From NCBI GenBank assembly GCA_964446365.1, contig CAYUOI010000001.1:1-43087 (forward strand): DNA of 43,087 nt, given 5' to 3'. Numbering within the stretch: the first letter of the stretch is position 1; every line of letters begins with the position of its first letter. The translations under genes and the position numbers were made by a program. The notes beneath the pieces are model-generated. The model did no database searches. It had not been told where the DNA came from and worked only from the letters and a program-made list of their open reading frames with translations. This document shows positions 1 through 43,087 of this stretch, piece by piece. The DNA comes from an uncultured Candidatus Saccharibacteria bacterium (GTDB taxonomy: Bacteria; Patescibacteriota; Saccharimonadia; Saccharimonadales; CAYVSP01).

Positions 1-15
1 GCTTACAGGGGTGTT

Positions 16-1278
16 ATGCTTATGTTAACTATGTCACGTTTACTTGCCGAGTTATTGGGGGCGCCGCAGCCGGCTTTTAGCCAGGCTGTAGGCAAACTCG
101 AACGGGCCGGCGGATTGCCTAGCGCTGATGTACGCTTGACAGCCGACGTAATGCGCCGCGCACAAGAAGCTTTGCGCCAGCTCGGCTTGGATCCTAGCGA
201 CACCGCTGCCAAAGAGCTTTACCAAGCCTTGATGCTTAAAGTCGAAAAAGATGAGAGTTTAGTCAGAAAGCATCTAAATCTAAAAGACAAGTCATCGCTC
301 GATGAACTGGTTCCGGCCGTTTTAAAAAGCCTCGATACACTTAATTTGCCGCGCAGCGCATGGGTTATAAAGCCTAGTGTCGTCAAAAGGATATTACAAT
401 CGCATCCGCCAAAAGTGCTTATGAAACAGTTGGGTTACCGCTCGGTCGATTCTATGCTTAAAAGAGAAGCTATAGCCAGTATAGTCATGGCCTCATTTCT
501 GTGTGAGGGCAGCACCTGGCGCGAGCGCCTATACAGTAAATATCGCCAGCTTAAGCCGACAGACTGCGAAATAGCCAATGTTAATACCGTTTTACTGAGC
601 ACTAAACGTTGGCAGCAGTTTTTTGCTAAGCATACTGAATTGAAGAAGCGCCTTATTATGCCGGTGCCTGAATTAGGTGTAGTCGTAATTTTACCTTTAG
701 AAGCAACGGTGCTTCCAGGAGCGGCGTTAGCTTTGTTGTTAGCGCTGGTTTACCACATAAACAGCATTCGCAGCCAGAGCGCTCATGTTAAGTTACAGCA
801 GGTTAAACCGCACTTTGGTCAGCAAGCGCTGGATATCTGGCGCGGTCGGAATCAGCCCGTAGCATACCTAGCTGAACAGCCCCTGTACTGGAACACGGTC
901 CACCATCATTTTGCATCGCGACCGTCAGAAAATTACCCCGAGACGTTTGACCCGCATGTCAGACCGGAAGATTTGCATCATCACACTCCGGAAGAAGTTT
1001 TAATTGCAATTGTGCCAGAGCTAAATTTCTGGCATGGCGCCAGCCATAGCGGCATAGTTCATGAAGGCCAGCCGGTGTCATTGCACGCCATGGACGCGGC
1101 CATAAATTACTGCAACCGACTGCCATTTGAAAATCGCTCTAACGGCTATCTGCAGGAAGCTATCGGCCAGGAGTTGCTAGTGAGATATATGCGTGAACCG
1201 CATTTGCATAATGTAGTCGTGCTGCAGTTAGAAACTCATCCCACACTACCGCAATCAAAAATCGGAACTGTCTCATGA
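16..1278 (+). CDS. conserved hypothetical protein with a His-rich C-terminal half; no family recognised
   Basis: 420-aa ORF, with alternative in-frame ATGs at 22 and 31. Its TGA stop overlaps the ATG of the next gene (ATGA at 1275-1278), suggesting translational coupling. It has His clusters (HHHF, HHHT, WHGASHSG) but no motif I can assign. Confidence 0.6.
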   Translation: MLMLTMSRLLAELLGAPQPAFSQAVGKLERAGGLPSADVRLTADVMRRAQEALRQLGLDPSDTAAKELYQALMLKVEKDESLVRKHLNLKDKSSLDELVPAVLKSLDTLNLPRSAWVIKPSVVKRILQSHPPKVLMKQLGYRSVDSMLKREAIASIVMASFLCEGSTWRERLYSKYRQLKPTDCEIANVNTVLLSTKRWQQFFAKHTELKKRLIMPVPELGVVVILPLEATVLPGAALALLLALVYHINSIRSQSAHVKLQQVKPHFGQQALDIWRGRNQPVAYLAEQPLYWNTVHHHFASRPSENYPETFDPHVRPEDLHHHTPEEVLIAIVPELNFWHGASHSGIVHEGQPVSLHAMDAAINYCNRLPFENRSNGYLQEAIGQELLVRYMREPHLHNVVVLQLETHPTLPQSKIGTVS

Positions 1279-1913
1279 GCGAACTCCACCACAGAAAACT
1301 TCAGTATGCCATCTGTATTTCCGGCGCGGCCGCTGGTAAAACTGTGTTATCTTCTGGTCAGCTGGCAGAAGATCTTGGCGCGGCTATTGCCAAAAGCGGC
1401 CATATTTTGACCACCGGCGCCACAGTCGGGCTGCCGTATTACGCCGCCAATGGCGCCAAAAAAGTTGGCGGCATGAGTATTGGTTTTTCACCGGCCAGCA
1501 GTTTACGCGAACACCTGCGTAAGTACCATCTGCCATATGAATGCTTCGATTTTATTAATTTCACCGGCATGAATTATGTTGGCCGTGACTTGTACCTGGT
1601 GCAATCAAGTGACGCCGTGATTACGGTCGGCGGACGGTTCGGAAGTCTGCATGAGTTCACTTCGGCTTTAGAGGCTGGTAAACCCTGCGGTGTTCTAATT
1701 GGCAGCGGCGGTACAGCCGATCTGATTCCATCACTTCTAAAAACGCTTGAACCGCCGCACGATGAATTAGTAATTTATGACGACAATCCCGAACGGTTGG
1801 TAAAGCGAATCATAGAGATTATTGATAAAGAGTACGTCGACTTAAAGCAGCACTTAAGCGATCGCGACGACTACTGGTTCCTAGAACAACCAAAACTGCC
1901 ACGCGCCGGCTAA
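1275..1913 (+). CDS. LOG/TIGR00725-like (SLOG superfamily) Rossmann-fold nucleotide-binding protein
   Basis: The layout ICISGAAAG ... TTGATVGLP ... SDAVITVGGRFGSLHEF ... GKPCGVL matches the lysine-decarboxylase-like/LOG fold, including a GGxxGTxxE-type motif. It has a 4-nt overlap with the upstream ORF. Confidence 0.7.
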   Translation: MSELHHRKLQYAICISGAAAGKTVLSSGQLAEDLGAAIAKSGHILTTGATVGLPYYAANGAKKVGGMSIGFSPASSLREHLRKYHLPYECFDFINFTGMNYVGRDLYLVQSSDAVITVGGRFGSLHEFTSALEAGKPCGVLIGSGGTADLIPSLLKTLEPPHDELVIYDDNPERLVKRIIEIIDKEYVDLKQHLSDRDDYWFLEQPKLPRAG

Positions 1914-1940
1914 ATTTCTCATTGTTGGTACAATGAGAAG

Positions 1941-3905
1941 ATGGCTAAATTCAAGCTAAACGCGGAGTTCAAGCCGACTGGTGATCAGCCGGCGGCTATT
2001 TCCGCGTTAACCGATGGCCTTCAAAAGGCAACCAAAGAGCAGGTATTACTTGGCGTAACCGGATCGGGTAAGACTTTCACAATGGCCAATGTGGTCCAGA
2101 ATATCCAAAAGCCAACCCTAGTACTTAGCCACAACAAAACACTCGCGGCCCAACTTTATAATGAGTTTAAAAGCTTTTTCCCAGATAATGCCGTTCATTA
2201 TTTTGTAAGTTACTTTGATTATTATCAGCCGGAAGCCTACATTCCGCGTAGCGATACCTACATCGAAAAAGATTCCCAAATTAACGAAGAAATCGACCGG
2301 CTGCGTCACGCCGCCACCGACGCGCTACTTTCTAGGCGAGACGTATTAATCGTCGCCAGTGTCAGCTGCATCTACGGCATTGGTTCGGTAGAAGATTATG
2401 GTAATTTGGCCGAAGTTATTAAGGTTGGTGAGCGCAAAGTCCGCGACAAGCTGCTGAGACATTTGACAGATATTCAGTACCAGCGCAACGACATTGATTT
2501 CCACCGGAGTACCTTCCGGGTTCGCGGTGATGTGGTTGATGTTTATCCGGCTGGTGAGGAAATGGCCTACAGGATAGAGTTTTTTGGAGATGAAGTCGAA
2601 CGAATCACTAGAATAGATCCGTTAACAGGGGAAATACTAGCCAATCTGGAAACTCTGCGAGTTTTTCCAGGCAGCCACTACGTAACGCCGGAATCCAAAT
2701 TAAAGGTAGCCTTGGGCAAAATACAGCAAGAACTAGAAGAGCGGCTGGCTTTCTTTAACAAGAATGGTTTGCTTCTTGAGGCCCAGCGTTTAGCGCAGCG
2801 CACCAAGTTTGACCTGGAAATGCTTGAGGAAACCGGCTTTGTTAAGGGAATTGAAAATTATAGCCGCTATTTGACAAACCGCGAGCCTGGCGAGCAGCCA
2901 GCCACGCTGCTGGATTACTTTCCAGATGACTTTCTGATGTTTATCGACGAGTCACACATGACCATTCCGCAGGTACGCGGTATGTATAATGGCGACCGCG
3001 CTCGCAAGGAAGTGTTGGTGGAACACGGCTTTCGCTTGCCGAGCGCTCTAGACAACCGGCCGCTAACTTTTACGGAATTTGAGCGTCACGTCAATAATGT
3101 CGTTTATGTCAGCGCAACTCCTGCTGACTACGAACTGTCGCGCAGTCCTGAGCCAATTTATCAGGTTATCCGGCCAACCGGATTGCTCGATCCAGAAATA
3201 GAAGTTCGTCCGATTGAAGGCCAGATTGATGACTTAATCAGCGAGATTAGGGCGACTGTCGATAAGCGGCAGCGAGTCCTAGTAACGACGCTAACCAAAC
3301 GAATGAGCGAAGACCTGACCGAATATCTCAAGGAACTAGATATTAAGGTAACTTATTTACACAGTGATATCGAAACCCTGGAGCGAACCGATATTTTACG
3401 TGATCTGCGGCTTGGCACTTACGACGTGGTTGTTGGTATTAACCTACTTCGTGAAGGCCTGGATTTGCCCGAGGTCAGTCTGGTAGCTATCTTAGACGCT
3501 GATAAAGAAGGGTTTCTACGAAGCGAGCAGGCTTTAATTCAAACCGTCGGCCGGGCCGCCCGCCATGTTGAGGGACGGGTGGTGATGTATGCCGACCATA
3601 TTACCGGCAGCATGCAGCGCACTATTGACGAGACTAATCGCCGCCGCAAAATCCAGGAAGCCTACAACACTGAACACGGTATAACCCCTACCGGAATATC
3701 AAAGTCGATCGAAAAAGGTATGCGGCCGGATCTTCCCGAGGAAGCTAAGAAGGCCAAGCTGGATCTCAAAAAGATACCCAAAGACGAATATAAGCACCTG
3801 ATTCGTGACTTGTCGTCTCAGATGGACTTGGCGGCAGCTAACCTGGAATTTGAAAAAGCCGCCGAGCTACGCGATATTATCACCGATATTAAGAGCAAAC
3901 TCTAA
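1941..3905 (+). CDS. uvrB: excinuclease ABC subunit B
   Basis: 654 aa with Walker A GVTGSGKT and the [14 protein letters not shown] beta-hairpin region. Helicase motifs and the C-terminal UVR domain ([11 protein letters not shown]) are present. Confidence 0.97.
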
Positions 3906-4987
3906 GCGGCTTTTCGGGGGCGCCAAAGTATACCGGCGTGGCGCAAGCTGCGGACGGTTTTATCAGCACCTTCTTCTGCATTAAGTGCCATAGCGTGGCC
4001 TTGTCCTTGTATTGGTTCAAAGCTCAGATTAGGGAACTGTTTCTCGTAACGGCGCCACATTGGATGCTCTCCTACCGGATCCTTGGTACCGCTTATTACA
4101 ACAGTAGGATAGTGATCAAGAACTCTTTTAATTTTAGGCTTTGGCGTTCCTTTGCCTAAATCAAACATCTGCCAGAATAAAGCCGGTAGGTCGCTTAGGC
4201 CAGGGGCTGACTCTTGCATAACCTCTAGGTTATGGGCGCGCTCATCGCCCTTTTCGCGAATAGCCACCTCTTTGATGCCGTCCACAAACATGGCCGGTGC
4301 AAACTTAATGCCCATATCCAGCCAGACCCTCTCAGGGGGAACAAGCGCTTGTGCATAATAGGCAATGCCGGCGATTTTGACAGGTTGCCCGTTATCGAGA
4401 TTAAAATTGAGCATTTCATTAGTAATAACAGTGCCCATTGATACCGATGTGATAACTGCCGGTTGGTTACCGCACAGTGCTCCCACTAGCCGCAAGCGTT
4501 GGCCAGCCATTCGTCTAATACGAGCCTGTGTAGCTGCCCTGGTAAAATTAAGACGATCAACCACATCACCAATACCGTTGGTGGCAATACTGACAACACG
4601 CACACCGGGTAAGCGTTTGACGTAGGCTTCGTGCCAGGCCTTGCCGGTGCCTTTTTCCGTTTTCTCAGTAAAGCCCCGTAAGTCAAAAAGGGTATATCGA
4701 CTATGTACGCCTACAGGCTCGGTAATGTTCAGCGAGTGAGTATACGTATCTTTGCCTTCAATAGTAACGCGTGCTAAGTAGTGGTCGTAATCATGATCAC
4801 TGTCGCCCTGACGCTCTGCTTCAACCGATATATCATGACCAACCAACGCAACTTTGCCTAGCTCGTACTCAGTATGGGCTTGAATACTTTCGCCGAAAAT
4901 TTGGAACTCTTTGCCCAGCAATGTAACCATGTCGGTAGTTGTTGTACCGTCAGTGGAACTTTCAAAACTATTTAATGCTGTCGCCAT
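3902..4987 (-). CDS. alpha/beta-hydrolase-fold protein (putative)
   Basis: 361-aa ORF with an SVSMG nucleophile-elbow-like motif. A C-terminal ISGTKDPVG ... GQGHAM stretch is consistent with the Asp and His of a catalytic triad. The family assignment is weak. Confidence 0.6.
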
Positions 4988-5095
4988 GTTGTCTTTTTAA
5001 CGCTTGTCCTTATCGTATTCCTGCCGCGGGTCTTTGTAAAGCAGATTATAAATCTGTGCTTAACCAGCTTATTTATCTCTGTTATACTTAGGCAA

Positions 5096-5389
5096 ATGGC
5101 GGAACTCAAACGGGAAGATATATTAAAGTTGGCACGGCTGGCACGGCTCCATCTGGGCGATGACGAAGTGGAACGTTTCCGCGGCGAAATCAGCGCCATC
5201 CTAGGTTACGTTGAACAGTTGCAGGCGACTGACACCAAAGGGCTTGAACCAACCTATCAGGTAACCGGCTTAAAAAATGTAATGCGGGCTGACAAGATTA
5301 AGGATTACGGTTCAACGCTCGAAGAGCTGCTTAAAAACGCCCCAGCGACCGAAAAAGGCCACTTTAAAGTCAAAAGGATTATCAAGTGA
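5096..5389 (+). CDS. gatC: Asp-tRNA(Asn)/Glu-tRNA(Gln) amidotransferase subunit C
   Basis: 97 aa with typical GatC sequence (LARLARLHLGDDEVERF...ILGYVEQL). It overlaps gatA by 4 nt. Confidence 0.93.
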   Translation: MAELKREDILKLARLARLHLGDDEVERFRGEISAILGYVEQLQATDTKGLEPTYQVTGLKNVMRADKIKDYGSTLEELLKNAPATEKGHFKVKRIIK

Positions 5390-6807
5390 GCCAATGGCCG
5401 GCAATTGCAGACATTGCTAAAAAGGTACAAGCGGGCGACCTTAGTGCGGTTGATCTTGTAAATAAGGCTCTTAAAACAGTCGAAGAGAAGTCAGAGTACG
5501 ACTCCGTTTTGCAAACTACTGAAAAGCGGGCCCTTGAACGCGCCAAGCAAATTGATGATGGCGTTGCTAAAGGCGAAACAATCGGCCGCCTTGCCGGTGT
5601 GCCTTTTATTGCCAAAGATAATTTTCTGACTTTTGGCAGCCAAACCACTGCGGCCAGCAATATTCTTAAAGGTTTTGAGGCGCCTTATCAATCGACGGCC
5701 ATTGAACTTTTGGAAGCGGAGGGCGCAATATGCATTGCCAAAGCCAACCTTGACGCTTTTGCGCATGGTTCCAGCACCGAAAATAGCGATTTTAAAATAA
5801 CTAAAAACCCACATAATAAAGACTACGTACCAGGCGGCTCTTCCGGCGGTTCGGCCGCGGCTGTGATTCTGGATATGGTGCCATTCGCGCTCGGTACTGA
5901 TACGGGCGGCTCAATCCGCTTGCCAGCAGCTTTTTGCGGTGCGGTTGGATATAAACCTACCTATGGCCTGGTATCGCGTAGCGGTGTTATAGCCATGGCC
6001 AGCAGTACTGACGTTATTGGGCCGCTGACACGTAATGTAGAGGATACGGCTCTGGTGCTTGATGTTATGGCTGGTAAAGATGAGCTGGATGGCACGACTA
6101 TCGATCGCGAAAAAACTTATAAAATTAGTAAGACAAAGCTAGCCGGCCTAAAAATCGGCATTGTAAAAGAATATATGGGCGAAGGGCTAGATGAGGCGGT
6201 CAAAAAACAAGTTTTAGCAGCGACTGAAAAGCTTAAAAAAGCTGGTGCGGACATTGTTGAGGTCAGCCTGCCGTCACTGCCGCTAGCCTTGGCGTGTTAT
6301 TACATAATTATGCCGGCCGAGGTAAGCAGCAACCTAAGTCGCTACGACGGCCAACGCTATGGCCATAGCGATGCGTCAGCAAAATCCCTGGATGATAGTT
6401 ATAACTTATCACGTAGCAAAGGCTTCGGTACCGAGGCCAAGCGTCGCATTATGATAGGTACTTACGTACTCAGCAGCGGTTATTACGACGCTTATTACAA
6501 AAAGGCCCAGACGGTGCGCACCAAGCTCATTAACGAATTTAACGATACTTTTAAGAAAATCGATTTTCTGCTCGGACCAACTGCACCTACTACTGCCTTT
6601 AAGATTGGCCAGAATGTCGATGATCCGCTGCAAATGTATTTGACTGACATCATGACGGTCGGTGCGAACCTTGCCGGAATTCCTGCAGTCAGCATGCCGG
6701 CTGGTACGCATAATGGTTTACCGGTTGGTTTGCAGTTGATGGCCCCACAGCGCCAGGACGCGGCACTGCTGGGCCTGGCTGCGGCCACCGAGGAGTTATT
6801 GGGATGA
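5386..6807 (+). CDS. gatA: Asp-tRNA(Asn)/Glu-tRNA(Gln) amidotransferase subunit A
   Basis: 473 aa with the amidase signature GGSSGGSAAAV and GTDTGGSIRLPAAFCG. Confidence 0.96.
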   Translation: MSQWPAIADIAKKVQAGDLSAVDLVNKALKTVEEKSEYDSVLQTTEKRALERAKQIDDGVAKGETIGRLAGVPFIAKDNFLTFGSQTTAASNILKGFEAPYQSTAIELLEAEGAICIAKANLDAFAHGSSTENSDFKITKNPHNKDYVPGGSSGGSAAAVILDMVPFALGTDTGGSIRLPAAFCGAVGYKPTYGLVSRSGVIAMASSTDVIGPLTRNVEDTALVLDVMAGKDELDGTTIDREKTYKISKTKLAGLKIGIVKEYMGEGLDEAVKKQVLAATEKLKKAGADIVEVSLPSLPLALACYYIIMPAEVSSNLSRYDGQRYGHSDASAKSLDDSYNLSRSKGFGTEAKRRIMIGTYVLSSGYYDAYYKKAQTVRTKLINEFNDTFKKIDFLLGPTAPTTAFKIGQNVDDPLQMYLTDIMTVGANLAGIPAVSMPAGTHNGLPVGLQLMAPQRQDAALLGLAAATEELLG

Positions 6808-7232
6808 GTAAAACAGCCATAGCTTTAATAGCTGCCGGTATTTTGCTGCTTTTAGCGGTACTATTTGTATTGCAGCGCCGGATACCTCGTAAACCCAAGC
6901 AGCGTTTTTACGTAGCCCAATGGCTTGAACTACAAGCCTATTGCAAGAATAAAGCCACCTGGCCGAAAGCCATAATAGAGGCAGATAAGCTGCTAGACAA
7001 AGCTTTAAAACGCCGCCGCTTTAGCGGCCGTAGCATGGGCGAGAGGCTGGTTTCGGCCCAACGGTCGCTAAGTCAAAATGACGCCACCTGGTTCGCCCAT
7101 AATCTTCGTAAAAAAATCACCACTAACCCGAACCTTAAACTGCGCGAAAGCGACGTAAAGCACGCATTGGTTGGCTTCCGGCAAGCATTGCGTGATATAG
7201 GAGCATTGCCTGATGCCGACTCAGATAAGTAA
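6804..7232 (+). CDS. membrane-anchored hypothetical protein embedded in the gatCAB operon
   Basis: 142 aa with an N-terminal TM helix (AIALIAAGILLLLAVLFVL) followed by a basic helical domain. It overlaps the gatA stop (ATGA) and overlaps the gatB start by 20 nt. Confidence 0.65.
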   Translation: MSKTAIALIAAGILLLLAVLFVLQRRIPRKPKQRFYVAQWLELQAYCKNKATWPKAIIEADKLLDKALKRRRFSGRSMGERLVSAQRSLSQNDATWFAHNLRKKITTNPNLKLRESDVKHALVGFRQALRDIGALPDADSDK

Positions 7233-8679
7233 ATATACGGCAACCATTGGTATTGAGTGCCACGTCCAGCTCAAGACTAAAACTAAGCTATTTTCTGCTG
7301 TCGCCAATGACGCCCGTGAAGCGGCCGCCAATACCCTTATAAGCCATATTGATCTTGGTATGCCCGGTGCGCTGCCAGTTTTAAATGAAAAAGCTGTGCA
7401 GTATGCCCTAAGAATGGCCTACGCTTTTAATACCGAACCCCAGACCCATAGCTTTTTTGAACGTAAGCACTACTTCTATCCAGATCTCCCCAAGGGATAT
7501 CAAATTACCCAACTCACGAACCCGATTATAGTCGGCGGCTATGTTGAGCTTGAAGACGGCACTAAGGTGCATTTGAACAGAGTTCAAATGGAAGAAGACG
7601 CCGGCAAGAACATACATCCCACCGGCGTGGACTACAGCTTAGTGGACTTAAATCGAGCCGGCACGCCTCTGCTGGAAATAGTTTCTGAGCCAGACATGCA
7701 TACGGCCGCACAGGCTAAAGCCTTTGCCAGAGAACTCTATCTGCTGGCGCGTTATGCGGGTGTTTCAGATGCCGATTTATACCACGGAAATATGCGTTTT
7801 GACGTTAACGTGTCTTTAAGCGCCCAGGAAGGAAAACTTGGCACCAGGACTGAAACTAAGAACCTGAATTCTTTTCGTAGTGTTGAAAAAGCCGTTGAGT
7901 ACGAAATTAAACGCCAAACCGAGGAATTAAATAAAGGCAATGAAATCATTCAGGAAACCCGTGGTTGGAGCGAGGCCAAACAAAAGACACTCAGCCAACG
8001 CGGCAAAGAGGAAGCCCACGACTACCGCTACATGCCCGAACCCGATATTCCACCCCTGGAAATTAATGCCGAGATGAGCCTGGCAGCTAAAAAAACATTG
8101 CCGGTTCTACCGACTGAGTGGCGCAAGCGTTTAAGCGGGCTTGGTATGCCGGGCAGTTATAGTGAAACTCTGTTGGAGGCCCAAATAGAAGACGAAGAAA
8201 TTGATTATCTATCTCTGATCGAAGGCGCACTTAAAGATAGGGATTACACTTCGGCTCTGGCCAACTGGTTTGTAAACGTTGAAATTCCACTGCGGCGCGA
8301 TACTAAAACTACCAGCCAGCACAGCAATGACCAGCGTGCGTCTATTTACCGCGAAACCTATCTGCTAATAAAAGACGGAAAGCTGAACTCTACTAATGCC
8401 AAAGCGCTTTTGACGGAACTGTTTAGCTCCGGCGTTAATCCGGATGACGTTGCCCAGTTTGCTCAAGATCAGGGTTACATTCAGGTATCTGACGAAGCTG
8501 CCATTACGGAAATTATTAAGACTGTGCTGGCGGCAAATCCAGAAGCCGCCGATGATGTTCGCAAAGGTGAGGTAAAAGCAATCGGCTTTTTGGTGGGCCA
8601 AGTAATGAAAGCTAGCCAGGGTCAGGCCAACCCGCAAATGGCACAAAAATTGATTAAGCAACAACTTACTGTAAAATAA
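7213..8679 (+). CDS. gatB: Asp-tRNA(Asn)/Glu-tRNA(Gln) amidotransferase subunit B
   Basis: 488 aa with GIECHVQL, YPDLPKGYQITQ and MEEDAGK motifs, and a C-terminal YqeY-like tail. Confidence 0.96.
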   Translation: MPTQISKYTATIGIECHVQLKTKTKLFSAVANDAREAAANTLISHIDLGMPGALPVLNEKAVQYALRMAYAFNTEPQTHSFFERKHYFYPDLPKGYQITQLTNPIIVGGYVELEDGTKVHLNRVQMEEDAGKNIHPTGVDYSLVDLNRAGTPLLEIVSEPDMHTAAQAKAFARELYLLARYAGVSDADLYHGNMRFDVNVSLSAQEGKLGTRTETKNLNSFRSVEKAVEYEIKRQTEELNKGNEIIQETRGWSEAKQKTLSQRGKEEAHDYRYMPEPDIPPLEINAEMSLAAKKTLPVLPTEWRKRLSGLGMPGSYSETLLEAQIEDEEIDYLSLIEGALKDRDYTSALANWFVNVEIPLRRDTKTTSQHSNDQRASIYRETYLLIKDGKLNSTNAKALLTELFSSGVNPDDVAQFAQDQGYIQVSDEAAITEIIKTVLAANPEAADDVRKGEVKAIGFLVGQVMKASQGQANPQMAQKLIKQQLTVK

Positions 8680-8684
8680 TAGAT

Positions 8685-8939
8685 ATGGATGCGGAGACAG
8701 TACTTGTTATTATTTTATCGGTTACGCTGGCAGTATTTTTAGTTGTCGGCATAATCACGCTTATTAAAGTTATCGATCTCCTAAATAGTCTAAAAAGAAT
8801 CACAGATAAAGCCGAGAAGTTTGCTGAAAGCGCCGAAAGCTTAGGTGAATTTTTTAAGGATGTCAGCGGCAATCTGGCCATTGGTAAACTTGTGCACAAC
8901 ATTTCACATTACGTAAAGAGCAAGAAAAGAGAGAGGTAA
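8685..8939 (+). CDS. small membrane protein, DUF948-like
   Basis: 84 aa with an N-terminal TM helix followed by an amphipathic helix. It sits directly upstream of a YtxH-like gene, as in Firmicutes ytx clusters. Confidence 0.6.
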   Translation: MDAETVLVIILSVTLAVFLVVGIITLIKVIDLLNSLKRITDKAEKFAESAESLGEFFKDVSGNLAIGKLVHNISHYVKSKKRER

Positions 8940-8941
8940 CC

Positions 8942-9358
8942 ATGGCAAAGAATGGTAAAAAGTGGGCCCTGGCAGCAGTTGTTGCCGGAGCGGCCGGCTA
9001 CGTCGCTGGTATTCTGACGGCTCCTAAAAGCGGTAAAGAAACCAGGAAAGATATTAAAGACGCCGCTGTTAAGGCTAAGAGTGAGGCGGAACGAGTGCTT
9101 AAAGAGCTACATAGCGATTTAGACGCTTTGATAGTCAAAGGCAAGGCCCGCGCCAAAACACTGGGGGCAACGGCTCAAAAAGAGTTACTAAAATTGCTCG
9201 ATAACGCCAACAGCGCCAAAGAAAAAGCCCGCACAATTCTATCGGCACTGCATGAAGGTGATGCCGCCGACGATAAAGATCTGCAAGGCGCAATCAATGA
9301 TGCTAAAAGCTCGATTGATAATCTCAAAAAATATCTGAAGAAGAATGGCGAAGCCTAA
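8942..9358 (+). CDS. YtxH-domain protein (general-stress-type helical protein)
   Basis: 138 aa with the N-terminal motif GILTAPKSGKETRKDIKD typical of YtxH, followed by long Lys/Ala/Glu-rich helices. Confidence 0.75.
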   Translation: MAKNGKKWALAAVVAGAAGYVAGILTAPKSGKETRKDIKDAAVKAKSEAERVLKELHSDLDALIVKGKARAKTLGATAQKELLKLLDNANSAKEKARTILSALHEGDAADDKDLQGAINDAKSSIDNLKKYLKKNGEA

Positions 9359-9602
9359 AAAACCGAAGCCAACCGACCTTGGTAAAATGCTGATCAATAT
9401 TTACGAGAGCGGTTACCTGGACCGAAATGAGGCCTACAAACAAAGCTTTATTAAAGGTTTAATCGGCGGTTTTGCCGGCGTTTTGGGCGCAACTGTTTTA
9501 ATAGCTTTGTTATTGTGGGCGCTTTCGGTGATCGGCCATATAAACGTACTCAAGCCGTTTGTTGAGCCTGTCAAAGATACGGTTGAACAAGCTACACAGT
9601 AG
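9345..9602 (+). CDS. small membrane protein (DUF5665-like)
   Basis: 85 aa with a single TM helix (GGFAGVLGATVLIALLLWAL). It overlaps the preceding gene by 14 nt. Confidence 0.55.
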   Translation: MAKPKKPKPTDLGKMLINIYESGYLDRNEAYKQSFIKGLIGGFAGVLGATVLIALLLWALSVIGHINVLKPFVEPVKDTVEQATQ

Positions 9603-9665
9603 CGTTGTAAAAAGCTGCTTTTTAAGGGTATCGACGCACAAGCGTAATAAAATAGGATCTACGTA

Positions 9666-12600
9666 ATGGCAACACAGACTAAAACTCAAAAAATCAGTCC
9701 CAAAGATTATGTACACCTGCATAACCATAGTCAGTACAGCCTACTGGATGGTTTGACTAAGGTGCCTGATCTTATGGATCAAGTTATTGACCTGGGCATG
9801 CAAAGCGTGGCTATCACGGATCACGGTACGTTATCTGGTTTGATTGAATTTTACAAAGAAGCTAAGGCTAAGGATGTTAGACCGGTATTGGGTATGGAAA
9901 CTTACGTCGCTGCTCGCGGTCACGCCGATAAGGATCCGGCTAAAGATAAAAACAATTTCCACCTCATTCTTTTAGCAATGAACAATACCGGTTACCAAAA
10001 TCTGATGAGACTAAGCACGATAGCTAATCTTGAAGGATTCTATTACCGGCCGCGGATAGACCACGAGCTGCTGGAAAAATATAACGAAGGTTTAATCGTG
10101 TTAAGCGGCTGTATCGGCGGCGAAGTAGGTGACGCCTTGCGCCAGGGACAGTACGAAGCTGCCAAAAAAACTGCAGCTTGGTATAAAAAAATATTCGGCG
10201 ATCGCTATTATCTGGAAGTCCAGGACCACGGACACCCCGAGCATACTACTGTTTGGGCAGAGCAAAGCCGGGTAAATGAACAAATATTTAAACTTGGCAA
10301 AGAACTGTCTATTCCCTGCGTACTAACGTGCGACGCTCACTACTTAAAGCACGCGGACCAGGATGCCCATGAAATTCTACTCTGCGTTCAAACCGGCTCT
10401 TTTTTAAGCGATGAAAAACGGATGAGCCTAAAGGAAATGGAACTGCACCTTACCGATCCCAAAGAAATTATAAAGCGTTGGAGCAAAACGCATCCTGAGG
10501 TTATAACAAACAGCCGGCTAATAGCTGAACGCTGCAACGTTGAAATTGAACTGGGTCGAATACTGATTCCAAAATTTCCAGTTCCGCGCGGCCAATCCGA
10601 GAGATCATACCTGGAATTGTTAACTTATCAGGGCTTAGCGTGGCGATATGGTGGAACTAGTGAAAGTAAATCAAAAACTATGGACAAGGACGCTGCCAAG
10701 AAAATTCTGCCGGATCATGTCCGCGAACGAGCCGAATATGAACTTGGAGTCATTGAGCAAATGGGTTTTTGCGGATATTTCCTTATCATTGCCGACTTCA
10801 TCAACTGGGGCAAAGACAAGGGCATAGTTTTTGGACCGGGCCGCGGCTCTGCGGCCGGCTCGATTATATCCTTTGCCTTAAAAATTACTGAGCTAGACCC
10901 GCTGGCTTATGATTTGCTTTTCGAGCGTTTCTTAAACCCTGATCGTATATCGATGCCAGACATTGATATTGATATTCAAGATACTCGGCGGAACGAAGTT
11001 ATCCAGTACTGCGTTGAAAAATATGGTACGGAGAGGGTTGCTAATATTGTTACATTTGGCCGTATGGCCGCCCGTAACGCCGTGCGCGATGTAGCACGGG
11101 TTTTGCAGGTACCTTACGCCGATGCCGACCGCCTGGCTAAAATGCTGCCGCAGCCGGTTCAGGGCAGGCATATACCTTTATCACAGTCGCTTCAGTCTGA
11201 TAACGACCTTAAAAAAGAATATCGTAATAATGAAACCTCCAAGAAAGTGTTTGATTTAGCCGTACAACTAGAGGGAACAATTCGTAGCCACGGAGTTCAT
11301 GCCGCCGGCGTTGTGATTGCACCGGACGAGATCGTTAAGTTCGCTCCTTTAGAAATGGCCCAAAAGGGAGTCATTGCAACTCAGTACTCAATGGGCCCGA
11401 TCGAAGAAGTCGGATTGCTCAAGATGGATTTTCTGGGCTTATCAAACCTTACTATTATTAAAAACGCCCTGCGCATTATTAAGCGCGTCTACGCAAAAGA
11501 TATCCAAATTGAAGATATACCACTTGACGACGTCAGCACTTACGAACTCTTCCAGCGCGGTGACACAACCGGCGTATTCCAATTTGAATCTTCCGGTATG
11601 AAGCGTTACTTAAAACAGCTCAAGCCTACCCAGTTTGAGGATTTAATAGCAATGAACGCGCTTTATCGTCCAGGTCCAATGCAATGGATTGACGACTTTA
11701 TTGCCCGTAAAAACGGTCAGCGCCGCATTGAATATCTGCATGACGTCATGCGCCCGGCGCTCGAGCAAACCTACGGGATTATGGTTTATCAGGAACAAGT
11801 CATGCAGATCGCCAAAGATATGTGTGGCTTCAGCGGCGGCCAGGCCGACACACTACGCAAAGCCGTCGGCAAGAAGAAACGTGATGTCATGGCTAAAATG
11901 AAACAGGATTTTATTAATGGAGCTATGCAAACTTCCGGCGTTAAACAAGCCGTAGTCGAGAAATTATGGACTGAAATTGAAAAATTTGCCGACTATGCTT
12001 TTCCTAAAGCCCACGCTTCGTGCTATGCCACAGTTGCTTACTGGACGGCTTACTTAAAAGCTAACTATCCCGACGCTTTTATGGCGGCTCTTATGACAAG
12101 CGACTTTGACAGTACAGACCGCCTGGCGATTGAGATCAATGAATGCAAGCATATGGGCATTGAAGTATTGCCGCCAGACGTAAACGAATCTTTTGTGGAA
12201 TTCGCGGTAGTACCTGGCAAAAAGCAGATACGTTTTGGCATGAACGCTATTAAAAATGTCGGAACAGGAGCGGTAGAAGAAATACTGCGTGCCCGCGAGC
12301 AGGACAATGGTTTCACCGGACTGGAAGACTTTTTCGGTAAAGTAAATGTGCGGATTGTAAATCGCAAAGCCCTCGAAAGCCTTATTAAATCCGGCGCTTT
12401 TGACCGGTTCTCGCCGCGAGCCATCCTAATACAAAACATTGATGTGCTTTTAGCATTCGCTAATCGACTGCAAAAAGCGAAGATCGAAGGCCAGACAGAT
12501 TTGTTTGGGGAGGATTCACCAAAAATTTTACATGCCAAACTGACTCTTGGCGAAGCCGCTGATTTGAATCCAGCCGAACAGCTTCGTTGGGAACGAGAGC

Positions 12601-13286
12601 TACTGGGTATTTACCTGTCTAATCATCCGCTTGATAAATTCGAGCTTATCTTATCTGAAAAAACTTTGCCGCTTAATCAACTGAGCGCAGAACATGAGGG
12701 TAAGCGGGCGACTGTCGGCGGCGCAGTGACTGATATTCGTGAAATTGTTACTAAAAACGGTCAGAAAATGGCTTTTGTAAAAATTGAAGATAAATTCGGC
12801 GAAATCGAACTGGTGCTTTTCCCGTCAGTATATGTACCTGAAATCTGGCAGCGCGACGCCATTATAATTGCCAAGGGCAAGGTGTCTACCCGCGATCGTA
12901 ACGGCAGCGAGTCCAGCGAAGTTAAGGTTATGGTAAACGAGGCTCGTCAGCTGGAGTACAGCGAAGCCGACAATTATAAATCTACCGGTAAAAAAGTGAA
13001 CCCGCCGAAAGGGCCCGGTGCCAAAACCGCGTCAAACTCAGCGCCAGCCGCATCGACTTTACCGCAACGTATTTATCTACGATTACCAAGCGGCGAGGAT
13101 CAGGAACTATTATTATCGCTCAAGCGGACTATCGATGGCTATCAGGGCGACACCGAAGTTGTATTGGTGCTAGGCGCCGATACCAGTAAGCAAATTATTA
13201 AGTTACCAATGCGAATGAGCAAAGAGTCTACGGTGCTACGAGAATTGGAAACGCTATTAGGTGCGCCGAACGTTAAGTTGCATTAG
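9666..13286 (+). CDS. dnaE: DNA polymerase III alpha subunit
   Basis: 1206 aa with an N-terminal PHP domain (HLHNHSQYSLLDG) and polymerase core motifs (GPGRGSAAGS, MPDIDIDI). An OB fold and a C-terminal domain are present. Confidence 0.97.
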   Translation: MATQTKTQKISPKDYVHLHNHSQYSLLDGLTKVPDLMDQVIDLGMQSVAITDHGTLSGLIEFYKEAKAKDVRPVLGMETYVAARGHADKDPAKDKNNFHLILLAMNNTGYQNLMRLSTIANLEGFYYRPRIDHELLEKYNEGLIVLSGCIGGEVGDALRQGQYEAAKKTAAWYKKIFGDRYYLEVQDHGHPEHTTVWAEQSRVNEQIFKLGKELSIPCVLTCDAHYLKHADQDAHEILLCVQTGSFLSDEKRMSLKEMELHLTDPKEIIKRWSKTHPEVITNSRLIAERCNVEIELGRILIPKFPVPRGQSERSYLELLTYQGLAWRYGGTSESKSKTMDKDAAKKILPDHVRERAEYELGVIEQMGFCGYFLIIADFINWGKDKGIVFGPGRGSAAGSIISFALKITELDPLAYDLLFERFLNPDRISMPDIDIDIQDTRRNEVIQYCVEKYGTERVANIVTFGRMAARNAVRDVARVLQVPYADADRLAKMLPQPVQGRHIPLSQSLQSDNDLKKEYRNNETSKKVFDLAVQLEGTIRSHGVHAAGVVIAPDEIVKFAPLEMAQKGVIATQYSMGPIEEVGLLKMDFLGLSNLTIIKNALRIIKRVYAKDIQIEDIPLDDVSTYELFQRGDTTGVFQFESSGMKRYLKQLKPTQFEDLIAMNALYRPGPMQWIDDFIARKNGQRRIEYLHDVMRPALEQTYGIMVYQEQVMQIAKDMCGFSGGQADTLRKAVGKKKRDVMAKMKQDFINGAMQTSGVKQAVVEKLWTEIEKFADYAFPKAHASCYATVAYWTAYLKANYPDAFMAALMTSDFDSTDRLAIEINECKHMGIEVLPPDVNESFVEFAVVPGKKQIRFGMNAIKNVGTGAVEEILRAREQDNGFTGLEDFFGKVNVRIVNRKALESLIKSGAFDRFSPRAILIQNIDVLLAFANRLQKAKIEGQTDLFGEDSPKILHAKLTLGEAADLNPAEQLRWERELLGIYLSNHPLDKFELILSEKTLPLNQLSAEHEGKRATVGGAVTDIREIVTKNGQKMAFVKIEDKFGEIELVLFPSVYVPEIWQRDAIIIAKGKVSTRDRNGSESSEVKVMVNEARQLEYSEADNYKSTGKKVNPPKGPGAKTASNSAPAASTLPQRIYLRLPSGEDQELLLSLKRTIDGYQGDTEVVLVLGADTSKQIIKLPMRMSKESTVLRELETLLGAPNVKLH

Positions 13287-14200
13287 CGGATGACGCCGCC
13301 GGCTTGGAGCAGCATGACACAAAGCCCCAGAAAGCCGACAACGGTAAGATCAAATAGTGGATGCTGAAGGGCGAAGCGCTCGCCTTTGAACCAGTAGCGT
13401 CGTAAAGCCAGACTATGCTTAATCAGCAATACGGCCAGGCCCATCAGAGCGCAAATGGCAATTACTAAATTGATGCCTGGCAAACGGCCGCCTGATAATA
13501 ATTGCGAAACGGCAACGGTGCGTGATGCCGGCTCAGTGTTATTTGTGGCGGCTCCAAGTGTATGGACGTTATTTACAAATGTGCCGCTGAGTGGAATGCC
13601 CGGTACATCAGTAGCGGAAAGCGAAATACGAGGCGTGCCGTATTCCGCTACGATAATGGTTTCAGGACCTTTACCCTGGTAGTCAGCCACGTTTGCATAG
13701 CCGAAACCGACATCCTGGAAGCTACTGTCTAATAAATTATCGCGGTGCGACGGACTATTCATCCAGCCGGTGACCGCATCGCTACCTGTTGTAAAGCCGT
13801 AAGCCAGATTCTCGCCGGCTTTCTGATAGGTATAACCGGCCGCGTCAAAGAATGCCCACGGCTGATTGCCTTCGGGCGTGTTATGTGACCAGTAATTGCG
13901 CGACGCCATGTCATTAGCTTTAGCTTGGGCCGCAGCCGTTAATTTATCGTTTAAGCGCAGGCCGGCAACATGATTAGTAATACGCTGCTGGTTCGTGGCG
14001 TCTAGCAGTCCCTGTGAAGAAAGGTTGGTGGCATATGAAAGTACATTGCGCCCGACTTTGTGCAGGCCCAGGCTCAGCACCAGCATACCGGTAACAATTA
14101 AAGCCAATGGCATATAAGGCCAATAAGTTTTTAGAAAGTGGGCTGTCTGCTTTTGGTGTTGGCCGTATCGTTTTTTGTGTGTTTGGCTTTTGCGCGCCAT
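13283..14200 (-). CDS. CAP/SCP (YkwD-like) domain protein with N- and C-terminal TM segments
   Basis: 305 aa with CAP motifs NYWSHNTPEG, GENLAYGF and GWMNSPSHRDNLL. Hydrophobic helices occur near both termini. Confidence 0.8.
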   Translation of the reverse strand: MARKSQTHKKRYGQHQKQTAHFLKTYWPYMPLALIVTGMLVLSLGLHKVGRNVLSYATNLSSQGLLDATNQQRITNHVAGLRLNDKLTAAAQAKANDMASRNYWSHNTPEGNQPWAFFDAAGYTYQKAGENLAYGFTTGSDAVTGWMNSPSHRDNLLDSSFQDVGFGYANVADYQGKGPETIIVAEYGTPRISLSATDVPGIPLSGTFVNNVHTLGAATNNTEPASRTVAVSQLLSGGRLPGINLVIAICALMGLAVLLIKHSLALRRYWFKGERFALQHPLFDLTVVGFLGLCVMLLQAGGVIR

Positions 14201-14223
14201 GATACTGCCATTATTTTAGCAAA

Positions 14224-14724
14224 TTAAGACATAAAGCGTAAGTGGTATAAAGCCATGGCCGCGGCTTGGGCCACATTAAATGATTCTTTGCTGCCCAGCA
14301 TTGGTATTTCAAGTATGCTATCAGCCATATCTAGAATGACTGGCTCAATGCCTTCCACTTCACGGCCGACAATTAAAGCGACTCTGACAGGCGGCTTAAT
14401 ATCGGCAAACGTGACGGCATCGGCATCCTGTTCAAGCGCGACTATTCTGTAATCCATAATTTTCAAAGCCAGTAACAGGCAACCAATACTATCGATTTGT
14501 TGCCATTTTTGAGTATCTTCGGCGCCCAGCGCAGCCTTATGAATTTGTCGGTGTTGTTTTTGGGCAAGATGCGGTAGGCGTTTGTCGCCGGCTTTGTGCG
14601 GGTAAGGTGTATAGCCGGTTAGAAACAAGCGTTCCAGCCCCAGACCGTCAGCCGTGCGCAAAAGCGAACCGACATTATGGCTGCTACGCAAATTGTGCGC
14701 GATCAGTACCAGCTGCCGGTTCAT
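14224..14724 (-). CDS. SpoU/TrmH-family RNA 2'-O-methyltransferase
   Basis: 166 aa with NVGSLLRTADGLG and the C-terminal ESFNVAQAAAMALY knot motif. A GGGGA Shine-Dalgarno lies 8 nt upstream. Confidence 0.85.
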   Translation of the reverse strand: MNRQLVLIAHNLRSSHNVGSLLRTADGLGLERLFLTGYTPYPHKAGDKRLPHLAQKQHRQIHKAALGAEDTQKWQQIDSIGCLLLALKIMDYRIVALEQDADAVTFADIKPPVRVALIVGREVEGIEPVILDMADSILEIPMLGSKESFNVAQAAAMALYHLRFMS

Positions 14725-14756
14725 TAATCATTCCCCTTGTGTTTAAATAGTGGCAT

Positions 14757-16358
14757 ATGTCACAAGATGCGCGACTCGATGAAGAGCAGGCTACGCAGCG
14801 CCGCGCGTTAATCCTTGGCCTGACTTATTTTGACACATCGTCCTTAGGCGATAAACCAATCTATAAAGATCTTTTACCGGTTGCCGAGATGTACAAACTA
14901 CGCGTGATTCCGCTAACCGCTGATAAAAGTAATATTTTATTTGGCATCACCAACACGACGTCTCAAGCAACCATGAGCAGACTGCGGCAGCAATTTCTGG
15001 ATCAGCGCATAGTTTACGCTTTGATTTCTGAAACCGGCTACCACGACTATATGAAGCTATACGACCCGCCGAAGCAGGTGACATACCAGGATATAAGCGT
15101 AGCGTCGTTTAAAGCCAGTGACGGCTTTGAAAATGTCTCAGCTACGTTGGCGCAGGTCAGGGCGGATGACCTTTTGGCCTATCTTGTTAAGCAGGCCTAT
15201 CAGCTAAAGGCTTCGGATATTCATCTCGAATGCCAGGAGCACATGGTTAGAGTCAGATTGCGTGTTGATGGCGTCTTGCACCCAATTGCTCAGCTTACGC
15301 ATGAAAAATATCGGCAGCTTCAGTCATCGGTGGCTATAGCGGCTAACGTTTCTACAGGCGCGCCGGAACCGCAGACCGGACACATCAACAAGGATTACAA
15401 CTTAGCTACCGGCGAAAAAGTTAACGTAAACCTACGTGTTGAAACCGTTCCAGCGGCATTCGGTCAAGACATTGTTATGCGCCTTTTTACGCTACGTATG
15501 GAGCTATTGAAGCTGGATAATCTTGGCTTGAATAAGGCCGAACGGGAAGTAGTTGATGACGTTATAAAACACCCTACCGGCATGGTTTTGGTGGTCGGTC
15601 CAACCGGATCCGGCAAAACCACCACTATGTACTCACTCATAAATACGTTGAATAGCCCGGAACGCAAGATAGTAACGCTAGAAGATCCGATTGAATACTA
15701 CATGCCCGGTGTCGTCCAGGTTCCAGTGCACGGCGATGAAGACAAAACCGGTTTTGCCGATAAATTGAGGGCAGTTTTACGGCTGGATCCTGATGTAGTA
15801 ATGATTGGCGAAATTCGCGACGAAGATACCGCCCGGACGGCCTTGCAATCGGCACTGACCGGCCACCTTGTCATGAGCACCTTCCATGCCTACTCGGCGG
15901 CAGCAGCATTAACGCGTATGCTTGACGCCGTTGGTATAAATCCGTTGTTCGCTTCTGCCATGCACTTAATTATGGCGCAGCGTTTAGTGCGTAGATTGGA
16001 TGACGCCACCAAACAGGCCTACCAGCCCGACGACGCTCTCATAAAACAGTTGCAACCAATAATTGACAGTTTGCCCAAGAGTGTCGAAAAACCGGACTTA
16101 AAGAAAGTAACTTTATATCGATCCGGCCAGTCGGCCGAAAACCCGTTTGGTTATCGCGGACAGATGTCGCTGCGAGAACAACTTCGCATGACTCCGGGTG
16201 TGCAGCAGATATTACGACTGCCGCCTAACCAGGTAACCACCGAGTTGATTCAGCAAAAAGCCGTCGAAGACGGTATGTTAACAATGCTTCAAGACGGACT
16301 ATTAAAGGCCATAGCCGGCTTAACATCTCTCGAAGAGATTTACCGTGTAGTCGGCTAG
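14757..16358 (+). CDS. pilB: GspE/PilB-family secretion or type IV pilus assembly ATPase
   Basis: 533 aa with an N-terminal T2SSE_N-like domain, Walker A GPTGSGKTTT, VMIGEIRD and the His box TGHLVMSTFH. PilB cannot be separated from GspE by sequence alone. Confidence 0.88.
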   Translation: MSQDARLDEEQATQRRALILGLTYFDTSSLGDKPIYKDLLPVAEMYKLRVIPLTADKSNILFGITNTTSQATMSRLRQQFLDQRIVYALISETGYHDYMKLYDPPKQVTYQDISVASFKASDGFENVSATLAQVRADDLLAYLVKQAYQLKASDIHLECQEHMVRVRLRVDGVLHPIAQLTHEKYRQLQSSVAIAANVSTGAPEPQTGHINKDYNLATGEKVNVNLRVETVPAAFGQDIVMRLFTLRMELLKLDNLGLNKAEREVVDDVIKHPTGMVLVVGPTGSGKTTTMYSLINTLNSPERKIVTLEDPIEYYMPGVVQVPVHGDEDKTGFADKLRAVLRLDPDVVMIGEIRDEDTARTALQSALTGHLVMSTFHAYSAAAALTRMLDAVGINPLFASAMHLIMAQRLVRRLDDATKQAYQPDDALIKQLQPIIDSLPKSVEKPDLKKVTLYRSGQSAENPFGYRGQMSLREQLRMTPGVQQILRLPPNQVTTELIQQKAVEDGMLTMLQDGLLKAIAGLTSLEEIYRVVG

Positions 16359-16394
16359 CAACTACCTTAGCTATGTAGTATGGTATAAACCATT

Positions 16395-16850
16395 ATGGTC
16401 CGATCAGCAGGTAGAGGTTTTGCTCACAGCAATCCATCAGCAGTCTACGAAGTAGAAGTGACCCCCACAAGAGAGGTTAGGGAACGCGGACAGGCCGAGT
16501 TCAGAGAACAGTTGTTCGGCACGCCGCCTGAAGCCAGCCTATCAGTCGCAGCTACTCCTATAGAGCCCTATGTAGAGAACCCTAAAGCCAACTGGCGGCA
16601 GCGTGGTGCATGTCGGGTTCCGGGCGGGCTACTGGACATTTTCTTTTCGCCAAGCGGCAGGGAATATGACGATGAGAGGCTGGCGCGAGAATCGACAGCT
16701 AAGCAGATATGTGCCAGTTGTGTTGTTAGGGAGGAGTGCTTAGATGAAGCTCTGGCAACGCGCGAACCGCATGCCATTTTGGGTGGACTAACCTGGAACG
16801 AACGCAGAGACATACTCGGTATTAAACGCCGTGGCCGAAAATCAGCCTGA
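16395..16850 (+). CDS. WhiB-like (Wbl) [4Fe-4S] transcription factor with a ~65-aa N-terminal extension
   Basis: The C-terminal 85 aa align motif-for-motif with M. tuberculosis WhiB1 as recalled: WRQRGACR, DIFFSP, AKQICASCVVREECLDEAL, GGLTWNERR. It has four Cys with C-x32-C-x2-C-x5-C spacing and a basic tail, KRRGRK. An extended -10 (TGGTATAAA, 16381-16389) lies 5 nt upstream of the ATG. Confidence 0.85.
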   Translation: MVRSAGRGFAHSNPSAVYEVEVTPTREVRERGQAEFREQLFGTPPEASLSVAATPIEPYVENPKANWRQRGACRVPGGLLDIFFSPSGREYDDERLARESTAKQICASCVVREECLDEALATREPHAILGGLTWNERRDILGIKRRGRKSA

Positions 16851-16898
16851 TTTAAGTCACAAATCCGCAATTTAACTAAGCCGAATAACGTTGCTTTT

Positions 16899-18032
16899 CT
16901 AAACTATAACTTTAGCAATGGCCGGGACCAGGCGTTTTTCCAGAACGCTGGGAATAATGCAGTCGGACGTAGGCTTTTTAACAAGACCGGCGATGGCTTT
17001 AGCAGCGGCTATTTTGTGCTGGTCGGTTATTTTGCTTATGCGGTTATCCAGTGCCCCGCGGAAAACGCCCGGGAAGGCCAGGGCATTATTGATTTGGTTG
17101 GGAAAGTCGCTTCTTCCGGTTGCTACAATTGCCGCGCCTGCTTTCTTGGCGATATCCGGCATAATTTCCGGAACAGGGTTGGCCATGGCAAAAATTATCG
17201 GATCCTTATTCATAAGTTTTATGTGGTGTTCATTTAACAAATTGGCTTTAGATACACCAATGAAAATATCAGCGGCTTTGAGGGCTTCATCGGCACCGCC
17301 GCTTACATTTTGTTTGTTGGTAAATTTTAGCAACATCTTTTTATCCGCGTTCAAGTCCTGGCGGTCTTTGCTGATGATGCCTTTACTATCGATGACTAAA
17401 ATCTCAGGCTTGGCAAACTCATATATTAGCTTCATCACGGCCGTGCCGGCAGCGCCGGCGCCTACACAGACTATTCGGCAATCTGATAGTTTACGTTCGG
17501 TAACTTTCATAGCGTTTATCAGCCCGGCTAGGACAACGATAGCCGTGCCGTGCTGATCATCGTGCATAACCGGAATTTTCAGGGCAGCCTTGACGCGTTC
17601 TTCGACTTCAAAGCAGAGCGGGGCCGCAATATCTTCTAAATTAATACCTCCGAAGCTGGGGGCAATGGCTAACACGGCAGCCACAATTTCATCAGCGGTA
17701 TGTACATCCAATACTATCGGCACGGCGTCTATGCCGGCAAAGTGCTTAAAAAGCATGGCTTTACCTTCCATTACCGGCAGAGCGCCATAAGGTCCGATAT
17801 CACCCAAGCCTAGCACGGCTGAGCCGTCTGAAATAACCGCCACTGAATTATTAAGCCAGGTATACTCTCGCGCCTCATTGGGATGGTCAGCCACGTAGCT
17901 AGAGACGGCGCCTACTCCAGGCGTGTAATAAACGCTTAGCTTGTCTTTGCTATCCAGTTTGTCTTTAAGTTGAACGGCGATCTTGCCGCGCAGTTTTTTG
18001 TGACGCTTTAAAGCCTCTTTGGCGTAATCCAT
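16899..18032 (-). CDS. NAD(P)-dependent malic enzyme (short form)
   Basis: It carries GLGDIGPYGALPVMEGK and the Rossmann motif VCVGAGAAG. The longest ORF starts at 18065. I prefer the ATG at 18032 (MDYAKEALK...) because an extended -10, TGTTATAGT (18039-18047, minus strand), lies 6 nt upstream of it. Confidence 0.9.
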   Translation of the reverse strand: MDYAKEALKRHKKLRGKIAVQLKDKLDSKDKLSVYYTPGVGAVSSYVADHPNEAREYTWLNNSVAVISDGSAVLGLGDIGPYGALPVMEGKAMLFKHFAGIDAVPIVLDVHTADEIVAAVLAIAPSFGGINLEDIAAPLCFEVEERVKAALKIPVMHDDQHGTAIVVLAGLINAMKVTERKLSDCRIVCVGAGAAGTAVMKLIYEFAKPEILVIDSKGIISKDRQDLNADKKMLLKFTNKQNVSGGADEALKAADIFIGVSKANLLNEHHIKLMNKDPIIFAMANPVPEIMPDIAKKAGAAIVATGRSDFPNQINNALAFPGVFRGALDNRISKITDQHKIAAAKAIAGLVKKPTSDCIIPSVLEKRLVPAIAKVIV

Positions 18033-18097
18033 GCGTTTACTATAACAGATGGTAATTGGTTGCATAAAAGGCGAAGATACTGTAGTATCTATGGGTT

Positions 18098-18649
18098 ATG
18101 ACATCTGTTATCGCGGAGATCGAGCAAAGCTTTAAGAAAAAACAGGTCGTGGACGTAAAGTCTGGCGACACTGTCAAAGTGCACCAGAAAATCCGCGAAG
18201 GCAATAAAGAGCGCGTTCAGATTTTTGAAGGCCTGGTTATTAGAACTGACCGCAAAAGCTCACATACAAGCCGTATCACAGTGCGACGCATTGCCAGTGG
18301 GGTTGGTGTTGAAAAAAGCTTTTTGTTACACAGCCCATTGATTTTAAAAGTTGAAGTTACCAAGCGCAGCAAAGTGCGTCGCAACTATCTAACATACATG
18401 CGCGCCCGCACCGGTAAAGGCACCAGACTGGTTGGTACCGAATTTGATAAAGAAGCCGTGAACGCTATTCACGATGAAGCCGCCGAGGCCGAAGAGGAAA
18501 AGTTAAAAGAAGAAGTCGCCAAACAAGCCGAAGCCGAGGCCGAGAAAAAAGCCGAGGAAGACGCTAAACTCGAAGCCAAAGCCGACGCCGCGCTGGCCCA
18601 GCACCAAGAAGCCGCTGAAGAACCCAAGGCCGAAGAAAAGAAAGACTAA
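18098..18649 (+). CDS. rplS: 50S ribosomal protein L19 with a ~65-aa Ala/Glu/Lys-rich C-terminal extension
   Basis: The L19 core is present (GDTVKVHQKIREGNKERVQIFEGLVI ... RRNYLTYMR). The tail from about residue 118 is low-complexity EAEAEKKAEE-type sequence. Confidence 0.93.
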   Translation: MTSVIAEIEQSFKKKQVVDVKSGDTVKVHQKIREGNKERVQIFEGLVIRTDRKSSHTSRITVRRIASGVGVEKSFLLHSPLILKVEVTKRSKVRRNYLTYMRARTGKGTRLVGTEFDKEAVNAIHDEAAEAEEEKLKEEVAKQAEAEAEKKAEEDAKLEAKADAALAQHQEAAEEPKAEEKKD

Positions 18650-18672
18650 GCCGCCCAGCAGGACGGTTTTTT
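18649..18672 (+). terminator. weak hairpin plus T6 after rplS
   Basis: AGCCG (18649-18653) pairs with CGGTT (18664-18668) across a 10-nt loop, and T6 lies at 18667-18672. The stem is short and includes a G-U pair. Confidence 0.3.
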
Positions 18673-18688
18673 GTTAGTATGGGTAAGT

Positions 18689-19258
18689 ATGCTAGTTGGT
18701 ATAGATGAGGTTGGCAGGGGTTGCTGGGCGGGTCCGCTTTTAGTCGTTGCCGCGTATCAAAAAAGTGAAGCGGTCGCCAACCTGCGCGATTCCAAGCTGC
18801 TCAGTAAAAAACAGCGTACCAGCCTATACCAGCTACTTATTAATGATTATCGGTTCGGAGAAGGCTGGGTTCAGCCCGAGGAAATCGATCAGTTTGGATT
18901 AACCCAGGCAATGCGTCTGGGCGTTAGCCGAGCCTTAGTCGCCCTAGGAACGGATGCAAACGCTGAGATTATCATTGACGGCAATACTAATTATTGTCCG
19001 CAAGAATTTGTAAACGCCCGCTGCGAGATCAAGGCCGATAATCTTTACCCAATTGTCAGCGCCGCTAGCATATATGCCAAGGTTACGCGCGATACTTATA
19101 TGGCTGAAATAAGCCATAAATATCCTAATTATCAGTTTGAAAAACATGTTGGCTACGGCACGCAGCTACATCGCGATGCTCTCAAACTTTATGGCGTAAG
19201 TACGCTGCATCGTAAGAGTTACAGGCCAATTCGGGCATTTCTGGAAGGAGCAGCATGA
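18689..19258 (+). CDS. rnhB: ribonuclease HII
   Basis: The N-terminus GIDEVGRGCWAGPL and the catalytic D/E/D pattern are present. The ORF opens at TTG 18671, but ATG 18689 gives the canonical N-terminus. Confidence 0.9.
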   Translation: MLVGIDEVGRGCWAGPLLVVAAYQKSEAVANLRDSKLLSKKQRTSLYQLLINDYRFGEGWVQPEEIDQFGLTQAMRLGVSRALVALGTDANAEIIIDGNTNYCPQEFVNARCEIKADNLYPIVSAASIYAKVTRDTYMAEISHKYPNYQFEKHVGYGTQLHRDALKLYGVSTLHRKSYRPIRAFLEGAA

Positions 19259-19599
19259 CTACGGTTGCTTCCGGGCGCACGGCTGAAAAGGCCGCCGCTG
19301 AATATCTAAAAAAATTAGGCTACAAAATACTGCATCAAAACTGGCGCACCCGCTACTGCGAAATTGACCTGATAGCCCAAAAGCATAAAGACATACATTT
19401 CGTAGAGGTTAAATACCGGCTGCGCGATAGTCAGGGAAGCGGACTGGAGTATGTGACGCCAGCCAAATTGCGCCAAATGCAATTTGCTGCGGAACTATGG
19501 GTAAGCCAATATGATTGGTCTGGAGATTATTTCCTTAGCGCCCTAGAGGTTAGCGGAAGCGACTTCCAGGTCACCAATTTTTTGCCTGATGTTACTTAG
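19255..19599 (+). CDS. YraN-family (UPF0102) endonuclease-like protein
   Basis: 114 aa with GRTAEKAAAEYLKKLGYKILHQNWR ... CEIDLIA ... FVEVK. It overlaps rnhB by 4 nt, and rnhB-yraN is a common arrangement. Confidence 0.85.
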   Translation: MTTVASGRTAEKAAAEYLKKLGYKILHQNWRTRYCEIDLIAQKHKDIHFVEVKYRLRDSQGSGLEYVTPAKLRQMQFAAELWVSQYDWSGDYFLSALEVSGSDFQVTNFLPDVT

Positions 19600-22207
19600 A
19601 GTTAAAGAAAGTCTTGATAGCTTTTAGGTCGCGCTCTTTCCAGTCGGCCTGCCATTCAATCATTTCGGTACCCTGTTTAATGGACCGTTCCAGCGCTGGT
19701 GAAGTGTGGGCGTTAAAGAAATCTCTATATTCTTTCAGAAAAGCGCGGTCGCTAAACGAGCGGCCGGCGTAAATCGGCATGCGGTAAAAGCTAAGATCGG
19801 TGCCCAGGTTTATAGCTAGCCATTGCCAATTTTTGAGCAACCATTCCCAGGTAATTTTCTTGGCGTGTCGGTTCAAGAAACTATAAGCAATCCAGTAGGC
19901 AGTATCTTGTAAGCGCACATCATCGCTAGTAATCATCGCCAGGGCTTTTTTAGCCAGTGCCGGTTGTTTGAAGCCGGTAATGGCGGCGCTTAAGGTGGTT
20001 CTTTCTTCGCTTAAGGTGGCTGTATTATGCAGCCGGACTAATTTATTAAAAACTTTTTCATCGCCATGTCTTGCGACGGTGCCGAAAACAACACCTCGCA
20101 AATCAGGGTCAATATCTCGGCCGCGCAGCATGCTACTACGCGTAGGCGATTCGCGTAGGTCAGGCGCCAAATCCTCTGGCTCCCGGATAGTTTCGAATAG
20201 TTCGTGGCAGCGCTTAACAACAGCAGCTTCATCGGCACTGGCGGCCAGCCCCAGCACTATCGGTCGCATCAGGCTGTCAAAATGCGACTCTTTGGCTTTA
20301 CGCGCCCAGCCCAAGCGTTTCAGCTGCGGTTCAATTATGCGGCGGATATAGGGTTTCATAGCTTCACGCAAGTCTTCATCGTCCATTACCAGGCGGATTG
20401 AACCGATAAAGCTGGCCATAACATCCCACACCGCATAATTATCTTCTTGCCGGAATGCTTCCAGAAAATGTAGGGCCGTGAGCGTATCGACATAACCTGA
20501 CTTGGCAGCCTCAACCAGGTCGTTAAGTAGTCCCAGGCGGTCTAGTGGCGACAAATGGCCTTCTTTAACTTGCTCGGCTAATTTTTCAATATGGCCGGCA
20601 TTATAAACCGTGCGGTAAAAGCCGCCGTGATCGTGGTTAAGTAAGAAGCGCTGATTATCTTTTAGGGAAATAGATTTTTTAGCTGTGCTTAGCGTTTCGT
20701 TTACATCGCTTGACCCAGCTAATAGCGGCACCGGCCAGGTTTGGCTGCGGGCCAGATCTTTGCCGTTTTTGGCTCTGACAAAGAAACGCTGCTGTTCCAG
20801 CTGTACTTCGCCGCCGTTTACATCTGCCATTACTAGCGGAAAGCCGGCCTGAGACGTCCAGTCGTGCATAAAGCGCCGGACCGGCTGCTCGCTAGCTTCT
20901 TCCATGGCTTGCCATAGGTCAATAGTATCTGTATTGCCATATTCGTTTTGCTTTAGGTAATAACGCAACCCGGCCCGAAATGCTTCTGCGCCCAGATAAT
21001 TGTGTAGCATGTGAATAACACTAGCCCCCTTGCTGTAGCTGATGGCGTCAAAAATAGTGCGGATTTCATCAGGGTGATCGACGGTAACTTCTATCGGATG
21101 GGTATTTTCGAGAGCATCAAGCTTAAGAGCCTGCTGCTGCTCATCTACTATGAACTGCGTCCACATCTGCCAGTCCGGGAAAAGAGTATCAACCGCTAAA
21201 TATTCGATCCAGCTAGCGAAGCCTTCGTTTAGCCACAAGTCGGTCCACCATCGCATTGTCACCAGATTGCCGAACCATTGATGTGCCAGCTCGTGGGCAA
21301 CTACAAGAGCCACATATTGCTTGTTGGCCAAGGTTGAGTTTTTAGGATCAACAAGCAGCGTTTGTTCGCGGAACGTTATACAGCCCCAGTTTTCCATAGC
21401 ACCACTGGCAAAGTCCGGTAGAGCAATCAGGTCGCATTTGTCCAGCGGGTACTTTATGCCGAAATAATCGTTGAAAAAATCAAGACATTTAACAGCAACA
21501 TCCAGGGCAAAATCGGTGAACTGAACATTATCAGGCGTAGCATAAGCGCGTACCAATGTGCCGGCTTTTGTTTTTGCCTCTTCGTAGCCCATATCGCCAA
21601 TTACAAAAGCCAACAGGTAAGTACTCATCTTTGGCGTAGTCTCAAAAACTACATTTTGTCTTTTGCCCATTGATTCTTGTTTCTTAATCGGCGTATTAGA
21701 TAGAACTGTTTGTTCGTCGGCTGTAATAAGGCTTAGGTCAAAGGTTGCCTTGGCCTCCGGTTCGTCAATGCAGGGAAAAACCTCGCGGGCATGGTGGCTT
21801 TCAAACTGTGTAGCTATCAGTTTTTTATCTTTACCATCTTGTTCAAAAAAGCAGGGGTAAATACCGTTCATCTGGCGACTAATTTTGCCCTTAAAACGCA
21901 CATCAATAGTGTAGCGGCCGGGGTAAAGTAACTTAACGGTGTGTAATCGGACCTCTTCAAGTGAGCCATGATGGTTAATTCGCTCAACCTCAATATCTTG
22001 CTCGGCTTTTTTATCGTGAAAGACCAGCTTTGCTTCTACTATTTTTAGTCCGTGTTGGTGCAAAGTGATGCGCTGTGAAGGCCGTCCGACTTTACGGCCG
22101 CTGATGACTACGCTGCCTTCAAATTCCATGGCATCTGAATCAACATCCAGGTTCAGATGGTAGTGTTCCGGTACAAACTGCGTAAACAGCCTTACAACTT
22201 TCTTCAT
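19592..22207 (-). CDS. pepN: M1-family aminopeptidase N
   Basis: 871 aa with the GAMENWG exopeptidase motif and HELAHQWFGNLVT...WLNEGFA zinc site. A C-terminal ERAP1-like helical domain is present. Confidence 0.95.
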   Translation of the reverse strand: MKKVVRLFTQFVPEHYHLNLDVDSDAMEFEGSVVISGRKVGRPSQRITLHQHGLKIVEAKLVFHDKKAEQDIEVERINHHGSLEEVRLHTVKLLYPGRYTIDVRFKGKISRQMNGIYPCFFEQDGKDKKLIATQFESHHAREVFPCIDEPEAKATFDLSLITADEQTVLSNTPIKKQESMGKRQNVVFETTPKMSTYLLAFVIGDMGYEEAKTKAGTLVRAYATPDNVQFTDFALDVAVKCLDFFNDYFGIKYPLDKCDLIALPDFASGAMENWGCITFREQTLLVDPKNSTLANKQYVALVVAHELAHQWFGNLVTMRWWTDLWLNEGFASWIEYLAVDTLFPDWQMWTQFIVDEQQQALKLDALENTHPIEVTVDHPDEIRTIFDAISYSKGASVIHMLHNYLGAEAFRAGLRYYLKQNEYGNTDTIDLWQAMEEASEQPVRRFMHDWTSQAGFPLVMADVNGGEVQLEQQRFFVRAKNGKDLARSQTWPVPLLAGSSDVNETLSTAKKSISLKDNQRFLLNHDHGGFYRTVYNAGHIEKLAEQVKEGHLSPLDRLGLLNDLVEAAKSGYVDTLTALHFLEAFRQEDNYAVWDVMASFIGSIRLVMDDEDLREAMKPYIRRIIEPQLKRLGWARKAKESHFDSLMRPIVLGLAASADEAAVVKRCHELFETIREPEDLAPDLRESPTRSSMLRGRDIDPDLRGVVFGTVARHGDEKVFNKLVRLHNTATLSEERTTLSAAITGFKQPALAKKALAMITSDDVRLQDTAYWIAYSFLNRHAKKITWEWLLKNWQWLAINLGTDLSFYRMPIYAGRSFSDRAFLKEYRDFFNAHTSPALERSIKQGTEMIEWQADWKERDLKAIKTFFNSK

Positions 22208-22225
22208 TCCATATATCTTACCAGA

Positions 22226-22254
22226 TTGACTTTAGATAGTTCTGAGGGTATTCT
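22226..22254 (+). promoter_or_regulatory. candidate sigma-70-type promoter of nusA
   Basis: TTGACT (22226-22231), a 17-nt spacer, then TATTCT (22249-22254). It lies back-to-back with the pepN extended -10 at 22215-22223 (minus strand). Confidence 0.5.
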
Positions 22255-22266
22255 TATGGGGCATAG

Positions 22267-22290
22267 GTCGACCGGCAGGTCGGCTTTTTT
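22267..22290 (+). terminator. hairpin plus U-tract in the nusA 5' leader (candidate attenuator)
   Basis: A 7-bp stem, GTCGACC (22267-22273) with GGTCGGC (22278-22284), includes one G-U pair. The loop is GGCA, followed by T6 at 22285-22290. It lies downstream of the candidate promoter and about 55 nt upstream of the nusA GGAG Shine-Dalgarno. Confidence 0.55.
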
Positions 22291-22346
22291 GATACATTAG
22301 CCCATTAAATAATCTTTTAACACTTAAAAATGAAACGGAGTTAAAC

Positions 22347-23525
22347 ATGGACGATCTAGATGTAAAACAGCTGGCTTTGGCTGTACGAACCATAGCTGAA
22401 GAAAAAAATCTGCCCGAAGAAACAGTCCAAGAAGTTGTCGAACAGGCTTTAGCGGCTGCTTATCGGCGTGACTACGGTGAACGCGAGCAAGAGGTTCGAG
22501 TAAGCATGAACTTAAATACCGGCGACGTAACAGCATATGTAACTAAAGATATCGTGGATGAAGTCAGCGACCCTCACTTTGAAATAAGCGTTAAAGACGC
22601 TGGCGTAATGCAAAAAAACGCTAAAGTCGGCGAAACAATTGAGGTAACCGAAAAGGTCGAAAACTTCGGCCGCGTGGCCGCCCAAACTGCCAAGCAGGTT
22701 ATTTTACAGCGTCTGCGTGAAGCTGAACGTGAAATTATTATGAACGAGTATGAAGATAAAATCGGTACTGTTATTAACGGTATTGTGGCCCGTGTCGAGG
22801 GCAGGCTTGTGCGGGTTGATTTAGGCAAAGCCCAAGGCATTATGCCAATGAGTGAGCAAATTCAAGGCGAACGATACTATCCCGGCCAGCGCTTAAAAGT
22901 CTTTCTTAAAGACGTAGAGCGCGGCTTCCGTGGTCCTCAGCTGGTTGTCTCGCGTGGCAGCACGGAATTTGTCGACTGGCTGTTCCGCGGCGAAGTTCCG
23001 GAAATGGAAAATGGCGCTGTAGAGATTAAAGACATTGCCCGCGAAGCCGGTGTACGTACCAAGCTGGCTGTTAGTAGCACCGTTCAGGGTGTTGACCCGG
23101 TTGGCACATTCGTCGGTGGCCATGGTACCCGTGTGAATGCCGTTATGGGTGAAATCGGCGAACAGGAAAAAATTGATATCGTCGTTTGGGACGAAAACCC
23201 GATATCCTACATTACAAACGCCCTTAGCCCGACAAAAGTAACCGAAGTTAAATTAGATGAAAAGAACAAAAAGGCGACCGTAGTGGTCCCCGAAGATCAG
23301 TTGAGTATAGCTATTGGTAAAAATGGGCAAAACGTCCGGCTTGCCAGCAAGCTGACCGGCTACGATCTTGATATCACGTCTGAAGCCGCTGCTAAACCGG
23401 CTGAAGCGCCAAAATCCGCCGAAACCTCTAAACCGAAGGTACCGAAGCTAAAGAAAAAAGAACAGCTGGAGTCTTCTTTGCTCGAAGCTATTGAAGAACA
23501 CGGCACCGACGACAAAGCCGCCTAG
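22347..23525 (+). CDS. nusA: transcription termination/antitermination factor NusA
   Basis: 392 aa with an N-terminal domain, an S1 domain (GTVINGIVARVEGRLVRVDLGKAQGIMP) and two KH domains (AIGKNGQNVRLASKLTGYDLDI). It has a Lys/Ala/Pro/Glu-rich tail. Confidence 0.95.
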   Translation: MDDLDVKQLALAVRTIAEEKNLPEETVQEVVEQALAAAYRRDYGEREQEVRVSMNLNTGDVTAYVTKDIVDEVSDPHFEISVKDAGVMQKNAKVGETIEVTEKVENFGRVAAQTAKQVILQRLREAEREIIMNEYEDKIGTVINGIVARVEGRLVRVDLGKAQGIMPMSEQIQGERYYPGQRLKVFLKDVERGFRGPQLVVSRGSTEFVDWLFRGEVPEMENGAVEIKDIAREAGVRTKLAVSSTVQGVDPVGTFVGGHGTRVNAVMGEIGEQEKIDIVVWDENPISYITNALSPTKVTEVKLDEKNKKATVVVPEDQLSIAIGKNGQNVRLASKLTGYDLDITSEAAAKPAEAPKSAETSKPKVPKLKKKEQLESSLLEAIEEHGTDDKAA

Positions 23526-23558
23526 ACAAGAGCTCCGGGCTATGAGATAACAAAGACA

Positions 23559-24257
23559 ATGGCTGAGACAGACTATCGTTTTGTGCAAGGTGCATTGTTC
23601 CCCGGCGACGAGGGACTCTCGGCTATAAGAATTGATCGACAACCGTTAAGTGATGCTCAACATGAGGAGTTCATAGCTCACGTGCTGGGTGCCGTTGCTA
23701 CGGATGAGGAAGCCATAGAAGCCTATGAAGCTTATAGATTAATTCAAAATTTTGTAGAATCTTCTCATATTCGTGCAGGGGACTTGAAAACTTTTGCAGC
23801 CGTGTATCTTTCTGGGTCAGACGCCGGCGATATTTACAACCAAGGACTCATAGTGGCGGCAGTTGAGGGTGGTCATGCGCCAGGGGAAATACTAAAACAA
23901 CTTAGGGCCAGTTATGCGTATGAGTTTGGCGACCAGTCTATTGTTGATAAAGATGGCCTGTCAATAGACATTAAGCGTGATGGCGAGTTTACTTTGGCCG
24001 AAATAGACGACTTAAAAGTGTGTAGCGGAGCGGACAGTCCAGAAGTTCAAACTGCTACTGAATTACGACTAGGCACTGCTGCTTGGCAATACGAACTTAT
24101 AGTCGACGGCAAAGACGTCTACTTTAAAACTGATCGTATTCATACAAGCCTAGGTTGGATTAGTCCGGACCGTACCTATGAGCCTGTTGTTACTGTTTTA
24201 TCAGAAGAGCATCCTGCTAGGCAGTCGGCCGCGGCAGAAAGCATACAGGTTAACTAA
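23559..24257 (+). CDS. acidic hypothetical protein (orphan)
   Basis: 232-aa ORF with no recognisable motif. By eye, its codon usage is richer in ATA, AGA, AGG, GGA and CTA than its neighbours. Confidence 0.55.
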   Translation: MAETDYRFVQGALFPGDEGLSAIRIDRQPLSDAQHEEFIAHVLGAVATDEEAIEAYEAYRLIQNFVESSHIRAGDLKTFAAVYLSGSDAGDIYNQGLIVAAVEGGHAPGEILKQLRASYAYEFGDQSIVDKDGLSIDIKRDGEFTLAEIDDLKVCSGADSPEVQTATELRLGTAAWQYELIVDGKDVYFKTDRIHTSLGWISPDRTYEPVVTVLSEEHPARQSAAAESIQVN

Positions 24258-24291
24258 ATCTACACAGATTATTATGAGTAACATCTGAACA

Positions 24292-24328
24292 TTGGCACTC
24301 TTGCATGATGAGTGCTAATTGCTATAAT
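24292..24328 (+). promoter_or_regulatory. CIRCE-like inverted repeat overlapping the clpC promoter
   Basis: TTGGCACTC (24292-24300), N9, GAGTGCTAA (24310-24318) has one mismatch to the CIRCE consensus TTAGCACTC-N9-GAGTGCTAA. The -35 TTGCAT (24301-24306) lies inside the spacer, followed by an extended -10, TGCTATAAT (24320-24328). Confidence 0.8.
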
Positions 24329-24377
24329 AGAAATAGCGATTTACTAAAACGTCGCTGAAAGAGGGTTTAGATAATCT

Positions 24378-26861
24378 ATGATGCCAAATAGTCCTGACTT
24401 TCAGGAATTTTTGAATCACTTAACAGACAACGCTCTAGCGAGTCTCAAGCACGCCGATGCCATTGCCCGCAGCTTTGGCAGTGCCTATATTGGCACCGAG
24501 CACTTGCTGCTTGGCGTGCTGGCGCAGGATTCCAGCATGGGCGCCAAAATACTGGCTAACCACGGTGTAACTTTGGACCGGGCCCGACTGGCTTTAAACT
24601 TAACTCCTAAAACCCTAGTTATCAATCTTGGAGCAAAAGGGCTGAGCGAAACCGCCAAACTAACCTTAAAAATGGCTTACGACGTCGCCCAGGACTTCAA
24701 CCAGGAGTTTTGCGGAACAGAGCACATTTTATACAGCATTATGACTCAGAAAAACGCCCGCGCTACTACATTGTTGCGTGATATGAACATTAACGTAGAC
24801 AATATGGTCGGCGAGCTTGAACAATTCCTTAACCGCCAGCAATACGAAGAAAACGGCGAAAGCGCCACCGCCGCCCGCGGCCGCTCAAATAAGAAGCAGC
24901 GTAAAACGGCCCTAGATTTCTTTGGCACCGACCTTACGGCAATGGCCCGGCAGAACAAGCTGGACCCAGTAGTTGGCCGCGAGCCCCAAATCCGCCGCCT
25001 TATAACCATACTGAATCGACGCACTAAAAATAATCCGGTACTTATTGGTGAGCCCGGTGTTGGTAAGACGGCAATCGTAGAGGGACTAGCACAACGAATA
25101 ATGGCCGAAGACGTGCCCGACAGTCTGCTCGATAAGCGCATAGTCATGCTTGATCTGGCCGGCATGATTGCCGGCACTAAATACCGCGGTGAGTTTGAGG
25201 AACGTCTCAAAAAAGTTATGACCGAGTTGGAAAACGATAAAAAAACAATAGTCTTTATTGACGAGCTGCACCTAATTGTTGGTGCCGGCGCCGCTGAAGG
25301 CGCAATGGACGCCGGAAATATCCTTAAGCCGGCTCTGGCCCGCGGTAAAATCCAGGTCATCGGCGCTACCACTACAGCCGAGTACACCAAACATATCGAG
25401 AAAGACGCCGCCTTAGAACGGCGCTTTCAGCCCATTCAAGTGCCGGAAACAAATGTTAGCGAAACGCTGGCTATACTTAAAGGCTTGCGCAAACACTACG
25501 AGGCTTTCCATAACGTTAAAGTTAGCGACGAAGTCCTGGACGATACCGTAATGCTGGCTAAGCGCTACGTTAACGACCGTTATATGCCCGATAAAGCCAT
25601 TGATTTACTCGATGAAACTGCCGCCTATCTACGCGTTGATAAAGGCAAAACTTCCCCGGAAGTCCGTAAGTTGCAAAAAGAGCTTAAACTGGCCAACACA
25701 CGCCGCGAAGATGCCGCCGAGGCAGAAGATTACGAGAAAGCCGCTTTGGAAAAACAGCGTGCCAGCCAGATCAGCGAAGAACTGAAAAAGCAGCAGGCCG
25801 CCGGTAAAACTGCGAACCGTTTGACCATGACCAGCGACGATGTCGCTGAGGTTGTCGCCCGGATGACTGGCGTACCAGTTAAAAAAGTGATTCGTAGCGA
25901 AGCTAAGTATCTACTGAATCTTGAAAAGCAGCTTGGCAAATACGTCATTGGCCAGGATGAGGCCGTCGCCGCTGTCTCTAAAGCCGTCCGCCGTAACCGT
26001 ACGGGTATAAGCGAGGGCAAGCGTCCAATTGGTTCGTTTATTTTCTTGGGACCAACCGGTGTTGGCAAAACCGAGCTGGCTCGTATTTTAGCCCGCGAGT
26101 TCTTTGGCTCATCAGAAGCGCTAGTAAAAATAGATATGAGTGAATTCGGCGAACAACACACGGTTGCTCGTTTAGTGGGGGCGCCTGCCGGCTACGTCGG
26201 ATACGACGACGGCGGCCAATTGACTGATAAAATCCGCCGCCAGCCCTACAGCCTTGTGCTGTTCGATGAAATCGAAAAAGCCCATCCGGAAGTTTTCAAT
26301 ATGCTGCTCCAGATACTAGAAGACGGCGTATTAACTGACGCCAAAGGCCGCAAGATTGATTTCACTAACACCATAGTCATCATGACCAGTAACATTGGCG
26401 CTGAAAAACTACAAAAAGAGGCATCGCTTGGTTTCCATGCTACAGCCGCCAGTGACCTAAAGGATTTGGCCAGCCTACATGAAGCCAATAAGGATAAGGT
26501 GCTGGAGCAACTGAAGAAGACTATGCGGCCCGAGCTCCTCAACCGTATAGATAAAATCATAGTTTTCCGGGCACTCACCAAAAAAGATGTGCTAAAAATT
26601 CTTGATTTGCAAATTGAAGAACTAAAACAGCGGCTGGTTAAGCACGGACTAGGGCTTGAAGTATCAAACGCCGCCCGACAGCATTTGCTTGAGAATGGTT
26701 ACGATGCCCACAATGGCGTCCGGCCTATGCGTCGATTGCTGCAAGACACTATTGAGGATCACATTGCGCTGGAACTGCTCGACAATCATTACGGTAAAGG
26801 CGATATTGTCGAAGTCGGCACCCGCGATAAGGAACTTGTCTACAACTCCGCTTCGGAATAG
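24378..26861 (+). CDS. clpC: ATP-dependent Clp protease ATP-binding subunit ClpC (class I AAA+)
   Basis: 827 aa with Clp_N repeats and two AAA+ modules (GEPGVGKTA and GPTGVGKTE). A UVR-like linker (EDYEKAALEKQRA) is present. Confidence 0.95.
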   Translation: MMPNSPDFQEFLNHLTDNALASLKHADAIARSFGSAYIGTEHLLLGVLAQDSSMGAKILANHGVTLDRARLALNLTPKTLVINLGAKGLSETAKLTLKMAYDVAQDFNQEFCGTEHILYSIMTQKNARATTLLRDMNINVDNMVGELEQFLNRQQYEENGESATAARGRSNKKQRKTALDFFGTDLTAMARQNKLDPVVGREPQIRRLITILNRRTKNNPVLIGEPGVGKTAIVEGLAQRIMAEDVPDSLLDKRIVMLDLAGMIAGTKYRGEFEERLKKVMTELENDKKTIVFIDELHLIVGAGAAEGAMDAGNILKPALARGKIQVIGATTTAEYTKHIEKDAALERRFQPIQVPETNVSETLAILKGLRKHYEAFHNVKVSDEVLDDTVMLAKRYVNDRYMPDKAIDLLDETAAYLRVDKGKTSPEVRKLQKELKLANTRREDAAEAEDYEKAALEKQRASQISEELKKQQAAGKTANRLTMTSDDVAEVVARMTGVPVKKVIRSEAKYLLNLEKQLGKYVIGQDEAVAAVSKAVRRNRTGISEGKRPIGSFIFLGPTGVGKTELARILAREFFGSSEALVKIDMSEFGEQHTVARLVGAPAGYVGYDDGGQLTDKIRRQPYSLVLFDEIEKAHPEVFNMLLQILEDGVLTDAKGRKIDFTNTIVIMTSNIGAEKLQKEASLGFHATAASDLKDLASLHEANKDKVLEQLKKTMRPELLNRIDKIIVFRALTKKDVLKILDLQIEELKQRLVKHGLGLEVSNAARQHLLENGYDAHNGVRPMRRLLQDTIEDHIALELLDNHYGKGDIVEVGTRDKELVYNSASE

Positions 26862-26897
26862 CCTAAAACGCTTACCGCTTACTGTATAATCTCAGGA

Positions 26898-27839
26898 GTG
26901 AAAACAAGCTTTCGGCGTGTTGCCAGTCTGGTCCTGACGCTAGGGTTGATAGCGGCTGCTTTTTTAGCCGTAATCGAAAGGCAGGCGGTCTATGACTGGT
27001 TGCGGCTACGTAATTATTCACCACCGCAAGCTATAGTCCAGTTGGCTACAGACGCTACTTTTACGCCTGATGCCCGGCACATTTTTTATGTCTACCATCC
27101 GGAGCTAGATGATCGCGGCACATTTAATAGCCATTGTAGTAGTAAGGGCGAACAGACTATAGTTTTGGGCTGTTACATTTCGCCTACCGGCATATATGTT
27201 TACGATGTCAGCGACGCCCGTCTAAGCGGCGTTAAACAGGTAACCGCGGCCCACGAAATGCTGCATGCCGCTTACGACCGCTTAAGTTCAAAAGATAAAG
27301 CTCATATTGATGATCTAATTAATCAGGCTTATGCAGGGGTGACTGACGAACGCATTCGAAAAAACATAGATAGTTACCGTAAAGATGGCGCTGATGTAAC
27401 TAACGAACTTCACTCTATTTTGGGCACTGAAGTGCCGTCTTTGCCGGCTGAGTTAGAGCAGTATTACCAGCGCTATTTTACTAACCGTGCCCAGGTTGTG
27501 GCCGACTCTCAAAAATATGAGGGCGTTTTTACGTCATTGCAGAATCAGGCGGAATCTATTGCTCAGCAATTAACTGCTCTGAAAACGCAAATAGACAATC
27601 TGGAGCAACAATTAAGCCAGCAGCAATCCAGTCTCGAAAATGATCGTCCTGCAATTCAGACTCAAGCTCAAGCTGATGCATTTAACGCCCGGGTTCGCAG
27701 CTTCAATAACCAAGTAGCCCTGGTTAACAAACTGGTAAGTGAGTACAACAATTTACGTGATCAGTACAACCAGCTAGCCGTCCAGCAACAACAGCTTTTC
27801 AAGGCACTGGATAGCCGGCCGGCTACCCAAACCCAGTAA
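26898..27839 (+). CDS. membrane-anchored HExxH protein with a Gln-rich coiled-coil tail (putative metallopeptidase)
   Basis: 313 aa with a GTG start and an N-terminal TM helix (VASLVLTLGLIAAAFLAVI). It has the motif AAHEMLHAAY, and its C-terminal ~110 aa are Q/L/N-rich heptad-like sequence. Confidence 0.65.
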   Translation: MKTSFRRVASLVLTLGLIAAAFLAVIERQAVYDWLRLRNYSPPQAIVQLATDATFTPDARHIFYVYHPELDDRGTFNSHCSSKGEQTIVLGCYISPTGIYVYDVSDARLSGVKQVTAAHEMLHAAYDRLSSKDKAHIDDLINQAYAGVTDERIRKNIDSYRKDGADVTNELHSILGTEVPSLPAELEQYYQRYFTNRAQVVADSQKYEGVFTSLQNQAESIAQQLTALKTQIDNLEQQLSQQQSSLENDRPAIQTQAQADAFNARVRSFNNQVALVNKLVSEYNNLRDQYNQLAVQQQQLFKALDSRPATQTQ

Positions 27840-27856
27840 TTTGCTAAACTACTGAC

Positions 27857-29206
27857 ATGCCGAAGAAACCAAGCGTGAGGTTTGTCTGCAGCAACTGCGG
27901 TGCTTTTTCGACGACCTGGAGCGGTCGTTGTCCGCAGTGCGGCGAATGGAATACCCTGCAGGAGCAAATTGATATTACAAACGGCAGCATTGCCGCCAGA
28001 GGTAAGTCTCTTGAAGCTAAAGACGTTGCCAGTCTAGCCAAAAAGGATAATTTAGCCCGGCTCAAAACCGGCATGTCAGATGTTGACGTGGTTCTAGGCG
28101 GCGGGCTAGTGCTGGGCAGTGTTAGCCTTGTAGCCGGCCAGCCAGGCATTGGAAAAAGCACGCTTTTACTACAGATAGCCCAATTGGTCGCAGTTTCTCA
28201 TCCGGTACTTTATATAAGCGGGGAAGAATCGGCTCACCAGATTGGTCTTAGAGCGGCCCGCATAGGTGCCAAATCGCCTAAATTAAAACTAGCTACCAGT
28301 AATAGTGCTGACGACATCGCAGCTACATTAAGCGCCGGCGAATTTAAACTGGTTATTGTTGATTCTATCCAGACCCTAAATGTTGGTGCTATTTCATCGG
28401 CAGCAGGAAGCGTTAGTCAGATAACTAATAGTACCCAGCTGCTGACTGCTGCTGCAAAGCAGTCAAATACGGCTTTAATGATAGTCGGTCATGTAACCAA
28501 AGAGGGTTCCATTGCCGGACCCAAATTACTGGAACACATGGTAGATGTAGTTTTACAGCTTGAAGGGGACCGCTATGGCGGCTTTAAGCTGCTAAGAGGT
28601 ATTAAGAACCGGTTTGGCTCAACTAATGAAACCGGCATATTTGAAATGGTTGACGAGGGCTTGAAACCCGTTGATAACCCGTCAGCCGCTTTGCTTGCAG
28701 AAAGACAGGTGACTGACGGCTCTGTAGTATTGGCCACCATGGAAGGTTCGCGGCCCTTTTTGGTCGAAGTTCAGGCTTTAGTTAATAAGACGTCTTACGG
28801 TTATCCTAAACGGGCCGCCAGCGGCTTTGATTTGAACCGCTTGAACCTTTTAATTGCCATGCTGGAGCGTCGTACAAAGCTCAGCCTGGCCGATCAGGAT
28901 GTATACGTAAATATAGTCGGTGGTATTCGTATTACGGAGCCAGCGGCCGATCTGGCCATTGTGATGGCGCTGGCTTCAGCTGCCAGAAATATGCAGCTTA
29001 AAGCGAATGCCGTCGTTTTTGGTGAAGTCGGATTATCGGGTGAGGTTCGTCATGTACCGCAGCTGGAAAAACGATTGGCTGAAGCTAAAAAACTTGGCTT
29101 TACAAATGCTATCGGTCCGGTTGTGCGCACCGGCAAGAAGCCGGCTAATTTAAAATCTGTTAGCAATGTACGTAGCGCCCTAAATCAGTTTTTGGAAAAA
29201 GATTAG
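27857..29206 (+). CDS. radA: DNA repair protein RadA/Sms
   Basis: 449 aa with an N-terminal C4 zinc finger (CSNCGAFSTTWSGRCPQCGEW), Walker A GQPGIGKST and the KNRFG motif. A Lon-protease-like C-terminal domain is present. Confidence 0.96.
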   Translation: MPKKPSVRFVCSNCGAFSTTWSGRCPQCGEWNTLQEQIDITNGSIAARGKSLEAKDVASLAKKDNLARLKTGMSDVDVVLGGGLVLGSVSLVAGQPGIGKSTLLLQIAQLVAVSHPVLYISGEESAHQIGLRAARIGAKSPKLKLATSNSADDIAATLSAGEFKLVIVDSIQTLNVGAISSAAGSVSQITNSTQLLTAAAKQSNTALMIVGHVTKEGSIAGPKLLEHMVDVVLQLEGDRYGGFKLLRGIKNRFGSTNETGIFEMVDEGLKPVDNPSAALLAERQVTDGSVVLATMEGSRPFLVEVQALVNKTSYGYPKRAASGFDLNRLNLLIAMLERRTKLSLADQDVYVNIVGGIRITEPAADLAIVMALASAARNMQLKANAVVFGEVGLSGEVRHVPQLEKRLAEAKKLGFTNAIGPVVRTGKKPANLKSVSNVRSALNQFLEKD

Positions 29207-32200
29207 TTCGTAACTGTAGCGGTCTTAGTATCGCCGGTCGCATTATCCTTCAATGTGACTGCATAACCCGGTGATTGGTCAGGTCCGTCACATGTAGTTC
29301 CGCCTGCGCTAGCATTACACTGAGTGACGCCACCAAGCGTGGATGATATTACAAAGGGACCCGTTCCTCCGGACCACGTGTATGTAACTTTTGTGTGGCT
29401 ACCGTTTCTTTTTGCTGTCAGGCTTCCTAAAGGGCTGGCGGCATTGCCGCCGCCTCCTCCACCACCGCTACTTCCGAAATCAATACTGGCTGCACTGCCA
29501 GTAGCGTCATAGAGGACACTATCTATAACTTGAACCGTAACGTCGTGGCTACCGGTGCCGCTGTAGTTAAAAGTCAACGGATAGTTACTGACCGGCCCGT
29601 CAATTTGGTAAGACTGCACTATTTGGCCGCCGATAATGACATTTAAGGTGCCAGGGAACTGTGAGTACTGCGAATCCGACAATGGATGCGTGCCGGCATC
29701 GGCATTTACATTTATGGTACAGCTACCACTGCAAGTCGAAGGCGCACTGACAATATTGACTGACGGCGGTGAGTCTCCGCAATGGTGCACGTCATCGCTG
29801 GCGTCCGTGTTGGCGGCGGCACTGTTAGCGCCGGCGTTGGCACCTAAGAATATATCAACTGAAAAGGCGTTGGAATCGGTGTTGCTGCCGGTTTTGCGGG
29901 CCCGGGCAGGCGTGCAATCGGTGGCCAATTTGTTCGAAACTATATCAATTGGTTTGTTGCTGGAATTCTTGGTATTGCCGGTGTACCAGGAGGGGAAAAT
30001 ATCGGTACTGCCGCTGGGTTCGATCGAACCGACGCCAACATGTCCTCGGACTACGAAAGCGGGCATACTTTTGATCCCGGAAGGCTTAACCCAGTTAACC
30101 GGTTTAATGCCCAATTTATCGTGGGCTGCTAACATCCAAGTGCGTGTAATTGGTGCTGTAAGCGTTTCCATGGTGCCGCTCAGCGCCTGATTACGCGTAT
30201 GGTAACCAACCCATGAGACGGCCGCATACTGGGTTGACCAGCTGGTCATTAATCCATCAAAGCCATTGTTAGTAGTACCGGTTTTTACGGCCAGGTTCCA
30301 GCCGTTGTAGCGATGGAATTTATAATAACCCGACGGCAGGTAGCTAGCATTAGGATCAGACGCCATATCGTTAACAATATAAGCGGCATCCTCTTTAATA
30401 ACTTGAGTGCCGGCGGGCTGCTTCCATTCATCTTTCACTTTACCGCTGGTATCAGTAATCTTCATGATGTAGGTGCGCGGAATAGCCTTACCTAGGCGCG
30501 CCATGGTGGCCAAACCGTTGACGTGATCGTCTAGGTGCAGGAAGGCGCCGTCGCCGATTGCTGAGGCTCCATAGCACTGAGTGGGCTTTGTAAATGATGT
30601 GTCACCGGTTTCATAGCATTGGTAAGGCGTCTTATTGTTAGGGTTGTCCATCATGGCCGAGGCCGTACTTATAACTTTGTTTACGGACGCTGTTGAGTCG
30701 GTAGGCACAGTCTGTAGCATGGCCTTTACAGCGGGTACGTTTCGGGAACCGCCTAATGCGTAGCGTAATGTTAGCGGGCCAGGGTAACGGAAATCGTAGT
30801 CCTGCAAGCAGTTACTGTCGCCTTTTGGCGGCGGCAAACCTTTTTTGGTACATGGATAACCGGGCAATGGTCCTTGCGCGTCGTACAGTACCGAGCCGGC
30901 ACCAATATTATTGTTGAAGTTTATCAGCGCCGCATAGTCGTAAGGCTTAAAACTGGAGCCCGGGGCTATGAAAGTATCGTGGGCGTAATTAATTTTGCCG
31001 TGGTCTTTGTTCTCAAAATCTACGCCGCCAACAAGTGACACAATCTGGCCGGTTTTGACATCTTCGGCCACAAAGGCGGCTTCGTCTGCCCCATGTGAAT
31101 GCAGCAATGGAACATCGTCGTTGACGGCCTTTTCAGCTACTGTTTGCAGATCGAGATTCAGGGTGGTTATAACTTTCCAGCCGCTACGGTTAACTGTGTC
31201 GCTGTATTTGGCTTCCAGTTCTTTTTTAGCAGCCAGAACAAAGTAAGGCGCCCGGATGCCGGCATAATGAGTCGGGCGATCTTTCACTTTTGCAATCGTA
31301 TCAACTTTTTTAGCGTCATCACGTTCTTTGGCCTTGATCATGCCTTGCTGCGCCATTTGATCCAGAATGTAGTGTTGCCGACCGACTAAAGCTTCTTTAT
31401 CAAAATTCTCACTATAAGGTGAATACAGACTGGGCGATTTAGGTATAGAGGCTAGCATAGCTGCCTCGTCCAGCGTTAGATCTTTGGCGCTTTTCTGGAA
31501 GTAGTTACGGGCTGCGGCTTCGGCGCCGTATTCAATACCGCCGTAAGGCGCCGTATTTACATAAGCCGTCAGAATTTGTTGCTTTGAGTAAGAGCGTTCC
31601 ATTTCAACCGCCAGGATCAGTTCTTTAATCTTGCGGGTGATGGTTTGCTGGTTGCCGACCTTATTCTGGGTAAGACGCACCAACTGCTGGGTTATGGTTG
31701 AGCCGCCCTGTTTACTACCGTGACCCAGGGTGTCATTAACGCCGGCACGCAAAATGCCGCGGACGTCAAAGCCGCCATGATGGAAAAAGTCTTTATCTTC
31801 AATAGCTACGGTCGCAAGCTTAATAGAAGAAGCGATATCTTCGTCTTTAACCGGGATTCGCTTAACGCCATTAACATCTTCCCATAGCAGAGTTTGCCCG
31901 GTGCGGTCGTAGTACATTACGCTGCCGCCGACGTTTTTACCGGAAATGTCCGTAATATTGGATAAATCTTTTCTAAAGTAGGCAAATAAGCCGACCAGCA
32001 ATATAAAACCGACGGCAATACTAATGCCGACAATTTTAAGGGCCATGATGCCGCCTTCGCGGCTGAACCAGTAGTGATAAAGGCGTTTAGGCTGCAAGCG
32101 GAAGAAAAAGCGATGCAGGCGGTCTTTTGGCATGCCGGCCAGGCGGGCGGCCTTGCGCCGTGAGGCACTATCACGCAGGGCGGCATAGCGCGTCAATAAA

Positions 32201-32271
32201 TTACGGTGAATTTTGACTTCTTTACCGCTTTTAGTTACGTGCACGTTGGATCGACGACGTTTAGCTGCCAT
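29203..32271 (-). CDS. class A penicillin-binding protein (glycosyltransferase plus transpeptidase) with a ~250-aa C-terminal extension
   Basis: 1022 aa with an N-terminal TM anchor and GT51 motifs (EDKDFFHHGGFD, GGSTITQQL). Transpeptidase motifs SSFKP, SRN and KTGTT are present. The C-terminus holds two beta-rich, Cys-containing modules separated by a G7 linker. Confidence 0.93.
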   Translation of the reverse strand: MAAKRRRSNVHVTKSGKEVKIHRNLLTRYAALRDSASRRKAARLAGMPKDRLHRFFFRLQPKRLYHYWFSREGGIMALKIVGISIAVGFILLVGLFAYFRKDLSNITDISGKNVGGSVMYYDRTGQTLLWEDVNGVKRIPVKDEDIASSIKLATVAIEDKDFFHHGGFDVRGILRAGVNDTLGHGSKQGGSTITQQLVRLTQNKVGNQQTITRKIKELILAVEMERSYSKQQILTAYVNTAPYGGIEYGAEAAARNYFQKSAKDLTLDEAAMLASIPKSPSLYSPYSENFDKEALVGRQHYILDQMAQQGMIKAKERDDAKKVDTIAKVKDRPTHYAGIRAPYFVLAAKKELEAKYSDTVNRSGWKVITTLNLDLQTVAEKAVNDDVPLLHSHGADEAAFVAEDVKTGQIVSLVGGVDFENKDHGKINYAHDTFIAPGSSFKPYDYAALINFNNNIGAGSVLYDAQGPLPGYPCTKKGLPPPKGDSNCLQDYDFRYPGPLTLRYALGGSRNVPAVKAMLQTVPTDSTASVNKVISTASAMMDNPNNKTPYQCYETGDTSFTKPTQCYGASAIGDGAFLHLDDHVNGLATMARLGKAIPRTYIMKITDTSGKVKDEWKQPAGTQVIKEDAAYIVNDMASDPNASYLPSGYYKFHRYNGWNLAVKTGTTNNGFDGLMTSWSTQYAAVSWVGYHTRNQALSGTMETLTAPITRTWMLAAHDKLGIKPVNWVKPSGIKSMPAFVVRGHVGVGSIEPSGSTDIFPSWYTGNTKNSSNKPIDIVSNKLATDCTPARARKTGSNTDSNAFSVDIFLGANAGANSAAANTDASDDVHHCGDSPPSVNIVSAPSTCSGSCTINVNADAGTHPLSDSQYSQFPGTLNVIIGGQIVQSYQIDGPVSNYPLTFNYSGTGSHDVTVQVIDSVLYDATGSAASIDFGSSGGGGGGGNAASPLGSLTAKRNGSHTKVTYTWSGGTGPFVISSTLGGVTQCNASAGGTTCDGPDQSPGYAVTLKDNATGDTKTATVTN

Positions 32272-32409
32272 TACTTACCCGGATGCACTCCTTAGACATA
32301 AGAGAATTATACCAAAAATACGCTTTCAAAGCAGAAGAATTATAGACCAATTCAACACACTATATCTATATATTATGAAGCTGATAATGAGCTGTAGTAG
32401 ACTGTTACC

Positions 32410-33636
32410 ATGACTCTATCTGAAGAACTTCAGTGGCGCGGTTTTGTTAACCAAACGACTTACCCTGATATTTCCGCCATCAATGGTGATCCAATTACGT
32501 TTTACTGGGGCGTTGATCCCAGCGCTGCTTCTATGCAGATTGGCAATCTGGCGGCCGCAATGATGGTCCGCCATTTTATTGAACACGGCCATAAGGCAGT
32601 TCTGCTTGTCGGCGGCGCCACCGGTATGATAGGCGACCCGGACGGCAAGGCCCAAGAGCGCGACCTGATGACATTAGACGAGATTAAGGCTAATAAGGTG
32701 GGGATTACGGCCCAATATCAGCGGGTTTTTGGCGGCCAGGACTTCAAAATCGTTGATAATTACGATTGGTTCAAGGATATGGGCTATCTGGATTTTCTTA
32801 GAGACGTCGGCAAACACGTACCGATGCGCCAAATGCTGGGCCGCGATTTTGTCCAAAAACGACTTAGCGAAGATGGCGCCGGAATAAGCTATGCCGAATT
32901 CAGCTATGTATTGATTCAGGCCTACGATTTTCTATGGATGAACAAGCATATGGGTGTAACATTGCAACTTTGCGGTTCAGATCAGTGGGGCAATAGCATC
33001 GCCGGCGTGGACCTAATTAGGCGCATTAATGGAAGCGAAGCTCACGTCTGGTCCTCGCCATTAATTGTTAACAAATCGACCGGCGTCAAATTTGGCAAAA
33101 CCGAAGAGGGCGCCGTCTGGCTGGATCCGAAATTAACCAGCATCTTTAAGTTCTACCAGTTTTGGTTAAATGTCGACGACGCAGGGGTCGAAGATTATAT
33201 AAAGGTGTATACTCTCTTATCCAAAAATAAAATAGATACAGTTATGGGCGAGTTTCAGGCTAATCCCGCCGGACGCGCTGCTCAAAAAACACTGGCCTAC
33301 GAAGTTACCAAATTGGTTCACGGGGAAGCCCAGGCCCAAAAAATCGCGGATATAAGCGAGGTGCTATTTGGAGACCGAAAGTTTGAAGACCTCAAGTCTG
33401 ACGAAGTTGCCGTTCTAACTGAGGAACTACCAAACGTGAAGGCATCAAACGACTTTGCTGAAACAATTGTTAAAGCCGGTCTGGCTAAATCAAAGACCGA
33501 AGCCAGAAGCTTTCTGGCCGCAGGCGCCATAACCGTCAATGGCCTCAAGGCGGGCGACAATTCGGAAGCTCAGCTTAAAAGCGGTGCAAACCTCGTTAAG
33601 CGCGGTAAAAATAGCTTCGCTATCGTTGAAAAGTAG
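32410..33636 (+). CDS. tyrS: tyrosine--tRNA ligase
   Basis: 408 aa with a class I fold, a degenerate HIGH region (ASMQIGNL) and KFGKT as the KMSKS equivalent. A C-terminal S4-like domain is present. Confidence 0.93.
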   Translation: MTLSEELQWRGFVNQTTYPDISAINGDPITFYWGVDPSAASMQIGNLAAAMMVRHFIEHGHKAVLLVGGATGMIGDPDGKAQERDLMTLDEIKANKVGITAQYQRVFGGQDFKIVDNYDWFKDMGYLDFLRDVGKHVPMRQMLGRDFVQKRLSEDGAGISYAEFSYVLIQAYDFLWMNKHMGVTLQLCGSDQWGNSIAGVDLIRRINGSEAHVWSSPLIVNKSTGVKFGKTEEGAVWLDPKLTSIFKFYQFWLNVDDAGVEDYIKVYTLLSKNKIDTVMGEFQANPAGRAAQKTLAYEVTKLVHGEAQAQKIADISEVLFGDRKFEDLKSDEVAVLTEELPNVKASNDFAETIVKAGLAKSKTEARSFLAAGAITVNGLKAGDNSEAQLKSGANLVKRGKNSFAIVEK

Positions 33637-33650
33637 CTATACTGTAGCCG

Positions 33651-34415
33651 ATGCCAGACACAAAGTTGACCGCAACTCAGTACAATGACCCTAAGCATAA
33701 CTATCTCAATTATTGGGATGGCCGCGATTACGAAAACGCCGCCGAAGTAATGGCCCTCAAACGGCTATTAAAAGGCAAGCATTTTCACAACGCCGTTGAT
33801 ATTGGCGGCGGCTACGGCCGTTTATGCGTTTTACTTAGCAGCTACGCCGATCACGTTACTTTAGCCGAGCCGTCGCAGCAGCAGCTGGACATCGCTGCTG
33901 ATTATCTTAAAGATTATCCGGATATTGAAAGACGTTTGGTGCAAGCTAATGATATGCCCTGGAAAGATGGCAGCATAGATTTGATTACCATGATCCGAGT
34001 TATGCACCACCTGCCAAATCCGGCGCCTGAATTCAAGGAAATAAGAAGGGTGCTTTCAGCCGACGGCATCTTTATCCTGGAAATTGCTAATTATACCCAT
34101 TTTCAGAACCGCTTAAAGCAGATGGCTAAATTTAAGCGCTTTGGCCCTGAGCCAGTAGACATTCGTTCGGCTGAACACCGTAGCGAGTCCGAAATACCTT
34201 TTGTGAACCATAATCCTAAAACGGTCATCAAACAGTTAGCGCACGCTGGCTTAAAGGTTGAACGCACACTATCTGTTTCAAATCTACGCAGCCCGGCACT
34301 CAAAAAAATTATGCCCGTTAAAGCCATGTTAGCCCTGGAAAAACCGATGCAGGCATCGCTCGCAAAAACCTATTTCGGGCCAAGTACTTTCTTTCTGGTC
34401 CGTAAGGTCAAATAA
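33651..34415 (+). CDS. class I SAM-dependent methyltransferase
   Basis: 254 aa with motif I VDIGGGYGRL, and the post-I and motif II layout. The substrate is unknown. Confidence 0.8.
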   Translation: MPDTKLTATQYNDPKHNYLNYWDGRDYENAAEVMALKRLLKGKHFHNAVDIGGGYGRLCVLLSSYADHVTLAEPSQQQLDIAADYLKDYPDIERRLVQANDMPWKDGSIDLITMIRVMHHLPNPAPEFKEIRRVLSADGIFILEIANYTHFQNRLKQMAKFKRFGPEPVDIRSAEHRSESEIPFVNHNPKTVIKQLAHAGLKVERTLSVSNLRSPALKKIMPVKAMLALEKPMQASLAKTYFGPSTFFLVRKVK

Positions 34416-34432
34416 TCGTTATACTCTAGTCC

Positions 34433-36469
34433 ATGACCCTAAACAGTCCAATCTCGGACGTCAAAGGTGTGGGCGATGAACTGACCAAGAAGTTTAAAAC
34501 GCTTGGCATTTCGACGGTTAGCGATCTGATTTATTATTACCCGCGCCGCTACGACGACTATTCACACGTATTGCCGACAAATCAGCTCAAACCCGGTATT
34601 GTGACCATTAAGGCGCATATAAAACAGGCGCGGGGACGATATGTAAGGCGTGGCCTGCATATTACTGAAGCGGTTGCCAGCGATGAAAGCGGCAGCGTAC
34701 GGCTTATCTGGTTTAACCAACCTTACCGTGCCCAGGCTTTGAAGAGTGACGAAGAATATTATATATCCGGCGAGTATCAGCTTAGCCACCAGCGATTTAG
34801 TATCATGAACCCGTCGGCTGAGTTGGTCAGTAGCTTTCCGGTTAATACGGCTCGAATTGTGCCGATTTACCGGGAAACTAAAGGGCTTAAGTCGCACCAA
34901 ATACGCCGAATTGTGCGTGAACTACTGCCGGTTATGAAGCGCTTACCCGAAACCTTGCCGGCAAGCCTTGTAGTGGGCCAAAAATTAATAGCCCGCGGCG
35001 CGGCAGTGCAACTAATGCATTTTCCGACTCGAGCGGCTGAGTATGAACAAGCCCGCAAGCGTCTGGGATTTGAAGAGGTCTTTCAACTCACCTTAGCGGC
35101 CCTTATTAATAAATACGAACTTATGACCGAGCATAGCTTGCGGATACCTTTTAAAGAAGACTTAGCTAAGCAGTTCGTTAGTCATTTGCCCTTTAAGCTG
35201 ACCGATGCCCAACGCCGGGTAACCTGGCAGATTTATCTAGACATGCAAAAACCGCACCCTATGAACCGTCTAATTGAGGGTGATGTGGGCTCCGGCAAAA
35301 CAGTTGTAGCGGCAATGGCAGCGCTGATGGCTATGGAGCAGGGTTTTCAGGTGGCATTGATGGCGCCGACAGAACTACTAGCCCGCCAGCACGCCGACAC
35401 CGTTTTTAAATTATTGAAGCCGCTGGGATTTGCCGAACAAGTCGGTTTGCTCGTTGGCAGCCTTAAGCCGGGGCAGAAAAAGCTGGTACAGCAACTCATT
35501 AAAAAGGGTGATGTGCGTTTGATGATCGGTACACACGCCCTAATTCAGGAAAAAGTAGATATAAAGAAACTCGGGCTTATTATTATCGACGAACAGCATC
35601 GATTTGGTGTTGAACAACGCAAAAAGCTCCAGTCCAAAGCTGGACACATGCCGCATGTGCTTAGCCTTACCGCCACCCCAATTCCACGCAGCTTGGCATT
35701 AACTCTCTACGGTGAGCTCGATATATCTGTGATTGATAGTAAGCCGGCCGATCGTAAACCGATAATTACAAAACTTGTGCCGCCAAGTTCGCGGTTGCAA
35801 CTGTATAAACAAATTGATGCCGAACTGGAGAAAGGTAGACAGGCTTTTGTGGTAACACCCTTAATTACCGAGTCATCATTGCTGGACGCCAAATCAGCCG
35901 AAAAAGTATATGACGACCTAAGAAAAAGTTCCTTTAAGCATCGCCGGGTAGGGCTGATGCACGGTAAATTAAAAGCCGAAGATAAAAACCAGGTAATGCA
36001 GGCATTTATCAACCACGAAATAGATCTTCTTGTTACGACAACCGTTATTGAAGTTGGTGTTGACGTGCCAAACGCAACCGTCATGCTTATTGAAGACGCT
36101 GAGAGGTTTGGGCTGGCTCAGATTCACCAACTGAGGGGACGCGTCGGCCGTAGCGACCAGCAGGGCTATGCCTATTTAATGCTCAGTGATGCCAGCCAAC
36201 CCAGCCGGCGGTTGCGCGCATTAGAGAATTCGTCTGATGGCTTTGAACTGGCGGAGCTCGATTTGGACATACGTGGCCCTGGCGCAATTTATGGCACGCA
36301 GCAGCACGGGGCTATTGATCTGCGCGTAGCCAAGCTGACGGACACCAAACTTGTTAGCGCTTCGCGCCTGGCGGCTCAGGACTTCATAGATAGCGGCGAT
36401 GACCTGCTAAAATATAAGCATCTTAAAGAAGCTGTTGATCGTTTACGCGCAGTTACCAATTTGAATTAA
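34433..36469 (+). CDS. recG: ATP-dependent DNA helicase RecG
   Basis: 678 aa with an OB wedge domain and the motifs GDVGSGKT, DEQHRFG and QLRGRVGR. Confidence 0.96.
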   Translation: MTLNSPISDVKGVGDELTKKFKTLGISTVSDLIYYYPRRYDDYSHVLPTNQLKPGIVTIKAHIKQARGRYVRRGLHITEAVASDESGSVRLIWFNQPYRAQALKSDEEYYISGEYQLSHQRFSIMNPSAELVSSFPVNTARIVPIYRETKGLKSHQIRRIVRELLPVMKRLPETLPASLVVGQKLIARGAAVQLMHFPTRAAEYEQARKRLGFEEVFQLTLAALINKYELMTEHSLRIPFKEDLAKQFVSHLPFKLTDAQRRVTWQIYLDMQKPHPMNRLIEGDVGSGKTVVAAMAALMAMEQGFQVALMAPTELLARQHADTVFKLLKPLGFAEQVGLLVGSLKPGQKKLVQQLIKKGDVRLMIGTHALIQEKVDIKKLGLIIIDEQHRFGVEQRKKLQSKAGHMPHVLSLTATPIPRSLALTLYGELDISVIDSKPADRKPIITKLVPPSSRLQLYKQIDAELEKGRQAFVVTPLITESSLLDAKSAEKVYDDLRKSSFKHRRVGLMHGKLKAEDKNQVMQAFINHEIDLLVTTTVIEVGVDVPNATVMLIEDAERFGLAQIHQLRGRVGRSDQQGYAYLMLSDASQPSRRLRALENSSDGFELAELDLDIRGPGAIYGTQQHGAIDLRVAKLTDTKLVSASRLAAQDFIDSGDDLLKYKHLKEAVDRLRAVTNLN

Positions 36470-36476
36470 GGATTAT

Positions 36477-37301
36477 ATGTATTCCGGTACCACGTTGACT
36501 AAATTTTCTGGACGAATGTTTGGTGCCCACCAGAAGGTAGACAGCGTATCACGCCGCCATTTAGCAAAGCTTATTAAGGACGAAAGCTTGTTTCCGAATA
36601 TCCGCCAGATCCTCCACTTTGAAGGTAAAAATGGTCCGGACGGTGCTAAGCGTAAAAGTCCGGCCAAAGATGAACCTTGGCACTTCTACGCGCCGTTTAA
36701 TGATGAGGACGCCGAAATTCTCGGGCTTATAAACGCGCACTACAACCAACTGGTAGAAGAACTTAGGGAAGGCGATAAAGAACGTACTGCCTTTGAGGCG
36801 GCCTGGCTGGCGCACGCTCTGGTTGATGGCCTGACCCCGGCCCACCACTACCCCTATGAAGAAAAATTAGCGGAACTACGCGGCGGCCAAAATCTTAGCA
36901 CCCGTAATAGCGTACGTAAGAAAATGGTAATGCCCGGCGACACAGCCCGAGAAAAAGTCAGCAATAATTGGAAAATGTGGGGGGCTAAAGGACTACTCAT
37001 TACTCACTGGTGGTTTGAGTTCGGTATAGCCATGATCTTTAAGCCTCTAAACTTCGGTGAAGTAAAGCCTACTAAATTAGAAGTTAAGCAATTTATGGAC
37101 ATGGGTTTGGATGAGTGGTTCAAGAGAACCGCCCGAGAAATCGCCGTGCTAGAAATGTACGATAGGTATTACAAAAAAGGCTGGACGCCAAAATTAGCCT
37201 ACGAGGTTCGACATAAACTGGGTCCGGCTCTAGTTAAAACTGTAACCCTGACATGGTATTCGGCTCTATTTGATGCCGGGCTGGTCGAATATACAGCATG
37301 A
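36477..37301 (+). CDS. hypothetical protein (possible zinc-dependent phospholipase C / P1-nuclease-like fold; weak)
   Basis: 274-aa ORF containing AWLAHALVDGLTPAHH, a His/Asp pattern. Its stop overlaps the rsmD start (ATGA at 37298). Confidence 0.6.
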   Translation: MYSGTTLTKFSGRMFGAHQKVDSVSRRHLAKLIKDESLFPNIRQILHFEGKNGPDGAKRKSPAKDEPWHFYAPFNDEDAEILGLINAHYNQLVEELREGDKERTAFEAAWLAHALVDGLTPAHHYPYEEKLAELRGGQNLSTRNSVRKKMVMPGDTAREKVSNNWKMWGAKGLLITHWWFEFGIAMIFKPLNFGEVKPTKLEVKQFMDMGLDEWFKRTAREIAVLEMYDRYYKKGWTPKLAYEVRHKLGPALVKTVTLTWYSALFDAGLVEYTA

Positions 37302-37831
37302 GGGTAATAAGCGGCTATTTGGGCGGAAGAAACTTTGATGCCCCAAAAGGTAAAGCTACTCACCCGATGAGTGATAAAATGCGCGGCGCTCTTTTTAATA
37401 TGCTGGGTGATATTTCGGATCTGACGGTGTTGGATGCGTTTGCTGGTAGCGGCGCGCTAAGTTTTGAAGCCGTAAGCCGCGGCGCAGCAGCTGCTACGGC
37501 CATTGAGAACGACAAAACAGCTCATAAGGTTATTAATGATAATGCCAAGGCGCTGGATATTGATAAGGAAGTCAAAGCTATAAAAGCTACGGTTTCCGGT
37601 TGGTCGGCAAATAACCCGGCGGCTATCTATGATTTAGTATTGGCAGACCCACCCTACGAGAATTTGCAAGAAAGCAGTATTTTAAAGTTAACTCAACACC
37701 TTAAACCAAACAGTTTAATGGTGCTATCCTGGCCCGGGCATAAAAAAGCGCCGGCGTTTAGCGGTCTTATAAAGCAAACTGAAAGAAATTACGGTGATTC
37801 GCAACTAGTCTTTTACCGAAAAAATTCGTAA
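37298..37831 (+). CDS. rsmD: 16S rRNA (guanine966-N2)-methyltransferase RsmD
   Basis: 177 aa with LDAFAGSGALSFEAVSRGA and the DPPY catalytic motif. Confidence 0.9.
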   Translation: MRVISGYLGGRNFDAPKGKATHPMSDKMRGALFNMLGDISDLTVLDAFAGSGALSFEAVSRGAAAATAIENDKTAHKVINDNAKALDIDKEVKAIKATVSGWSANNPAAIYDLVLADPPYENLQESSILKLTQHLKPNSLMVLSWPGHKKAPAFSGLIKQTERNYGDSQLVFYRKNS

Positions 37832-37843
37832 ACTACTGCTAAC

Positions 37844-37928
37844 GCGGATGTGGTGGAATTGGTAGACACGCTAGGTTTAGGACCTAGTGCCGCAAGGCGT
37901 GAAGGTTCAAGTCCTTTCATCCGCACCA
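37844..37928 (+). tRNA. tRNA-Leu (anticodon UAG), class II with a long variable arm and encoded CCA
   Basis: I folded the cloverleaf by hand. The acceptor stem is GCGGATG/CATCCGC. The anticodon stem CTAGG/CCTAG carries loop TTTAGGA. A 15-nt variable arm is present, and the T arm is GAAGG-TTCAAGT-CCTTT. The discriminator A is followed by CCA. Confidence 0.93.
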
Positions 37929-37948
37929 ATATACAACGAAACTAAAAA

Positions 37949-38059
37949 TTATTCTGCGTCTTTGCGAAGACGGGCTTCGCGGACAACAAATGAAATTAAA
38001 ATAGCTACTGTCGCGCCTATCCCGGCGGCCACCAACTGATTTATATCTGCGGGAGTCAT
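37949..38059 (-). CDS. candidate 36-aa single-TM peptide (absent from the ORF track)
   Basis: It encodes MTPADINQLVAAGIGATVAILISFVVREARLRKDAE. On the minus strand it has an extended -10, TGTTATAAT (38091-38099), and an AAGG Shine-Dalgarno (38066-38069) 6 nt before the ATG at 38059. Two overlapping hairpins lie at its 3' end (37957-37980). Confidence 0.4.
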   Translation of the reverse strand: MTPADINQLVAAGIGATVAILISFVVREARLRKDAE

Positions 38060-38138
38060 TTCTAACCTTTATTTTTTAAAACGTAACCATATTATAACAC
38101 AAGCGCATTGAGCTCTGGTAGAGACTTCTGAGGAATAG

Positions 38139-38166
38139 TTGACAATAGTACTAGTTATGCTAAAGT
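38139..38166 (+). promoter_or_regulatory. strong sigma-70-type promoter of the his leader
   Basis: TTGACA (38139-38144), a 16-nt spacer, then TAAAGT (38161-38166), preceded by TGc (an extended -10). Confidence 0.65.
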
Positions 38167-38173
38167 AATCTTT

Positions 38174-38230
38174 ATGGTTTATTTAACTAACCAGCATCAT
38201 CTGCATATATTGCCGGAGCATGTCGGTTAG
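38174..38230 (+). CDS. candidate leaderless His-codon leader peptide (18 codons)
   Basis: It encodes MVYLTNQHHLHILPEHVG. The ATG lies 7 nt after the -10 hexamer. CAT codons occur at 38195, 38198, 38204 and 38219. Confidence 0.45.
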   Translation: MVYLTNQHHLHILPEHVG

Positions 38231-38256
38231 TTAAGTATTGTCTTTTTAAAACATTA

Positions 38257-38284
38257 CGCCGGACATCGCTCCGGCGATTTTTTT
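38257..38284 (+). terminator. intrinsic terminator in the hisG-hisS leader
   Basis: CGCCGGA (38257-38263) pairs perfectly with TCCGGCG (38270-38276), giving a 7-bp stem with a 6-nt loop. One A and then T7 (38278-38284) follow. Confidence 0.8.
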
Positions 38285-38312
38285 AGTATTTTTTGTAATT
38301 AAGGAGAAAGAA

Positions 38313-38916
38313 ATGAATCCAGAAATTTTTAAAAAAGCAGAACGAGTCTTAATTCCTAAGGGACGTGACTTGAAAATAGTACTAGAGTGGATAGCCCTAC
38401 AGGGTTTTGAGCCGCCAATGGCACCTACGGAAGATCGGAGGTCACTTCACCCAGCTTGTTGATAAAAAGCTGTATGCGTTTGTGAAATCTGCAGATATAC
38501 GGGAAATGTTGTTCCGACACTACGCTGAAATTGGATTTATTGGCTCAGACAAATTAAGAGAAGCTAAGCTCAGCGGAAAAGGTGATACCTATGAGAATGA
38601 ACCAATCGCCGATGCCGCCTGTACTATGGTTGAAGCTTCCAGGTGCAAAGATGGCCTTACGCCGTATTCTAGAGTAGCAAGTAGCTATCCGTTTACGGCG
38701 CGTGAATACATGTGGAATCTGCCGGGCCCGCCGCTGCGACCAATACCAAATATAGTATTCGAACCGAGCGGATCTGTAGAAGCATTTGTGGAGCTTGGAA
38801 TAGCCGATGGCATAATCGATGTACGGGAAACTGGGCAAACACTCGAAGATAACGGAATTACGTACTATAAAGAAATAATGCCTATAACCACCAACATAGT
38901 TTGGCGAAATGGTTAA
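38313..38916 (+). pseudogene. hisG: short-form ATP phosphoribosyltransferase (HisG-S) interrupted by a +1 frame change
   Basis: A 49-codon ORF (38313-38462) follows an AAGGAG Shine-Dalgarno at 38301-38306 and encodes the HisG N-terminus (RVLIPKGRDLKIVLEWI). The rest is in the +1 frame (open from 38395, listed ORF 38407-38916). That part carries EIGFIGSDKL, RVASSYPFTAREY and the HisG signature EAFVELGIADGIIDVRETGQTL. Confidence 0.75.
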
Positions 38917-38936
38917 TGTTAGAATGGAGAAAAGCA

Positions 38937-40244
38937 ATGGCACTATCAACACAACCATATAAAGGCGCTCGTGATTTCTATCCGGAAGACGAGCGGCTAC
39001 AAAAGTACATCTTTGCCAAGTGGCGCGAAGTCTGCGAGCGCTATGGCTATGAAGAGTACGACGCGCCTATTTTGGAACCGACAGAACTATATTTAAGCAA
39101 AGGTAATGAAGAGATCATTAAAGAGCAAACGTATAGCTTCGAAGATCGCGGTGGGCGGCAGGTAACGCTGCGTACGGAGATGACGCCAACGGTAAGCCGG
39201 ATGGTGGCCGGTCGGCGTCAGGAGCTGGGCTATCCGTTGCGATTGTATTCAATACCGCAGTGCTGGCGCTACGAACGCCCACAGCGTGGGCGAGGTCGCG
39301 AATTCTACCAGCTAAACGTCGATCTATTTGGCGTTGAAGGTATTCAGGCCGAGTACGAAATAATCTCTAACGCCGACGCCGTCATGGTCGCTTTTGGCGC
39401 CAAGCGCAACATGTACGCCATTAAGCTCAATAGCCGCAAACTTGTCGACTACGTAATGCGGACATGGCTAGGACTCGATGAAGCGCAAACCGCGCCAGTC
39501 ATACGGTTAATAGATCGCATCGATAAAATTGAGCGCACTGAGTTTTCGAGCAAGCTTGATGCAATATTAACACCTGCGCAACGGACGAATAAGACTGAAG
39601 AGCGTTTGATGGCATTTCTAGACGTGCAAAAGCTTGAAGATTTGCCCGCCGACTTGCAAAAGTTTGATTCGGCGACTGAACTGCGCGAACTGATGCAGGC
39701 ACTTACAGAAGATGGCGTCAACAACATCGTTTTTGAGGCCTCACTAATGCGCGGTTTTGATTACTATACCGATATAGTTTTTGAGGTCTTTGATACGAGT
39801 CCAGAAAATAATCGTTCTATGTTTGGCGGAGGTCGCTACGATGGTTTGGTAGAAGCATTCGGTGCCGAGGCAGTCCCAACCGTGGGCTACGGAATGGGCG
39901 ATATACCGCTGACGAATTTTCTAGAGACACACCAGCTTAGTCCAGACTTGCGTCCAGAGACTGATCTATACGTAATTGCGATCGGTAATTTTTATAGGCC
40001 GGTCCAAAAAATTGCTAATGAACTTCGCGAAATGGGTGTCAATGTTGCCGTCGACACCACTGGCCGGAAGACGGATAAGCAAATTAAGACGGCGGTCAAA
40101 AAAGACATTCGCTACGCACTGTTCGTCGGCGAAGAAGAGCTAACCAGTAAACAGTATCGTCTCAAGGATTTGAAGACAGGCGCAGAAGAAACAATTGATT
40201 TAGAAGGTATCGCGGCTACGCTAAAAGACTTTCGACGTTCATAA
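38937..40244 (+). CDS. hisS: histidine--tRNA ligase
   Basis: 435 aa from ATG 38937, with GGAGAA 7 nt upstream. It has YKGARDFYPED, motif 2 RYERPQRGRGREFYQLNVDLFG, motif 3 GGGRYDGL, and a C-terminal anticodon-binding domain. Confidence 0.93.
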   Translation: MALSTQPYKGARDFYPEDERLQKYIFAKWREVCERYGYEEYDAPILEPTELYLSKGNEEIIKEQTYSFEDRGGRQVTLRTEMTPTVSRMVAGRRQELGYPLRLYSIPQCWRYERPQRGRGREFYQLNVDLFGVEGIQAEYEIISNADAVMVAFGAKRNMYAIKLNSRKLVDYVMRTWLGLDEAQTAPVIRLIDRIDKIERTEFSSKLDAILTPAQRTNKTEERLMAFLDVQKLEDLPADLQKFDSATELRELMQALTEDGVNNIVFEASLMRGFDYYTDIVFEVFDTSPENNRSMFGGGRYDGLVEAFGAEAVPTVGYGMGDIPLTNFLETHQLSPDLRPETDLYVIAIGNFYRPVQKIANELREMGVNVAVDTTGRKTDKQIKTAVKKDIRYALFVGEEELTSKQYRLKDLKTGAEETIDLEGIAATLKDFRRS

Positions 40245-40302
40245 CAGAAATTGTGCTGGTGGTTCTAGCGCAACTTCTTTAGATCTGTTAAAATAATCTT
40301 TC

Positions 40303-41583
40303 ATGCAAGTCAAAAAGACATTTCCTGAAGATACAGTCGCTGAACTAACCATAACGGCCGGCCATGCCGATTTAGAGCCACTGAAAATGCACGTTCTCAA
40401 ACATTTTCAGCAAAAAACCCGGGTTGCCGGCTTTCGCGACGGCAAGGTTCCGCTGGCATTGGTCGAAAAAAATGTCGACCAGGCGGCTTTGCAGTCTGAA
40501 TTTTTAGAAGAAGCCATCAACCACTTATTTTCAACTGCTGCTCGCGAACTACGCCTGCGGCCGGTTGCTCAGCCTGAAGTTAACGTTAAAAAATTTGTGC
40601 CTTACAGCGAACTGGAGTTTGACGTTAAAGCTGAGATTATTAGCGCCGTAAAACTACCCGATTATAAGAAAATCAAGAAGCCATTGCTAAAAGCCGAAGT
40701 TACGGCAGATGATGTCAAAGACGTATTAAAAAATTTGCAAACACGGGCGGCCGAGCGAAAAGAAGTTGACCGAGCCAGTAAAACTGGCGACGAAGTATGG
40801 ATTGATTTTAACGGCCAAGACGCCAAAGGCGAACCGGTTAGTGGTGCTGATGGCAAAGATTATCCGTTAATTTTAGGCAGTAACACATTTATTCCGGGCT
40901 TTGAACCAAATTTGGTAGGCGTAAAAACCGGCGACGACAAGCAGTTCACGCTTACTTTTCCTAAGGATTACGGCGTCAAAGCTATCGCCGGAAAGAAAGT
41001 AACTTTTATAGTTAACGTTAAAAAAGTACAGGAAATAATTGAGCCCAAACTCGATGACGCCTTCGCTGCTACCGTCGCCCCTTTTAAAAGTATTAAGGAT
41101 TTGAAGGCCGATATTAAAAAGCAGTTGGTCTTAGAAAAGCAGGCTGAGGCAGATCGCCAGTATGATAATGAGCTGGTCCTGGAGATAGCCGCTCAGACCA
41201 AAGTTGCCATCCCAAAGCGGCTAATAGACGATCAAATCGACAAAATTGAAGAAGATGAGAGACGCAATATTACCTACCGAGGGCAGACCTGGGAAGAACA
41301 TCTTAAAGAGGAAAATCTCACCGCCGAGGAACACAAAGAGCAAAAAAGGCCTGTTGCCATCGAGCGCGTAAAAGCAGGATTGGTATTATCAGAAATTGCC
41401 GAAGCCGAAGGTATAACAGTAACACCCGAAGAACTTGAAGTCCGTGTCCAGCTACTTAAAGGCCAATATCAGGACGAATCTATGCGCGCCGAGCTAGATA
41501 AGGAAGAAAATCGCCGCGAATTGGCCTCTAGAATACTGACCGAAAAGACCCTTGAACGCCTGAAAAGCATTGTCGCCAAATAG
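40303..41583 (+). CDS. tig: trigger factor
   Basis: 426 aa with the ribosome-binding signature GFRDGKVP. An FKBP-type PPIase middle domain and a helical C-terminal domain are present. Confidence 0.93.
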   Translation: MQVKKTFPEDTVAELTITAGHADLEPLKMHVLKHFQQKTRVAGFRDGKVPLALVEKNVDQAALQSEFLEEAINHLFSTAARELRLRPVAQPEVNVKKFVPYSELEFDVKAEIISAVKLPDYKKIKKPLLKAEVTADDVKDVLKNLQTRAAERKEVDRASKTGDEVWIDFNGQDAKGEPVSGADGKDYPLILGSNTFIPGFEPNLVGVKTGDDKQFTLTFPKDYGVKAIAGKKVTFIVNVKKVQEIIEPKLDDAFAATVAPFKSIKDLKADIKKQLVLEKQAEADRQYDNELVLEIAAQTKVAIPKRLIDDQIDKIEEDERRNITYRGQTWEEHLKEENLTAEEHKEQKRPVAIERVKAGLVLSEIAEAEGITVTPEELEVRVQLLKGQYQDESMRAELDKEENRRELASRILTEKTLERLKSIVAK

Positions 41584-41608
41584 TAAAAGCTTGATTCAGG
41601 AAACAAAA

Positions 41609-41650
41609 TTAGCACTCTATGTTGACGAGTGCTAATTTTCAAATTATACT
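41609..41650 (+). promoter_or_regulatory. perfect CIRCE operator overlapping the clpP promoter
   Basis: TTAGCACTC (41609-41617), N9, GAGTGCTAA (41627-41635) matches the consensus exactly. The -35 TTGACG (41622-41627) lies inside the element. A 17-nt spacer leads to the -10 TATACT (41645-41650). Confidence 0.85.
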
Positions 41651-41659
41651 GGTTTTTAT

Positions 41660-42277
41660 ATGAGTATGGAAAAACCAATTAGACAAGTTTTAATACCAAC
41701 GGTTATAGAACAGGAAGGCCGTATCGAGCGCGCCTACGACATTTATTCACGGCTCTTAAAAGACCGCATTATCTTCATCGGCGATGATGTTAATCCGCAC
41801 ACAGCTAACTTGATAGTCGCTCAGTTATTATTCCTAGATAACGAAGACAGCAAAAAAGATATCTTTCTTTATATAAACAGCCCGGGCGGCAGCGTTTATG
41901 ACGCTCTGGCAATATACGACACTATGCAATTTGTAAAAGCTGACGTGCAGACCGTAGGTATTGGCGTTCAGGCCAGCGCTGCAGCCTTTTTACTGAGCAG
42001 TGGCGCCAAGGGCAAACGCTTTATACTGCCGCATGCTACGGTAATGATTCACCAGCCTTCAAGTGGTACGCGCGGTAAAGTTACCGATCAGGAGATTGAT
42101 CTCAAAGAGGCCCTCCGCGTCAAAAAGTTAATGGAACAGATTATGGCCAAGAATACCGGCCAAAAACTTGAAAAAATCCACACCGACATGGAACGCGATT
42201 TCTGGATGACAGCCGACGAAGCCAAAAAATACGGTGTTGTTGACGGCATCATTAGCAATCCACCAAAACTAGCTTAA
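41660..42277 (+). CDS. clpP: ATP-dependent Clp protease proteolytic subunit
   Basis: 205 aa with [14 protein letters not shown], the catalytic Ser context [11 protein letters not shown] and the His context MIHQPS. Confidence 0.96.
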
Positions 42278-42321
42278 ATCTCTTGTGCTTAACGGATTTA
42301 ATTATCATATACTGATTATTC

Positions 42322-43002
42322 GTGACTAATAGCGCTATTTATGAACCTAAGTCGGGCGGAGTTTTTGCAGTAGAGAGGCTGTCGCCAGGTTTGGTTGATC
42401 GAAATCCTAAATATGTAACAGCTATTCGCAGAATTTTAGAAGCAAGCTGGACGGCTAAGTTTGTGCCGGAACATATGACGGCGGTAGACCTTGGCGCAAA
42501 GTTAGTATCAAATTCTGTACAGCGAGAACGCATAGTTACGCCAACTCGTGATGCTGCTTATTGGCTGGCTTACCGACCAATCAAAGCTGAAGACGGTGAG
42601 TATGACTTAGGATTACGTCATGTTAATGATGCGTGCGCGTTCGTGCGAGTTGAGACCTATAAACCTCGCAATCCATTCAAAAAAGCTTATTCAAATATTA
42701 CGGATGTAGAAACGCTAGACGGCAAAATACGCGGTACATACGAAAAGCAGGTTGCAGCTCTTTTGCACTTCGCGCTAGCAGATTTCGAAGATGATCGAAA
42801 AGCCTCGTTTTATGGTGAAGAACCGAACGATGAAGCAGTTAGAGCCATGGGCAGACTGGGTTATGACTTAACTGACGACAGGCCGACCGAAAAAATCGGT
42901 GCAGCTACAATGACATACGTACATATGGAAGCGAACGCAGTAGAGAGAGTTAAAGGGAATCTTATGCTTGCTTATCCGTTCTTAGGGCAGCCGGCAGCTT
43001 GA
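42322..43002 (+). CDS. hypothetical protein (orphan) in the position usually held by clpX
   Basis: 226-aa ORF with a GTG start and a TATACT -10 (42308-42313) 8 nt upstream. I recognise no motif. Confidence 0.55.
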   Translation: MTNSAIYEPKSGGVFAVERLSPGLVDRNPKYVTAIRRILEASWTAKFVPEHMTAVDLGAKLVSNSVQRERIVTPTRDAAYWLAYRPIKAEDGEYDLGLRHVNDACAFVRVETYKPRNPFKKAYSNITDVETLDGKIRGTYEKQVAALLHFALADFEDDRKASFYGEEPNDEAVRAMGRLGYDLTDDRPTEKIGAATMTYVHMEANAVERVKGNLMLAYPFLGQPAA

Positions 43003-43087
43003 CATGAGAAATCTCATTGTTTAGACTGTACGATAAGAAGTAGTGTATGCTGGGCAGTGCTCGATGTGCCGGACTATTGAGCAGCCA

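What the first reader, a model, noticed from the sequence alone, without database searches (positions are those of the whole stretch)
16381..16850. WhiB-like Fe-S regulator in a non-actinobacterial-looking genome, next to the pilus ATPase
The C-terminal 85 residues match Wbl hallmarks closely. WRQRGACR resembles WhiB1 WRHKAVCR, and FFSP resembles FFP. AKQICASCVVREECLDEAL resembles AKLVCNRCPVTTECLSWAL. GGLTWNERR resembles GGMSEDERR. All four cluster-ligating Cys are present.

Wbl proteins are regarded as restricted to Actinobacteria and their phages. The rest of this window does not look actinobacterial: the genome is compact with mid-range GC, and it has GatCAB and CIRCE-controlled clp genes.

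Three features are unusual for a Wbl:
- A roughly 65-aa N-terminal extension.
- Replacement of the conserved Trp in the G[VI]WGG turn by Leu (AILGG). That Trp contacts sigma-A region 4 in characterised Wbl proteins.
- An RGR-containing basic tail (KRRGRK) reminiscent of the WhiB7 AT-hook.

By eye, the ORF is more G+C-rich and uses more AGG, AGA and GGG codons than its neighbours. It nevertheless has a native-style extended -10 and leaderless start.

If the organism is a Saccharibacteria-like epibiont of Actinobacteria, this could be a host-derived regulator. That is speculative.
Basis: partly seen in the sequence, partly recalled or inferred. Interest (0 to 1): 0.6.

Follow-up and report, generated by a model that had tools for sequence, protein, structure and literature searches.

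The report
Resident WhiB-like regulator in a Saccharibacterium
This gene encodes a real WhiB-like iron-sulfur regulator, a family that papers say occurs only in Actinobacteria and their phages, yet here it is an old, native, fast-evolving gene of a Saccharibacterium (a tiny bacterium of a group whose cultured members live attached to Actinobacteria), not a recent import from a host.

Summary
ORF 16395-16850 (+, 151 aa) matches Pfam Whib at E 2.6e-16 and has four ligand Cys (C73, C106, C109, C115). It also has the W67 and F83-F84 aromatic patch, AILGG in place of G[VI]WGG, a 65-aa N-terminal extension and a basic tail. An AlphaFold model superposes on WhiB3 (TM 0.84).

The organism is a Saccharimonadales MAG (Ca.

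A recent host origin is not supported:
- Whib domains occur in 115 of 201 genomes of the order, and almost nowhere else in Patescibacteria.
- GC3 is native (z -0.26). The excess G+C comes from amino-acid composition.
- The gene has syntenic orthologs (DnaE-CAP-SpoU-PilB-Wbl-malic enzyme) in three other Saccharibacterial contigs. One of them also has Leu at the Trp position.
- These form a Saccharibacteria-only clade that is sister to, not inside, the actinobacterial WhiB3/WhiD group.

The likely mechanism, which is inferred, is a [4Fe-4S]-dependent factor that binds sigma region 4. One complication is that all 30 RpoD tails sampled in the order read K-H where other bacteria have the H-P pair that docks into Wbl proteins. 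The partner is therefore uncertain.

This is a new variant of a known kind, of moderate interest.

The parts
16381..16389 (+). Extended -10-like promoter element TGgTATAAA, ending 5 nt before the ATG (leaderless geometry)
   Evidence: Read from the sequence. Orthologs carry comparable elements: TGGTATAAT in L124 and TGTTAGAAT before the second Wbl of L192. Genome-wide, 25% of long genes have a hexamer matching TATAAT at 5 of 6 positions or better, 5-12 nt before the start, against 7% in a shifted control. The generic -35/-10 scan found no full promoter.
16395..16850 (+). Wbl gene, 151 aa plus stop
   Evidence: ORF list. Pfam Whib E 2.6e-16. PDB sequence search puts WhiB3 best at E 2.8e-10. AlphaFold2 mean pLDDT 78.8.
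16395..16589 (+). N-terminal extension (residues 1-65): a short conserved motif (G..NPSA[VM][YF][ED]..T), a predicted helix at 26-41, then a variable linker with pLDDT about 63-64
   Evidence: Ortholog alignment. 27% identity to the L124 ortholog against 54% in the domain. pLDDT and secondary structure. No Pfam hit in this part. No hydrophobic signal-like stretch by inspection.
16593..16811 (+). Whib domain (residues 67-139)
   Evidence: Pfam envelope. Six-frame genome search gives 61.7 bits. pLDDT 90-95 over residues 81-140. Foldseek TM 0.84 and rmsd 2.0 A to WhiB3 8cyf_A.
16611..16739 (+). Span holding the four predicted [4Fe-4S] ligand codons: C73 (16611-16613), C106 (16710-16712), C109 (16719-16721), C115 (16737-16739). 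The aromatic-patch pair F83-F84 (16641-16646) lies inside the span; W67 (16593-16595) lies 5' of it.
   Evidence: W67, C73, F83, C106, C109 and C115 are invariant columns in alignment A1. The roles of the equivalent WhiB1 residues are described in PMC6954389.
16773..16787 (+). A127-I128-L129-G130-G131, a variant of the G[VI]WGG turn (Gly to Ala and Trp to Leu)
   Evidence: Read from the sequence. Trp in 138 of 150 and Gly in 146 of 150 closest representatives. The L124 ortholog has GILGG.
16821..16841 (+). Basic C-terminal tail IKRRGRK
   Evidence: Read from the sequence. Orthologs keep a basic tail (GIKSRRKN, GIKTRK, IRLKRR, IQRR) but not RGR.
14757..16358 (+). Upstream neighbour: orphan PilB/GspE-type (T2SSE) ATPase, 533 aa, 36 nt before the Wbl start
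   Evidence: Pfam T2SSE is recorded on the orthologous genes. Closest relatives are Saccharimonadales at 56-86% identity.
16899..18065 (-). Convergent downstream neighbour: malic enzyme
   Evidence: Pfam malic and Malic_M. Same position in L124, L192 and L194.

Best explanation

Shown:
- The domain, the four ligand Cys, three of the four aromatic-patch residues and a WhiB3/WhiB1-like predicted fold are present.
- The host genome is a Saccharimonadales MAG.
- The gene belongs to a Saccharibacteria-only orthogroup held between an orphan pilB-type ATPase gene and a convergent malic-enzyme gene.
- It has native third-position composition and a native leaderless-type promoter.
- It evolves about twice as fast as its neighbours while keeping its core residues.

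Inferred:
- The four Cys hold a [4Fe-4S] cluster.
- The holo-protein docks through W67 and F83/F84 onto the C-terminal tail of region 4 of a sigma-70-family factor in RNA polymerase.
- The basic tail makes non-specific DNA contacts upstream of the -35 region.
- Oxidation or nitrosylation of the cluster switches this activity, so transcription responds to O2, NO or redox state.

The Leu at the Trp position is a lineage trait shared with the nearest ortholog. It probably tunes cluster reactivity or partner affinity rather than abolishing function. Target genes are unknown. The fixed position after pilB is only a weak hint of a link to that ATPase.
For: - Family and fold: Pfam Whib 60.3 bits. WhiB3 and WhiB1 are the best PDB matches by sequence and by fold. 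The domain has pLDDT 90-95.
- Taxon: the PilB relatives are all Saccharibacteria. The genome is 695 kb.
- Spread across the lineage: Whib is over the cut-off in 115 of 201 genomes of the order and matches in 95 of 152 genera. In a phylum-wide sample of 301 genomes only 11 match: the window's own, 8 of 15 others in the same order, 1 of 2 in the same class, and 1 of the 283 from other classes.
- Native composition: GC3 z -0.26, synonymous-codon score z -1.66.
- Synteny: orthologs in L124, L192 and L194 share CAP-SpoU-PilB-Wbl-malic enzyme-L19, and L192 and L194 also show the DnaE end upstream.
- Rate: identity to the window is 85/61/58% for PilB, 78/79/77% for malic enzyme and 44/35/38% for Wbl.
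- Tree: window plus L124 (90/83) lie within a Saccharibacteria-only clade of six (94/90). That clade is sister to a 26-member actinobacterial clade (97/89) containing a WhiB3 ortholog.
- Leu at the Trp position is shared with L124.
- Sigma contact: WhiB1 F17 and F18 are essential for sigma binding and W60A is tolerated (PMC6954389). An aromatic patch with at least two residues is near-universal in Wbls (bioRxiv 10.1101/2025.06.05.653497).
- A same-family genome encodes a sigma-Wbl fusion (L136). This supports an intracellular sigma-Wbl pairing in this lineage.
Against: - No biochemistry exists for any Saccharibacterial Wbl.
- The presumed partner motif is altered. All 30 RpoD tails sampled in the order read KLRKH[KR]D where other bacteria have KLRHPSRS. 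In M. tuberculosis, H516A, H516F and P517A each abolish WhiB1 binding (PMC6954389).
- The window's own genome is 78% complete and no RpoD was found in it.
- The turn motif deviates at two positions.
- The gene is absent from the pilB-downstream slot in L057, the closest pilB locus found (86% identity). The one Wbl found in the same-genus genome G001 lies near gyrA and is of another type. The gene is therefore dispensable.
- The tree rests on 75 columns, and the actinobacterial sample was enriched for best matches to the query.
Confidence: 0.6

Rival explanations
1. Recent host-derived gene. The Wbl was acquired recently by horizontal transfer from the actinobacterial host (or one of its phages) of this particular epibiont.
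For: The family is otherwise actinobacterial. The ORF is in the top 3% of genes for G+C and is somewhat rich in AGA and AGG. Word-indexed search finds no close homolog other than itself. Some other Saccharibacterial Wbls do sit next to actinobacterial WhiB1-like sequences in the tree (L003).
Against: - GC3 is 48.3% against a genome mean of 50.0% (z -0.26). The extra G+C is explained by Arg, Glu, Ala and Pro content.
- Syntenic orthologs occur in three divergent Saccharibacterial contigs, and synonymous sites are saturated.
- The Saccharibacteria-only clade lies outside the actinobacterial WhiB3 clade.
- The best actinobacterial identity is only 45-49% over the domain.
Confidence: 0.05
2. Host-directed factor. 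The protein acts on the actinobacterial host's primary sigma factor (which carries His-Pro) rather than on the epibiont's own RpoD, in the way actinophage Wbl proteins bind host sigma A. It would reach the host during the epibiotic contact.
For: - The order's own RpoD lacks the His-Pro docking pair in all 30 tails sampled. The Wbl keeps the W/FF patch that surrounds that pair in solved complexes (PMC6954389).
- Evolution is fast and distribution is patchy, as expected of conflict genes.
- Phage Wbls bind sigma A in a His516-dependent way (bioRxiv 10.1101/2025.06.05.653497).
Against: - There is no signal peptide, secretion motif or adjacent secretion gene. The neighbouring ATPase is an orphan, and no transport role for it is shown.
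- The promoter geometry is the same native leaderless type seen at about a quarter of this genome's long genes.
- The sigma-Wbl fusion in a same-family genome keeps His-Pro in its own region 4. This points to partners inside the epibiont.
- No protein transfer from Saccharibacteria into hosts is documented in the papers searched.
Confidence: 0.1
3. Diverged Fe-S protein that no longer acts through the primary sigma factor. It would partner only an alternative sigma-like protein that retains His-Pro, or act as a redox or thiol protein without a polymerase contact, or be on its way to loss.
For: - Two deviations in the turn motif.
- RpoD has Lys-His instead of His-Pro.
- The fused alternative sigma in L136 carries His-Pro in the canonical register.
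- Other occupants of the same slot are visibly degenerate (L053, L048).
- The gene is missing from the closest pilB locus found (L057).
Against: - The ORF is intact.
- All four Cys, W67 and F83-F84 are kept although synonymous sites are saturated.
- The Leu variant is shared by two orthologs whose domains are 54% identical, so it has been maintained.
- The fold is predicted with high confidence.
Confidence: 0.2

Closest known systems
WhiB3 (M. tuberculosis) / WhiD (Streptomyces) subclass of Wbl proteins (PDB 8CYF, 8CWR)
   Same: It is the best match by sequence (E 2.8e-10) and by fold (TM 0.84, rmsd 2.0 A, 39% identity). Cys spacing is the same, the FF-to-Cys loop is of similar length, and the W and FF aromatic patch is shared. 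The window's clade is sister to the actinobacterial clade that holds a WhiB3 ortholog.
   Different: - The subclass-defining Arg-rich DNA-binding motif (RGRAR, with R38 as the DNA discriminator; PMC10245118) aligns with YDDER here.
- The turn is AILGG, not GVWGG.
- There is a 65-aa N-terminal extension with its own conserved motif.
- The organism is not an actinobacterium.
- The lineage's RpoD lacks the His-Pro pair.
WhiB1 (M. tuberculosis; PDB 6ONO, 5OAY)
   Same: It is the second-best match by sequence and fold. The equivalents of Trp3, Phe17 and Phe18 are present. WhiB1 also has a basic C-terminal tail.
   Different: The Trp60 equivalent is Leu. The loop between FF and the CxxC is longer. 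WhiB1 has no N-terminal extension. In the tree, WhiB1-like sequences group elsewhere.
WhiB7 (AT-hook Wbl; PDB 7KIF, 7KUF)
   Same: The tail contains an RGR tripeptide flanked by basic residues.
   Different: The match is weak (E 3e-4; Foldseek E 0.02). The tail is RRGRK, not RGRP, and RGR is not conserved in any ortholog.
Other Wbl genes of Saccharibacteria, including the second copy in this genome (C7, 313 aa, canonical GIWGG)
   Same: Same phylum-level oddity. Whib domains occur in 57% of sampled genomes of the order, often with N-terminal additions.
   Different: Most of them group with WhiB2/WhiB-like or WhiB1-like sequences and keep the Trp. The window's gene belongs to a separate clade, which in four of its six sampled members lies next to pilB and is nearest to WhiB3.
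Actinophage Wbl proteins
   Same: They are the precedent for Wbl genes outside actinobacterial chromosomes, in entities that depend on Actinobacteria. They are reported to use the same aromatic patch.
   Different: The window's gene is chromosomal in conserved cellular synteny. No phage genes flank it.

Membership tests
Wbl / WhiB-like (Pfam PF02467) | Profile HMM match above the curated threshold | tested here: met
   60.3 bits against a cut-off of 23.6, E 2.6e-16, HMM positions 1-64 of 65. 61.7 bits in the six-frame genome search.
Wbl / WhiB-like (Pfam PF02467) | Four conserved Cys (C-Xn-C-X2-C-X5-C) that ligate a [4Fe-4S] cluster | tested here: met
   C73, C106, C109 and C115 are invariant in the 34-sequence alignment and present in 146-150 of 150 representatives. 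Cluster binding itself was not tested.
Wbl / WhiB-like (Pfam PF02467) | G[V/I]WGG beta-turn motif | tested here: not met
   The sequence is A-I-L-G-G. Gly is replaced by Ala (Gly in 146 of 150) and Trp by Leu (Trp in 138 of 150; Leu in 5, including the ortholog P0002). Only I-x-G-G is retained.
Wbl / WhiB-like (Pfam PF02467) | Aromatic patch for sigma region 4 binding (AP1 Trp, AP2-3 Phe-Phe, AP4 Trp), with at least two residues including one of AP2-3 | tested here: met
   W67, F83 and F84 are present and AP4 is Leu, giving 3 of 4. The criterion comes from bioRxiv 10.1101/2025.06.05.653497.
Wbl / WhiB-like (Pfam PF02467) | Wbl fold | tested here: met
   The AlphaFold2 domain has pLDDT 90-95. 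The Foldseek top 13 are all Wbl chains. WhiB3 gives TM 0.84 normalised by target length.
Wbl / WhiB-like (Pfam PF02467) | Binds region 4 of the primary sigma factor through its His-Pro pair | tested here: inconclusive
   No RpoD was recovered in the 78%-complete genome. All 30 RpoD tails from the order have Lys-His where others have His-Pro. Binding cannot be tested with these tools.
Wbl / WhiB-like (Pfam PF02467) | Occurrence restricted to Actinobacteria and actinophages (as stated in the literature) | tested here: not met
   The organism is Saccharimonadales. This is a taxonomic statement in the literature rather than a structural criterion. I still file the protein as a Wbl.
WhiB3/WhiD subclass | [quoted passage not shown] | tested here: not met
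   In the phmmer alignment to 8cyf, R38 aligns with Y91, R40 with D93 and R42 with R95. The motif is defined in PMC10245118.
WhiB3/WhiD subclass | Phylogenetic placement inside the subclass | tested here: not met
   The Saccharibacterial clade (94/90) is sister to the actinobacterial clade (97/89), not nested in it. The alignment is short (75 columns), so this is moderate evidence.
WhiB7 subclass | C-terminal AT-hook RGRP | tested here: not met
   The tail is KRRGRKSA, with no Pro. Ortholog tails lack RGR. The match to WhiB7 is weak.

The most novel reading that the evidence does not exclude
Saccharibacterial Wbl proteins such as this one might not be regulators of the epibiont's own primary sigma factor, whose tail has lost the His-Pro docking pair. 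Instead they would be aimed at the actinobacterial host's sigma A, reprogramming host transcription during epibiosis as actinophage Wbls are thought to do. A softer version is that Saccharibacteria have re-wired the Wbl-sigma interface (Lys-His tail, Leu turn) into a docking mode not seen in Actinobacteria.
Probability: 0.1. Interest if true: 0.9.

Novelty: new variant of a known kind. Interest (0 to 1): 0.55.

Why it matters
Wbl proteins control cell division, virulence and antibiotic resistance in Actinobacteria. Reviews and a December 2025 preprint describe them as exclusive to that phylum and its phages. I found no paper in the searchable library that links them to Saccharibacteria.

Here the family is a long-standing, widespread and diversifying part of Saccharimonadales genomes. 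The cultured members of this group are obligate epibionts of Actinobacteria. This gives an evolutionary link between parasite and host regulators.

It also offers a natural experiment on the Wbl-sigma interface, because the lineage's RpoD carries Lys-His instead of His-Pro and this clade carries Leu instead of Trp.

Finally, it points to a tractable regulator in organisms with very few known transcription factors. This single locus is one more instance of a pattern that this scan has already met many times, which tempers its individual weight.

Tried and rejected
- NCBIfam gave no hit.
- The word-indexed homolog search found only the query itself. The exhaustive phmmer search was needed to find the one full-length relative.
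- dN/dS between the window and L124 could not be estimated because synonymous sites are saturated.
- The generic sigma-70 promoter scan found nothing at the gene. The -10-only leaderless geometry was assessed by a custom count instead.
- The AT-hook reading was rejected.
- Mis-binning and contamination were rejected because of the conserved Saccharibacterial synteny.
- A functional pilus-operon context was rejected: the ATPase is flanked by SpoU and CAP genes, not pilus genes.
- RpoD was sought in the window's own genome with Sigma70_r4 and r2 profiles. Only an atypical 346-aa protein with an r4-like helix-turn-helix was found.
- The unknown ORFs that replace the Wbl in relatives (L044, L057, L048) have no Pfam hit.
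Full report
**What is there**

The + strand carries a 151-codon ORF at 16395-16850. It begins 36 nt after the stop of a 533-aa PilB/GspE-type ATPase gene. It ends 48 nt before the end of a convergent malic-enzyme gene.

- The protein matches Pfam Whib (PF02467) at 60.3 bits, E 2.6e-16. Residues 67-139 cover almost the whole model. NCBIfam has no model for it.
- The four Cys (C73, C106, C109, C115) together with W67 and F83 are invariant in a 34-sequence alignment of relatives.
- An AlphaFold2 model built on that alignment gives pLDDT 90-95 across the domain. Its best structural matches are WhiB3 (8cyf: TM 0.84 normalised by target length, rmsd 2.0 A, 39% identity), then WhiB1, then Streptomyces WhiB.
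- Sequence search of the PDB gives the same order: WhiB3 2.8e-10, WhiB1 1.6e-6, WhiB 1e-5, WhiB7 3e-4.

**Which organism**

The window is contig 1 of a 695-kb, 105-contig assembly that is 78% complete. The neighbouring PilB has its closest relatives (56-86% identity) only in MAGs named Candidatus Saccharibacteria or Saccharimonadales.

**How unusual within that lineage**

It is not unusual in this order.

- Whib domains pass the Pfam cut-off in 26 of 41 close relatives.
- They pass it in 115 of 201 genomes sampled across the order, with matches in 95 of 152 genera.
- In a phylum-wide sample of 301 genomes only 11 match: the window's own, 8 of 15 others in the same order, 1 of 2 in the same class, and 1 of the 283 from other classes.
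- The window's genome has a second copy on contig 7. It is a 313-aa protein with a long unknown N-terminal part and a canonical GIWGG domain.

The open literature I could search still says the family occurs exclusively in Actinobacteria and actinophages (PMC6282962; bioRxiv 10.1101/2025.06.05.653497, version of December 2025). No paper in the library links WhiB or Wbl with Saccharibacteria, TM7, Patescibacteria or CPR in that sense. Earlier notes of this scan record the same phenomenon in many other genomes. I treated those notes as leads only.

**Recent import or resident?**

*Composition.*
- The ORF has 54.5% G+C against a gene mean of 48.7% (z 1.9).
- The excess lies in codon positions 1 and 2. 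GC3 is 48.3% against 50.0% (z -0.26).
- The protein is rich in Arg (12.6% against 5.0%), Glu, Ala and Pro.
- Synonymous codon use is mildly atypical (z -1.66, 6th percentile). AGA and AGG make up 8 of 19 Arg codons against 3.2 expected (p 0.053). GGG is not enriched.
- A gene newly arrived from a high-G+C actinobacterium would show a high GC3. This one does not.

*Orthologs.*
- The word-indexed search found nothing but the query.
- An exhaustive phmmer search of 1.84 billion cluster representatives found 5612 Wbl proteins. Only one was a full-length relative: P0002, 147 aa, 47% identity over residues 7-146.
- P0002 is encoded in a Saccharibacterial MAG contig with the gene order CAP, SpoU methylase, PilB, Wbl, malic enzyme (reverse strand) and, further on, L19, RNase HII, UPF0102 and M1 peptidase. 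This matches the window.
- Two further hits, P0005 and P0009, lie in the same synteny in other metagenomes.
- Identity to the window is 85/61/58% for PilB, 78/79/77% for malic enzyme and only 44/35/38% for the Wbl.
- Synonymous sites between the window and the nearest ortholog are saturated.
- The gene has therefore been inherited in place across deep divergence and evolves quickly outside its core residues.

*Phylogeny* (102 Wbl domains, 75 columns, IQ-TREE).
- The window pairs with L124 (support 90/83).
- The pair lies inside a Saccharibacteria-only clade of six (94/90). That clade includes the other syntenic orthologs and one 362-aa fusion protein.
- The clade is sister to a 26-member actinobacterial clade (97/89). 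The actinobacterial clade contains a clear WhiB3 ortholog (E 6e-53 to 8cyf).
- Other Saccharibacterial Wbls scatter among WhiB1-like and WhiB2-like actinobacterial groups. Well-supported branches force at least six changes of the taxon label.
- Several exchanges between the two phyla, or very old paralogy, are therefore likely. The window's clade is not nested in a modern actinobacterial group.
- Caveats: the alignment is short, the root is unknown, and the actinobacterial sample was partly chosen by similarity to the query.

*Expression signal.*
- TGgTATAAA ends five nt before the ATG and there is no Shine-Dalgarno sequence.
- Orthologs have comparable elements, for example TGGTATAAT in L124.
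- Across the genome, 25% of long genes have a hexamer matching TATAAT at 5 of 6 positions or better, 5-12 nt before the start, against 7% in a shifted control.
- An earlier first-reader note on the same window reports the same geometry.

Together these results reject a recent host origin for this gene. An ancient origin from Actinobacteria or their phages remains plausible.

**The three unusual features**

1. *N-terminal extension.*
   - It is coding and conserved in kind. Orthologs share a short motif near the start (G, then NPSA[VM][YF][ED], then a Thr). Most have an aromatic residue a few positions later.
   - AlphaFold2 predicts a helix at residues 26-41 with pLDDT about 84. A variable linker with pLDDT about 63-64 follows.
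   - It has no Pfam match and no hydrophobic, signal-like segment. Its role is unknown.
2. *AILGG.*
   - Trp occupies this column in 138 of the 150 closest representatives and Leu in 5. The preceding Gly occurs in 146 of 150.
   - The nearest ortholog has GILGG, while the more distant orthologs keep G[IV]WGG. The change arose within this sub-lineage and has been kept.
   - In WhiB1 this Trp (W60) is one of four aromatic residues around the cluster pocket. However, W60A has little effect on cluster stability or sigma binding, whereas F17A and F18A abolish binding (PMC6954389).
   - The window's protein keeps the equivalents of W3, F17 and F18. It meets the published aromatic-patch criterion (bioRxiv 10.1101/2025.06.05.653497).
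3. *Basic tail.*
   - The tail is KRRGRK, not the RGRP AT-hook of WhiB7. RGR is absent from every ortholog, although all have a basic tail.
   - The tail is best read as the generic basic C-terminus of Wbl proteins.
   - The WhiB3-specific Arg-rich loop (RGRAR; PMC10245118) aligns with YDDER here. The protein is therefore not a WhiB3 in the functional sense either.

**Mechanism and the complication**

By homology, the most likely action is as follows. The protein holds a [4Fe-4S] cluster. It docks on the C-terminal tail of region 4 of a sigma-70-family factor. It then modulates promoter use in response to oxidants or NO.

One result complicates this simple transfer of the actinobacterial model. 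In M. tuberculosis, His516 and Pro517 of sigma A insert into the cluster pocket, and H516A, H516F and P517A each abolish WhiB1 binding (PMC6954389).

- No RpoD was recovered from the window's incomplete genome.
- In 30 of 30 RpoD genes from genomes across the order, the tail reads KLRKH[KR]D[AS][KR][KR]LH[DE]YI.
- Ungapped alignments to solved SigA and RpoD chains put Lys-His where those chains have His-Pro.
- A His is thus present one position later and the Pro is gone.
- A same-family genome (the one that holds the L124 ortholog) encodes a 393-aa sigma-like protein fused to a degenerate Wbl domain. That protein keeps His-Pro in the canonical register, about 20 residues before the Wbl Trp.

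This leaves three live options:
- a re-tuned interface with RpoD;
- partnership with alternative sigma-like proteins;
- at low probability, action on the host's sigma A.

I rate the resident, sigma-binding regulator reading at about 0.6.

**The neighbourhood**

The ATPase is an orphan PilB/GspE homolog flanked by SpoU and CAP-domain genes. It is not part of a pilus locus of the kind described for TM7x (PMC11623550).

Among 21 Saccharibacterial pilB loci from reference genomes, the slot after pilB varies in content:
- four (L053, L054, L060, L064) hold a Wbl gene, and a fifth (L048) is a weak match;
- the metagenome contigs L124, L192 and L194 also hold one;
- some of these Wbl genes belong to clades other than the window's, and one contig (L192) has two in tandem;
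- other loci hold unrelated unknown ORFs or nothing.

L057, the closest pilB locus found (86% identity), has no Wbl in the slot. The one Wbl found in the same-genus genome G001 lies near gyrA and is of another type. The pairing is therefore recurrent but dispensable. Whether it reflects regulation of the ATPase or only a permissive insertion site is open.

**Verdict**

This is a genuine Wbl protein. It is the local member of a Saccharibacteria-specific, fast-evolving orthogroup nearest to WhiB3/WhiD. It is native to its genome.

It is a new variant of a known kind. The family and fold are known. The phylum, the conserved N-terminal extension, the Leu turn and the altered partner tail are not described in the literature searched.

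Interest is moderate. The broader pattern is surprising to specialists and directly testable. This locus is one of many instances and no function has been demonstrated.

Noticed in passing
Loci L197-L226 (RpoD genes of 30 Saccharimonadales genomes); L129-L132: The C-terminal tail of the primary sigma factor reads KLRKH[KR]D[AS][KR][KR]LH[DE]YI in 30 of 30 genomes. Solved SigA and RpoD chains of other bacteria have KLRHPSRS here. The His-Pro pair that docks into Wbl proteins is Lys-His in this order.
   Followed up: partly
L136:766-1944 (-), genome G004 (same family; also holds the L124 ortholog): A 393-aa sigma-70-like protein is fused to a degenerate Wbl domain (turn IGTWAD). Its region-4 end keeps His-Pro in the canonical register (RI, 12 residues, HP), about 20 residues before the Wbl Trp.
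   Followed up: partly
L001:817-1758 (= G000 contig 7, about 9.2-10.2 kb): The genome has a second Wbl gene. It encodes 313 aa with a roughly 225-aa N-terminal region that has no Pfam hit, followed by a canonical Wbl domain with GIWGG. It is preceded by a 262-aa unknown ORF and converges with gltX-like tRNA synthetase gene.
   Followed up: partly
Loci L044-L064, L124, L192, L194: the slot between pilB and the malic enzyme or rplS gene: The slot downstream of the orphan pilB is variable. It holds Wbl genes of at least two or three clades, a tandem pair in L192, degenerate Wbl-like ORFs (L053, L048), unrelated unknown ORFs (a Cys-rich 118 aa in L044; a reverse-strand 207 aa in L057), or nothing.
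   Followed up: partly
L127:96-1136 (= G000 contig 43): This is the only sigma-70 region-4-like hit in the window's genome. It is a 346-aa protein with the helix-turn-helix at its N-terminus (residues about 30-70) and a long unknown C-terminal part. Similar frames of about 350 aa recur across the order as secondary hits to the RpoD tail query.
   Followed up: no
L134/L135 (G001 contig 52, same genus): Three sigma-70 r2-containing genes lie in tandem on one contig of the same-genus genome. They are distinct from the conserved RpoD.
   Followed up: no
L013:1480-2568 (-), genome G015: A 362-aa protein has a C-terminal Wbl domain of the window's clade (turn GIWAG) and a long unknown N-terminal region. 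It lies next to a DEAD-box helicase gene rather than pilB.
   Followed up: no

Follow-up and report, generated by a model that had tools for sequence, protein, structure and literature searches.

The window analysed here, a 43,087-nt stretch of DNA, comes from a Saccharibacterium, a member of the Patescibacteria (CPR). It carries a hisG-hisS gene pair preceded by a promoter, a short open reading frame and an intrinsic terminator, all on the forward (+) strand. The best-scoring promoter-like site near these elements is a sigma-70-type promoter (38139-38166) in which a -35 box, TTGACA (38139-38144), is separated by a 16-nt spacer from an extended -10 box (TGcTAAAGT, with TG at 38158-38159 and TAAAGT at 38161-38166). 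Seven nucleotides after the -10 box, an ATG opens an ORF of 18 codons (38174-38230) that encodes MVYLTNQHHLHILPEHVG and ends at the stop codon at 38228. Between this leader ORF and the first structural gene, a terminator scan identified an intrinsic terminator (38257-38284) made up of the arms CGCCGGA (38257-38263) and TCCGGCG (38270-38276), a CATCGC loop, and an A followed by seven T residues. The energy of its hairpin is -13.1 kcal/mol. An initial annotation, made from the sequence, had described the region as a candidate ribosome-mediated attenuator responding to histidine. All of the elements that it listed (near-consensus promoter, ORF with His codons at 38195-38200, 38204-38206 and 38219-38221, terminator and two additional helices) were found where it had placed them.

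The hisG gene is preceded by a Shine-Dalgarno (SD) sequence, AAGGAG (38301-38306), and is read in two frames. The frame-0 part extends from the ATG at 38313 to a Leu codon, CTT, at 38445-38447 (translation MNPEIFKKAERVLIPKGRD...EDRRSL) and is homologous to the HisG N-terminus; the +1-frame part (38449-38916, from ACC at 38449 to the TAA stop codon at 38914-38916) matches the Pfam HisG family with an E-value of 8e-21. Once the two parts are joined, residues 12-196 align in one stretch to positions 3-182 of the 183 positions of TIGR00070, with a score of 73.3 bits against a cut-off of 75.75. The hisS gene (histidine--tRNA ligase, 38937-40244; TIGR00442, 347.9 bits, cut-off 286.75) has an SD sequence of its own, GGAG, at 38926-38929, as read from the sequence. 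An exact search for this HisS in public assemblies gave no match. The downstream genes thus serve the metabolism and the charging of the amino acid whose codons occur in the leader, as the initial annotation had pointed out, and histidine-related genes were found in nearly every related locus. In these loci hisS follows the leader almost invariably where enough sequence is available, and hisG, hisG-hisE fusions, hisI, hisD and a gene for a hisH-like amidotransferase are frequent. Of the his pathway, only fragments can be seen near the locus.

Conservation of the leader ORF

Saccharibacteria genomes, together with metagenomes, provided 81 distinct related sequences with the full leader arrangement, which constitute the comparison set. 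Metagenome leaders were retrieved with a DNA pattern specifying neither the ATG nor any His codon; this yielded 78 matches, about 14 of which were apparently due to chance, as expected. One match at first taken for chance (L113) is a genuine leader variant. A covariance model built for the leader element (R1), which can be used for annotation, has all its matches upstream of hisS operons, on the coding strand.

Of the 81 sequences, 72 have a TAnnnT box 4-10 nt before the leader ATG, and 53 have a -35 box with at least four of six matches. Since 55 of the 81 leaders have their ATG at a distance of 6-7 nt from the -10 box, the ORF is probably leaderless, as initially proposed from the 7-nt distance in the window. 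Its length varies between 17 and 20 codons. With codons counted backwards from the stop codon, His occupies position -8 in 80 of the 81 leaders, position -10 in 70 and position -11 in 63, corresponding to 38204-38206, 38198-38200 and 38195-38197 in the window. These sensor codons vary synonymously between CAT and CAC. Among metagenome leaders, obtained with the pattern devoid of His codons, 61/61 had His at -8, 54/61 at -10 and 55/61 at -11; 172 His codons were in frame, and the two remaining frames held 9 and 4. The information content of the leaders shows codon periodicity, and the stop codon is retained as TAG (79 leaders) or TAA (2 leaders), even where TAA disrupts pairing in the P1 helix described below. 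Divergent leaders with an altered CCGGAG box and an altered terminator sequence still keep the ORF and its His codons.

The number of His codons per leader ranges from one to four and is most often three, with just one in four of the 81 leaders; that this is far below the seven of enterobacterial hisL counts against an attenuator. The initial annotation had counted four His codons; conservation extends to three of them. The fourth (38219-38221), which is mostly an Arg or Leu codon among relatives, falls within the covarying antiterminator segment. Altogether, the relatives preserve an ORF of this length, with leaderless geometry and with the His codons, which points to a short upstream ORF with conserved codons for the regulated amino acid.

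Competing RNA helices and the proposed attenuation mechanism

The minimum free energy (MFE) of the 38174-38290 segment is -37.2 kcal/mol compared with -20.6 +/- 3.4 for shuffled sequences (z = -4.96), none of 200 shuffles folding as well. The MFE fold and its conservation define a hairpin, P1 (38180-38237, arms 38180-38192 and 38225-38237), whose 5' arm spans the T-N-Q codons of the leader and whose 3' arm holds the stop codon. Ten of its base pairs (38183-38192 with 38225-38234) had been noticed initially and their role called unclear; the helix lengthens to 13 bp and can now be assigned the function of a conserved anti-antiterminator. By analogy, P1, an upstream helix overlapping the ORF, is the counterpart of the 1:2 helix of the trp attenuator. 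P1 is conserved with G-U and compensatory changes. Likewise, the terminator stem is 97.9% paired in the 81 sequences and shows compensatory changes from A-U to G-C. When P1 and terminator were considered together, pairing amounted to 85.0% versus at most 43.3% in slid controls, and double-sided cells numbered 62 versus 35.8 +/- 5 in shuffles, with none of 500 shuffles as high. Cognate P1 arms bind better than non-cognate ones and none of 5000 permutations did as well; here, as in the permutation counts that follow, significance is overstated since sequences from related organisms are not independent of one another.

The third structure is the antiterminator. Its leader half (38210-38227, codons L-P-E-H-V-G) is a near reverse complement of the whole terminator hairpin, and its 3' half (38257-38278) overlaps that hairpin. 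RNAduplex yielded 18 paired bases and -29.6 kcal/mol for the two halves. The initial annotation had proposed an 8-bp antiterminator formed by GCCGGAGC (38212-38219), which is indeed complementary to 38268-38275. This helix exists but is incomplete, and alone it would be a poor competitor of the adjacent 7-bp terminator; the full duplex spans about 18 bp and engages both arms of the terminator and its loop, not the 3' arm alone. In all of the 20 leaders in which energies were calculated, the antiterminator duplex (-23 to -30 kcal/mol) is competitive with the terminator hairpin (-11 to -16 kcal/mol).

The two halves of the antiterminator also covary. Cognate leader and terminator pairs reach -25.95 kcal/mol versus -22.98 for non-cognate pairs, a difference equalled in none of 20000 permutations. 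Covariation links leader positions -8 to -5 to terminator positions a10 to a7, loop bases included, with pairing of 68% versus 53% after permutation (0/5000 as high). Examples are the pair lead-6:a8 (GC 31, AU 14, CG 8) and the pair lead-7:a9 (UA 25, AU 12, GC 8). A formal count gave 87.8% pairing in the antiterminator, where slid controls did not exceed 46.6%, and double-sided cells numbered 31 versus 13.8 +/- 3.1. In four divergent leaders (L010, L052, L063 and L064) both antiterminator partners are changed together and H-x-H is kept. Thus compensatory changes, whose search the initial annotation had recommended, are found in P1, in the terminator stem and in an antiterminator that excludes the terminator; the sensor His codons fall outside all covarying helices. 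RNAalifold applied to the first MAFFT alignment had yielded only the terminator and a small hairpin, GCCGG/TCGGT; the latter, made of invariant bases with no covariation and incompatible with P1, is not counted among the main elements.

The effect of ribosome position was examined by constrained folding of the 20 leaders. A ribosome at the stop codon left the terminator in 20/20 leaders, and a ribosome with His codon -10 in the A site left the antiterminator in 20/20. With His codon -8 in the A site, the antiterminator formed in 20, 17 and 6 of the 20 leaders when the 3' edge of the footprint was set at +11, +13 and +15, respectively. Effective sensing of histidine may thus rest mainly on codons -10 and -11, since at the +15 footprint a stall at -8 frees the antiterminator in only 6/20. 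In silico, therefore, a terminating ribosome masks the antiterminator and a stalled one frees it, as the initial model had it. Without a ribosome, the antiterminator is the MFE state in 14/20 leaders. The off state would consequently depend on kinetics, that is, on the dwelling of the ribosome at the stop codon or on early folding of P1; the role of P1 would likewise be kinetic, since P1 plus terminator is not the MFE state in these 14 leaders.

On these observations (sequence elements, conservation, covariation, coding signature and thermodynamic behaviour) we base the following model. Transcription would start at or beside the A of the ATG at 38174, as suggested by the promoter geometry, and the leader ORF would be translated without a 5' UTR. 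Three structures would compete: P1, the terminator, and the antiterminator of about 18 bp (38210-38227 with 38257-38278). When His-tRNA is plentiful, the ribosome would reach the stop codon at 38228 and cover 38213-38240, blocking the antiterminator, so that the terminator folds and transcription ends; upon release of the ribosome, P1 would lock the terminated state. When His-tRNA is scarce, the ribosome would stall with His codon -11, -10 or -8 in the A site, covering the 5' arm of P1 and leaving 38210-38227 free to capture the emerging terminator sequence, whereupon RNA polymerase would read through. Translation of the leader thus appears to decide whether transcription stops before hisG-hisS. 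The comparative and folding data support the histidine attenuator proposed in the initial annotation, and the model withstood two refuting conditions named there, loss of the ORF or its His codons in relatives and an uncompetitive alternative helix.

Other readings of the leader have been weighed against this model. In a TnaC-like arrest peptide, the sequence H-x-H-x-x-P-E-x-x-G would sense free histidine in the exit tunnel and hold the ribosome at the stop codon, masking the antiterminator and causing termination; the histidines would then act as residues rather than as codons reporting tRNA charging. The Pro, Glu and Gly residues are invariant in the main family (81/81 each), which such a peptide would account for, as it would for the terminator forming in every leader with a ribosome at the stop codon and for an off state that seems to require dwelling there, the ribosome-free MFE state being so often the antiterminator. 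However, CCGGAG (Pro-Glu) and the GG of the GGT (Gly) codon are explained by terminator pairing and change with the terminator in divergent lineages, even if RNA and peptide constraints are inseparable within the main family. Moreover, the divergent C-termini (LPLRVG, SPRRAG, SLRLIG, SPGSAR, LPA, TPA) are not conserved while H-x-H is kept, and the N-terminal half of the peptide is freely variable. This makes an arrest peptide very unlikely in our view. It is very unlikely, too, that the ORF is incidental and that a protein, a tRNA or a small molecule selects between terminator and antiterminator. Conservation and covariation of the three helices hold irrespective of ORF translation and would suit an RNA-only or factor-dependent attenuator, and in some relatives a TrpR/YerC(HisR)-like protein is encoded immediately upstream. 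Against this, Rfam families, including His_leader (RF00514), T-box and known leaders, gave no match in the whole window at gathering score or in the 37900-38500 interval at E <= 10. The region also bears coding signatures: the fixed distance from the -10 box to the ATG, the whole-codon length of the ORF, the interchange of TAG with TAA and of CAT with CAC, and a variable codon -9 between invariant His codons, which themselves lie outside the covarying helices. As for chance, for which the initial annotation had left room, it would make the region an ordinary terminator or hairpin with a short ORF and a few His codons, and the presence of only four His codons in the window leader could suggest as much. 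Position-specific conservation of His in 81 distinct homologues, the fold z-score and the restriction of covariance-model matches to the coding strand upstream of hisS operons leave virtually no place for it, and it can be regarded as already refuted by the comparative data.

A candidate frameshift cassette in hisG

A feature absent from the initial annotation is the +1 frameshift that interrupts hisG at GGAGG-TCA-CTT-CAC (38437-38450). Examination of the sequence and comparison with other sites delimit a candidate programmed +1 frameshift cassette (38436-38462) comprising an SD-like box, cGGAGG (38436-38441), a TCA spacer, a P-site codon, CTT (38445-38447), an A-site codon, CAC (38448-38450), and a frame-0 stop codon, TGA (38460-38462). 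The consensus GGGAGG-TGT/TCA-CTT-CAY is common to 28 distinct sites in total. All 28 have a His codon in the A site (CAC in 14, CAT in 14); the P-site codon is CTT in 27 and GTT in one, and the +1 codon is always TTC. At positions -9 to -4 the consensus residues G, G, G, A, G and G occur 18, 22, 20, 23, 25 and 18 times out of 28. Downstream of these sites, frame 0 runs for another 3-20 codons before a stop, and the +1 frame is open for 100-320 codons. The cassette is present in HisG and in unrelated proteins (at least five contexts unrelated to HisG), where the +1-frame residue at CTT-CAY is under no HisG constraint. Every cassette for which upstream sequence is available stands behind a His leader. 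The same phylum also has hisG genes without the shift (L081 and L022), so the frameshift is not forced by the protein; the joined HisG aligns without gaps to the unshifted HisG of L081.

Several traits are those of the prfB site: a slippery CUU codon in the P site that can re-pair in the +1 frame, an internal SD-like box 3 nt upstream of it, and a shift that appears to be required for a full-length conserved protein, at a site kept in orthologues. In prfB the A site holds a UGA stop codon that is read by the product of the gene itself; none of the 28 sites has one. By its sequence, the hisG site would work like that of prfB, yet it is not a prfB site, because its A-site codon is invariably CAC or CAT. 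For full-length HisG to be made, tRNA-Leu would have to move from CUU onto UUC (38445-38448), a slip stimulated by the SD-like GGAGG located 3 nt before CUU. The slip would compete with decoding of the A-site His codon, CAC, and HisG would preferentially be made when His-tRNA is limiting. We infer from the sequence comparison that this second layer exists, along with its efficiency and its dependence on histidine. That the cassette is a natural "hungry-codon" switch, raising frameshifting and the synthesis of HisG and of other cassette proteins when His-tRNA is scarce, is a proposal that we favour, if by a little. If it is true, one operon reads the histidine signal twice, at transcription and at decoding, and the cassette is a short, portable amino-acid sensor.

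Alternatively, the frameshift might have no regulatory role, either because it reflects gene decay or a sequencing error or because shifting is constitutive, at a fixed ratio unresponsive to histidine. Re-pairing of tRNA-Leu(GAG) on UUC is best served by the C of CAY, at position +3, and AY suits a Thr/Ile residue of HisG, so that in the HisG cases the His codon might be conserved in part for other reasons; in addition, the joined HisG stays below the TIGR00070 cut-off. The invariance of the A-site His codon extends, however, to the contexts unrelated to HisG, cassettes always stand behind a His leader where upstream sequence exists, and the unshifted hisG genes of the same phylum show that the protein does not impose the shift. 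Decay or error in particular is very unlikely, and the notion of a hisG pseudogene was rejected: the 28 distinct sites come from independent assemblies, lie at the same codon and are flanked by intact ORFs on both sides, and the SD-like box is conserved at the prfB spacing even though the frame-0 residues vary (RR, GR, KE, AR). Overall, a non-regulatory frameshift seems unlikely to us, though it deserves to be taken seriously.

Two other possibilities were dismissed. A separate C-terminal HisG, initiated from the internal SD-like box, lacks a +1-frame start codon at usable distance, the GTG within GGTGTC being in the wrong frame. A tRNA-Leu(UAG) gene at 37844-37928 was considered as a dedicated slippery tRNA; about 38 of 60 loci have it at this position, and its placement is better explained by conserved gene order because it is also present at loci with no frameshift gene. 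A literature search covering hisG frameshifting, frameshifting in Patescibacteria and hisS in Saccharibacteria returned nothing relevant from the library consulted.

In conclusion, the explanation that best fits the locus, and one we hold with considerable confidence, is that 38139-38284 forms a ribosome-mediated attenuator that senses charged tRNA-His and gates hisG-hisS, to which hisG would add a frameshift layer. Patescibacteria are a large, mostly uncultured group with reduced genomes, whose gene regulation is almost unknown. The attenuator would extend leader-peptide attenuation to them and indicate how Saccharibacteria control an aminoacyl-tRNA synthetase without a T-box. It would provide a compact and clearly covarying case in which the ORF is leaderless, the sensor consists of three codons and the antiterminator engages the entire terminator hairpin. 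As to annotation, frameshifted hisG genes should not be labelled pseudogenes.

Comparison with known systems

T-box leaders are the usual form of hisS control in Firmicutes. The initial annotation had taken Gram-positive hisS genes as its frame of reference; the host is a Saccharibacterium and no Gram-positive firmicute. Its statement that no T-box is present holds, since the T-box covariance model gave no match at gathering score or at E <= 10. T-box leaders follow the same logic, with more hisS transcription in the presence of uncharged tRNA-His, and the same readout, terminator versus antiterminator, but they bind the tRNA directly, whereas the Saccharibacteria element would sense it via the ribosome. 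A closer parallel is provided by trpL and hisL of enterobacteria, which likewise consist of a short ORF with codons for the regulated amino acid. Their competition of the 1:2 / 2:3 / 3:4 type would correspond to P1, antiterminator and terminator. In both cases the stop codon lies within the segment that forms the antiterminator, a terminating ribosome leads to termination and a stalled one to read-through; for the Saccharibacteria element this is the predicted outcome. The Saccharibacteria element has no sequence or covariance-model similarity to these leaders. While hisL has seven His codons in a row, the predicted leaderless ORF has one to four, in an H-H-x-H pattern; its antiterminator pairs with both terminator arms and the loop, and the main target is an aminoacyl-tRNA synthetase gene. 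A synthetase operon is also the target in pheM-pheST of E. coli, a leader-peptide attenuator that senses the cognate charged tRNA. It differs from the Saccharibacteria leader in its amino acid, its SD-led leader ORF and its unrelated sequence.

In bacilli, His leader peptides have been predicted ahead of hisZ and the hisS paralogue (Naville & Gautheret 2010, PMC2965389); some his operons of Firmicutes have predicted leader peptides that carry 3-5 His codons (PMC9413887). There, too, an ORF with few His codons and then a terminator/antiterminator precede genes of the hisS/hisZ family or his genes. These leaders belong to another phylum and no sequence relationship was found; the Saccharibacteria element is, in addition, probably leaderless. 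Leaderless ORFs acting in attenuation are known from mycobacteria, where short polycysteine ORFs are reported to be Cys-responsive attenuators (bioRxiv 10.1101/834739; PMC4633059). They resemble the Saccharibacteria leader, probably leaderless as well, in standing at the 5' end of the transcript as first cistron of the operon and in being enriched in codons for the regulated amino acid, and differ in phylum and amino acid; on the Saccharibacteria side, the intrinsic terminator is canonical and the antiterminator covaries.

For the hisG cassette, the terms of comparison are the +1 frameshift sites of prfB, which encodes RF2 (AGGGGG-UAU-CUU-UGA-C), and of yeast Ty1 (CUU-AGG-C). With prfB, the cassette (GGGAGG-UGU/UCA-CUU-CAY) shares the P-site CUU and the 3-nt spacing of the SD-like box; like the "hungry" AGG codon in Ty1, the codon in its A site would need to be a slowly decoded one. 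In all three, frame 0 ends soon after the site and a functional protein requires the shift. The A site of the cassette holds a His sense codon instead of a stop codon (prfB) or a rare-tRNA codon (Ty1) and, because of this, the cassette would sense His-tRNA, not RF2. Unlike those sites, it occurs in several unrelated genes. In a 2016 review of recoding, Atkins and colleagues knew of no natural trans-frame protein made by starvation-specific frameshifting at a hungry codon (PMC5009743). A histidine response of the hisG cassette would answer this open point of the field, and the cassette may be the first amino-acid-sensing frameshift switch found in nature.

A histidine-codon leader and its genomic setting

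Rereading the window confirmed the promoter, ATG, ORF, terminator and both helices claimed by the initial annotation. On the plus strand, a promoter (TTGACA, 38139-38144; 16-nt spacer with TG; TAAAGT, 38161-38166) precedes the leader ORF MVYLTNQHHLHILPEHVG (38174-38230), whose ATG lies 7 nt past the -10 box. The terminator follows, with CGCCGGA (38257-38263) pairing to TCCGGCG (38270-38276) ahead of an A and T7. Few sites in the final 7 kb of the window match consensus as well as this promoter and this terminator. No Rfam family, T-box included, matched the leader region at gathering score or E <= 10.

Downstream, on the same strand, lie hisG (38313-38916; Pfam HisG), split in two frames, and hisS (38937-40244; TIGR00442, 347.9 bits, exceeding the cut-off) with its own Shine-Dalgarno. 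The next genes are tig and clpP. A 9-bp hairpin directly 3' of the hisS stop (40251-40273), followed by a weak T-rich tract, may be the operon terminator, ahead of a leaderless-looking tig start. Upstream are an rsmD-like methyltransferase gene and, on the leader strand, a tRNA-Leu(UAG) gene (37844-37928). Between this tRNA gene and the leader promoter, a minus-strand ORF of 36 codons, MTPADINQLVAAGIGATVAILISFVVREARLRKDAE (37949-38059), is hydrophobic at its core and without a Pfam match; a small membrane protein is one possibility, no gene at all another.

The closest HisS relatives (56-70% identity) all belong to Saccharibacteria (TM7, Patescibacteria) metagenome-assembled genomes, so the host is not a Gram-positive firmicute. 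Of 81 Saccharibacteria hisS loci, 22 matched a simple pattern for the leader. Metagenomes were scanned with GCCGGAG-N5-CGGTTAG-N{20,50}-ACGCCGG, which names neither an ATG nor any His codon; 78 loci matched, of which about 64 are genuine. The genome-locus and metagenome sets together comprise 81 distinct leaders, from which covariance model R1 was built. Of the 81 genome loci, about 40 contain the element according to R1, each time 5' of hisS and on its strand; the window has a single hit (104 bits).

In almost every locus with enough sequence, hisS lies 0-3 genes from the leader. Intervening genes (L numbers designate related loci; a number after one is a position there) include hisG, hisG-hisE fusions joining HisG to a phosphoribosyl-ATP pyrophosphatase domain (L007, L026, L046, L065), hisI (beside hisS in L020, L022, L116, L119, L138), hisD (L022, L081), a hisH-resembling class-I amidotransferase gene (L100, L136), a type-I phosphoribosyltransferase-like gene and several peptidase or unknown genes. 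Saccharibacteria hold scattered pieces of the histidine pathway adjoining hisS.

The relatives conserve the short ORF and its enrichment in His codons. It spans 17-20 codons (18 in 53 of 81) and ends in TAG (79) or TAA (2). Counting backwards from the stop, His occupies codon -8 in 80 of 81 leaders, -10 in 70 and -11 in 63, with both CAT and CAC in use, while codon -9 is free to vary (L, S, V, A, T, I). The fourth His codon of the window (38219-38221), which the initial annotation had counted with these three, is not kept. The metagenome subset, retrieved without reference to ATG or His, gives the same picture: His at -8 in 61/61, -10 in 54/61 and -11 in 55/61; 172 His codons in frame between -12 and -7, versus 9 and 4 in the two alternative frames; and an information content that tracks codon periodicity.

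A -10-like box ends 6-7 nt 5' of the leader ATG in 55 of 81 cases (4-10 nt in 72), a spacing that, judged from sequence, is leaderless-mRNA geometry. Consistent with the leaderless starts remarked on in the initial annotation, many window genes have a TAnnnT box 6-9 nt 5' of the start codon (for example 1941, 14757, 16395, 24378, 27857, 33651, 34433, 40303 and 41660). Only about a third of window genes have a recognisable Shine-Dalgarno, and the genome seems to make frequent use of leaderless mRNAs.

At five loci (L113, L072 2925, L021 1967, L024 1796, L027 2904) there is no separate short ORF; the sensor (...HH-x-H...stop) forms the C-terminal end of a TrpR/YerC-family protein of some 100 aa (Pfam Trp_repressor, 1.4e-13), so that a full-length regulator gene ends inside the attenuator. 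The histidine repressor HisR belongs to this family.

Competing helices and ribosome position

The MFE fold of 38174-38290 consists of a large hairpin plus the terminator, at -37.2 kcal/mol; shuffles gave -20.6 +/- 3.4 kcal/mol (z = -4.96). The initial annotation had proposed an 8-bp alternative helix (38212-38219 with 38268-38275). These segments are indeed complementary, but the whole duplex has 18 paired bases (38210-38227 with 38257-38278; -29.6 kcal/mol by RNAduplex). The leader segment coding (L/S)-P-E-x-x-G is almost the reverse complement of the terminator hairpin, loop included. Across all 20 genome-derived leaders this antiterminator reaches -23 to -30 kcal/mol, against -11 to -16 for the terminator hairpins, and is thus competitive. 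The 10-bp helix 38183-38192/38225-38234, to which no clear role had been assigned, lengthens to 13 bp (38180-38192/38225-38237) and is P1, a helix of the 1:2 type.

Cognate leader/terminator pairs bind more tightly, at -25.95 kcal/mol versus -22.98 for non-cognate ones (0/20000 permutations as good). Variable leader positions pair, with covariation, to the end of the terminator 5' arm and to loop bases (lead-6:a8 is GC 31, AU 14, CG 8; lead-7:a9 is UA 25, AU 12, GC 8), and 68% of variable positions are paired versus 53% when permuted (0/5000 as high), all such counts being inflated by the leaders' shared ancestry. With the same inflation, the antiterminator on alignment A3 is 87.8% paired, versus at most 46.6% with partners slid, and has 31 double-sided cells (13.8 +/- 3.1 in shuffles); P1 plus terminator is 85.0% paired, versus at most 43.3% slid, with 62 such cells (35.8 +/- 5). 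In four divergent leaders (L010, L052, L063, L064) changes in the CCGGAG box are matched by changes in the terminator arms; both H-x-H and the reverse-complement design survive. That there are several independent pair types argues for pairing under real constraint.

The 20 leaders, cut where the terminator stem ends, were folded under constraint and scored by MFE structure. A ribosome at the stop codon leaves the terminator in 20/20. Codon -10 in the A site gives the antiterminator in 20/20, whatever the footprint assumed; with the 3' edge set at +11, +13 and +15, codon -8 does so in 20, 17 and 6 of 20. Without a ribosome, 14/20 form the antiterminator and 6/20, the window among them, P1 plus terminator. 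In the window, blocking the P1 5' arm produces the antiterminator fold (-31.2 kcal/mol), whereas masking 38210-38242 leaves the terminator in place. P1 would lock the off state once the ribosome is released; the start site, ribosome stalling and read-through are likewise predicted steps. The histidine-attenuator reading is supported with an amended structure model, and the mechanism, taken by itself, is very probably correct.

A candidate +1 frameshift site in hisG

Frame 0 of hisG covers 38313-38462 and frame +1 38407-38916, and every relative with this hisG type is split at the same codon. Gene callers would tag such genes as pseudogenes. Twenty-eight distinct sites share a cassette: a purine-rich, SD-like GGGAGG, a 3-nt spacer (TGT/TCA), a P-site CTT (27; GTT in 1) and an A-site CAY (CAC 14, CAT 14). 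Frame 0 ends 3-20 codons past the site; in the +1 frame no stop occurs for 100-320 codons. The window carries cGGAGG TCA CTT CAC at 38436-38450 on the plus strand, with the frame-0 stop at 38460-38462. The exception, GGGAGG-TCA-GTT-CAT at L134 1206, places GTT (Val) in the P site, from which a slip to TTC is still possible.

HisG joined from frame 0 through Leu and +1 from ACC aligns in a single stretch to positions 3-182 of 183 in TIGR00070, and without gaps to unshifted Saccharibacteria HisG (R-C-L|T against R-K-L-S). The SD-like box is retained though the residues it encodes differ (RR, GR, KE, AR). The unshifted hisG genes (L081, L155, L022) are those followed by hisD. We consider a programmed +1 frameshift at CTT highly probable for hisG.

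The cassette also looks portable. It occurs in genes unrelated to HisG, some type-I phosphoribosyltransferase-like (L048 322, L091 1712, L117 800) and others for unknown proteins (L055 2524, L148 720, L027 3287), and, at L029 2553, within 27 extra N-terminal codons of a hisG that is otherwise in frame. Cassettes outside HisG occupy the first gene past the His leader, their +1-frame residue is free of HisG constraint and the A-site codon is His nonetheless; every cassette with upstream sequence sits behind a His leader. These features, too, argue for a programmed shift. Scarce His-tRNA would slow CAY decoding, favour the slip and so raise HisG synthesis. A constitutive frameshift is possible. 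On balance we lean modestly towards histidine-responsive frameshifting, and hold the full two-layer statement, attenuator plus frameshift, to be likely.

The tRNA-Leu(UAG) neighbour is curious because the tRNA that would slip at the cassette is itself a tRNA-Leu. About 38 of 60 related loci, frameshift-free loci included, have this gene 5' of the leader and in the same orientation, and its placement is probably a conserved gene order (rsmD, tRNA-Leu, hisS operon). A tRNA-Leu(GAG) is present in at least one relative (L085).

Comparison with known systems

Leader-peptide attenuators are classical. The window leader follows the logic of the trp attenuator, with the stop codon inside the antiterminator-forming segment and P1 as counterpart of the 1:2 helix. 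The cassette matches the anatomy of the prfB site (AGGGGG UAU CUU UGA C), except that the stop is replaced by a His codon, and recalls the hungry AGG of the Ty1 site (CUU-AGG-C).

A 2016 recoding review knew of no natural starvation-specific frameshifting at hungry codons (PMC5009743), and our literature search for a hisG frameshift, or for frameshifting in Patescibacteria, found nothing in the collection of papers searched. Predictions place histidine leader peptides in front of hisZ and a hisS paralogue in bacilli (PMC2965389) and leaders carrying 3-5 His codons in some Firmicutes (PMC9413887); in mycobacteria, leaderless Cys-rich short ORFs serve as attenuators (10.1101/834739). Given these precedents, the leader belongs to an already known class. 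It is unrelated to the known leader-peptide attenuators, for which the phylum is new, and is unusual in its leaderless start and in an antiterminator that captures the whole terminator hairpin.

Follow-up and report, generated by a model that had tools for sequence, protein, structure and literature searches.

A candidate +1 frameshift site with a histidine codon in the A site in split hisG genes of Saccharibacteria

Introduction

Conserved chromosomal frameshift sites are few in bacteria, with prfB, dnaX and copA as the main examples. The prfB cassette reads AGGGGG-UAU-CUU-UGA-C and has the same 3-nt spacing as the hisG site described here. Curran and Yarus reportedly put sense codons into the A site of this RF2 cassette in 1989 to read out the rate of aminoacyl-tRNA selection. 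To our knowledge no conserved chromosomal frameshift site of bacteria is gated by a sense codon that specifies the amino acid of the pathway concerned. The literature searched contained neither such a site nor a published report of a hisG frameshift. The Ty1 site, CUU_AGG_C, uses a slow sense codon (PMC5009743), and in bacilli His leader peptides have been predicted upstream of hisZ and of a hisS paralogue (PMC2965389).

We analyzed the forward strand of a 43,087-nt stretch of DNA, hereafter the window (positions 1-43,087 of contig CAYUOI010000001.1, assembly GCA_964446365.1), from an uncultured Candidatus Saccharibacteria bacterium (GTDB lineage Bacteria; Patescibacteriota; Saccharimonadia; Saccharimonadales; CAYVSP01). 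An earlier note on this DNA had drawn attention to a hisG gene broken between two reading frames.

Split hisG gene and its product

The window carries a short-form hisG in two reading frames, ahead of a genuine hisS. The features concerned are as follows.

38313..38447, + strand: hisG part 1, 45 codons in frame 0, with the Shine-Dalgarno (SD) sequence AAGGAG at 38301-38306; identified from pS/pN against the related locus L001 and modelled as beta1-alpha1
38436..38450, + strand: candidate frameshift cassette, CGGAGG (SD-like), TCA (E site), CTT (P-site shift codon, 38445-38447) and CAC (His, A site, 38448-38450); layout present in 11/11 split loci
38449..38916, + strand: hisG part 2, 155 codons in the +1 frame from ACC onward, with a TAA stop; identified from Pfam HisG (8e-21) and pS/pN
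38937..40244, + strand: hisS, histidine-tRNA ligase; TIGR00442, tRNA-synt_His and HGTP_anticodon

As the earlier note had claimed, the HisG N-terminus with its IPKGR motif lies in a 49-aa frame-0 ORF at 38313-38462 (stop codon 38460-38462) and the remainder in the +1 frame up to 38916. The overlap that it gave for the two frames, 38395-38462, also agrees with the ORF coordinates, the +1 frame being open from 38395. Joined, the two parts encode 200 aa. Profile searches supported both the HisG and the tRNA-synt_His assignments. The +1 ORF matched Pfam HisG (PF01634) at 8e-21 with 75.1 bits against a gathering score of 25.5, and the joined protein scored 74.3 bits. The TIGR00070 cut-off of 75.75 was narrowly missed by the joined protein (73.1 bits; +1 ORF, 65.4 bits), which marks the product as belonging to a divergent subfamily. 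No match to the C-terminal HisG_C domain (PF08029) was obtained in the Pfam search of the product. Residues 12 to 196 of the joined protein aligned with the HisG proteins of B. subtilis and L. lactis, unbroken over the junction. On direct reading, EAFVELGIADGIIDVRETGQTL fits, as had been noted, the ATP-PRT signature E-x5-G-x-[SAG]-x2-[IV]-x-D-[LIV]-x2-[ST]-G-x-T-[LM], a PRPP-loop signature. A word-index search for relatives of the joined protein returned one, and an exhaustive search of representatives was then used; among 34 relatives residues E156, D169 and G174 were invariant or almost so, and many relatives carry a fusion to HisE (PRA-PH).

An AlphaFold model of the joined protein computed with an alignment reached a pLDDT of 91.8 and a pTM of 0.85 and was used in place of a single-sequence run (pLDDT 31.6). 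The N-terminal piece was integrated in this model, part 1 forming beta1-alpha1 of the HisG fold at pLDDT 84-97. The best Foldseek matches were the short-form HisG proteins of L. lactis, P. arcticus and C. jejuni together with HisG catalytic cores, at TM 0.72-0.80 over about 195-206 columns. As modelled, the joined product is a complete two-domain short-form HisG fold without the HisG_C domain.

The hisS gene starts 20 nt past the hisG stop and has its own SD. In the profile search it scored 347.9 bits on TIGR00442 (cut-off 286.75), with HGTP_anticodon at 9.6e-15 and a tRNA-synt_His domain, and it fell far short of the cut-offs of all HisZ models (TIGR00443, 171.7 against 271.65), which upholds the view that a genuine HisRS and not a degenerate HisZ lies 3' of hisG. 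It is also true, as was stated earlier, that the window holds no further his biosynthesis gene: neither another his gene nor HisZ was present among the 30 other large ORFs.

Conserved cassette at the frame junction

A HisS-based scan of GTDB genomes gave 80 Saccharibacteria loci and a metagenome scan only 2 loci; a GTDB genome scan with a two-sequence HisG alignment returned no relatives, its patterns being too specific. The identical hisG split was found in the window and in 10 further loci, always at one cassette, a recurrence that speaks against a chance event. These 11 loci are highly diverged yet phylogenetically related, and thus do not represent 11 independent origins. All 11 share a purine-rich SD-like hexamer (CGGAGG and GGGAGG four times each, CGAAGG, AAGGAG and GGAAGA), a 3-nt spacer (TGT in nine, TCA, TGC), CTT, and a His codon (CAC in ten, CAT in one). 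In every split locus frame 0 is open for 40 codons or more before the cassette, and the +1 frame for 151 codons or more after it. Within the 1.49 Mb of examined sequence the cassette occurs at split hisG sites only, and the unsplit homologues in L091, L064 and L057 lack it; nor do they conserve any residue at the position where shifted reading invariably gives T or I. With respect to codon usage in the window (12,077 codons), CTT-CAC occurs in frame once and CGG-AGG never, AGG being the rarest Arg codon.

Read in frame 0, the hexamer specifies different residues in different loci (RR, GR, KE) yet stays rich in purines, which indicates that selection acts on the nucleotide sequence. The stop of frame 0 is found between 1 and 6 codons past the His codon and follows it immediately in 2/11 loci; since its position is not fixed, the stop itself is not the conserved element. 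The bases 3' of CAY are likewise variable (CCA, CTC, CGG, TGA, ATA, CGC, CAA, CCG). The earlier note had proposed that removal of one C from a CCC run would restore a continuous protein. The run, at 38450-38452, is real and the loss of one C does restore the frame, but the conserved signal places the shift one codon earlier, at CTT 38445-38447. A shift at the CCC run, although compatible with the protein length, was rejected on this ground, as conservation across loci is confined to CTT-CAY and the upstream hexamer. Transcriptional slippage was rejected because homopolymers at the site do not exceed 3 bases.

Protein libraries gave a matching picture. At least 18 clusters (50% identity) in a library of 1.84 billion proteins are N-truncated ORFs whose first residues are the cassette translated in the +1 frame (GGVFT, GGHFT, GGVFI and similar). 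The sole protein of the 'F-I' type with readable DNA, P0011, has CAT as predicted, still a His codon. When prfB was sought in the examined loci as a source of the classical cassette in this lineage, none was present.

Proposed frameshift and alternative explanations

Comparison of the loci indicates that hisG is very probably expressed via a programmed +1 ribosomal frameshift of the prfB type, an explanation that was not among the three listed in the earlier note. Whether the site also senses His-tRNA(His) we regard as evenly balanced, and we give the whole statement, programmed frameshift and His-tRNA(His) sensing together, a probability of roughly 0.6. From sequence we infer that shifting takes place at the cassette, on which codon it does so, and that it depends on His-tRNA(His).

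Translation would start at 38313 and read 45 codons in frame 0. With peptidyl-tRNA(Leu) on CUU (38445-38447), the SD-like GGAGG 3 nt upstream would pair with 16S rRNA, and the A site would then be occupied by the His codon CAC. Prompt delivery of His-tRNA(His) would keep the ribosome in frame 0 until the stop four codons on, giving the 49-aa fragment, while slow delivery would allow the tRNA(Leu) to re-pair one base forward on UUC, with ACC read next. The shifted product would be the 200-aa ...DRRSL-TQLVDKK..., a complete short-form ATP phosphoribosyltransferase. The efficiency of the shift would probably rise as His-tRNA(His) becomes scarce.

As with prfB, a short ORF1 is followed by a main body in the +1 frame, both conserved as coding; the P-site shift codon is CUU, with an SD-like stimulator exactly 3 nt upstream in 11/11 hisG loci; the tRNA(Leu) is proposed to re-pair one base forward; and the site is missing in non-frameshifted homologues. 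In contrast to prfB, the A site holds His CAC or CAT in 11/11 loci and not UGA, the sensed factor would be His-tRNA(His) and not the gene's own product, and re-pairing would be on UUC instead of UUU. The gene family and lineage (HisG, Saccharibacteria) also differ, and the hisG site is one predicted from sequence. The hisG cassette thus appears to work like that of prfB, yet it is not a member of the prfB family. In yeast Ty1 and ABP140 (CUU_AGG_C), similarly, the P site holds CUU and the shift is driven by slow decoding of the sense codon next to it, and the seventh base is C in 8/11 hisG sites; these eukaryotic sites, however, lack an SD stimulator and slip to UUA, and their slowness comes from a rare tRNA, whereas in hisG the cause would be the level of charging.

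The identity of the A-site codon bears directly on the sensing role. Ten of the 11 sites use CAC, which is Watson-Crick-cognate and presumably a fast codon for tRNA(His)(GUG), and by codon count both His codons are common in the window genome. Basal shifting may be very low, or shifting may be constitutive through the SD and CUU alone, which are the strongest known prfB stimulators (PMC5009743). A real +1 site of fixed efficiency, at which the His codon has no sensing role and which sets the ratio of fragment to full-length protein or 'corrects' an ancient indel, would accommodate these observations. As the T or I read after the shift lies in the protein, part of the CAY conservation could also reflect constraint at the protein level. 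Against this, that position is free of constraint in the unsplit homologues, and efficient +1 sites of this constitutive kind normally present the A site with a rare codon or a stop, whereas here a direct stop is found in 2/11 loci and His is invariant. hisG is, moreover, a histidine-pathway gene behind a His-codon attenuator. We consider constitutive frameshifting unlikely, though a serious competitor to a histidine-gated shift.

Separate translation of the two ORFs, by internal initiation or by termination-reinitiation, into polypeptides that assemble into HisG is much less probable. In most loci gene callers do find start codons for the +1 ORF ahead of the junction, and an SD-like sequence lies within the frame overlap, but these starts are not conserved and have no SD, and L032 has no upstream start in that frame. 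The +1 frame has no ATG, GTG or TTG at initiation distance after the internal SD, in five loci no start codon occurs over the next 25 codons, and in the model the break at residue 45 cuts just ahead of the beta-strand at 46-49. It is the lack of conserved start codons that leads us to reject separate initiation or reinitiation.

Selection on the two parts was compared with that on hisS. Against L001, part 1 gave pS 0.69 and pN 0.21 and part 2 gave pS 0.80 and pN 0.145, while the pN of hisS was 0.30, above both; the purifying pattern of the hisG parts was lost in wrong-frame controls. Each half is therefore under purifying selection in its own frame, more strongly than hisS, with synonymous sites saturated, and the hisG protein showed 75% identity compared with 57% for HisS. 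The earlier suggestion of a decaying hisZG relic is contradicted by these values. A pseudogene remnant of a hisZG unit or his operon would fit with the lack of other his genes in the window, with the general view of Saccharibacteria as auxotrophs and with the TIGR00070 score slightly under its cut-off, but the halves are intact and conserved beyond hisS despite saturated synonymous change, and there is just one frame break, located at this cassette throughout the 11 loci and in 18 or more protein clusters, making decay highly improbable. A sequencing or assembly indel in an ordinary live gene, also raised earlier and suggested by the short CCC run that adjoins the shift, is hardly credible given that the same shift and cassette recur in 11 independent assemblies that differ in sample and in pipeline (Logan, ENA, JGI, NCBI), with two separate runs for L001 and L002.

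A histidine-gated shift, if confirmed, would be a compact and portable translational sensor of the charging state of one tRNA, and would parallel in nature what the RF2-cassette assays do in the laboratory.

Leader peptide and predicted attenuator

The region upstream of hisG contains the following features.

37844..37928, + strand: tRNA-Leu (anticodon TAG), directly 5' of the operon; ARAGORN, Rfam tRNA 59.8 bits
38139..38166, + strand: putative promoter-like site, TTGACA, 16 nt, (TG)TAAAGT; consensus scan, 10/12 matches
38174..38230, + strand: leader ORF, MVYLTNQHHLHILPEHVG and stop, with His codons at 38195-38200, 38204-38206 and 38219-38221
38180..38237, + strand: leader hairpin, regions 1:2, around the His codons; MFE fold of 38170-38290, -37.2 kcal/mol, z = -6.06
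38216..38269, + strand: proposed antiterminator, region 2 (38216-38230) with region 3 (38255-38269); cognate-duplex test
38257..38284, + strand: intrinsic terminator, CGCCGGA-CATCGC-TCCGGCG followed by A and T7; scan and RNAalifold, 95% of cells paired

A homologous leader ORF of the form ...N-Q-H-H-x-H-x-x-P-E-x-x-G-stop was found in 22 loci, which include the window itself and L002, a duplicate of L001; it was also seen by eye in L087, L090 and L057. It carries 1-4 His codons, so that some members may be weak, and one His codon was invariant in an alignment of 19 sequences. The leader attenuator precedes split hisG in all ten split loci with upstream sequence. The hairpin core CUAACC:GGUUAG was paired in about 84-95% of 19 leaders, depending on the pair, while the outer stem was not conserved. 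Region 2 consists of the final leader codons and the stop, and region 3 of the terminator loop together with its 5' arm. Their duplex had a mean energy of -9.8 kcal/mol for cognate pairs compared with -7.8 kcal/mol for non-cognate pairs from other genomes, and 0/10,000 permutations were as good. The RNAalifold consensus of the terminator has 8 pairs, 3 of them with compensatory changes. No T-box, His_leader (RF00514) or other Rfam family was found in 37800-39000 at E <= 1, the tRNA alone being detected.

As in hisL of enterobacteria (RF00514) and the His leaders of bacilli, a short ORF with clustered His codons and antiterminator and terminator hairpins lies 5' of a gene of the his/hisS family. 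The hisL peptide has a run of 7 His codons compared with 1-4 here, and the hisG leader differs from known His attenuators in its conserved P-E-x-x-G-stop tail, the lack of an Rfam match, and its position ahead of a real hisS with variable genes inserted between. Judged from its conserved layout, this leader with terminator and antiterminator (38174-38284) would be a second histidine-sensing layer. We propose that at low charged tRNA(His) the attenuator would raise hisG-hisS transcription and the frameshift the completion of HisG, which, if confirmed, would stack two histidine sensors on one operon.

Role of HisG and genomic context

Short-form HisG enzymes convert ATP and PRPP to PR-ATP and depend on a HisZ partner. 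The product resembles the HisG-S subunits of HisZG (L. lactis 1z7m; P. arcticus 5m8h/6fca) in fold (TM 0.72-0.76), in length, in its conserved GSD, ATSYP, GSVE and D-x3-TG-x-TL motifs, and in having no C-terminal regulatory domain. It differs from them in that the window has no HisZ, the neighbour is a genuine HisRS and other pathway genes are absent nearby, and in that the product scores slightly under the TIGR00070 equivalog cut-off and many relatives are HisE-fused. Such an apparently lone HisG, all the more if regulated, is puzzling in an apparent auxotroph and raises the question of its role in Saccharibacteria. One speculative and rather improbable answer is that an orphan HisG or HisG-HisE in an epibiotic auxotroph, controlled by a hungry-codon sensor of His-tRNA(His) and an attenuator, serves not histidine synthesis but a pairing with HisRS as a HisZ-like partner, or that PR-ATP/PR-AMP acts as a starvation signal or in nucleotide-related chemistry.

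Saccharibacteria belong to the Candidate Phyla Radiation (CPR) and are generally regarded as amino-acid auxotrophs. In many CPR genomes and metagenomes gene callers report either one truncated HisG or a pair of fragments, and metabolic reconstructions may consequently miscount it.

With respect to the surroundings of the operon, a tRNA-like sequence lies at the equivalent position in L080 and L032, a synteny shared with the window, and relatives have TATAAT-like boxes at the position of its promoter-like site. hisS follows split hisG in 7/10 loci with a visible downstream gene, the exceptions being an opposite-strand gene in L087 and L090 and cysS in L088; this gene order speaks neither for nor against the suggestion in the earlier note that the synthetase doubles as the regulatory partner of HisG. 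In other genomes the hisG slot is occupied by HisI, SLOG/LOG-like and MccF-like S66 genes.

Organization of the hisG-hisS locus

A short-form hisG read in two frames, followed by a genuine hisS and not hisZ, had been proposed for this locus in the earlier note, and both assignments were borne out. The relevant features of the window are as follows.

37844-37928: tRNA-Leu(TAG) gene, directly upstream of the leader
38139-38166: promoter-like site, between the tRNA-Leu gene and hisG
38174-38230: leader ORF, MVYLTNQHHLHILPEHVG followed by a stop, in the same interval
38257-38284: intrinsic terminator, in the same interval
38313-38462, + strand: hisG part 1, frame 0, 49 aa, encoding MNPEIFKKAERVLIPKGRD...
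ending at 38916, + strand: second hisG ORF, +1 frame relative to 38313-38462
38937-40244: hisS

Pfam HisG matched the +1 ORF at 8e-21, and the alignment with HisG of B. subtilis and L. lactis spanned residues 12-196 of the joined 200-aa protein, junction included. Profile searches upheld the hisG assignment in Pfam and narrowly missed with TIGR00070, on which the joined protein scored 73.1 bits, slightly under the cut-off of 75.75. The hisS product was above the TIGR00442 cut-off with an anticodon-binding domain present, and every HisZ model scored well under its cut-off against it. Downstream lie tig and clpP. By its HisS relatives among GTDB genomes, the window belongs to Saccharibacteria. 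Pfam scans of the 30 other large window ORFs identified housekeeping genes and no his gene, as had been claimed. The joined protein was modelled with AlphaFold from a 34-sequence alignment (pLDDT 91.8, pTM 0.85), with the N-terminal 45 residues predicted as beta1-alpha1 within domain I and the junction at the start of a strand. The top Foldseek matches, with TM of 0.72-0.80, were the L. lactis and P. arcticus short-form HisG and the catalytic core from C. jejuni; the motifs GSD, ATSYP, GSVE and D-x3-TG-x-TL were conserved family-wide.

Conservation of the split gene

Loci L001 and L002, which represent one relative sequenced in two independent runs, carry the gene order hisG-hisS-tig-clpP and the two-frame hisG seen in the window. 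Identity between the window and L001 was 75% for HisG and only 57% for HisS.

Synonymous (pS) and nonsynonymous (pN) divergence, window versus L001
hisG part 1: pS 0.69, pN 0.21
hisG part 2: pS 0.80, pN 0.145
hisS: pS 0.82, pN 0.30

Synonymous sites were saturated. The pattern was lost when either part of hisG was read out of frame, and neither a pseudogene nor an assembly error could give rise to it. The earlier suggestion of a decaying relic is thus contradicted, as is that of a sequencing or assembly indel, the same split being present in the independent runs of L001/L002 and in further loci. In the third reading of the earlier note, the genuine HisRS may double as a HisZ-like partner of HisG. 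On this comparative evidence the split is conserved and not accidental.

Of 80 Saccharibacteria genome loci surveyed, two (L080 and L032) had, in front of hisS, a very distant HisG-like gene (about 24% identical) whose split falls at the same position. When 1.84 billion representative proteins were searched exhaustively with a profile, 273 matches were obtained, and many of the top ones were N-truncated ORFs starting GGVFT, GGHFT, GGDFT, GGVFI, GGRFI or GGGFI, which is the +1-frame read-out of GGNGG-NGT-CTT-CAY. An 'F-T' start corresponds to frame-0 CAC and an 'F-I' start to CAT, His either way; the sole 'F-I' member with retrievable DNA (P0011) had CAT as predicted. Split and cassette were checked at the DNA level in 11 loci.

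Cassette elements in 11 split loci
Hexamer: CGGAGG (4), GGGAGG (4), CGAAGG, AAGGAG, GGAAGA
Spacer: TGT (9), TCA, TGC
P-site codon: CTT (11)
A-site codon: CAC (10), CAT (1)

The frame-0 stop followed 1 to 6 codons further on, at no fixed position. The cassette was found nowhere outside split-hisG sites in 1.49 Mb of sequence scanned, and was absent from the unsplit homologues in L091, L064 and L057. Frame-0 residues encoded by the hexamer varied (RR, GR, KE) while its purine-rich character was retained; AGG is the rarest Arg codon in the window, and in-frame CGG-AGG occurred zero times among 12,077 other window codons. Separate translation of the +1 ORF is unlikely, as no start codon for it is conserved across split loci.

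A proposed +1 frameshift

In the prfB +1 frameshift site (PMC5009743), an internal SD and a 3-nt spacer are followed by CUU and an A-site codon that is decoded slowly. The hisG cassette has the same layout, but its A-site codon is His. The proposed shift also resembles that of Ty1 at CUU_AGG_C, which is limited by a rare tRNA. RF2 cassettes with sense codons have reportedly been used in the laboratory, a further parallel. The locus is best explained by a conserved +1 frameshift of prfB-like type that has a His codon in the decoding site and lies behind a His leader-peptide attenuator. For the frameshift itself, comparative support is strong and we put the probability at roughly 0.85. Delayed arrival of His-tRNA(His) would let tRNA(Leu) slip from CUU to UUC, yielding ...RRSL-TQLVDKK..., and HisG synthesis would vary inversely with charged tRNA(His). 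We consider the chances of such His-tRNA sensing to be about even. The A-site CAC is a common, cognate codon, and a constitutive shift at the cassette is therefore also possible. We regard a site of this kind, prfB-like with a His A-site codon, as new, and literature searches gave no account of hisG frameshifting or of recoding in Saccharibacteria.

The leader-peptide attenuator

The leader was conserved far above the level of coding DNA and was found in 22 loci (the window and L002, duplicate of L001, included), with three more by eye. It preceded every split hisG having upstream sequence, also where hisS was not next (L087, L088, L090), as well as the unsplit hisGE-hisD-hisS operon of L057. 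Compensatory changes were observed in the terminator. In the window the leader folds with the His codons enclosed in a 1:2 hairpin (z = -6.06). Across loci, pairing of the last leader codons with the terminator 5' arm averaged -9.8 kcal/mol for cognate versus -7.8 kcal/mol for non-cognate combinations, with 0/10,000 permutations as good as the cognate pairing. Leader, terminator and alternative pairing are the anatomy of a leader-peptide attenuator, a second layer upstream of the proposed hisG frameshift. Earlier work predicted His leader peptides in front of hisS-family genes in bacilli (PMC2965389); no Rfam family matched the hisG/hisS leader.

About one in four of the 80 Saccharibacteria genomes sampled has a leader of the form M...NQHHxHxxPExxG-stop, with terminator, upstream of hisS. 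Besides the window, it lies upstream of hisS in L009, L017, L020, L021, L027, L028, L034, L042, L047, L050, L064, L065, L077, L081 and L082, sometimes immediately so (L081, L082, L017, L020). Upstream of the unsplit hisG homologue of L091 (150-250), the His-rich motif SAHHDHLPPARAE-stop followed by a terminator is the C-terminal end of an ORF whose beginning lies beyond the contig start (66 residues are visible), and not a short leader. A tRNA-Leu(TAG) gene is also directly 5' of the leader in the distant genomes L080 (about 60-145) and L032 (about 3115-3200); the presumed shift codon CUU is a Leu codon, and the proximity could be either significant or coincidental.

Gene content around the leader and hisS

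Many HisG relatives carry a PRA-PH (HisE) domain fused to their C-terminus (L080 448-1245, L083 1817-2605, L085 3001-3774, L089 3001-3828, L057 1727-2695), an extension that the window protein does not have. In L057 the unsplit HisG-HisE is followed by hisD and then hisS. Between leader and hisS, other genomes (L009 3468-3998, L034, L065, L077; L042 3612-3998; L021, L027, L047) hold varying genes: a SLOG cluster4 (LOG-like) protein, HisI (PRA-CH; hisI in one genome), or an unknown protein of 272-286 aa with an MccF-like LD-carboxypeptidase of family S66. A common theme may be suggested by the adenine-nucleotide derivatives on which several of these families act. A SLOG cluster4 protein is also encoded in the window, at 1275-1910 (Pfam 3.2e-29), 36 kb from this slot. 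On metagenomic contig L088 (3001-4988), the gene after the leader and split hisG is cysS (Cys-tRNA ligase) in place of hisS.

A weak terminator-like hairpin (40251-40273) lies right after hisS in the window, before tig. Two window ORFs were without Pfam match, 42322-43002 (226 aa) and 36477-37301 (274 aa), the latter being syntenic in L085 and L089 between recG and rsmD.
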